Positions 1 to 64,000 of a stretch of 64,000 bases of DNA are shown here, piece after piece. This DNA is from Lineus longissimus. Its lineage: Eukaryota. The notes under the pieces are model-generated. The model did not search any database, was not told where the DNA came from, and saw only the letters and a list, made by a program, of their open reading frames with translations. The number at the start of each line of letters is the position of its first letter. The first letter of the stretch is position 1. The stretch is taken from positions 22,769,923-22,833,922 of the forward strand of contig NC_088309.1 of assembly GCF_910592395.1 (NCBI RefSeq), in the 5' to 3' direction. Made by a program: the position numbers and the translations under genes.

Positions 1-756
1 TGCGTCATCAGTTCAGCATATCGTGATGACAGTCGACTCGGCATGACAGTTGTCGACTTGAATTCTGAAGACTATCAATCGAAGTCTCGGATGAAGAGTA
101 TTCGGAAGACGAAGTGGCGGGCACGAAAAACCAAAGGCTAAATCAAAACAGGGCTAGCCTATATGAATAAAGTCTATTAAAAGGAGACAAACTTTATTCA
201 TATATCACTTCGACATTTAGGAAGTTGACTCATACCAGGATATTGGTGAAAGTATATCTTTTGTAAATTGAAAATTTGACATGTGCATGTGGTGAATCTC
301 GCGCAAGGCTCATTTTGCCTTCACTGAAAGTACCTTAAAGTATATTTTTGATTTGCGCGAGACAGAGAAATTGGCACGCAGGCAATGTAAAGTTCATGAA
401 ATGTTTGTAAATTTTCTGAAAAATATCGTTAGATTTTTTGCCCAAAATTGATTAGTTCCACTGACAAATACTGGTTAAGAACAAGTAAGGTTGATAGAAG
501 AGGGTATTCTCTTTAAATTTATGTAATATTCATGCTTGACTGGTGATTAAAATCTATAAATTTTTAGGTGAAACAATAGACTATGTAGCCTTCTAGTCTA
601 TACACTGTAATGGTTAGGTCATGTATCGTATGTGTACATCTGCTGAGTGAAAGATGATTCCATCGCAAACCTGTCTGGAATGTTGATACATGTAGCATGT
701 GAATGATTATTGTCAAGTTACTTTACATTTTTGTTTTTTCCTTTCTACTACTTTCA

Positions 757-1103
757 GACAAAGAATTACACAAGTTGACAAGAGCAAACCCTATCTGACT
801 CTACCTTATACTTCAACTGAAGACCTCTTAGAATCAACCAGAAGGGCATTGGAAATCAATTGGCTCTCTTTTTGTAAAGAGCTTAATTTCCACCCATTTA
901 GAAAAATGCTGCCAAAAGATTCTGCCCAGGCTAAAATTGTGCGGAACATATCTCCAAATATCCCTGCATTCACTGACATCTTTGATGAGGAGACATTCTA
1001 CCTCTTCATATTTGCTGTGGTGGTTGTGACAATAATTGGTGCTATCATATTATCGAGGAAGTATCCAATCCGAGATGCAGGACAGACTCTTCATGTGGAT
1101 TAA
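757..1103 (+). CDS. Hypothetical terminal coding exon; the C-terminus carries one predicted transmembrane helix (FYLFIFAVVVVTIIGAIILS) followed by a short tail (tail-anchored topology). Family not recognised.
   Basis: 134-aa ORF 699-1103. A polypyrimidine tract and acceptor ...ctactttcag lie at about 750-756. The hydrophobic 20-mer near the C-terminus and the stop at 1101-1103 are read directly from the track. Confidence 0.25.
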
Positions 1104-4100
1104 TGATTGATAAATTGACTTGAAAAACTAACTTCAGGAAGTGTATGTATTCCAACTGAATGGATCTCACAGCTGATCACCTGGAAGTGTTCAAATTTAG
1201 ACTGACTGCTTTTTAATGGCCCTTGATCACTTAAAGTCTGGATATAAACGGGCAAGATGCAATAATCAGATTTGTGAAGAAAAGTTCATTAAAACCGTAG
1301 TCGAAACTCCATTCAGATTTGAGAGGATTTTGTATGGACTGAAAGAATGAGACACTGACAGTTAAGGATTAGTGTCTCGTGATAATGCCAGGTCATCAGT
1401 AATGCAGTTTACACAGTTTCTGTACTGAGCCAGGGTACAAATGTTCCCGAAGTAGAAACTTTTTGTGCACATTTTCATATGTGTACCTGGCACGTTTGTG
1501 TTGCACAAACTGCAAAGGAAGTCTGTGAACTTTGTTAGTGCTGGCGAGGCATTATCTTGAGACATTCTTCCTCCTTCAGGCCCATTGATATGGCCTTTGT
1601 TTTGATTCTTGCTCTGTGTGGTCCCAAATTAGTCTTTCATAATCATTGCCTTTGCATTTATACCATACTGTACATTAATTTATTCATAATTTATGTCCTT
1701 CTGTGTATTTGTCCCAAGGTGAAGTAACTTTCATGCAAGTAAACTAGTATGAGGAATGAATGTCATATGCAGCTTCAATACCTTTATCACGGCATGTTGA
1801 TGACAAACAATCATATGCTGCTAGTAATCTCTCAATCTAAAGTACCATGTTATGTTTATTCCTTTTCACCATCTCAATACGTCTTTGAAATAAAGTTCAA
1901 ATTGTCCAACCTCTTGTTTTTTGTTGCGTCTTGTTCCACCGGCATTCTGTGATCAATGTTTGAGTGTTCAGGGCTGATGTATTGCCTGACCAATGAACAG
2001 CTCACCAGACCGACTGGACTTATCACAGTTTCTACGACATCAAGTAACTAGGAATGATAATACATTGGACAGGATGGTGGTCCATAGCAAGTTAACTTTG
2101 CAGTTTGCAGGCATGCCTGGTACCCATTTATACATGTACAGCACATGTACTGCAAGGGAGAAGCAATGTAAGATTGAGCATCTAACTTAATGACATGTAA
2201 ATGAAACGGCAATGATCCTTGGACCCTCAGGTCCTATCTCCTGCCTATAGTCCCTCTTTAAGAGGTTGTAGCCCCATGGCAACCCAGTCCATTAAGGCAA
2301 AGACAATTATTTCTTTGGTAGAGGGCGACTAAAAGAGAATTGCATTGAGAAACAACACAGTTGTATTTTTTAATCCATTTGTTCATTTATTGCTCATAAC
2401 ACAACAACTTGGAGTCAGCTTTTAGATTGCATTCAGACTGATTAGCAGTGCTACTAACTCTACTTTTATCACACAAAGCACTAGTTTCTGCACAAACCCA
2501 TGGGGATGAAACCAGCCTGGAGATTAGACAAACCACACTTCTAGATAAAGTGCACCTACATGTAGGTTAAAAGAAGATGACAATTCCTATCTTATTACAA
2601 CTCATAATACAGTATCCATATCAAACCAGACATTTACCCAATACATAAGATGCGATAATGACACACATTAACCCTATCTAACTGGACCAACCAAAATTCT
2701 TAAGCCAACAGTATCACCTATGCGAAATGTTTTCGAAAGTTGAATAACTGTAAAACAGTCAGGAGCAGTCACGACTTTCAAGGCAATAGAATCTGCATTG
2801 CAAAGCTTCCATTTAGAAAGTTTTGATTCCAGTCTTATCAGGTTTGATAAATCAGGTCCTTGACCTTGTACAAGACTATACTTCCACATTATATAGCTTT
2901 TATATTTGATATATCAATCAACTGAGATCACTGCCTCTCAGTAAAAACATTTTTGGGACATTTGAGCAATCACTAGTGCAATTGAAAGACTAATCGGTGT
3001 AATATTTGATAATTCACATGCACTTATTCCTTTTGGGACAGCCCATAATACGATAATTTTATATCACTCTTTGGACGAGGACGACTATTCTTAACTTATT
3101 GAAGGCAAACATGAAGACAAAAACAGAAAAGAATTGGAAACACAGAGTAAAGGGGGACTTTGGCCATGCTCTAGCTGCACTGAGAGCATCATCTAATGTG
3201 GCACTGCAGTGACGGAGTGAACCACAGGAGCAGAACATCATTGCAAAGTGGTTACCATTAACCACTGACTTAACATTAGACATTATAGTCATACACCTCC
3301 TACCACTGCACTGATTTTATGCATACATGAGTATACACCAAATTATTTGTTATGGGTGTTTTATTTCATACCCCGGGAACAGAAGAAATAAAGCTGATGA
3401 AATCAAACAAGTGAGTATTCAAATTATCATGGTTCATGCATCAGTATGACTTCATACATTCACATTCGAGAAAGATATATAAAATGGAATGTACTACCAC
3501 TATTACTACCACCCTATGTTCCTTACAAAATGAAAGTAAATGTACATGCAATATACCACAGAACATAGCTCAAAAAACATATTAAGGACACATGCCTCAT
3601 AGAATCTATTCTTGTACATAAATTAAAACATACTATACTAAATACAGACAAGGGAAAAATACTGGATAGCCCATCTGGACTTGGTGAAAGAGCCAACAAT
3701 TTCGGGTGAATTTGACACAATTTGATTTTTTACCCATTCATCTATTCATCTGCGCAAATAGGATTGGGGGGGGGGGGGTTCGCACTTGGTGAGTAAGGCT
3801 CATTCCCTTTAACCCTCAGAACCCCGAAAACAAAGATATGCTTGAGAAAAAATACAGGGAGAACAGGGAGCTCATACTATTTTGTCACCGTTAATAGTTC
3901 AAGATAAATCATCTACATGGTTTGAAATTATCAGCTTTTAAGATACTAAGATACAAAGATGGGAGTGCTATAAATATGTACCACACATGTACAACCTGTA
4001 TGAATTCGTAGAAAATTCCATATGCCAAAAATGCAACTTACATGTAAACATGTATGCAATGCAACTGAAGTTGCATGGGGGGGGGGGGGGGGAGGGGGGG

Positions 4101-4979
4101 TCAGGCGTGCAGGTTAAAGACAGTGCCTTTTTTATACTCTATACTTTTCTATTAACAAATACACGCATATACACAATCTAGAACGATTTTTATCATCTTT
4201 TCTGTTACATTTCAGAGCTCTAATTATGCCGTGATGACTTAGTCACATTTGATTTTGGCTTTCTAAAGCACCATTGGGCTAACACATCTAATAAATTTCA
4301 ATATAATCGACCAGTACCCAAATACAAAGAGAAGTCCGATTATCATAACATTTTATTTCAATGAGAATTACTAAGGGTTCTGGGTTTCTATCACTTATCT
4401 AATGTGACCTCCAAAAACAAAGTAAGCACACAATCATGTACACAGTAACTTGGGACTCCAAACACATCTCTTGGTGCTCTACTTACATATGTTCATTGTT
4501 TGTACTGCTCCCTCTGAAGTTTTTATCAATAAATAACTATTATCAATTATTAATTCAAGTATGAAACATCTTTTCAACATTTGTTGTATTTCAATCACTG
4601 CCACGTTCTATATTCTGACCAGTTTTTAAATGAGTTTGAAACAGAGAATCCATAGCTTAAGACACACTCATTGGTGGAAGCAGTCTTTGATTATAACCAT
4701 GATATATGCCCAATTTCCTCATATACATGTATGTTTAATTACTAATAAAAAGCCCACAATCAAACTCAAATCACTCTTGTGAATCATTTTTTGCAGCCAC
4801 TTCTGGTAGCTGGTGATAATGAAGTTGGCTACATACATGGTGCACTTACTTCAGTAGTACTGGTCTCCACAAAAAACCTTTTACACAGGTATTAAGTCCA
4901 TCTGAATTCAAAACCAACAACCAGGGTATTTCTGTGGTAAAGCACAGGCATGTGCTTTGGACTAAACTCCTAATCATTA

Positions 4980-5220
4980 TCTTGCAGCCTCAACTTCTAC
5001 GTTGCTATCTTTATTGGCGGTACCATTTATAATGGGTGCATCACCATCATGGGCCTGTGCTTTTAGAGAGTCAGCAGTTTCATTAGCAGGGATGGTATCA
5101 CTAGAGTCACTTGAATCATCCTTTGAATTTGATGAATCTGAGCTTTTGTCCCCCTCCTCTGCCTCGGCTGTTGTTTGATCACTTACAACTTGGGTGCGAA
5201 GTTTTTCGATATCTTCAGGG
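4980..5220 (-). CDS. CLUH: CLUH last coding exon ([80 protein letters not shown]), stop at 4977-4979; the 3' UTR runs toward lower coordinates.
   Basis: Acceptor ctttacag. Anchored to the minus ORF 4977-5237. The tail is acidic and Ser-rich. Confidence 0.75.
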
Positions 5221-8200
5221 CTGTAAAGACAACACATGTGAAGATTAGAGCAGAAATCCCAGCAATAAACGATTTAAAAGAAACCTTGACCATCAAAGAG
5301 GCACATGAGGCAATACAAGTGGGGGTGTTCTACTTAACACCTTCAGCGCCGAACCACGTAGATCTACGTGGCCCAAATCCCCCTCCCCTTTGAGCTAGTT
5401 ATCGGAATCTCATGGACATCATGAAAGAACTACGCCATCGCCATCTTCAGGGCAAGGTAGGAACTGAAAAGACACAGTTCCTACCTTGCCCTGAAGATGG
5501 CAATGGCGTAGTTCTTTCATGGAGTCATTTAAAGTTCTTAACTACGCCATCGCCATCTTTAGGGCACGGTGAGAACTGAAAAGACCGTTTGATCTCTTCA
5601 GTTCCTACCTTACCCTGAAGATGGCGATGGCGTATTTTCTTTCATGAAGTCCATGAGACTCCGATAACCAGCTCAAAGAGGGGGGGTTTGGGCCACGTAG
5701 ATATACGTGGTTTGGCGCTGAAGGTGTTAAACAGGTGCTGCGGCGAGAAATCAAGAATCGACATTTCAACCATCAAATCAACCGAAACAAAATAGGCTGG
5801 CACTGCACCATGTGAGATCAAAGGCAAGAGCCCATTATCAAGGACTGCTCATCCTCAGCAACACAAAAGACTTGTTAGGTTCTGCAAAACAGCCCTCCAA
5901 TGAACCATCACTGAGGAGGAAACAGGATCAAAGAGGTACCATGATTCTGCCTACCTGAGGTGGACAAAGACGATTCCATTGATGACATTGAGAGTCTCAA
6001 GAACGTTGACTAGAGATGGGGTCTGAATCTGGAGTGGGGGCAGACCGACTGCTTTCTCGCCTTTATAAATCTCATTCATTTTCTTTTGCAGCACCACAGC
6101 TTGTTTCGTTAAATGCTTGAGACATTCACAACTTTCCTTGGTCCTTTCATGATCATCCCCAAGCTGTAAGAAAGAAAGCGGCTTTATATCAAATATGTTG
6201 TGAGGAAAAGAATTGACAAATGCAGATTTGTGAATCTCTTTGTCATAGCAAGGGCTGGTTCAAGACTAGGTGTTGCCTGGCCTAGCCTAGGACAGAACAA
6301 GACCACTTTTCAAGGCAGGTGGTGCTTTGGGCAAGAGATTCCTGATCCTTACTCAACAGGCTTGCAAGCATTGCAGCCCACCCCCAGCTGGAGTAATGAG
6401 CATACATCACACCTGTTCGAATTTACAAGAAGAACAATCAAAAGATTTGTGTGGCGATGATTGTATCATGCCTTTGTGTGGGTGATGACACATGGTCATA
6501 TGCTATTGTGAAAATTACACTCATTTTGAGATCGAGAAAACTTGGATGCTGCCCTGCAGTGGAGTAGAAGCGAACACTCACCAAATCTTTGTACACATGG
6601 TATGCCTCTTTCTCGTTACTGAGAGCAGTCCTGAAGTCACCACGACATGACTGAACACGCGCGACGAGATGATGACCCATTGCAACTTTCAAACTGTTGG
6701 CGCCAAAGAACCTGAAGAGTGAAAAAAGCTGTTGTAGCAACATATATGCCCAATGATTGAAATTGAAAAAGATTTCAAGAGTCATTTCAGAGCTGTGTAT
6801 AACAGTTATTAGCCCAACTATTTCGCTGTAGTTGGTGTAATACACTGGAAAGAAAAGTCACCTCAGTAAAACTGATCTAACCTCAACAGCAGAGTTAGTT
6901 ACAAGGCATGTTGTCAACATGGGTAGCCAGCTGATTGTGGTCTAGGATAAACACACCAAGAACTAGGCCACCCTGCTACTTACAATGTATTCAGTTGTAA
7001 CGCCTTCTCCAAGAACTTGAGTGACACATCGTACGCTCCAACTGCATGAAGGATCAGCCCGATGTTGCTCTGAAATGCATATGGAGAGATTGGTCGAGGG
7101 AAGAAGGGTGGAAAAATTTCATAAAGACATCTCAAACACAGCTGCAACATTCTTCTATAGCGGACTGCAGCTCAACTTACACAACTATCTGAAGATGATT
7201 ATAATCCACACAGAAATATCGAAACTTGAATCTGCCGTCCGCGTTTCATCATCACCTCAGTAAGACTAATCAAACCTCCACTACTTGTGTCAGATTTATG
7301 AGGCAAGTTGTCATCATTGGTGTTCAGACGAATGTATAAAGATTGGAGAGGAGATATCAGCTTTACTGCTCCGGTACTCACATCAATAAGAGCCACCTCC
7401 GGGTGGTTTTCTCCACTGCACAAGAGAGCCAGGTAGCGAGCTCTGTAGAGTAACCTGAGGGCGCTGCTGATCTGGGTGCTGGCAAAACAGTACAGGGCAA
7501 GGTGAGCCTGAAGAAAAGATTAAACAGATAAACATTCTGCTAAAAGATACGTCTCTCATATACATTGATCTAATATTTATGGCCCGCTTGGGAAACGTGA
7601 CTCTGGGCATAATCAATATGCATGCTTCAAGCCTTTAAAGCCTTAAAACCAAAGATGACACTGTTTATCAAACTTACGTATTCTGTGATGGTGCTAGGAT
7701 GATCAATGCCAAGGACTCGTTCACTGATCAAGACTGCTCTCTGCTGGTACGCAAGGGCCTAAAGGAGAAAATATCATGGTATGTACTACTGGATCAGAAT
7801 TGAATAATGTGTACAAACTGACTGAAATTCCAACACTTCAAAAGCAATACTGATATGTGCACACCGTTCACAACATGTACATGAAATTTCAAGAACCAGG
7901 TTCTCTAGGTAGGATAGAGTCCTTGAGAACGTGAAGGGAGTGTAGTCTTTGATACAAACGAAGCATTAACCTTCACTCTCAACTCACCTCTTGATGCTCT
8001 CCCATAATGTAGTTCAGTCTGGCAAGGAGTTTATTACAGGCAGCTATTTCTGGATGGATCGGTCCGTAGACGTTGTTGAGCAAATTGAGTGCTTCACTGA
8101 TTAACTCATGGCCATCTCGCAAGAAACCTTGCTGAATCTTGGTCTGTCCACTCGTAAAGAAATGGTAGGCATCAGATGCCTGCAAATAGAGATGGAAAGA

Positions 8201-11200
8201 AGTTTTTTATTTATCATCTGATGCAAGTAATCTAGACATGACACTGTTGATGGTAGTTTATCGCCAAAGATAATTCACACGTTCCTGTATTTTTATTCAT
8301 ATACATCGAAGTAGATAGTTATTTCTTTTCCATTTCTTCCAGGTTACCTCAGTAAGACTAATCAAGCCTTCACGATAGAGTCAGGAAAAGAGCAAGTGGT
8401 CATCATTGGTAACCTTGTGAAAAAGTGCTATAACCCAATGGGTGATATGAATAGCATATATAGTACTTAAAACTTCATGTACATTTACACCATGCCTTTC
8501 ACTACACAACTGAAGAAGAAGCATTTCGTAATCATCATATCACCCAATGTTTTATTGCCAGTGTCAGGAGAAGCATTCCAGTTTGTAATATTACCTTTGG
8601 ATGTACGTGTTTGACAATCGGGAACATGTTCACGATATCATCTTCGGAGAATGCAGGTTTGTTCTTGCTGTCAAGGTTGTAATCCCGGAATAAGATTTGT
8701 AAGCCCATTTTCTGGCAGAATGAGCGCAGCAGACATGCTTTTTGGATGTTGTACTTCTCAACGAGTGTGTCAACCGAGTCACTAGGAAAAGAATGACTTA
8801 TAAACTGAATAGGCAAGACAAATGAAAAAGATTCATCTTAAATATTTATGACGATTGATTTCATAATTGGGTCTCCTCAGTAAGACTAATCAAACCTCCA
8901 CGACATGAGTCAGATTTATGAGGCAAGTTGTCATCATTGGCAACCCAATTCTGAGTCAAGAAATGACAAGATTTAAAAGAAAAGTTTGAAAATCTCCCCT
9001 TACCATTCCAAGTTGTACAGGAAAAATTTGGAAGTTTCTTCTGAGATTTTCTTCCATAATGTCTTGGGTGTTTCAGAGGCCCATTCAGTATTATCAGGAC
9101 TAGTCAACCAGCGCCATTTATGGTTCTTCTTCTTGTTCTTCTTTTTAGATCGAATCTGATACAGAAAACACACGGTTAGTCAGCGAGGCATAACAAGAGA
9201 CAGCACAAATTACAGCCAGACTACGTAGCACAAGAGCAGCCATACAGAGAGTTCGCCTGTACAATTCACAGCTCTACTGGTAGCCATTTGAGTGTTTGAT
9301 AACAACACAGCTGCAGCAAGCAAACATGTGTTGAGACAAACGTCTATAATGCTATTTGCCTGCAGCTGCTGCCAGAAGTGTAAATTCTAATGAAAAGTCT
9401 CACGGTCACCACAATCAAATGAACTTTTTGAAAGATCTGAGCAAATTTGAAAGATCACTGCCATACTTACTTCTTCAGGACTGGCTTGTACATGAAGTGA
9501 CGGACAAGAGCCTAGGAAGCAGTTGAGGAAGTGGCTAACAGCATTGGCAAGACTTATCATCTCAACGCCTTGCATGTACGTGTTGAAAATGTGTTTAGCT
9601 GTCCGTGTCACAAGTTCACTCACGGCTATACTCTGAAAGAAAATATACCTTGATAGTAAAACCTTCACGTCCGAGTCAGATACAGAGCAAGTTGTCATCA
9701 TTGGTAACCATAACCCTCTCAATAGAAATCTATTCTTAACAAGCAACATATACAAATGGAAGACTTACATGCAGGTAAACCAGCTGCGTGTGTTCCTCCA
9801 GCAGCGTTGTAAACTTTCCAAGGTATCTGAGGTTGATGCCCCGCTGATGTAAAGCTTCTGTGAGTGTGACGCCATCAATGGGGGCAACCTGATGCTCCAA
9901 ACATTCCTTCACTAGTTGGGGAATTTGACTCAGAAGCAGGAATTCCGCAGCATCCTTTGTAAGCTGTTTATCTTTTTCAATCTGAAGGGAAAAATGTGTT
10001 ACTTTAAATCTGATTTTAGATTGAATTTCCGGGTTAAGTGGGGCAAATTACTAGGCCAGAGGCCACAAGTTGCATAATAAAGGAATCGCCCAACCCAAAG
10101 GTCACATTCACCCAACACCAGTTCTAGTAGGACACGTTTTGGTACTTCTTACCAGCCCTTACTGATGTTATCAGAATGATGCCCTTACAACACACATACA
10201 ATCCGTCTCAGAAAACTGTCTAATAGATGGATTATCTTCTCACTTATCTACTCATCAACTTACATCTTGACCAGCATGTTTGACATGGGGTTGGAATACA
10301 TCTGGGTTGAATGTCAAGTCAAATGCACTCTCTGTCAATGATCCCACAGCTTTAGCAGCCGCCCGTACAATCTCCTTACTACTATCTTCAACTGAAAAGA
10401 GAAAAAGAAACTACATTCACAAACACACAAAACACTTCCTTTGCATTGATCAATTGAAGGAGTCCAACTGCAATGCCAGCTTGGAAGAATTGTTCTTCCT
10501 GTGTGTTCACCTCAAGTCAATCAACTATACTGTCACACTTACAAGACTGACTATCGGCACCAATTATCTCTTCGACCAATTTCTTGGCTTCCTCGACTTC
10601 AACACTTTCATCCTCGCCCTCTTTGACAGCTTCTGGGCTCTGAAATCAGAAATACTCTGACAGTGAACAACAAAGGTATATTTCAGTTCAACTTCCTCTT
10701 AAGACCAGATACTGATGGGAAACTGTAGCAAGTTCTACAATCGAACCCCAGTCATCGGGTGAAAACCCTTCTGGTGTTAGCGAATACATGCATTAATGTA
10801 GCACAAATTCTACACCCAGTGACTTGCTGATGGAGACAATGGGCTCTAGTTCGTGCAAAAATGCAATTCTACATGTTTATAATGTAAATGAAAGTAACTG
10901 TAGCAAGTTCTACTATCAAACCCCAGTCATTGGACAATACAGTCCTTCTGGTGTTAGCGAATACTTGCATCAATGTAGCACAAATTCTACACCCAGTGTC
11001 TTATAGATGGAGACAATGGGCTCTAGTTCGTGCAAAAATACAATTTTACATGTTTCTCCATAAAACAAGTGAAAATGAAGCAACTGTAGCAAGTTCTACT
11101 ATCAAACCCCAGTCATTGGACAATACAGCCCTTCTGGTGTTAGCGAATACTTGCATTAATGTAGCACAAATTCTACACCCAGTGTCTTATAGATTGAGAC

Positions 11201-14200
11201 AATGGGCTCTAGTTCGTGCAGAAAATTCTATTTTACATGCTCATCAATAAAACAAGTGAAATTAAGGAATCATAGCAAGTTTTACTATCAAAGCTCAGTC
11301 ATTGGACAAAACTGCCCTTCTGATGATAGCGAATACTTGCTTTAATGTAGCAAGAACCTGTACCTAAACCAGTGTCAAGAACCTGTACCTCAGAAATGTC
11401 ACAAGTTCTACTTTGAAACCCCAGTCATTGTGGGAAGAAACCCTTACTGGTGTCAGTGAGGACTTGTTTTATTGTAGCACAAAATCCACACCCATTGCCT
11501 TGTAAAATAGACAGTGGGCTTGGTACATTGCGCAAAATATTTATTACATCCGGTAATGATAGAAAGCTTTTTGTATCGTCATCAACATCAGATAACTCAG
11601 GCAACAATGTCGCCTCCGGTGCAAGGAAAAACATTTCCAGTAGTTGTTTCTGTACAAACATGTTTGATAGCTCTGGGATGGGGTGTTCTACAGGTACCTA
11701 AAAAATGTCACAAGTTCTATTATCAGACCCCAGTCATTGTGGGAAGATACCCTTCTGGTGTCAGTGAGGACTTGTTTCGATGTAGCACAAAATCCACACC
11801 CACTGCCTTGTTAAACAGACAGTGGGCTTGGTACATTGCGCAAATGAATGATATGTCTCGTTAAAAAAGATTGGAAAAAACCCTGGAATCCTGTATCGTC
11901 AAAAACCGTCAACTCACATTTTCCTTATCTTCAATTTCCTTTTTCTTGTCAGCTTCCTTCTTCAGTCTCATCTGTTGGAACTGCCAGGCTGCATTCTTGA
12001 TGAAGGCCATGTACCTGGTCCTGAAGTAAAGAAACATAATATCTCAGTAATTGGACAAGCTTTAAAAATATTTACGTGAAACTAGATCAGCTATAAGCCG
12101 GCAAACTTACAACATCAGCGACTGAACAACAGCCGTTATGTCCTTGAGCTCATTATCCTGTAGATAATCTCTCCAAACATCACCCCTGTTCCTCTCCCCC
12201 ACACTCTTCAAGGCATAACATCCACTTCATCTGAGTAGACACTGGAACAATCAACCCATCATTTCGTCCAATACTATTTGGAAATGCATCACCTTTGTTA
12301 CACTTTTTCGACTAACTAAACAGATAGGCCTTTGGTGAAATAAAGTCAAGCAGACATGGGTTTACATGTACGTACTCCACAAATGCCTCAATCAGTTCCT
12401 GTCTGAGGGAGACCAATCGGTGCCTGTGAGCCACTGGGAAGCCTTCCTTCATAACAGCTTTGCTCAGCTCTTCTCCCTCCACTGGAACAACGGATACAGA
12501 AGAGAGACATTAGAGATTGCAAGATCTGAGTGACTGACACAGAAGAGGACATTTATTACAAAACTTAACAATCCAAGAACTGCAGCAAGTTCTACTCTAG
12601 TCACTGGGTGGAAAGCCATACGTAATAAAGCCCTAATTCTACACCCAATGTCGTGTTGATGACAACAATGGGCTGCAGTTGTGCAGAAAATGTTATTTCA
12701 CATGTTTTTCTGAGGAGTTATGTAGCAAGTTCTACTATCAAACTCCAGTCATTGGACAATACAGCCCTTCTGGTGTTAGCGAATACTTGCATCAATGTAG
12801 CACAAATTCTACACCCAGTGTCTTATAGATGGAGACAATGGGCTCTAGTTCGTGCGGAAGTGTAATTCTACATGTTTATAATGTAAATGAAAGTAACTGT
12901 AGCAAGTCCTACAGTCAAACCCCAGTCATTGGACAATACAGCCCTTCTGGTGTTAGCGAATACTTGCATTAATATAGCACAAATTGTACACCAAGTGTCT
13001 TGTGGATGGAGACAATAGGCAGTAGTTTGTGCAGAAAATAGAAATCTATCTATTCTCTCTTTCAAGATAACCAACCACTCATTAAAAGACTGAAATGATA
13101 CTGTTTTACTTACTTGGTAAGAAATTGACATCCGGAGGAAACGTCCGTAGCAGATCAAGGACATAGTGTCTGTTGTCATTACCAACGATACCCTTGCACT
13201 CTACCGAGGACAGCAACTCAACTTCTTCACCCTTCTCATTCAGAACTTTGTGTGGCCTGATTTTGAGATGGGCAGCAGTTTTCTTTAACTGGAAGAAATC
13301 ATAAGGAGTAAAGATTAGATTCAAAAGGATGATACATCAAAAGCGACAGTCGTATGATAAAATCAGTTAAGACATCTGCTCAATCAAACTTACCAATTCT
13401 GCATACTTTTCACTTGTCACTACAGTTTTCCCGAAGTCAATTGATCCATACACAACAGACTGCTCTTGCTCACGCTCCAGAATACCTGAAAATGAGGGAC
13501 AGTTCAGAAAGACATGATAGTAGTCAGCGTTTTACAAACCATCCAAAACGTCTGCATTATCAAAAAAACTTTACACTGTTGAAAGGTATCCAGTCTAGTG
13601 AACGGACAGCCAAGGTATTGAACAAGTTATCCCTCACATAATCTGACATTGGACAAAACTATAACATAGACTGTGTAACAAGACCAGAAAGTTTACCTGG
13701 TATAATGGACTGGGCAGTCACTCGATAACCCCTGTAGTCCACCACAACAGTTCCAAGTGTGAAAAGACCTTCAGCATCAACACTTGCATAAGCTTTCACA
13801 CCTTGCAGATCAGTACCCTACATGAAATCAAGACGGAGAACATTTTGTAAGAAGTGGGAATAAAACTCAGACTAAGCTTTCAGTTGAGTGATAGGACTGG
13901 ATTCGAAACGATGTTGGCGCCTCAGAATTTACCTAAGTTGTCTTCCTTCAGAGCACTGCTTTAAAAGATGGAGGTAGATTGAAACACCACTGCTTTTCAT
14001 TTCAGTAGTAACAATGAGCGTTTAAAACAACCCAGAAACTTAATCAGTGGATTTAGGCCTCATATATGGCTAAAGAAGTACAATGACTTGGGTGTCAGAA
14101 GATGCAAATACACAATACATGAATCAATAGGAATGTACATTAGTCGACTTACAGGGGCAGCATAAGCAGCACTGTCGCCACCAAAGTCCTTGTAGTGATC

Positions 14201-17200
14201 CTTTACATCAAACCCAAGACTGAAGAAGATGTTATTCCAAATGAACATCTGCATCCTGAAATGAAAGACAACTCAATGAATACAACAGATTTACCTCAAA
14301 CATATTTTTAAATCAGGCATGGCGAGAGAGCTGTTTTACAGTTATTTTACAAGAATCCTGTTTCAAAAATGGTTTGCGTCAAGGAACTTTTGGATATGCC
14401 AATATCATTACAGTTGTGTCAGCAACCAGACACTAATTCAATTCAGAATCAATTTGAGACTCACTTGGCAGATTCTCCAGGGTTAATTGCCATGATATTT
14501 CCATCGATGACTGCCATGGCAGCTCTAGTGGCAGCAGCAACAAAGTCACTATGAATTTTAAACACAGCCCTCTCCCTGATCAGCCTCTCTGGTAGATTTG
14601 TTCGAGGGAGTTCTCGGGTTGTCTGTAGTTCCTCGTTCCAGTCCCTCGTCTGACCTGGTATATGTTCTTCACTGGCCAGTTTGCCTGAAAAAGCTGTAAG
14701 GAGCACAATTTTGAGCAAGTATTTTCAAATCAAGGCGAATGTTAATAGTATCACTGCGGCAGTCTGTACAGTGACTTCATATTAAACTCTACTAATCATG
14801 ACTCTGAATTGGAAAATGCATGAAACTGACACCGTCAACTTGTGGATGAAACTTGATATTGCACACTTACAATCTTCAGCTCGGATGAGATCAACATGGT
14901 GCTCTTGGGTTGGGGCAAGCCAACTGTATACTTGGTATGGTGTAGGTACTCTCTCAAACGGATGTTTCTGGGCCCTAGAAAAACAACAAAATAACATAGA
15001 ATATGCATTATGTTAATCTGCCATGAAACTTATTGACAACCTGGCAATTGGCATATCATTCCATGCATAACATCAGTGTTTAGCAAAAGTCTTACCTTTT
15101 TTTCAGTAGGACTGAGAAATTTCTTTTGAAACTTGGACTGATCTGCAAAGCAAAGAAATCATGATTTAGTCACATATTTTAGACAAATCAACAATCACAG
15201 GAAAACCGACGACTGTCCTACATTTTTAGCTTTGAGTCAGGCTCAAGAACAACACACACTGGAAGGACCTGTTGCAATTTTACATATTCATCCCTTGATC
15301 AGCAGGATAACAAATCCAGTATTGTATGGTGCTATTGCTGCTATCAACTCACCTGATTTAGAAGTTCAATTAAGGAATGGCATAGATGCTTGGGTTGAGC
15401 AGCCTTGTGGTTGAAAACTTCATCAGTGGACCTATCAAAAGAAAGTCCAAACGATTACCAGTCTATTTTTTGTGACAACCATGGTCATTGGATCACAATA
15501 TCATCACTGGGGAGAAACATTTGCAAGGAAACTTGTATATTTCGCATTCTGAACAAAGATTCAACAAGTGTGGGAACAGATGAAGTAATCCAACACATGT
15601 GCATAATTCAAGAATAGCACATGTGTGTCATCATGCTTAAGACGTCTTTTCATTAATCACTTGATTAAACGTGAGAGGAGGTCTATCAGCCAAATCCCAA
15701 GCTTGCCACCAGCTGCTGAGAGTAATCAACTTCTCAGTGGATGGTCATAGAATTACAGTGGATTTGTACTTCCATTCACAGAAGATGTCAGTCAGGTGTA
15801 ACGTAACACTCTGCGCAACAAACATGACCTGAAAGTTTTAACTTTGCAACATACAATTTAAGCGACAATTTATTAAGCAATGACTGTCCATATTGCCAGT
15901 CTTTTACAATATGATGCACTCTTATGGACATGGTGCCGTCAGAAGACACACTAACTGCAAGACTATCAAGAGAAATTTGTCATAGCGATGTGATTCATCA
16001 AGATGAGTTCATGATAACAAAATCTCAAGAGTGCGCCTAGACTTTAGTTCTACTTACTGGTTTACAAAGAAGCCGCGTGTTGACGATGTCACATGGAACT
16101 TTTTCTCCTCAAGGGTAACAATATGGAGGTACATGAGATCACCTGGAAAAGAATCTTGTTTTTAATTTCATTTGCACTAATTATAAATGAGATGCTAAAA
16201 TGACTTTAAACTATGAGAAGGACACATTTTCCCCTCAGGCAAGCAAAAATCTAATAATGATCCAATTCGACCTTGTGTACATGATGATATTACACTAAAG
16301 TCCCAGTAACAGGTCCGCCAATCACGTGACTGAATTTGGATAGACCCATGCATACTGTTTTATAACATTGAATCAAGGCCTGCTTACTTACCATGCATTT
16401 TCCTATTGCCAGGTGGTGGATTCCAGCCACTGCATGTCAGCACCTTCAGGCATTGAGGTGCCCTCTGATCTTTGAAGACTGGATGGAGGGGAAGAAATGG
16501 CCGGTCCTTGCTTCCTGGCATTATAAACTCGGGAGGAACACAGTCCATGCTTTCTGGTTTTATCCTTTTCTTATCTGCAATGATGCATAGAATATATTTA
16601 GACTCAGCATTAAGAATTCCGAGACTGTTTTGTATAGCAAGTTAGGGATTATCACATATGAGCTGCATGTATTCAGCACTCAGGACAAGAAATTATATTT
16701 TACCATCACTAACGCTAGTTTCCATTCACTACCGTATAGAGAAGAGCAAGGTTTAAGGTACTTGCGCAAGGACACAAAGACGAAACAGTTGTGATCTTTA
16801 CCCGAGTAAAACGGATGACCTTCTGATTATGAATCTTGAGCTATGCTGAAGACAACTTACCCATTAAATCTCCCATAGTAACTGCATTAAGGAAAGATAA
16901 CGACATGCAGTCAGCACCATTATAAGCATCTGTAGGGTCAACGGACTTCAACAAATCCCGCACATGTCGAACATGAAGCCTTGCCTCGCGCATGGTGTAA
17001 GGCTCTGTAAATAAGCAGAGGAGAAAATAACTATTTTAAATTCTTGCATCAGCATTATGACAAAACAATAATTCATGGAGACACTAACAAAACCAAAACC
17101 TTGCATTATAAAGGAAGTGGAACTGATGACACAACACAGTTCATAATAATAGGAATAGTTGTGCCAGATCAAGTATTTCTAATCTAAAGGCATGAAAAAC

Positions 17201-18784
17201 TGCTTTTGAAAATTTCAAGTGTCAGACCACTATATGATACTACGCAACCCAGAAAATTAACTGCTTTGCTTTACCTTCAACAACTTTAATGACTGAGCCA
17301 TCATTAAGACCATCAATGCTCTTTAGTTCTGCATAGTTGTCAAGAACTGTACCATCCAGCTGTAGAGTGAAACACGTTCTATGGCAGGTTTCTTCTTTAT
17401 CATGTAGCACCTGCTGGATCTCTTGAACCAATTCCATTGAGCTCACCTGGCAAAAAAATATATATGAGAGTCATCGACTTCAACTTTACAGGCCTAAAAA
17501 TTCTTTTCAGAAGGGTACAGTACCAGTTTTTGCCAAAAAGGGTACTTTTGGAATTGGGATCTGGCATGTCTGGACTTTCAAACTACTGGTAAATGCACTT
17601 TAGTAAACTTACTGGCATGTCAAATGGTTCCACACCAGGAGCTTGAATTTGAACCATGAAACTTGTGTCCTGAATAAGAACCACTTCCGGGTCTTTACTT
17701 GCAGGGGTTGTTATCTCGCCATCAACTGCCTCAGCTGGATTGGCAGGTTGTTCAACATCGCCATTGACTGAAATAGAGAAGTCCATCATTATCAATTTTT
17801 GGATCTTGGTGAACCAATGTTTAACCCCTTGGCCTTACACTAAGTTAGTATGTGACTAAGAACTTATACAACCAAGTTTTTCAGAGGTGCACAAGCCCGA
17901 AAAAACAAGTTATTCACTTTCAGAGCTGTTATATTATTATCTCAATTTGTTTTGCAACCTTACAAATTAACAGGAGGCAATAAGCTGCTAGTTGGCGTAA
18001 CCCATTTTTCCACCTTTTATGCCTCGCTTGACAAACTGGGTACATGCGGTACCGGTCGGCCTATACCTTACCACCTATACCTAGTTTATATCATCAGAAT
18101 CGATTACGAATAATGAATGCAAAGCAAGCAAGACGGGACGGGCATGACGGGAGGAGGGGCTATAAATATAATCTCATCGAGAGAGCATGCATGCTCAGGA
18201 TATCCAGTACCAGACCCTGTTCAGGCTAGTGGGCACGATAGACCCTTTTACACCAGTAATAATACCTCCATGCCAGACGGTCTTTTGTCTGCTGCTTGTT
18301 TGTTGTGGCCTTCGGTGGCTTCCTCCGCCTGGTGCGAGGTTGGGATGGGTTGAAAAGTTTCTAGTTGGGCCTGTAGTTCTAAAGTCTCCGCCAGGGGACC
18401 AGGAGACTAACGAGTAGCAGTAGGGCTACTTATCAACTATTGCAAAGGACCCGGGCCGGAGCCAAACACTTACAACACCAAAAATGCATGATTACATTTA
18501 AAAGACAATATTGTTCTTCTTGACAGACTGAGAAGCGTACCATGCAAACGAGACATTCTGTGGGTGGAAAGTCCTTGCGTAAAACGCATGACCTCCAAAA
18601 GTTTAAGAAGGCTACACACTACCACTACCAGGCGAAGCACGTAAAACTGAAATCATCGAACAACCTTACCAGACGCATTTCCCGGTGTGTTCAGTGTTGT
18701 TTCATCATGAGGTGAAATGGCCTGTTCCTTTGGATCACCCATGTCTAAAGTAGGATGTTTTGCTGCGTTTTCAGAGAGCACCAT
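4980..18784 (-). CDS. CLUH: CLUH (clustered mitochondria protein homolog, Clu/TIF31 family): CDS span of a multi-exon gene with more than 20 exons. The start codon is at 18784-18782 and the stop at 4977-4979.
   Basis: Minus-strand exon translations match CLUH along its whole length. The clearest matches are the N-terminal exon [57 protein letters not shown], the stretch [66 protein letters not shown], and the Clu-domain motifs [39 protein letters not shown]...[33 protein letters not shown] and [25 protein letters not shown]-terminal TPR exons are also present ([22 protein letters not shown] / [27 protein letters not shown]), followed by an acidic Ser-rich tail. Confidence 0.9.
5334..5730. mobile_element. 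Foldback or MITE-like element (about 400 bp) in the last CLUH intron, with roughly 95-bp terminal inverted repeats and two internal palindromic hairpins. Both ends are bounded by TTAA.
   Basis: 5334 ttaacaccttcagcgccgaaccacgtagatctacgtggcccaaa... is the reverse complement of ...tttgggccacgtagatatacgtggtttggcgctgaaggtgttaa 5730. Internal palindromes span 5433-5513 and 5543-5634. Confidence 0.7.
6984..7069 (-). CDS. CLUH: CLUH TPR exon ([28 protein letters not shown]).
   Basis: Acceptor gcatttcag and donor gtaagtag. Phase 0 continues from the previous exon to give ...EVALID-SNIGLIL, which matches the TPR consensus. Confidence 0.8.
7253..7322 (-). ncRNA. Candidate intron-encoded box C/D snoRNA, copy 1, in a CLUH intron.
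   Basis: Read on the minus strand the element has a terminal stem CACC...GGTG and a C box AUGAUGA five nt after the stem. A D' box CUGA sits mid-element and a D box CUGA directly precedes the 3' stem strand. It is on the same strand as the host gene. Confidence 0.55.
7382..7507 (-). CDS. CLUH: CLUH C-terminal TPR exon ([42 protein letters not shown]).
   Basis: Acceptor ttcttcag and donor gtgagtac. The 126 nt equal 42 codons. Anchored to the minus ORF 7199-7423. Confidence 0.8.
8341..8415 (-). ncRNA. Candidate intron-encoded box C/D snoRNA, copy 2 (diverged D' guide region).
   Basis: The minus strand reads AGGUUACC-A-AUGAUGA...CUGA(D')...UUGAUUAGUCUUA-CUGA-GGUAACCU. That is a perfect 8-bp terminal stem enclosing the C and D boxes in canonical spacing. 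Confidence 0.6.
8869..8946 (-). ncRNA. Candidate intron-encoded box C/D snoRNA, copy 3 (near-identical to copy 1), about 90 nt upstream of the 3' splice site of the next CLUH exon.
   Basis: Terminal stem GGGU...ACCC, C box AUGAUGA, D' box CUGA and D box CUGA. Both guide regions are conserved with copy 1. Confidence 0.55.
9650..9712 (-). ncRNA. Degenerate or truncated fourth copy of the C/D-like element. The C box and one CUGA are retained but the 3' part is replaced, and it lies about 20 nt upstream of a CLUH 3' splice site.
   Basis: The minus strand reads GGUUACCA-AUGAUGA-caacuugcucuguau-CUGA, then unrelated sequence. Confidence 0.3.
10690..11870. repeat. Tandem array of about 6 copies of a roughly 190-bp satellite or SINE-like monomer (consensus ...aactgtagcaagttctactatcaaaccccagtcattggacaatacagcccttctggtgttagcgaatacttgcattaatgtagcacaaattctacacccagtgtcttatagatggagacaatgggctctagttcgtgcaaaaa...) inside a CLUH intron.
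   Basis: Monomers of 80-95% identity are visible. They generate spurious repeated ORFs such as ...[36 protein letters not shown].... Confidence 0.8.
12560..13040. repeat. Second array of 3 copies of the same roughly 190-bp monomer in the next CLUH intron. The two arrays flank the exons at about 11.9 and 12.45 kb.
   Basis: Same consensus as the array at 10690-11870. Confidence 0.8.
14152..14255 (-). CDS. CLUH: CLUH exon ([34 protein letters not shown]).
   Basis: Acceptor catttcag and donor gtaagtcga. Anchored to the minus ORF 14060-14254. Confidence 0.7.
14464..14693 (-). CDS. CLUH: CLUH central Clu-domain exon ([76 protein letters not shown]).
   Basis: Acceptor cttacag and donor gtgagtctc. 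Anchored to the minus ORF 14461-14718. The motif [18 protein letters not shown] is a Clu-domain hallmark. Confidence 0.85.
16392..16574 (-). CDS. CLUH: CLUH exon 5 ([61 protein letters not shown]).
   Basis: Acceptor cattgcag and donor gtaagtaagc. The 183 nt equal 2 + 60 codons + 1. Confidence 0.8.
16861..17004 (-). CDS. CLUH: CLUH exon 4 ([48 protein letters not shown]).
   Basis: Acceptor tttacag and donor gtaagttg. The 144 nt equal 2 + 47 codons + 1, so the phases match both neighbouring exons. Confidence 0.8.
17275..17446 (-). CDS. CLUH: CLUH exon 3 ([57 protein letters not shown]).
   Basis: Acceptor ttgccag and donor gtaaag. Anchored to the minus ORF 17240-17446. The peptide is close to the vertebrate CLUH N-terminus. 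Confidence 0.85.
17613..17767 (-). CDS. CLUH: CLUH exon 2 ([52 protein letters not shown]).
   Basis: Acceptor tatttcag and donor gtaagt. Codon positions are anchored to the minus ORF 17583-17795. Confidence 0.75.
18670..18784 (-). CDS. CLUH: CLUH coding exon 1 ([38 protein letters not shown]), donor gtaagg; the 5' UTR continues upstream at higher coordinates.
   Basis: The ATG is on the minus strand at 18784-18782. The exon is 115 nt, which is 38 codons plus 1 nt. It joins the next exon in phase to give ...SGVNGDVEQ. Confidence 0.7.
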
Positions 18785-21655
18785 TGGCAAACTAAAAGGA
18801 CGAACACACCAGCCAAAAATCGGAGACACACGTGCAACAACCTTGCTCGGCTTGCAAAGCGAAAGATGGGTGTGTAATTCCGCGACATTAAAATAGTTCT
18901 CCTACTTTTGCTTAGCAGTGTGTTGTATCAAAAGTTTCACATGTGTATTGACTAAACATTCCTTAACCATATATTTTCTGTTCACACTAGGATAAAATGT
19001 TATAAACGTTCACCATGTTCATTGCGTAAAATTTTCTTTGACCTATTTCAAATGTAGAAATGCGCGGTGTGACCCAGATATTTAGAGATTGTTACAAAAG
19101 CAATAAAATTTTCTCTTATAAATCTTGCAGTTTCAAAACCCTAACATATTATGTATTGGACTTCCAAACTCACCCCTAATGAAAAGATTTACGAAACGGG
19201 AACTTGGAATACATCAGTTAGGTGCAAAGTTCACGAAAAAACGTGATTTGACTGTTCCTTTATCTAATTATCACGCTTTATCCTGATTGCTTGTATCACA
19301 TAAAAACATGATTGTGTAATATTGTAAATTGACACAAAAATGTGATTGCGGAATCACACAAAAGCAGGATTAATAGTTACAATTAAAATTTTATAAAAAC
19401 CATAAACATATTTAACAGAGTAACACGCATGTGGCAAGATATTAGATAAATGAGTGATTGTACAAACACTAGGGGAAGTGAAATAAATTAAGTACAATCA
19501 CGGTTTAGCTTGAATGAACCAAATCACGGCCAAGTCTGATTGTATTCAAATCACAACAAAACGGGATAGGGCCTATATACTATCGGAATTTAGTTACCGA
19601 TTTTTCGGGATTGACGAACAGCAGAATTATTTCAGACTGTCAATGCCACTGCAGTTATTCCATATCCTACCTATAAAAACCAAAAATAAGTCGTCCCCCC
19701 CCCCCTCCCCGAATTACTCAGTCGTCCCCCCCCCCCCGACTTGATAAGTCGTCTCGCCCCGAAAAGAATTTTTCGATGTCCTTTCCCAGCCACCGTACTT
19801 GTTCAGGGATTACCTCATTAATTAGACAGTGGCGTCACTATCGGGAAAATTGGGCATTCAGATGTCCAAACTCGCCCAGTGCCGAAATTAAAAAGGAACG
19901 AAATCAGCGCCTCTAGTGTCAAGATTTGCAGATGTTCAAAAGTCACAACCCAATGGTTCGAAACCCGACCGGGAAGCAAGTTATTGAGTAGTCCACTGCG
20001 GCAATAATTGTGTGTCAAAACCAGCACTTAGGAATATTAACCGGATTCCAAAATTCTATTGGTAGGTTATTCCATTTAATTATCACCGTATTTCTTACTT
20101 CCGTACTACTTATTTTGCCACTGTCGTCACATTGAAACATTGTATTTCAGTACAGTACACATGATACACACGAGTATGATTTGTACTATGTACAAGCTAA
20201 TACTGGATTCGCGTGCAAATAGTATATTTAGCTGTTCCCCATTTCCCCATTGTAAGGCATCTTTTGGAAGTGCCCCAATCAGGTACCTATACCTATAACT
20301 AAGGGGACACTACACGTGTGCCTTCATATTTCCTCGGACGGTAAAGGGGGACAGGGGTCATTATACATAAGTTCAAGACTCGTGTGGAAACAGGAAAGGG
20401 AAACGTTTTTCAAGATAACTCGTGCATCCCCCCCCCCCCCACATTTAAATTGCTAAGGGTGAGGGTCAGGGCCAGGCATGTGGTATGTAAACATGTTCAC
20501 AAAGGTACATCGCCATTAAAGAAGGAGTGTCTCAGGATAATGCCAGACCATCACTTGGCAAATGGAGCTACAGCTATACATCTGACACCAAAAACTCATG
20601 CGTGTCATATCAACAGATTACATCACTGACCTCTTCTTATTACAAAATGCAAGAAAACACTGTAACACTGCATCAGGGCGATCAGTGTCTCTACTCCCCG
20701 CGCCCACTTCGGAGTTCCCGGAGATAACAAATAAACAATGTCATTTGCACAGGAGAACTAAAAAGATATCGAGGATTTTGGACGTGCCATGCATTTTTTA
20801 TGTGTTTGACACAGGGTACAGGAATACTAACCTGGGAGAAATAATGAGACTGCACCAACCCCCAGGAGATTTGGGAAGTCACTGTCTACCTTCAATGAAC
20901 ATATACATCACACCAGGAGTCAAGTTAGTTCTGTTAGGTTACCGCACATAATCACCAATTTGTCCTTTGAAAGCTGTTAGAATAATAAGACAGGACATTC
21001 TAAGTCCAACATACTAGCCAACCAAACCTTGTATGCAGTGAAGTCCAGTGGGGAAGAGATAGGCCTACTAATTCAGCGGTGCCTTACTTTAGAAATATGG
21101 TAAGTTTGGAAATTTCTGGTGTAATACCATTCCTGTTTGTGGGATAATGCTCACTTATGCTATTGATTTGATTGAAAAAAATGGATGAAGATTGCTTCTG
21201 AAACTCTGATACAGGAGGCCAAGTAGGAACTAATAGGCATATTAATAGTGTTGGTATTGTTTGTCAGCAAATTTAGACCAGCAGCACAATGTGAGAAATT
21301 ATGACCTAAATTGTTGGACTTTTCTCAGTTGAAAGAATCACGACTTATGAAAAAAGTGTAACATAATACACACACTTGAGACCATTTGCCAACTATGACA
21401 GGATGTGCTTTCTGTTCTCAGTATTATTTCTGTCTTCAGTGTCATCATGGCTAAGGTTTGTTTAGCTGTGCTTGTAAATTACTTATAGACTTTCAGTGTT
21501 TTGGATATCTTGTACTGGTTACTTTCTTGATAAGCTGAGCTGACCGCCTTCAGGAAACAACCTCAAACCTTTTGACCAAACTCAGTCATGTTCACATTCC
21601 AGCTCAAACTAATATTACATTCCACCAATTCTCAGTGTTTTACGTCTCTTTCCAG

Positions 21656-21713
21656 GAGTCTTCCAGTTCCTGCGAAAGTTTACCTCAAGAAAGCGGCCTC
21701 ATGCCTGGAGAGA
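21656..21713 (+). CDS. TNFAIP8/TIPE-family gene, upstream exon carrying the probable start codon (ATG CCT GGA GAG A|gtaagta). The exon ends in phase 1.
   Basis: Acceptor ttccag at 21655 and donor gtaagta at 21714. The final A joins TG at 22777-22778 to create an in-frame ATG, giving MPGE-M-AEAGAGF.... Confidence 0.45.
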
Positions 21714-22776
21714 GTAAGTAGTTATTTACCCTTAACCCTTTAAGTGCCTCATGTCTTTGAGCCTTCACTTGGAAGAGATCAAAATTACACTTGACTTGCC
21801 TCATAGGGCATGTTAGGCTAATTGATTTGTGTTTCGCCCTCACCAACATCCCTTGTGCAGTGTTTGATTGATTATGTTTTGAAACTCTTCTGCTATAAGG
21901 CCAATTCAAGAGCTCTCATAATATTGATCAGTGTTTTCCAAAATGTGTGGTGTGCTTAGCTGATCAACTGGAGGTATATGTTTCGGATGTTCTGGCAGTT
22001 TTGAATACTATCACTATTAGGCCTTACATGTATTGTATCATGATGCTGCCTGATCACAGCAATCGTTGAATTGTTATTTCGATATGTCGAATAGGTGGTT
22101 ATACATTTATGATTGCTATGAAAGTATACAAATCTGTGACCTTATAACATAGAGCATGGTTCAGCAGTAATGGCAGATATGGATGTTCAAAGCTTTATTG
22201 ACCCATACACTACATGTCAAGCAATTGTGTTGCATCATGTCACAACTGACCTCTGTACTGTGGCATACTTTCTGCCTGACTTGAGACTTGATACATGACT
22301 GTATACATGTCATCCTTTCCACTAATACACTCACAAGACTGTCCAGGAAATAAACAGAGAATTGTTCTGAAGGGAAAAAAGACGAATATGAAAGGACAAA
22401 TTTTCCGGGAGATGATTAGTCCTCAGGATAAATGGTCTCACAGTTAATAGTCCCAGGGGGATAGGGCAAATTATTCTCTGGCGTTTTTAAGCACAACATT
22501 AAAGTCGCTAATGGTACAAATTTACTGTTTTGTTTCCATGTACATGTACTGTCGTTTGTAGGTTCCCATCCACCTAATTGAACTGAACCACTCCATTCTT
22601 GGTCAGCTGAGCGTCATGATTCTTAGGCCTCTTGTTGCTATACACTGTAGTTTGTTTCAGAGTACTGAATGGGGATGCTGCAACAGCCATTGGACTTAGG
22701 TCGTATATAATGACTTCAACTTGCATTCACCTTAAGTTCGTAATCATCTCATAAACGATATCATTTGTCTTTGCAG

Positions 22777-23345
22777 TGGCTGAAGCTGGCGCTGGGTTCG
22801 ATTCAAAGGGCTTTGGCCTGAAAGCTCAAAAGAAGTTACTTAGCAAGATGTCGACCAGAAAGATTCTGAAAGCTTTCATTGATGACACAACAAGTAGGGT
22901 CTTGGACAATCTGTATCGCATCGCAAAGGACTACAAAGGGAAAAAAGAAGCTGAAAAAATCATGAAAAACATCATTAAAATTGTTGTCAAAATCGGAATA
23001 CTCTATCGCAATGACCAGTTTGATACGCATGAGCTAACCATCGCTGAACAATTCAAACGAAAGTTTCGTTCCTTGGTGCTGACGATCATTAGTTTCCATG
23101 AAGTAGATTTCACTTTTGACAGAAATTATCTCTCCGGACTTATCAACGAGTGCAGCGAGATGTTGCACAAATTGATTGCACGCCATTTGACGGCAAAGTC
23201 ACAGGGACGTGTGGATAATGTGTTCTCATTTTTCTCGGAGGCAAATTTCTTAGAGGTAATGTTCTCACCTGATGGCAAATACAAAGACACACTGAAAGTT
23301 ATCGTCAAAGATCTGGAAAAAATGATGGATGATGGCATCTTATGA
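22777..23345 (+). CDS. TNFAIP8: TNFAIP8-like (TIPE family) main coding exon, with stop at 23343-23345.
   Basis: The 189-aa frame carries the TIPE-family signatures ...KKLLSKMSTRKILKAFIDDTTSRVLDNLYRIAKDYKGKKEAEKIMKNIIKIVVKIGILYRNDQFDTHELTIAEQFKRKFRSLVLTIISFHEVDFTFDRNYLSGLINECSEMLHKLIARHLTAKSQGRVDNVFSFF...KVIVKDLEKMMDDGIL. An acceptor ttgtctttgcag lies at 22771-22776. There is no in-frame ATG at the exon start. Confidence 0.85.
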
Positions 23346-26300
23346 AGCAATTTGTGTGAAACATTTGGTGGATAATTTCATATTCTCAGAGAGTTTGGTA
23401 TTTCCGCTCATAATTTGTACATATATTCCAGGTCTATAACTGGGCATTTTTGAGAATTGTAGTTTACAGTTCTTTTGAATAGTATTAAGCAAGAATTCTT
23501 CCTGTCATTATTACATTACAGGCATCTCAACTATATGTACAGTCCTGGCAGTTTTGATGAGGTTTCTGTAATACTTGCAATAAACTTGATGGTTTTTCAG
23601 TTTTAAATTACAACCATCTCCAATGATTGCATACAGTGTACTTCTTGAGTAGGTAGTTCAAAAAGAGTTAAGATCTGAAAAAATGTTCTCTTTAATCATC
23701 CTTCCTCATGAACTTAAATATTTACATCTGATCTGTGTTATGATTTATTGAGGGTGTTTGTTGATATCTACATTGTAACAAGGTGCTCTTTTCATGTCTT
23801 TTTTGTCTTTAAACAAACATGTCAGACATGTCAGATGAACAAGAATCTCACTTGTTTGGAAACGATGGTTCTAACTTATCTATCGTATTGGCGCCCATAT
23901 ACATTTTGTAAACATGTGTGCTTATAATCGTATATTAGCTCATGCATGTATAAATGATCATAAATGGTGATGAAGTATCTGTGCACATGCTGACTGCACA
24001 TCCATTGCTATTCTGTTCCTTTTGCATTGATCATTTTGATGTAAAGCAATTTTGTGTTAATATAAAGCGCATGTGCTGGTAGCTTTATGCCAAGTATGTG
24101 TGTGGGTACCGTAAAGGTAATGTCAACTCTGTAATGACCTTGGGAATTGGAAAATTGCTTATTAGTTCCCTCCTGTCCACAGATAAAGGTTGTTTATGTT
24201 TTGACTTTAAAACCACTGAAACTTGACTGAAAATAATATGCTGTAAATATGGTAAATGAGAGTTGTAGGTAGGCCTAATACCCCAAAGCTATCATGGTTC
24301 AGGTCCCGCTGTGCTTGATCCTTTCCTAGACCACTTAATACTTAGTTCTACAAGCCTAACCATTACTTCTGAAAGGATGTAATACATTGATTATGACCAA
24401 GTCTCCTTGTTGTGCTTCCAGACTAGGATTAATATTTCCCATTTTATATATGAATCTAGCAAGGTGTTGTGGGTCAACATAACCATTAAATTTGATGTAT
24501 GAGTATTTGAATGGCTTTCGAAAGTTCTCTCGGTGCTTGACAGGCCTAATTGCCCCCCTCAAAGTCTCTACATCAGAGCATTCAACAATCCAATGGTTTA
24601 CCCTTCTCTACCTCGAGGTCTCTTTCATTTCATGTGATGGTTTTTCACCCATGTACGCCCCTCTCATATAACTATGAAGCGTGTTGCACTGGAGAAATAA
24701 TATGCTACAGACTTCGTTTCCATGCAATCCATTAAACTCAGTCTGATGCTTTGCTTCATAAAAACTTTCATGTTCTTTTCCTTTACTGGTATGCCTCCAG
24801 AGTTTGTTCCATGCAGTTTGAAAAGTTCTTTTACATTTGATAAATAAAGCTGTATTGAATAGAGAAAACTTATTCCATTTATTGTAAATGTTGGTAGGTA
24901 GAGAAGACGGTTTTTGTGGGAGTATTGAACTTGGTGTGGACTGTCAATTCATGAAATTTTGTAGCTCATTGCTCATATTCCTAAACATGCTAAAGGCTAA
25001 TGGTCACTTTGCCCCTTGGCCTATGATTGGCTGAAAGAATTAATTCCTAGCTGGAGTGGTGGTCCTTGATTGTGTAATCGAGAAGGCTCAGGTAGACCAA
25101 AATCTGAGGCACCAGCTGATGGTTTTGACGGTATTTGAGGTCGAACTGAGTGGTCTTGATCAGACAACCAAGAACCCACAGTGAGGTATCATTTTCTTTT
25201 CTAAAAGATCTGGTTTAGAACCCTTCCATAATGGACACCCTTCAGACTGACAGATGCTTGTCCTTCATGAGAGCTTTCCTGATTTCCAAAGAAGTCTGGT
25301 ATGAGTGAAGAAGGACCACCAAATTTGGGACCAAAGTCAGTGTCTGTAACGGAGCTGGTGTTCACTAAGCGAGGTTCCACTGTGTATGGAGGTTCCATTT
25401 TTCTCCCAGTGTCTAGCGATGACTTCATGGATCCCAAACGAGTTGCTTCCACATAAAATCAATCTCCACATTGATTGATTGTCTAAACCCGACATTCTCT
25501 GTGATAAATAAGTCAATGCAGTTATCTGAACATAGCCTGTTGCCCCTGTAATGTTATTGACGTCTGCCGCTATTCTCGTCTCCAGTCCATGCTGGAGAAT
25601 GCCCTTTCATTCATTATTATCAGACGTATTGGAATTTTAGATGAACTGCAAAGGACATCCTGCTGCCACTTCTTCTCTCCATGTGACAGTGTTGCATGGT
25701 ATGGTGTCTAATGAGGACTTTCAGGAAATGAGATCTAGATTTCGAGAGCACTTCAGGGAGTTTTGTGGATATGATATGAAACTCAAGTCTAGTACAAGTG
25801 CAACAGGTGATGATGTCCACAGAATCCTCGGGTGAAATGCGATTGTTTGACACAGTTGTCCTCTGAACAAGGGGGTCATAACCCTCCAATCAAACCATAT
25901 TACAGGGTAATGTCATATTATTATCATTGTCTGCTGGAGATGCAAATAGCAAGGTTTATATTGCTAAGAGTAACATTGGAGAGTCCATCCACTTGAGACA
26001 AATTTTACTAGCTTTGTTATTTTGTCATGGACAAAATCCTAACTTCACCTATCGTGTTAATTTTAATATCATTAGGGACTAATGCCAACAAGACTATTGA
26101 TGAATTGGATATCCAGAACTTCCCCTTTTCACACCTGCTTTAGTTTCTATGACGACCTCGTATGATGTGCTTGCTTCATCCTGCATTTTGATCCTGTAAT
26201 GATGTTGCAGAGGAAATAACACCAGGCGTTAATCAAATAATCAAACCCCTGGGACGGATATGGGTCGTTAATGTTATGGTAATATGCAGTATCATTGTCA

Positions 26301-28420
26301 TTAATGGGATAATTAGAGTATTTGATTCTTAAGACGGTGTTATGATTAGCTGTATATTTGATTGTCATAACAGTTTTACCAAGGTTCAAGTAGCGGCACA
26401 CTCATGTGAAACTTGATATTGCCTGTCATAATTATTTGGGAAAGAGTGTCCCAAGACACTGCACAGGCCGTCACTAATGAAGATTACCTTAACCTCCATT
26501 GACCAATTATCTTTGGGGATGAACTGTCCTTGGAGACATAATGCTCAATGGTGGGAGTTTTCTGTTGATGAACCAAGACATTATTCATATTGTCAGGAGA
26601 TGAACGGTTGACTCGCGGATGAGCACCTCACACCAGATCTGCATGGTCAGCCTACCACACAAAGTGTAGATTTTGCAAGCAAATACAAAATTTTCCATGA
26701 AATAGATCTAACTTTGTGCAATGCACACATGGCCAACAAATAACCCTGTAATGACCCAAGTATCAATATCGGGTTAATTCTGTATCTGAAGTTGAGCAAA
26801 CCTAACAATGTGATTACCCATGTGTATGAATCATTTAGATTGCAGAGCTGCAATAAATTTTGTTGATTAGATCCCAGTGTGGCTGAAGTTGACACTCCAA
26901 TAGATGTAATGGACGACTGGCTTCACCAGGGGCTGCTTCAGTACAACTTAGCAAGTGCCGCAAAAAAATATCTCGCACCTTCTGGCGATGTTCTGGCTGC
27001 CAGGTTGGTGTTAACACAACTTATGTTTGAGAATGATCAACATGCACCAACAAAGTGACCGCACTATCAAAATGGCATGGGGTCTACCTGATAAAACAAA
27101 TGATCTAACACTAAAATCAAGAGTTAATGCGATAAGTAATTTATTTAGTTTGTCTACATCACAAAACACAATTGCACAATAAATCTACAGCCAGAATTGA
27201 TCAGAAAACCAAACAAAGAAATAGTTCAAGTCGTTCCGAGCTAGCTCACCAATAGTCGGCTATACAACTCACTCAAATCTAGGATAAGAGAATCTGAGTA
27301 AACTGCTACAAAAATAGAAAGATACAAGATGAATATTTTGCATGAAAGCAATTGGAGCTAAGTTTGGCAAGAATTATCACATGCAAAAGCATGTCATATA
27401 TTTTGCGGCACGAGGAGTGACTGTTTTGGTCAAATGGTGGAACCAATCACAAGCAACGTGACCGAGTTGCATTTCCTGACTTCAGTCCACCATAAGACCA
27501 TGAATGTCACCGACAGAATACATCAAAACCATTGGTAAGGGATGAAAACATGTCGTTAATCCTTTCTCAAAGGTTCATGCAAATCAGCACATGTATGCAA
27601 TAAGTAATCTACAGTACATGTATTTATATCACAGTTCTATGAAAATGAGATGAAGTAACAGGACCAATTAATCAGCAGCAATAATACGTGCACTTCCCAA
27701 AAAAGGATATTTCACCACCAGGATGGACTTCACAAATATCATTCTCAACACAGTCCTCCTCATCAAATTTGCTAATTCTTTTGAGAAAAAGTTATACCGG
27801 GCATTTGGAGAAGGCAGCATGAACAAACCTACACCCTGGATACCTGAAGATGAAAACTACTTTTTTTCTAATTCTGATCACAACCCCACGCAAAACAATC
27901 AAATTCATGATGAATATGACGAGTTCCGATTAATTTTACACAATTTATAGATCCATTAAAAGATATCTAAATCATGCCAGTACACAACTAATGCTAAGCT
28001 ATATCCAGAACACATGACACGATGTTCCGGTGGTACAAATGTACTTTTTATCGTAAGTACTTCCTCACATCTACTACATACGACTTCTTGGTTATTTGTT
28101 GTAGCTGCCCGTTATAATTCACTCAGACATCAATGCCCAAAAAGCCCGGTTAAGTTCCACTAATGATTTCTACAAGCACATAATAATATGGTGTCTAAGA
28201 CATACAGTATATGAATACAACCTGTCAGTACCATGAGGTTAAAAGGAAGTAAAGATGATTTCAGACAGAAACATATTTTTTCTAATTTTAATGCAATCAA
28301 CCTCAGTGTTTAATAACACAAATGTAAAATTTTCAAACACATTTCTAATTTTGAAATATACCGCCGTTCATGTACACCATATTATATGAACAATTGCTGT
28401 ATTCAGACTCTAACGATTTA

Positions 28421-28567
28421 ATCCTCATAATCGCTCTCCCGGCGGCGTGGCGGATTAGCAGGCATCATACTACCAATCAGACCATTGGCCGTGTTGAAGA
28501 GGTTGATCGGGCTGCTTCCATCGGTGATCAGCGTTGACTTCAGGCCGAGAGACTGCAGGAGTTTAAC
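28421..28567 (-). CDS. MVP: MVP last coding exon ([49 protein letters not shown]), stop TAA at 28418-28420.
   Basis: Acceptor tctcctag. The exon is 49 codons. Confidence 0.8.
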
Positions 28568-31500
28568 CTAGGAGAAGCAAGAAGCTTATGCAGTTTTCAT
28601 CAAAACATTATAAATAAATATGCTTTCTGCCCTCCGAGATGATTTCTGCCAACATTACATATTATTTAAAATCAACAAATACCCAAGTTTACTGGAGCCC
28701 CACAAGTCCTTTGAAACTACAGGCGTGTGGGATTTTAGCATTCAGAGCTACAATTGCCAACAAAATTTTCCGATCACACTTACCTGCATTTCTGGGCCAG
28801 CATTTGCAATAGACTTGATGGTGTCTGCACCAATTGCATTGACGGTATTCTTGAACTTGTCCGACTCAATGCCCGCCATTTCACTGGCCTTGCTGATCTC
28901 GAGCTCATTCTGCTCACGAATGTATTTGTTCTCAGCTTCACGAGCCTTGGTCAGACGCTCAAGCTCGGATTCCTAGAAAGAGGAGGCATGTAATGAGTTT
29001 AAATGTTAACCAAAGGGGGGGGGGGGAACAAGAGTCCTTGAAGCAAATTTACACTATATCAGAGAGATAGGGTGACTGTTTCTATCACATAAGGAATTGG
29101 TGCGACAATTAATCCAAACCACACTCACATTACAAGGGATGGGAGATGATACAAATATGGTGTGAATATCCCAGATTACAATGGGTGTCCTCCTCAAAGG
29201 CCATCCCCCTTCACAAGTTGAGCACAACTTGTCCATTCACTCAATCTATTTTCGGTTAGGCCCACAAGTGGGGCCACCATCAGGGAATCATAGGAACTAA
29301 AATCCTACCGCCCAAGCATTATAACACAATGTATACTTACAGCTTCAATCTTTGAAGCCTGAGATTTGAGTCTCGCCTGCTCAACAGCAGCCTCGCCTTC
29401 AATCCTGTTAGCCTCAGCACGAGACTGGGCCTCGGCCTTGGCCTGACCAGTCGATTCAACAGCGGCACTGTTGGCCTGGAGTTCCAGCAGCTCCTTCCTG
29501 GCGCGCTCAGCCTCTGCTTCGTCACTAATCTTCTGCCTCTCAAGACGTCCGCGGGCCTCTTGCTCAATACGCTCGGCTTCATGCCTAAATATAAATTAGG
29601 TAAGGTTATAGACAAACAATGACAAAAGGGCAACAAAGCTTTTGGTATGAAATGAAATTTGTTGAAGTGATTTTTAATATCAAAGTTTCTAAGTATTCAA
29701 GCCAATGAACAACTACACAAGCCTGGATTTTGATATTTGACCCTGTGGTCTTATGTCAATCTCTACATCTCACTGAGTGTGGAAAACTGAAGAGAAACAC
29801 ACCTTGCAGCAGCCTCCTGCGAGTTGGTGGTAATCTCAATAGCAAGCTGGACAGACTTCTGCAGGGCATCCCTGGTCCTCTGGTCAACAGGTTCAACAGA
29901 CTGGATATCAATACTGGTTATCACCAAGTTATTCTGGGGGAAGATAAAGCGATCTCGGACCTTGCTCTTGTCATCAAAGCCAAACACAGATGAGCGAATA
30001 ATTCTTGCAGAGTTCTGAAAAGTAAAGACAATGTTATATTGACAATTTCCTAGGTCCGAGTAAAGGACAGACATTTTCATTGTCATGTTATAAATCTACA
30101 GTGCTGTCATGCAAATTGAGCATCATTTAATCTCCAACTTTGTCATGCAAAGTGTGCGAAATGATGTGACAATGTTGAGATTTTACAAAAATATATCTTG
30201 GGTAAAAACTTGGCCAAAAACAGATTTGAATGGGCAATGGATGGCAGTCCCAGCCTCAGCATTCTACATGTTCATCCAGAAACCAACTGTGTTACCGAGC
30301 TAAAGTGTGTGTTACTATTGAAAGTGAACCCTGATGGAGGCAAGTAAAGCAAGGTATACTGTAATGGATCAAGGGAGCATTTCACAAAGGTAAAGATGGC
30401 ACTGACCGGAGCAGAAAGTTGTCAGGAAGGGTGAGTTTGTGCAGTGATGCTGGCTTTTGAGCCGACAAATTTATTTTTCTCTGGTGCAGAGAAGTGAAGC
30501 AAGCCTCTGCTCACTTGAATGGCTTATAAGCTTTCATTCAATAGATTCACACTATCTACTCCCTGCTGCCCGCATCTGGCGTTTGAATCACCACACTAAA
30601 AACATCCAAACCAATTTCAAGGTCTACTCCCAAAAGGAGTAAATATGATTTCTGGGTTCATGTTTTCAAGTATTTGAACAAACTTCTGGCTGTGACATGA
30701 CATGTTATGAACTCAACACAAATGGTGAGGTTAGGATGTGAAAATGGTAATGTTCCGCTTAGGGCTGAAGGTTCACCAAGTTTTTACAACTTTGAAAACT
30801 ACTGCACTCATGAAACATGAAGGCAGCTTATTCAAAGCTGTCGAGTTTGAAGGTTTTAAGAAACAATAAGGTGTTAGGTGGATATCACTCAATGGACACT
30901 GCCTTCCTGAGGAAGATGGTGGTTGATGCAGGCTATCTCAAAAGGATGTCACAAGAAAATACCTTATGGAAATCATCAAAAGTCACACTGGCTACAGCTC
31001 CACGAACTCTGGAGGCAATAGCTTTGCATGAATCACCAACAAAGTCTGGAACACTGAATATTTTGGCTGCGATCTCCACAGAATCCTTCTTTGGAACATC
31101 AAAATGCCTAGAAATAAATGTTGTTATAACATCACAATCAATAGGCTGAATATCTACAGACCCCCTTGGACTGGTGAGAGAATCGTGTGGAACACTGAGA
31201 AGTTCACATTTCGCAAATCATCCCAAGTTTTCAGTTGATTACAAGGATGCATTCAATAAAATTTATATCCAAGGAGCAGTGTGTATTTATAAATGCCGGG
31301 CTGGTACCAAAAGTACACACAGACTCAACAAGTGTCAAATGATTACAACCAAAAACTTCAAGTTGGCCTCAGTGAAAGAAGTAGAAAAAGAAAAATTTGT
31401 GGCAAAATGGAGACTTCAAAGTATTTCAGACGATTTCTCAGAACAACTCTCTACAATCTGCAAGAAGAAAATGTCAGATTAAAAGCTGGACACAACGGCC

Positions 31501-34500
31501 TACCTTGTGGAAATCATCAAAAGGAACACTTGCAACTGATCCTCTAACACGAGATGCTATGGCTTTGCAGGAATCACCAATAAAATCAGGTACGGAGAAT
31601 AATTTAGGCCCTACGTTTGCATCAGTTTTGTCTGCAACTTCCAAATGCCTAAAATTGATGCAAAGGTTAAAAATGTTTATAAGTGACTAACAAGAGAACT
31701 TGTATTCTGAATGCCAATTGGAAGAGTACGGTACTCTAAACTCTTTACATGAAAACAACCAATCAGTTGTTTGGCCATACATGTACATGTTGGAAAATTA
31801 ACCATCGGCACATACAACACATCACAATTTGGAAAGGGCACAAACTTATCAGCTCTTCAACCCAACACTTGGGAATGCACTTTCAGTAAAAAATAATCAA
31901 AAGGCGCCCGGCTGTAAATTATTTTGTTTACCCAACTACAAATTTAACAATTGTCTGTACCTACCAGTTATATGACAACTGCAGTGACAGCCTTGCGTGA
32001 TCAGCTGTCTCAACCACAATGATATCAGTGCAGAAGTCAGGGCCTAGCAGCAGGCACAGGGACTTGATCTGGTTAGGCTTCTTGGGCTTTCCACCAGACA
32101 GACTCAGCTGAGTAAATTGCTCGTCAGGACCTAGCATCACAAGTTCTGGGCCAAACACAACTCTGAAAGAGAGCCAGATTTATACTTAATATCACTATGT
32201 AATGACTATGTCTATGCATTTGCCACATCTTTTTTCAGTATTGCATGATACAGGCAAACTACCAAAAGCATTCATTGTACAACCTGCAGACAAAAAAAGC
32301 GACAGGAGAAAACTGCCTTTATTCTGCATTCTTCTCATTTAAATTAGGTCAAAAGTTTCTATCCATGGTAGAAATTAGAACTAAAGAATTGATTCTTCTG
32401 AAATTAGTGGACTGCTGCACCAACAACATAAATCCCACGAAATTTGAACTGGACTCTAATGACTAACCTGGCTTTTTTGTCAGTATAATCATAAATCTGA
32501 ACAGCGGCGTTATGGGGCACTCGGAACGTGACGACTTTCGTCTTGTCGCGGGCCTTGCCAGGGGGACCTGAGGCAGACCTATCACTCCTGTCCGCCAAAG
32601 GGTCTTTGCCCTGGGCAAGGAGGGCATCGACTGCTGGAGGCAGATCCTTGACCCACAATTCCTCATCTTGGTTGAGCATGTATGTTTCACCGGTGACAGC
32701 CCTGACCTGCATGACAATTTCGACATATTTAAGTGTAAGGAAGACAATGTTGATATCTAACCTTTCTGCACAGTTTACTGGAGGTCATTTTATAAGTAAT
32801 TTCCAGGAAACAAAGAGATGGATTTAACTTTTCGCATTCGTGAATTCACATTGACAGTATAAAGTGCATCAAAAGTATACCCAGTGTGATACACAGCTCT
32901 TGACACAATAAAGCACAAGTGCTGCTTTCATTTGAGCCGTTAACTGACTGCTGATGCCTACCTTACCAGTCTTTACATCCCTGACATATATACCCTCATT
33001 CTTATCCAAAGGCATAGCCTGGCGTCTGGTTACCACTTCAACTTCAACTGGAGGTACATATTCAGCCGGTCCACGAATCATCCACCTATCTCCTGGCTTG
33101 CGCTCTTTGTCAATGGCAACATCCTTGAAGCATTCAGTCGCACGAAGGATGAGTCCTTCATCCTCGCCAAGAATGTAAACATTCTGGATTCCACGCTCTA
33201 GTTTCTCTCCAGGCATAAGGAAAAAACTCTTCTCGCCTTTAACAAGCTTTTTCTGTCCGAGCTGTGGTTTGCCTGTGGCATCGACAGGATCCATGATAAC
33301 ACAGTACTGCCTGTTGTTAAGTGTAGTAATGTCAACGACTCCTACAACTTCCTCATAGACGGCCGGAATATGTGTTTCTGTGTCTGTCATTTTGATCAAC
33401 CACTCCTCACCGTTCTTTCGCACCTTTCCGAAGTCATCCTTGAATGTCCTGATAGAACGCATATGGAGTGCTTTCTGTAACAGAAGATGTGAAAGTATGG
33501 CTAAGTTAATGATAGAACACTTATGAATGCAAAACAACCAAGGGATTATTCTGAGTACAAAACTTCTCTGTCAGGACATGCATTCATGTTCCTGTTCGAC
33601 GACTGACAAATTTCTCATTGACAAACTTGACACATACCTTTTCTGTCAGAACGTAAGCGTTGACGATATCAACAACCTCCTCATAAGCACCAGGAAGGTA
33701 GGCGCCAGTCTTCTTCACAAGCCATTCCTCTCCTGTCACGCGGTTGGTGCCCTCACGATCGACACACTCTTTACGAGCGCGCAGCTTGATGGCCTGGTTG
33801 GGCTTGATAATCGTGGCACGGGCTGTTTCTTCCACAACGACTTCCTTCCTCGGGATGTAAGTGCCTGCCAAAGGAAGATGGGAAACAAACTCATAATACT
33901 TTAACTATTGGACAACGCCTCTACAATTTTCAGGATTTTTAAAGCCTCAGCTGAACTACATAATTGACATCGAATCACAGACTCTGCATTGGTTTTGAAA
34001 CATCCGGTATACAGGATGTAAAGATTCATCCGAAAATACCTCCGGTGATTACTTGGTCTTTATATAACATTTGGCATTATTTGGAACAACAACAAGAAGT
34101 GTTGCATACCTGGTCCCTCGAATAGCCACTCATCTCCAGCAACTCGTTTATCTCCACTGGCATCCTCGAAGTCAAGAAGAGCGCGTAGACGAATGGCAGC
34201 ATTAGCGATTACAACTTTCAGTGGAGTAACAGCCTATAAGGAAAGGATTTTGTAACAGGGACGTCCAAGAACAGTACGCTCGTTTTTTAGCTGGGTTGAG
34301 TTTGTAAACCTTTCAAGCCACTTTTGAATTGCCTAAGCAGCTCACACAAAAGCTCAAAACATCCTCTGGTGATACCTCTTTACTACCTTGGACATAGGGC
34401 ACGGGTGTTGAGGTCAAGCTAACGACCAACTTGACTTGAACAACTAAGCCAAGGTATGATACCAACCTGTTTGAGAACCTCCCCAGGGAATAGAGGGAAA

Positions 34501-35123
34501 GGATCCTGGGCCAGTCTGATATCCTGATCAGCATGGAGAAGTTTAGCCTGTCCGACTTTGTCGAAGACAACCTCACCATCACCATCTCTTAGGACAGGAT
34601 TCTCGATTATGCAGTAGTGCCTTGGGGGCACTGTGATCATCTTATCCGGCCCATACACAACCCTAGAAAAGAAACAAGCATACAGTTAAAGATCACATCA
34701 AAATTAGAAGGAAAAGACCAATAAAACACCTCAAAATTCTTGGCACTAAAAGTGGTATCATCAGAGCATGCACTTTAGGATGAAAACTAGGGTGCCCTCA
34801 CAGCCAAAAGACCCAAGTCAAATGACAAATATATGCATCGTCATGAACTTCTTCTTCAATACTAAAGACGAAGTCACTCCAACTGCTCCCCAATTGTAGT
34901 AATACGCTACAAACTATCAGAAGAAAGGAGGAAAAGCAGAAGAACTTGATGATGCAATGTTGATCATAAGGCACTTCCTTTACCTTTCATTGTCCTGTCT
35001 GATGAAAGTCTGTGGTCCAATTTCCAATCGTGTGACATTGCTGTTCTGGTCAAGGACATGGAGGTAGTAATAGGGAGGGATTCGGACGATAGAATCGTCA
35101 GTTGCACTCCGTCTGGTCGCCAT
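28421..35123 (-). CDS. MVP: Major vault protein (MVP) gene: CDS span of about 13 coding exons, start codon at 35123-35121 and stop at 28418-28420.
   Basis: The minus-strand exons match MVP from the N-terminus to the C-terminus. Examples are [47 protein letters not shown]..., the vault repeats, [34 protein letters not shown]... and ...[45 protein letters not shown].... The C-terminal coiled coil is present, and the protein ends ...[55 protein letters not shown]. Confidence 0.93.
28784..28972 (-). CDS. MVP: MVP exon 11 ([63 protein letters not shown]).
   Basis: Acceptor tttctag and donor gtaagtgtg. The 189 nt equal 63 codons. Confidence 0.8.
29341..29584 (-). CDS. MVP: MVP exon 10 (coiled-coil cap: [82 protein letters not shown]).
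   Basis: Acceptor tatttag and donor gtaagtata. The 244 nt equal 1 + 81 codons. Confidence 0.8.
29803..30014 (-). CDS. MVP: MVP exon 9 ([70 protein letters not shown] + AG).
   Basis: Acceptor ttttcag and donor gtgtgt. Anchored to the minus ORF 29763-30086. Confidence 0.8.
30963..31107 (-). CDS. MVP: MVP exon 8b, the second tandem alternative 145-nt exon ([49 protein letters not shown]).
   Basis: Acceptor tttctag and donor gtattttc. It is about 70% identical to exon 8a at the protein level. Including both exons would shift the frame. Confidence 0.7.
31504..31648 (-). CDS. MVP: MVP exon 8a, the first of two tandem alternative 145-nt exons ([49 protein letters not shown]).
   Basis: Acceptor ttttag and donor gtaggcc. 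Its length and phase are the same as exon 8b. Confidence 0.7.
31965..32162 (-). CDS. MVP: MVP exon 7 ([66 protein letters not shown] + TG).
   Basis: Acceptor ctttcag and donor gtaggtacag. Anchored to the minus ORF 31961-32158. Confidence 0.8.
32468..32706 (-). CDS. MVP: MVP exon 6 ([79 protein letters not shown] + AG).
   Basis: Acceptor atgcag and donor gttagtc. Anchored to the minus ORF 32404-32712. Confidence 0.8.
32962..33474 (-). CDS. MVP: MVP exon 5 ([171 protein letters not shown]).
   Basis: Acceptor tgttacag and donor gtaggcatc. The exon is 171 codons, anchored to the minus ORF 32869-33537. Confidence 0.8.
33638..33864 (-). CDS. MVP: MVP exon 4 ([76 protein letters not shown]).
   Basis: Acceptor ttggcag and donor gtatgtgtc. 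Anchored to the minus ORF 33584-33871. Confidence 0.8.
34110..34233 (-). CDS. MVP: MVP exon 3 ([41 protein letters not shown] + G).
   Basis: Acceptor cttatag and donor gtatgcaac. The 124 nt equal 41 codons + 1. Confidence 0.8.
34467..34662 (-). CDS. MVP: MVP exon 2 ([66 protein letters not shown]).
   Basis: Acceptor ttttctag and donor gttggtatc. Anchored to the minus ORF 34419-34658. Confidence 0.8.
34984..35123 (-). CDS. MVP: MVP exon 1 ([46 protein letters not shown] + AG).
   Basis: The minus-strand ATG reads cat on the plus strand at 35121-35123. Donor gtaaagg. The 140 nt equal 46 codons + 2. Confidence 0.8.
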
Positions 35124-36577
35124 CTTAGTATGTTTAGCTGATCAGCTGAAGGTAGACAAAACAGTTCTTGGTTAAATACCAGTAACCTGAATGAAAGGGC
35201 CAAGATTTTAGCCAATTCAGCACCTTTAGACCATAAAACAACACATGGAAGAAGTCTGATGACGAAGTCAGCCAGACCCCCTCAATCTTCTACGAAGGCC
35301 TACAAGCATGGAACTGAGAAGACCTATACACTACACGAGGCCAAAAACAAGGCCTACTTCCTTTGAAATATCTTGCACATAACATAAAATTGGTATTCTG
35401 CATTACCCACTGTCACAGTGACAACTCAGGTATGATTAAATCTGCCTAAATGCACTCTATTGTTTGTGACTTATCAAGACAGCATGGCAAATAAGACATC
35501 ATGGTCGACAAAATCAAATCTTACTCTACCATTATATGCTTAGCATTTGTTATTCCATCCTCACAACGTTACACAGAACAAACTATAGCCTTATCGTTAC
35601 CATACATATGCACCATTACTGGTCTGCTGAATTGCATAATCATAAGAAATAGCAAGCAAGGCAACAATAAAAAAGTCAAAAAACATTCAGCAGGATAGGG
35701 TTTTTAAAATAGCTTCTAAAAAAATCTATCTGATATTTTGAAAATATATTTCCTTCCCTATACAGCTTGATTTCATGCCCAATCTTGTGCTATGTTGACA
35801 GGTTGACTGGGACTAGAGTGGGAGAGAAGAAAGAAGCACACTGGACCATACTGGCTCATTGATTGTAACTCTGTCCCCTTTGCTCTCTTCAACGCAGTAC
35901 TATATACGGTACATGTATGAAAGAATTTGATAGTATTTTAAAGTTTTTCAGGTTATATACATGCAAAATGTTTGAGTAGCCAAATAAAAGAATGATACTC
36001 CAGAATCAGAATGCTAGTTCCAGGGAGCTTTCTCTGAAGTTTGAACTAGACATGATGGAACATGCACACTTGTAGTATCAATATGGAACTTACCACAGTT
36101 CTGTGCCCTATCCCCAGTTACAACTAGATTGTTGGCAGTCTTTGGGACTAAGCCTATGGATGGATAGAATATACGCCTAGAATATAAGGACTAACGGAGT
36201 CCAAGAAGAACTTTATAGGCCGACTGTTTATCGCTTACTAAGCATGAATCTAGCTTTACATGACTGGCTATATCCCAGTTAGAAATGATGAAATTTGATG
36301 AATAATCTAGAAAGGCACAATCTCTGTGTTAGTTGTGCAATACCAGTATATGCTTGCCTGGCATTTTTGCTAGTCATGACATCATCATCCCCATTTAAAT
36401 GGGTGAAGTATAGTAGTTGCAAATGCCACTGCAACTAACTGGTGCCATGCAATTTTTGTAGTCGTACAGTTAGACACGTTTTTTTAAGGTAGTGGTAGGA
36501 TACAGATCTAGCCTCTTTATATGCAATGCATCATGAAAAGAAAGAAGTTCCATAATCAGATAATTTATGACCGGCCC

Positions 36578-36622
36578 CCAAGTTGGTGGTTGGTCGTTGG
36601 TGGTTGGTCGTTGGTCGTTGGT
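36578..36622. repeat. Microsatellite (GGTCGTTGGT/GGTGGTTGGT)n in the MVP-XBP1 intergenic region.
   Basis: ccaagttggtggttggtcgttggtggttggtcgttggtcgttggtcgagc. Confidence 0.8.

Positions 36623-64000: not shown

Follow-up and report, generated by a model that had tools for sequence, protein, structure and literature searches.

Three paralogous, intron-encoded box C/D snoRNA genes are quite likely hosted by CLUH. They belong to a unit of 70-80 nt that is present in five copies in CLUH introns, on the minus strand, which is the CLUH sense strand. Three of these copies are intact (copies 1-3) and two are decayed (copies 0 and 4). The predicted role of copies 1-3 is to guide the 2'-O-methylation of a single conserved LSU rRNA adenosine. 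CLUH is a putative snoRNA host that has previously not been reported, and the kind of gene is an ordinary one. The sequence-only reading had proposed CLUH as the host. This is supported by the boxes, the compensatory stem, the sense orientation, the presence of one copy per intron, and an antisense element of 12-15 bp.

The host gene was identified as CLUH through Pfam CLU central and TPR domains and through matches named clustered mitochondria protein. The unit was recovered by repeat search and MAFFT, and all of the coordinates and motifs given by the sequence-only reading were found on the minus strand (Table 1). In the window, which is the whole 64-kb stretch of DNA that was analysed, the snoRNA-like copies occur in CLUH only, one per intron and all sense-oriented. 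Four loci had been named and each is present. A fifth, decayed copy at 6930-6855 had been overlooked, and the copy at 9711-9644 is a relic. The introns had also been described as consecutive, which is wrong: in the exon model, the copy-bearing introns are interrupted by three that contain no copy (9470-9156, 7987-7759, and 7677-7508). The copy that had been placed about 90 nt before a 3' splice site is copy 3, which ends approximately 85 nt upstream. Copies 1 and 2 sit 160-180 nt from their own 3' splice sites. The optimum distance for snoRNAs in vertebrates is about 70-80 nt, so these two copies are farther away than that optimum, and this counts against the snoRNA interpretation.

Table 1. 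Copies of the snoRNA-like unit in CLUH introns (coordinates of the window; minus strand).
Copy	State	Coordinates	CLUH intron	Covariance model (bits)	C box	D' box	D guide	D box	Terminal stem	3' end to 3' splice site
0	decayed	6930-6855 (-)	6983-6712	47.9	AUGUUGA	CUAA	UAGAUCAGUUUUA; 3 changes, LSU-site match lost	CUGA		
1	intact	7326-7249 (-)	7381-7070	95.5	AUGAUGA 7317-7311		UUGAUUAGUCUUA 7273-7261	CUGA 7260-7257	CACC/GGUG (4 bp)	~180 nt
2	intact	8417-8339 (-)	8594-8180	91.5	8406-8400		8365-8353	8352-8349	AGGUUACC/GGUAACCU, perfect 8 bp	
3	intact	8948-8867 (-)	9003-8782	106.6	8937-8931		8893-8881	8880-8877	UUGGGUUGCC/GGAGACCCAA, 9/10 pairs	~85 nt
4	decayed	9711-9644 (-)	9768-9633	34.7	intact	intact	3' part gone (…GGUUUUACUAUCAAGG)	gone		~11 nt

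The unit is confined to this gene within the window. The 19-mer UUGAUUAGUCUUACUGAGG is exact in copies 1-3 (7273-7255, 8365-8347, and 8893-8875), and a copy with 3 mismatches is found at 6879-6861. Only 0.04 matches to this 19-mer are expected by chance, and four matches were reached in none of 100 shuffles. It contains the 13 nt before the D box that had been reported as identical in copies 1-3, and that observation is borne out. A covariance model was trained on the three intact copies and searched over the 64-kb window. It found exactly five places, all on the minus strand in CLUH, and beyond these there was no match in the window with an E-value below 1. The sequence-only reading had named a check for a dispersed repeat, and no scattered or opposite-orientation copies were found within the 64-kb window. 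A strict scan of both strands of the 64 kb for RUGAUGA, with CUGA 40-130 nt downstream and a stem of at least 4 bp, returned copies 1 and 2 as the sole matches.

The C/D architecture that had been described on the minus strand is present in copies 1-3. Each possesses a C box AUGAUGA, an internal D' box CUGA, a terminal D box CUGA, and a terminal stem of 4-9 bp, including the perfect 8-bp stem that had been reported for copy 2. Copies 1-4 all have a D' box that reads exactly CUGA. The C' box counts against the snoRNA interpretation, as it has degenerated to UGGAGG or UGAAGG and agrees with UGAUGA at 3 or 4 of 6 positions. The stems have changed on both sides at columns 3/80, 5/78, and 7/76 between copies and the pairing is kept, so these changes are compensatory. 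Between copies 1 and 3, only 3 of 62 core positions differ, and all three lie within the 9-nt spacer between D' and C' (P = 0.002). Pairing is kept in the stems of these two copies despite differences at 5-6 of 10 positions. In copy 2, boxes C, D', and D are unchanged and 13 of 14 positions of the D guide are kept. Its D' guide had been described as unlike that of copies 1 and 3, and 7 of the 18 aligned columns do differ.

The universal LSU stretch AAGACUAAUCGAACC is complementary to the D guide over 15 contiguous bp for copies 1 and 3 and over 12 bp for copy 2, with one G-U pair. The pairing begins at guide position 2 from box D and was tested on two complete eukaryotic rDNA units. It is the top-scoring CUGA-anchored match in the window. 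When the guide was shuffled, 15 bp were reached by 1 of 3000 shuffles (P ~3e-4) and 12 bp by 18 of 3000. This null allows at most one G-U pair; it replaced an earlier scoring, lenient to G-U pairs, that was heavy-tailed and uninformative. An exact match to the target stretch occurs in at least 120 eukaryotic rDNA contigs, which come from species other than that of the window. The sequence-only reading had pointed to an LSU complementarity, which is real and longer than it had stated, and it had asked for at least 10 bp of rRNA or snRNA pairing ending at the D or D' box.

By the fifth-nucleotide rule, guide position 5 lies opposite the A in AAAGA*CUAAUCG (written also GGGGCGAAAGA*CUAAUCG). A Gm that is conserved widely (yeast G908, human G1612, and Drosophila G1108) lies 9 nt 5' of this A, whose counterpart by position in Drosophila is 28S-Am1117. 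Its yeast number would be A917 by the Drosophila equivalence, and this number is possibly off by one. Two other placements of the site were rejected, one as the U18 site and one 7 nt from yeast Gm805/Am807; the correct neighbour is Gm908 (Drosophila Gm1108). The guide of Plasmodium PFS8 and the table of Drosophila sites place Gm805, Am807, and Am817 in GACCCGAAAGAUGGUGAAC, some 110 nt farther upstream.

A known family that is close to the CLUH copies is found in Drosophila. Both Gm1108 and Am1117 have been mapped there, the latter by RiboMeth-seq and nanopore sequencing, and the guides for both are CD28a-d, formerly Me28S-G1083a-d, whose host gene is Nop60B (dyskerin) (Sklias et al., 2024). 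Human, yeast, Xenopus, Arabidopsis, and Dictyostelium have no reported methylation at the equivalent A (Sklias et al., 2024, Table 1). Like the CLUH copies, CD28a-d are several box C/D paralogues in introns of a single host gene. The D guide of CD28a-d, GAUUGGUCUUA-CUGA, is near-identical to that of the CLUH copies, GAUUAGUCUUA-CUGA, and has the same register. The CLUH copies and CD28a-d would therefore select the same LSU adenosine, and the LSU target that the sequence-only reading had suggested is borne out by the pairing and coincides with 28S-Am1117. The end of the RF00528 (snoMe28S-Gm1083) consensus, GAGAUUGGUCUUA-CUGA, shares 10 of 11 guide bases with the CLUH copies, and there is a short residual similarity to CD28 after the C box (…AACUU..GCC…). 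The two families differ in their hosts, CLUH and Nop60B. The organism of the window is apparently spiralian, whereas CD28a-d are known from an insect. The TNFAIP8 ORF of the window matched Logan transcriptomes (SRR8850776 and others) at 96% protein and 93% nucleotide identity, with molluscs, hemichordates, and annelids next at 57-63%; searches with CLUH and with the LINE ORF retrieved no close relatives. The CLUH family would be a new member or a functional counterpart of a known kind, and common descent and convergence are both possible.

No Rfam family reached its gathering score in the window, and in E-value mode all of the matches were weak and of a generic C/D kind. Copy 1 scored 18.9 bits to RF00528, for which the gathering score is 48 (E = 0.16 with an 88-nt query), and RF00528 was absent from the E-value-mode matches of copy 3. 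The score to RF00309 (snR60/SNORD80/Z15) was 13.3 bits, with a gathering score of 41. The snR60, SNORD80 (U80), and Z15 C/D snoRNAs act in the same area of LSU domain II, on yeast Gm908/human Gm1612, 9 nt away. They guide that G, whereas the copies in the window have no functional guide for it. These families are not known to target the downstream A.

Several intronic snoRNAs can be hosted by one gene, as with U18A-C in RPL4/L1 and U14 in hsc70. The CLUH copies resemble these in that there is one snoRNA per intron, in sense orientation, with the paralogues spread by intragenic duplication in a housekeeping gene. CLUH differs from ribosomal-protein or nucleolar hosts in being an mRNA-binding factor for mitochondrial biogenesis. 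It was not found described as an snoRNA host in the literature. The CLUH loci of Branchiostoma (amphioxus), Helobdella (leech), Nymphon (sea spider), and Fasciola (liver fluke) contained no match to the family, nor did an intron-less CLUH contig. A match at the CLUH locus of Diploptera (cockroach) has E = 0.058 and degenerate boxes and is unconvincing as a conserved copy. The only literature match to the guide string is Plasmodium PFS5, in which a similar UUAGUCUUGU-CUGA lies adjacent to the C box. The authors of PFS5 give it a different target site, and the similarity is either coincidence or an unassigned guide.

The D' guides were found to have no canonical pairing in the two reference rDNA units. 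The consensus of RF00528 has a D' guide of 13 bp with the conserved G opposite position 5. CD28 has this 13-bp D' guide for Gm1108/yeast G908, whereas the CLUH copies pair with the G site over no more than 7-8 bp, of which 2-3 are G-U, and in a shifted register, with position 5 facing a nucleotide 1-3 nt off the G. The D' guide of copy 2 pairs weakly, over 11 bp with 2-3 G-U pairs to SSU GGAGGGCAAGU and over 10 bp to LSU AAAAGGGYAA. A pairing of 10 bp is reached by about 7% of shuffles.

A mechanism can be proposed from what is generally known of intronic C/D snoRNPs. Each copy would be freed from the spliced and debranched intron by exonucleolytic trimming. The trimming would be limited by the snoRNP (Snu13/15.5K, Nop56, Nop58, and fibrillarin), which would assemble on the kink-turn of boxes C and D that forms as the terminal stem closes. 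The antisense element upstream of box D would then pair with its LSU stretch, and fibrillarin would 2'-O-methylate the selected A. Since the D guide picks the Am1117-equivalent A, the CLUH family would work like the D-guide half of CD28a-d, with the D' half, for the G site, having decayed. Copies 0 and 4 are dead paralogues.

It is unlikely that all five copies are inert, unprocessed relics of duplication or retroposition in CLUH, with the functional gene, if any, located elsewhere. This reading fits the evident death of copies 0 and 4, the long distance of copies 1 and 2 from their 3' splice sites, and the erosion of the G-site D' guide throughout the family. Against this, the intact copies keep their boxes and D guide while spacers and stems diverge and the stems still pair (P = 0.002 for copies 1 and 3). 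Copies 0 and 4 exemplify what unconstrained decay looks like within the same gene. An origin as a small non-autonomous transposon (MITE or SINE-like) that resembles a C/D snoRNA by chance is very improbable. What does fit such an element is that the unit is short, has an inverted repeat at its ends, and recurs in several introns. The inverted repeat, however, varies in sequence between copies while its complementarity is kept, and conserved transposon termini do the opposite. Every copy has the sense orientation of a single gene, and no others occur in the 64 kb. The 15-bp anchored rRNA complementarity and a guide near-identical to that of a validated Drosophila snoRNA also speak against a transposon.

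The copies could also be real C/D snoRNAs that pair with the LSU without methylating it, as a chaperone or placeholder for domain II of the pre-rRNA, or that act on another RNA target. This is improbable. In favour of this reading, the duplex is long, at 15 bp, and of the six mapped species five lack methylation at the equivalent A. Some second antisense elements match rRNA without Nm deposition, and a role in 'sealing' helix 33/35a has been speculated upon for this LSU region (Sklias et al., 2024). The register is nevertheless canonical, starting at position 2 with the A opposite position 5, and is the same as that of the Drosophila guide with its mapped Am1117. Methylating snoRNAs hosted by CLUH are the preferred explanation.

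This family adds to the snoRNAs of a poorly sampled animal lineage, with CLUH as a new host gene, and gives a concrete predicted site of 2'-O-methylation. If the site is methylated, Am1117, considered 'species-specific' in Drosophila, would have a wider distribution as a feature of LSU domain II (helix 33/35a region), probably a protostome one. Turnover in a snoRNA family is also seen here in compact form: three paralogues are under constraint and two have decayed, one guide is eroded, and another has possibly been retargeted. The understanding of how C/D snoRNAs work is unchanged. As a tentative scenario, and a rather doubtful one, the Am1117-type A could be an old protostome methylation site that was served by a CD28-type dual guide in the protostome ancestor. 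The hosts would have switched (CLUH and Nop60B), the guide for the G site would have been lost here, and the D' guide of copies 1 and 3 would perhaps have been re-aimed.

In copies 1 and 3, the D' guide was perhaps re-aimed at a second site in LSU domain II, about 70 nt downstream and of the type UUUUA*UGAGGUAA. The candidate target there is the A of the local UUUUA*UNNGGUAAAGCG. Two bases of UUUUAUNNGG are variable, and G followed by A or G at these positions would give a 12-bp match to the D' guide of these two copies.

A unit of 70-80 nt is repeated on the minus strand between positions 6855 and 9711 of the window. The sequence-only reading had proposed three to four box C/D snoRNA-like elements here. 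Three intact copies and one degenerate copy are present where it placed them, and a fifth (copy 0), which it had missed, was uncovered by repeat search and MAFFT alignment. Judged by their sequence, the copies appear to be intron-encoded box C/D snoRNAs, three of them apparently functional and two decayed, as that reading held. The 19-mer UUGAUUAGUCUUACUGAGG, which includes the 13 nt before box D that had been noticed as identical, occurs exactly in copies 1-3 (7273-7255, 8365-8347, and 8893-8875, minus strand) and with three mismatches at 6879-6861. By chance 0.04 matches are expected, and four were reached in none of 100 shuffles. A covariance model trained on the three intact copies and run over the 64-kb window gave exactly five matches, all on the minus strand (106.6, 95.5, 91.5, 47.9, and 34.7 bits), and nothing further with an E-value below 1. 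The flanking intron sequence is unrelated among the copies, and the similarity ends at the stem. In copy 4, box D and the 3' portion of the guide are gone, and copy 0 has AUGUUGA, CUAA, and three changes in the guide. Both are dead.

Positions of the repeated unit, its host introns, and other features of the window
Feature	Position	Strand	Location or description
Copy 4 (decayed)	9711-9644	minus	CLUH intron 9768-9633
Copy 3 (intact)	8948-8867	minus	CLUH intron 9003-8782
Copy 2 (intact)	8417-8339	minus	CLUH intron 8594-8180
Copy 1 (intact)	7326-7249	minus	CLUH intron 7381-7070
Copy 0 (decayed)	6930-6855	minus	CLUH intron 6983-6712
CLUH intron	9470-9156	minus	without copy
CLUH intron	7987-7759	minus	without copy
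CLUH intron	7677-7508	minus	without copy
C-box-like element	7229-7256	minus	directly 3' of copy 1
Hairpin	8427-8558	minus	CLUH intron of copy 2; 146-nt fold 8420-8565
C/D-like element (possible)	10170-10256	minus	CLUH intron from 10262
Tandem repeat	10721-11352		CLUH intron; spurious ORF 10888-11250
TNFAIP8-like ORF	22776-23345	plus	intronless
Exon	32869-33537	minus	presumably major-vault-protein-like (by eye)
bZIP-containing ORFs	38597-39921	plus	presumably XBP1-like (by eye)
Retrotransposon ORF	51985-55401	minus	non-LTR, 1138 aa

The host gene was correctly named as CLUH. Open segments on the minus strand join into a single continuous reading frame that is 45-75% identical to proteins named clustered mitochondria protein or CLUH. 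The frame contains the Pfam domains CLU central and TPR, and its exon boundaries are reproduced by tblastn with the matched CLUH proteins. Each copy-bearing intron holds one copy, sense to the host in every case, so the single orientation that had been described stands. The introns are not consecutive as had been claimed, since three CLUH introns among them lack a copy. For copies 1 and 2 the distance from the end of the copy to the 3' splice site downstream is about 160-180 nt, and for copy 4 only about 11 nt; the copy that had been placed about 90 nt from a splice site is copy 3 (about 85 nt). A literature search returned no paper connecting CLUH with snoRNAs.

The C/D architecture that had been read is present in copies 1-3. 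These contain, in order, a C box (AUGAUGA) one nt from the stem, a D' guide of 15-17 nt, a D' box (CUGA), a spacer of 8-9 nt, a degenerate C' box (UGGAGG or UGAAGG), a D guide of 14 nt, a D box (CUGA), and the 3' stem strand. The terminal stems are CACC/GGUG in copy 1, AGGUUACC/GGUAACCU in copy 2, and UUGGGUUGCC/GGAGACCCAA in copy 3 (9 of 10 pairs). Three stem columns have changed on both sides with pairing kept (RNAalifold). Overall folding energy is not better than that of shuffles (z +0.3 to -0.9), which is expected for C/D snoRNAs. In a strict scan of both strands of the window, which demanded RUGAUGA, a CUGA lying 40-130 nt further downstream, and a stem of 4 bp or more, copies 1 and 2 were the sole returns. 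Copy 3 was missed by the crude stem test because of an internal G-A mismatch alone.

The differences among the copies are placed in a way that speaks for constraint. Of 62 core positions, 3 separate copy 1 from copy 3, and the 9-nt D'-C' spacer contains all of them (P = 0.002). The stem strands of these two copies have diverged at 5-6 of 10 positions, with pairing nonetheless kept. In copy 2, boxes C, D', and D are unaltered and the D guide is kept at 13 of 14 positions; its D' guide differs in 7 of 18 aligned columns, a divergence that had already been seen.

The proposed complementarity of the D guide to a conserved LSU rRNA stretch was confirmed. At least 120 public metagenome contigs contain GAAAGACUAAUCGAACC without a mismatch. 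Two of these, L001 and L078, are complete eukaryotic SSU-5.8S-LSU units by Rfam and served as reference rDNA; GAAAGACUAAUCGAACC sits at about position 900-920 of their LSU. In copies 1 and 3 the D guide pairs with both units over 15 contiguous bp (14 Watson-Crick, one G-U), and the pairing begins two nucleotides upstream of box D. Copy 2 reaches 12 bp, and copy 0 has no such match in the two units. These pairings exceed the 10 bp at box D or D' proposed as a check. A shuffle null that scored G-U pairs leniently gave no information; when no more than one G-U was allowed, 15 bp was reached by 1 of 3000 shuffled guides and 12 bp by 18 of 3000. The fifth guide position faces the A in GGGGCGAAAGA*CUAAUCG, LSU position 902 in L001 and 911 in L078.

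The RF00528 consensus in Rfam reads …UGAUGAGcAuUAACUUUCGCCCCUAU-CUGA…GCGAGAUUGGUCUUA-CUGA. Its D' guide pairs over 13 bp with a G 9 nt upstream of the predicted A, this G being opposite position 5. The D guide of the window copies is that of the family except for one A/G difference, in the same register, and for this reason the adenosine that corresponds in position to Dm Am1117, presumably about A917 in yeast, is the predicted target of the window snoRNAs. The predicted LSU target is strong, specific, and independently precedented. The snoRNAs CD28a-d (formerly snoRNA:Me28S-G1083a-d; host Nop60B) are the stated guides of G1108 and A1117 and are assigned to both 28S-Gm1108 and 28S-Am1117. The former is conserved in fly, human, yeast, Arabidopsis, and Xenopus, and the latter was found in Drosophila only, among six species (Sklias et al., 2024). 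The window copies suggest that this "Drosophila-only" site is perhaps older and more widespread, which would be of modest wider interest.

In contrast to the family, the window copies score 18.9 bits against RF00528 (gathering score 48), their D' guides are out of register and keep only 7-8 bp to the G site, 2-3 of them G-U, and their host is CLUH. They are described as probably working like the D-guide half of CD28 and, because of the low score, eroded D' guides, and different host, are not filed as demonstrated RF00528 members. Descent shared with CD28 is plausible because of a residual …AACUU..GCC… after box C; convergence of the two on one target is also possible. What is new is a member or functional counterpart of a known snoRNA kind in a new host gene, CLUH.

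Plasmodium falciparum PFS5 is a U31/snR67 homologue whose published target is one LSU site (PMC2656528, Table 2). Just after its C box it has UGAUGAUUAGUCUUGU-CUGA, a D'-type element complementary to the same LSU stretch as the D guide here (AAGACUAAUC), with the preceding G opposite position 5; the authors gave this element no target (PMC2656528). The U18 site and a position near yeast Gm805 were rejected as the target of the window copies on the basis of the guide of another Plasmodium snoRNA, PFS8, and of the Drosophila map.

The D' guides of the copies have no canonical target in the two reference rDNA units. The D' guide of copies 1 and 3 pairs with UUUUAUGAGGUAA, which lies 72 nt 3' of where the D-target motif starts, over 12 bp (one G-U) in at least 5 of the at least 120 rDNA contigs. 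Two central bases of this site vary among eukaryotes, and the other paired positions are widely conserved in those contigs (UUUUAUNNGGUAAAGCG). For copies 1 and 3 this site is a candidate second target, provided that the sequence of the organism itself matches, and the identity of their two D' guides agrees with such a role. Matches of the copy 2 D' guide across the contigs are at chance level.

With the covariance model, no copy was found in the CLUH loci of Branchiostoma, Helobdella, Nymphon, and Fasciola or in an intron-less CLUH contig. A weak match (18.4 bits, E = 0.058) lies in a CLUH intron of Diploptera punctata (L131, 49875-49952, plus strand), the counterpart of the intron holding copy 3. 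Its C and D' boxes are degenerate and its guide has diverged (GGUUUAAUGUGUUUU-CUGA); selected from 124 kb, it exceeds shuffles in similarity by just 3-5 standard deviations. Either chance or the remains of an old copy hosted by CLUH could account for the match.

Other elements are present in the CLUH introns. Directly 3' of copy 1, a second C-box-like GUGAUGAUGAA continues the 3' stem strand and, with the C' and D boxes of copy 1, weakly matches archaeal sR30 (28.7 bits, E = 2e-4). A second snoRNA is improbable here, since the next 130 nt lack a CUGA. The hairpin in copy 2's intron has a basal 12-bp perfect stem (UGGGUGAUAUGA/UCAUAUCACCCA). It contains AUGAUGA and lacks a D box; its fold (dG -40.1 kcal/mol, z = -3.3) was equalled by 1 of 200 shuffles, and Rfam gave no match. 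A small inverted-repeat element and another kind of structured RNA are both possible identities.

A further C/D-like element is possible at 10170-10256, where UGAUGA lies 6 nt past the 5' splice site and is followed by two CUGA. The guide that precedes the last CUGA (UAAGGGCAUCAUU) pairs over 12 bp (one G-U) with SSU UGUGAUGCCCUUA, and that before the internal CUGA over 11 bp (two G-U) with LSU CCGACUGUUUAAU; such strengths are common by chance. The spacing is atypical (C to D' 40 nt), and the sole terminal stem would need exon bases. The tandem repeat has a period of 186 nt, 3.5 copies, and 87% matches, and the spurious, internally repeated ORF is the same repeat.

Outside CLUH, the retrotransposon ORF is intact, with endonuclease and reverse-transcriptase domains, and its best database relative is only 48% identical. 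The TNFAIP8-like ORF, whose matches point to a spiralian as the probable source of the DNA, is 96% (protein) and 93% (nucleotide) identical to Logan transcriptome contigs, and its next-best matches are in molluscs, hemichordates, and annelids at 57-63%.

Follow-up and report, generated by a model that had tools for sequence, protein, structure and literature searches.

The window analysed here, a 64,000-nt stretch of the genome of the nemertean Lineus longissimus, the bootlace worm (contig NC_088309.1), carries on its minus strand a gene that is identified by its sequence as that of the major vault protein (MVP). The coding region comprises 13 coding exon positions, 12 of which are used per transcript to yield a protein of 858 aa, and its translation is 100% identical to the RefSeq isoforms X1 (XP_064619697/8) and X2 (XP_064619699). 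The Pfam families PF01505, PF17794, PF17795, PF17796, and PF11978, which cover the Vault repeats and the MVP_shoulder domain, all score above their cut-offs. The Vault repeats are followed by the shoulder and then the cap-helix, in the same order as in vertebrate MVP (rat and human; 4V60, 4HL8, and 7PKR), and likeness to solved vaults is evident from comparison of PDB MVP chains with the region tested (best E = 1.7e-76; rat entries about 1e-75). Across phyla, MVP and the Lineus protein agree at about 80% of residues. The features of the locus are listed in Table 1.

Table 1. Features of the Lineus longissimus MVP locus around the duplicated exon, in window coordinates.
Feature	Position	Strand	Length	Remarks
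Coding region, MVP-like gene	28418..35123	(-)		100% identity to RefSeq X1/X2; exact GT-AG exon chain; Pfam domains
Constitutive coding exon 7	31965..32162	(-)	198 nt	Ends LSLQLSYN plus TG of a Trp codon; donor ACTG/gtaggtac
Intron 7 (exon 7 to 8a)	31649..31964	(-)	316 nt	From rebuilt exon chain
Alternative exon 8a	31504..31648	(-)	145 nt (3n+1)	Used in RefSeq isoform X1
Intron 8a to 8b	31108..31503	(-)	396 nt	GT...AG, U2-type, spliceable length
Low-confidence candidate RNA pairing arm	31124..31141	(-)		17-34 nt upstream of 8b acceptor; 16/18, AU-rich, inverted repeat I3
Alternative exon 8b	30963..31107	(-)	145 nt (3n+1)	Used in RefSeq isoform X2
Intron 8b to exon 9	30015..30962	(-)	948 nt	From rebuilt exon chain
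Partner arm of low-confidence candidate pairing	30076..30093	(-)		62-79 nt upstream of exon 9 acceptor
Constitutive coding exon 9	29803..30014	(-)	212 nt	From rebuilt exon chain

Between the constitutive exons 7 and 9 lie two exons, 8a and 8b, which an earlier note on this DNA had described as encoding the same MVP segment, with intact splice sites and a common entry phase. The sequence of both exons agrees with that description. Exon 8a is flanked by the acceptor ...caattttag and the donor gtaggccg, and 8b by the acceptor ...atttatttctag and the donor gtattttc; both are entered in phase 2, so that the Trp codon whose first two bases lie in exon 7 is completed by the first base of either copy, and each encodes a 48-aa peptide after this shared residue. 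The two copies start 541 nt apart and are identical at 101 of 145 nucleotides and 33 of 48 amino acids. A tblastn search of one exon peptide against the whole window recovered the other copy at E = 1.6e-20 and nothing further below E = 1, so that the likeness of the copies is far beyond chance; a second duplicated MVP exon was not found within the window. As expected of a mutually exclusive pair, the exons are adjacent, lie on the same strand of one gene, and are significantly similar; they also share length class and phase, possess their own splice sites, and keep the frame when either is included alone.

With 8a alone or 8b alone, an open reading frame of 858 aa with a common stop is obtained, and the 12-exon GT-AG models built from the window reproduce X1 (with 8a) and X2 (with 8b) exactly. 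These isoforms, both of 858 aa, differ at 15 positions, all within aa 548-588, and are identical elsewhere, in agreement with the two forms anticipated from the exon structure. Transcripts with one or the other exon are represented by annotated RefSeq models only. When a protein collection was queried with the tail of exon 7, 8a, and the head of exon 9, fragments with full coverage were at most 77% identical, none was from Lineus, and no fragment in the collection matched either Lineus form. Both proteins are presumably produced in vivo.

The length of the exons imposes a strict constraint on their combination. As proposed earlier, a single exon preserves the frame, and inclusion of both or neither shifts it. 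When 8a and 8b are joined, translation stops 3 codons into 8b (...DDFHKAF*); when both are skipped, it stops immediately at the exon 7/9 junction (...LSYN*). The distance still remaining to the last exon junction is 781 nt in the first case and 644 nt in the second. A transcript counts as a candidate for nonsense-mediated decay (NMD) when a premature stop precedes the last exon junction by more than ~50 nt; these predicted transcripts, with their 3n+1 exons of 145 nt and stops more than 600 nt upstream, would qualify as NMD targets. Double-inclusion and double-skipping transcripts may thus be removed by decay, and the exon length would enforce exclusivity in productive mRNA through frameshift and early termination, with each mature mRNA carrying either 8a or 8b and giving two 858-aa isoforms with 15 different residues. 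A precedent for such dependence exists in C. elegans, where 14 of 19 non-3n mutually exclusive clusters have been shown to rely on NMD (PMC4165533).

Divergence between the copies provides insight into their history. Synonymous sites are saturated (pS = 0.65), and dN/dS is 0.16 overall, 0.055 in codons 16-48, and 0.71 in codons 1-15. This combination indicates that the duplication is old and that both copies are under purifying selection. Even at this degree of divergence, neither reading frame is interrupted and none of the four splice sites has been lost. Residual signal of the duplication was not detected in the flanking introns, the similarity between intron 7 and the intron upstream of 8b being limited to the last ~15 nt; such unrelated flanks are compatible with a duplication of long standing, after which similarity persisted solely in the exons under selection. 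Attempts to date the event by synonymous divergence gave saturated values in every comparison (pS 0.58-0.85; 23-33 sites), so nothing more precise than "old" can be said of its age. An artefact of the assembly, for instance through collapse or expansion of a haplotype or through a spurious tandem copy, might be raised as a general caution wherever a single assembly is used, yet it deserves almost no credence here: haplotypic or assembly duplicates would be near-identical, flanks included, whereas these copies are merely 70% identical, with 44 nucleotide differences in a mainly synonymous pattern, and their flanks are entirely unrelated.

The two copies have not diverged equally. Exon 8a is the more derived one, with residues atypical for MVP at L548, G559, P560, S583, and P588; among 35 homologues, position 548 is F in 33 and position 583 is A in all 35, and A occupies the positions of G559 and P560 in 27 and 26 of them, respectively. 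Exon 8b departs less from the consensus of MVP and is also nearer to the exon found in a relative with 92% identity, and the Pfam shoulder score is 171 bits with 8a versus 179 bits with 8b. These unusual residues at conserved positions (L548, S583, G559, and P560), the lowered shoulder score, and the fact that an 8a-like exon was found in no other sequence examined could be taken to mean that only one copy is truly used and that the other has become a pseudo-exon, decaying or seldom spliced in, the second RefSeq isoform being noise or a homology-driven model. Such an explanation is quite improbable, as frame, exact length, phase, acceptor, and donor have all been kept in both copies after a pS of 0.65, an unused copy would not be constrained to a dN/dS of 0.055 over the conserved two thirds of the exon, and it is the 8a form that constitutes RefSeq isoform X1, with two transcript entries.

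The means by which exclusivity is achieved can be narrowed. Steric hindrance, which requires an intervening intron below about 50-60 nt, is excluded by the 396-nt intron between 8a and 8b. Incompatibility of U2- and U12-type sites, which would be recognized by a flanking U12-type intron with AT-AC termini or a GTATCCTT-like donor, is likewise rejected, since the donors gtaggtac, gtaggccg, and gtattttc and the pyrimidine-rich AG acceptors are all U2-like. A further alternative is that exclusivity is set mainly during splicing by competing RNA structures of the docking-site/selector kind known from Dscam, 14-3-3zeta, and ATE1, with NMD as a backstop only. Such control would call for an intronic docking sequence that can pair with a selector beside every variant exon and that is kept among species. 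Tandem exon duplication has been proposed as a route by which such structures originate (PMC6071210), and pairing between the two candidate arms of Table 1 would loop out 8b. This stem, the best found, is however AU-rich and marginal relative to shuffled sequence (13 vs 11.3 +/- 1.1; the score was reached in 1 of 30 shuffles), hairpins at the splice sites show no excess stability over shuffled controls (z about -1 to +1), intron-intron duplex energies fall within the shuffle range, and paired selector-like repeats are absent upstream of both variants, which makes control by RNA structure unlikely. With steric blocking and U12 sites ruled out and no RNA pairing clearly beyond chance, the frame constraint together with NMD is the supported form of enforcement. 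It is therefore very probable that 8a and 8b form a homologous mutually exclusive exon pair that arose by an old tandem duplication and is kept exclusive through frame and NMD. The duplicated unit would be MVP coding exon 8, and the event probably took place on the branch that led to Lineus longissimus.

Comparison with related MVP loci, which had been suggested as a check on conservation, returned no second two-copy species. In the nemertean Tubulanus the homologous exon has identical 145-nt boundaries and is present in a single copy, and it is also single-copy at the MVP loci of Lingula, Mytilus, and Littorina. A recent exon duplication in Littorina, suspected from a 1-residue difference between X4 and X5 in the homologous exon, was dismissed because the 35-kb locus holds one copy. 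A further 79 loci with the exon came from metagenomes or metatranscriptomes; among them neither a same-strand tandem duplicate nor an 8a-type sequence was found, and the sole double match (L070) lies on opposite strands. Judging from these sequences, the duplication seems to be restricted to a single lineage of nemerteans. In the literature searched, no mutually exclusive exon or exon duplication in MVP is described.

The Lineus pair resembles the frame- and NMD-enforced tandem duplicates of C. elegans (non-3n clusters, e.g., lev-11 7a/7b; PMC4165533) in consisting of adjacent, equal-length 3n+1 exons of the same phase, with about 70% identity and an intervening intron of normal length. Unlike in those clusters, the host gene is MVP, and dependence on NMD is inferred. 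With the docking-site/selector systems (Dscam exon 6, 14-3-3zeta, and ATE1 7a/7b) it shares a duplicated exon cluster from which exactly one member is chosen; those systems include exons whose exclusivity is not enforced by frame, whereas in Lineus the frame enforces it, and docking/selector complementarity clearly above chance was not found in Lineus. Since tandem exon duplication with frame-enforced exclusive splicing is a textbook mechanism, both resulting proteins are already in the RefSeq annotation, and the duplication seems limited to one lineage, the observation is real but ordinary, representing a small species-specific addition and no new principle.

The shell of the vault is built from 78 copies of one protein, and its function is debated. 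Two versions of a surface-proximal shoulder segment constitute a natural experiment on the role of that segment and raise the question of heterogeneous vaults. Choice between the exons may be regulated or may be stochastic. A tentative reading, to which we attach rather little weight, is that the pair represents a regulated switch of ancient origin, dating back at least to the divergence from the relative whose MVP shows 92% amino acid identity, and that its isoforms build vaults with different shoulder surfaces. If so, separate vault populations or mixed 78-mers could be tuned to tissue or stage, splicing would accomplish what MVP paralogues do in some organisms, and the two-state surface loop would offer a handle on contacts of the shoulder domain.

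The location of the segment, previously given as upstream of the cap-helix, can be sharpened: exon 8 lies within the shoulder domain (PF11978, aa 520-638) and corresponds to rat/human MVP residues of about 546-593. Lineus encodes two alternative versions of this segment, whereas Tubulanus, Lingula, Mytilus, and Littorina each encode one. Full-length X1 was modelled with AlphaFold; with an overall pLDDT of 56 the model was poor, and only secondary structure in the shoulder (pLDDT 53-83) could be read from it. A loop and a short helix after a beta-strand contain most of the differences between 8a and 8b, and this part of the protein is also variable among species. The long helix after the variable loop is nearly unchanged between the two copies, and 8b shares the 13-residue ending of mammalian MVP.

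The duplicated exon 8 of the major vault protein (MVP) gene of the nemertean Lineus longissimus (genome note PMC8593623) is confirmed as a real, old and selected feature; it is also mechanistically ordinary, apparently lineage-restricted and already annotated. A complete MVP is spelled by stop-free minus-strand stretches from about 35.1 to 28.4 kb of the window, and the draft protein matches 'major vault protein-like isoform X1 [Lineus longissimus]' with 100% identity over 858 aa. Isoform X2, likewise of 858 aa and in X1's 90% cluster, differs from it at only 15 positions, all within aa 548-588. The peptide of exon 8a lies in X1 and that of exon 8b in X2, and an exon-chaining script run on the window regenerated both RefSeq proteins exactly, each from 12 coding exons joined across GT-AG introns, the two chains being identical save exon 8. 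The two isoforms that the earlier note had predicted from exon choice are thus present in RefSeq, so that alternative use of 8a and 8b is already part of public annotation, while no paper describing a mutually exclusive or duplicated exon in MVP turned up in full-text literature searches.

Re-reading of the minus strand found the coordinates, sequences and splice sites first reported for the pair to be correct throughout. Each copy has a pyrimidine-rich tract with a final AG before it and GT after it, and yields a 48-aa peptide when translation starts at the second base. They lie 541 nt apart and are identical at 101/145 nt and 33/48 aa. When the 64-kb window was searched throughout by tblastn, each peptide hit the other (E = 1.6e-20) and no further sequence with E below 1, and no duplication of any other MVP exon was found within the window.

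Features of the MVP exon pair, of the X1 AlphaFold model and of the adjoining bZIP gene
Feature	Position	Strand	Remarks
Exon 8a	31648->31504	minus	145 nt; acceptor caattttag, donor gtaggccg
Exon 8b	31107->30963	minus	145 nt; acceptor atttatttctag, donor gtattttc
Predicted beta-strand end	residue 548		X1 AlphaFold model
Predicted loop	residues 549-558		X1 AlphaFold model
Predicted short helix	residues 559-563		X1 AlphaFold model
Predicted long helix	residues 567-585		X1 AlphaFold model
Predicted further helix	residues 589-594		X1 AlphaFold model
bZIP basic-leucine-zipper exon	38597-38977	plus	window
bZIP long C-terminal ORF	39184-39921	plus	window

The mutually exclusive reading proposed for the pair is supported by the rebuilding of X1 and X2 with one exon each and by the computed consequences for the frame. 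The CDS is 2577 nt long with either exon by itself. With both included, the protein would end at a stop in '...FDDFHKAF*', three codons into 8b and 781 nt before the final exon junction; with both omitted, it would end at a stop in '...LSYN*', 644 nt before that junction; from established knowledge, both mRNAs would be classic substrates of nonsense-mediated decay (NMD). In C. elegans, NMD-dependent clearance has been described for 14/19 non-3n mutually exclusive clusters (PMC4165533). Steric hindrance does not apply, because a 396-nt intron separates the copies, nor does U2/U12 incompatibility, since every donor and acceptor is U2-type. The introns flanking 8a and 8b showed no residual similarity or common selector-like box, folding of 71-nt windows at the four splice sites was no better than in shuffles (z -1.0 to +1.0), and whole-intron duplex energies fell inside the shuffle range. 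The top long-range complementarity (16/18 pairs, AU-rich) joins 31141-31124, which lies shortly before the 8b acceptor, to 30093-30076, on the upstream side of the acceptor of exon 9; with a score of 13 vs 11.3 +/- 1.1 in shuffles, 1/30 of which attains 13, this stem is a candidate only. In kind, 8a and 8b thus form a standard pair of homologous mutually exclusive exons, with exclusivity enforced by the frame and, as predicted, by NMD.

Substitution counts by the Nei-Gojobori method gave pS = 0.65 (dS about 1.5, effectively saturated), pN = 0.21 and dN/dS 0.16 between 8a and 8b, a pattern that indicates purifying selection on both copies over a long time. Such selection agrees with the ORFs and splice sites of both being intact, and it speaks against a pseudo-exon as well as against an assembly artefact. 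The constraint is uneven, with dN/dS of 0.055 in codons 16-48 vs 0.71 in codons 1-15, and the first third was either free to diverge or driven to do so. Judged from the sequences, 8b is nearer the MVP family norm than 8a: the Pfam MVP_shoulder score drops from 179 bits with 8b to 171 when 8a is used, and at conserved columns 8a has the atypical residues L548 (where 33/35 homologues have F), G559 (A in 27/35), P560 (A in 26/35) and S583 (A in 35/35).

The segment contributed by exon 8, aa 547-594, belongs to the shoulder (Pfam PF11978, at aa 520-638), one alpha/beta domain with nine repeat domains on one side and the cap-helix on the other (PMC7916137). In the solved structures of vaults, the matching residues of the rat/human MVP chains are about 546-593. 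The AlphaFold model of X1 is poor overall (mean pLDDT 56) and reasonable in the shoulder (block means 53-83). Residues 548-562 hold 12/15 of the X1-X2 differences and are also the most variable stretch across species (column entropies up to 3.3 bits); in the predicted long helix, the isoforms differ only at 569 and 583.

Conservation of the duplication in related species, a question raised by the earlier note, found no support among the loci compared. In the palaeonemertean Tubulanus polymorphus, the whole 6.9-kb gene has a single copy, bounded as in Lineus and again of 145 nt (cag|G...AAG|gtaaat), and the Lingula, Mytilus and Littorina MVP loci each have one copy. The segment occurs once in each of the best 120 MVP homologues, and the 79 environmental loci carrying the exon include no tandem duplicate on one strand and no 8a-like sequence. 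A metatranscriptome mRNA of a relative (L002), its MVP 92% identical to that of Lineus, has here a 50-aa exon akin to 8b, sharing '...SVEL...' and a further ten-residue stretch. Its synonymous divergence from Lineus is saturated, with pS 0.62 over 782 codons, and is about as large as the 8a-8b divergence, which places the duplication at roughly the age of that split or older, the short exon permitting no finer estimate. Between Lineus and this mRNA, pN is 0.145 (8b) or 0.26 (8a) in exon 8 vs 0.01 in exons 7 and 9, so that protein change in this lineage has a local hotspot in the segment (30963-31648 vs L002 1702-1851).

Two other loci merit mention. An 89-kb metagenome contig (L070) carries two diverged exon 8 homologues about 2.6 kb apart on opposite strands, 3001-3144 (+) and 5702-5845 (-), which suggests two convergent or divergent MVP genes in a eukaryote. 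In Littorina saxatilis (L085, CM074567.1), the homologous exon distinguishes RefSeq MVP isoforms X4 and X5 by a single residue, S or N at aa 551, despite the one copy of that exon in the 35-kb locus; the GenBank gene ranges are oddly split there, and the difference is probably allelic or annotation-related.

Elsewhere in the window, a bZIP gene adjoins MVP in divergent orientation (38597-39921, +) and by eye resembles XBP1 (RKLKNRVAAQTARDRKK...). The immediate neighbour at the Tubulanus MVP locus is likewise a bZIP gene (L001 1-1258), so the linkage looks conserved within Nemertea. Downstream of MVP, a single uninterrupted 189-aa ORF at 22776-23345 (+), with a full-length Pfam TNFAIP8 match (E 1.7e-73), seems to represent an intronless TNFAIP8/TIPE-like gene. 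Tandem repetition with a period of 186 nt occupies 10721-11352 (3.5 copies, 87% matches). In 52001-56000, GC skew is strongly negative (-0.22 to -0.29) and AT skew is negative too, which sets this part apart from the remainder of the window.
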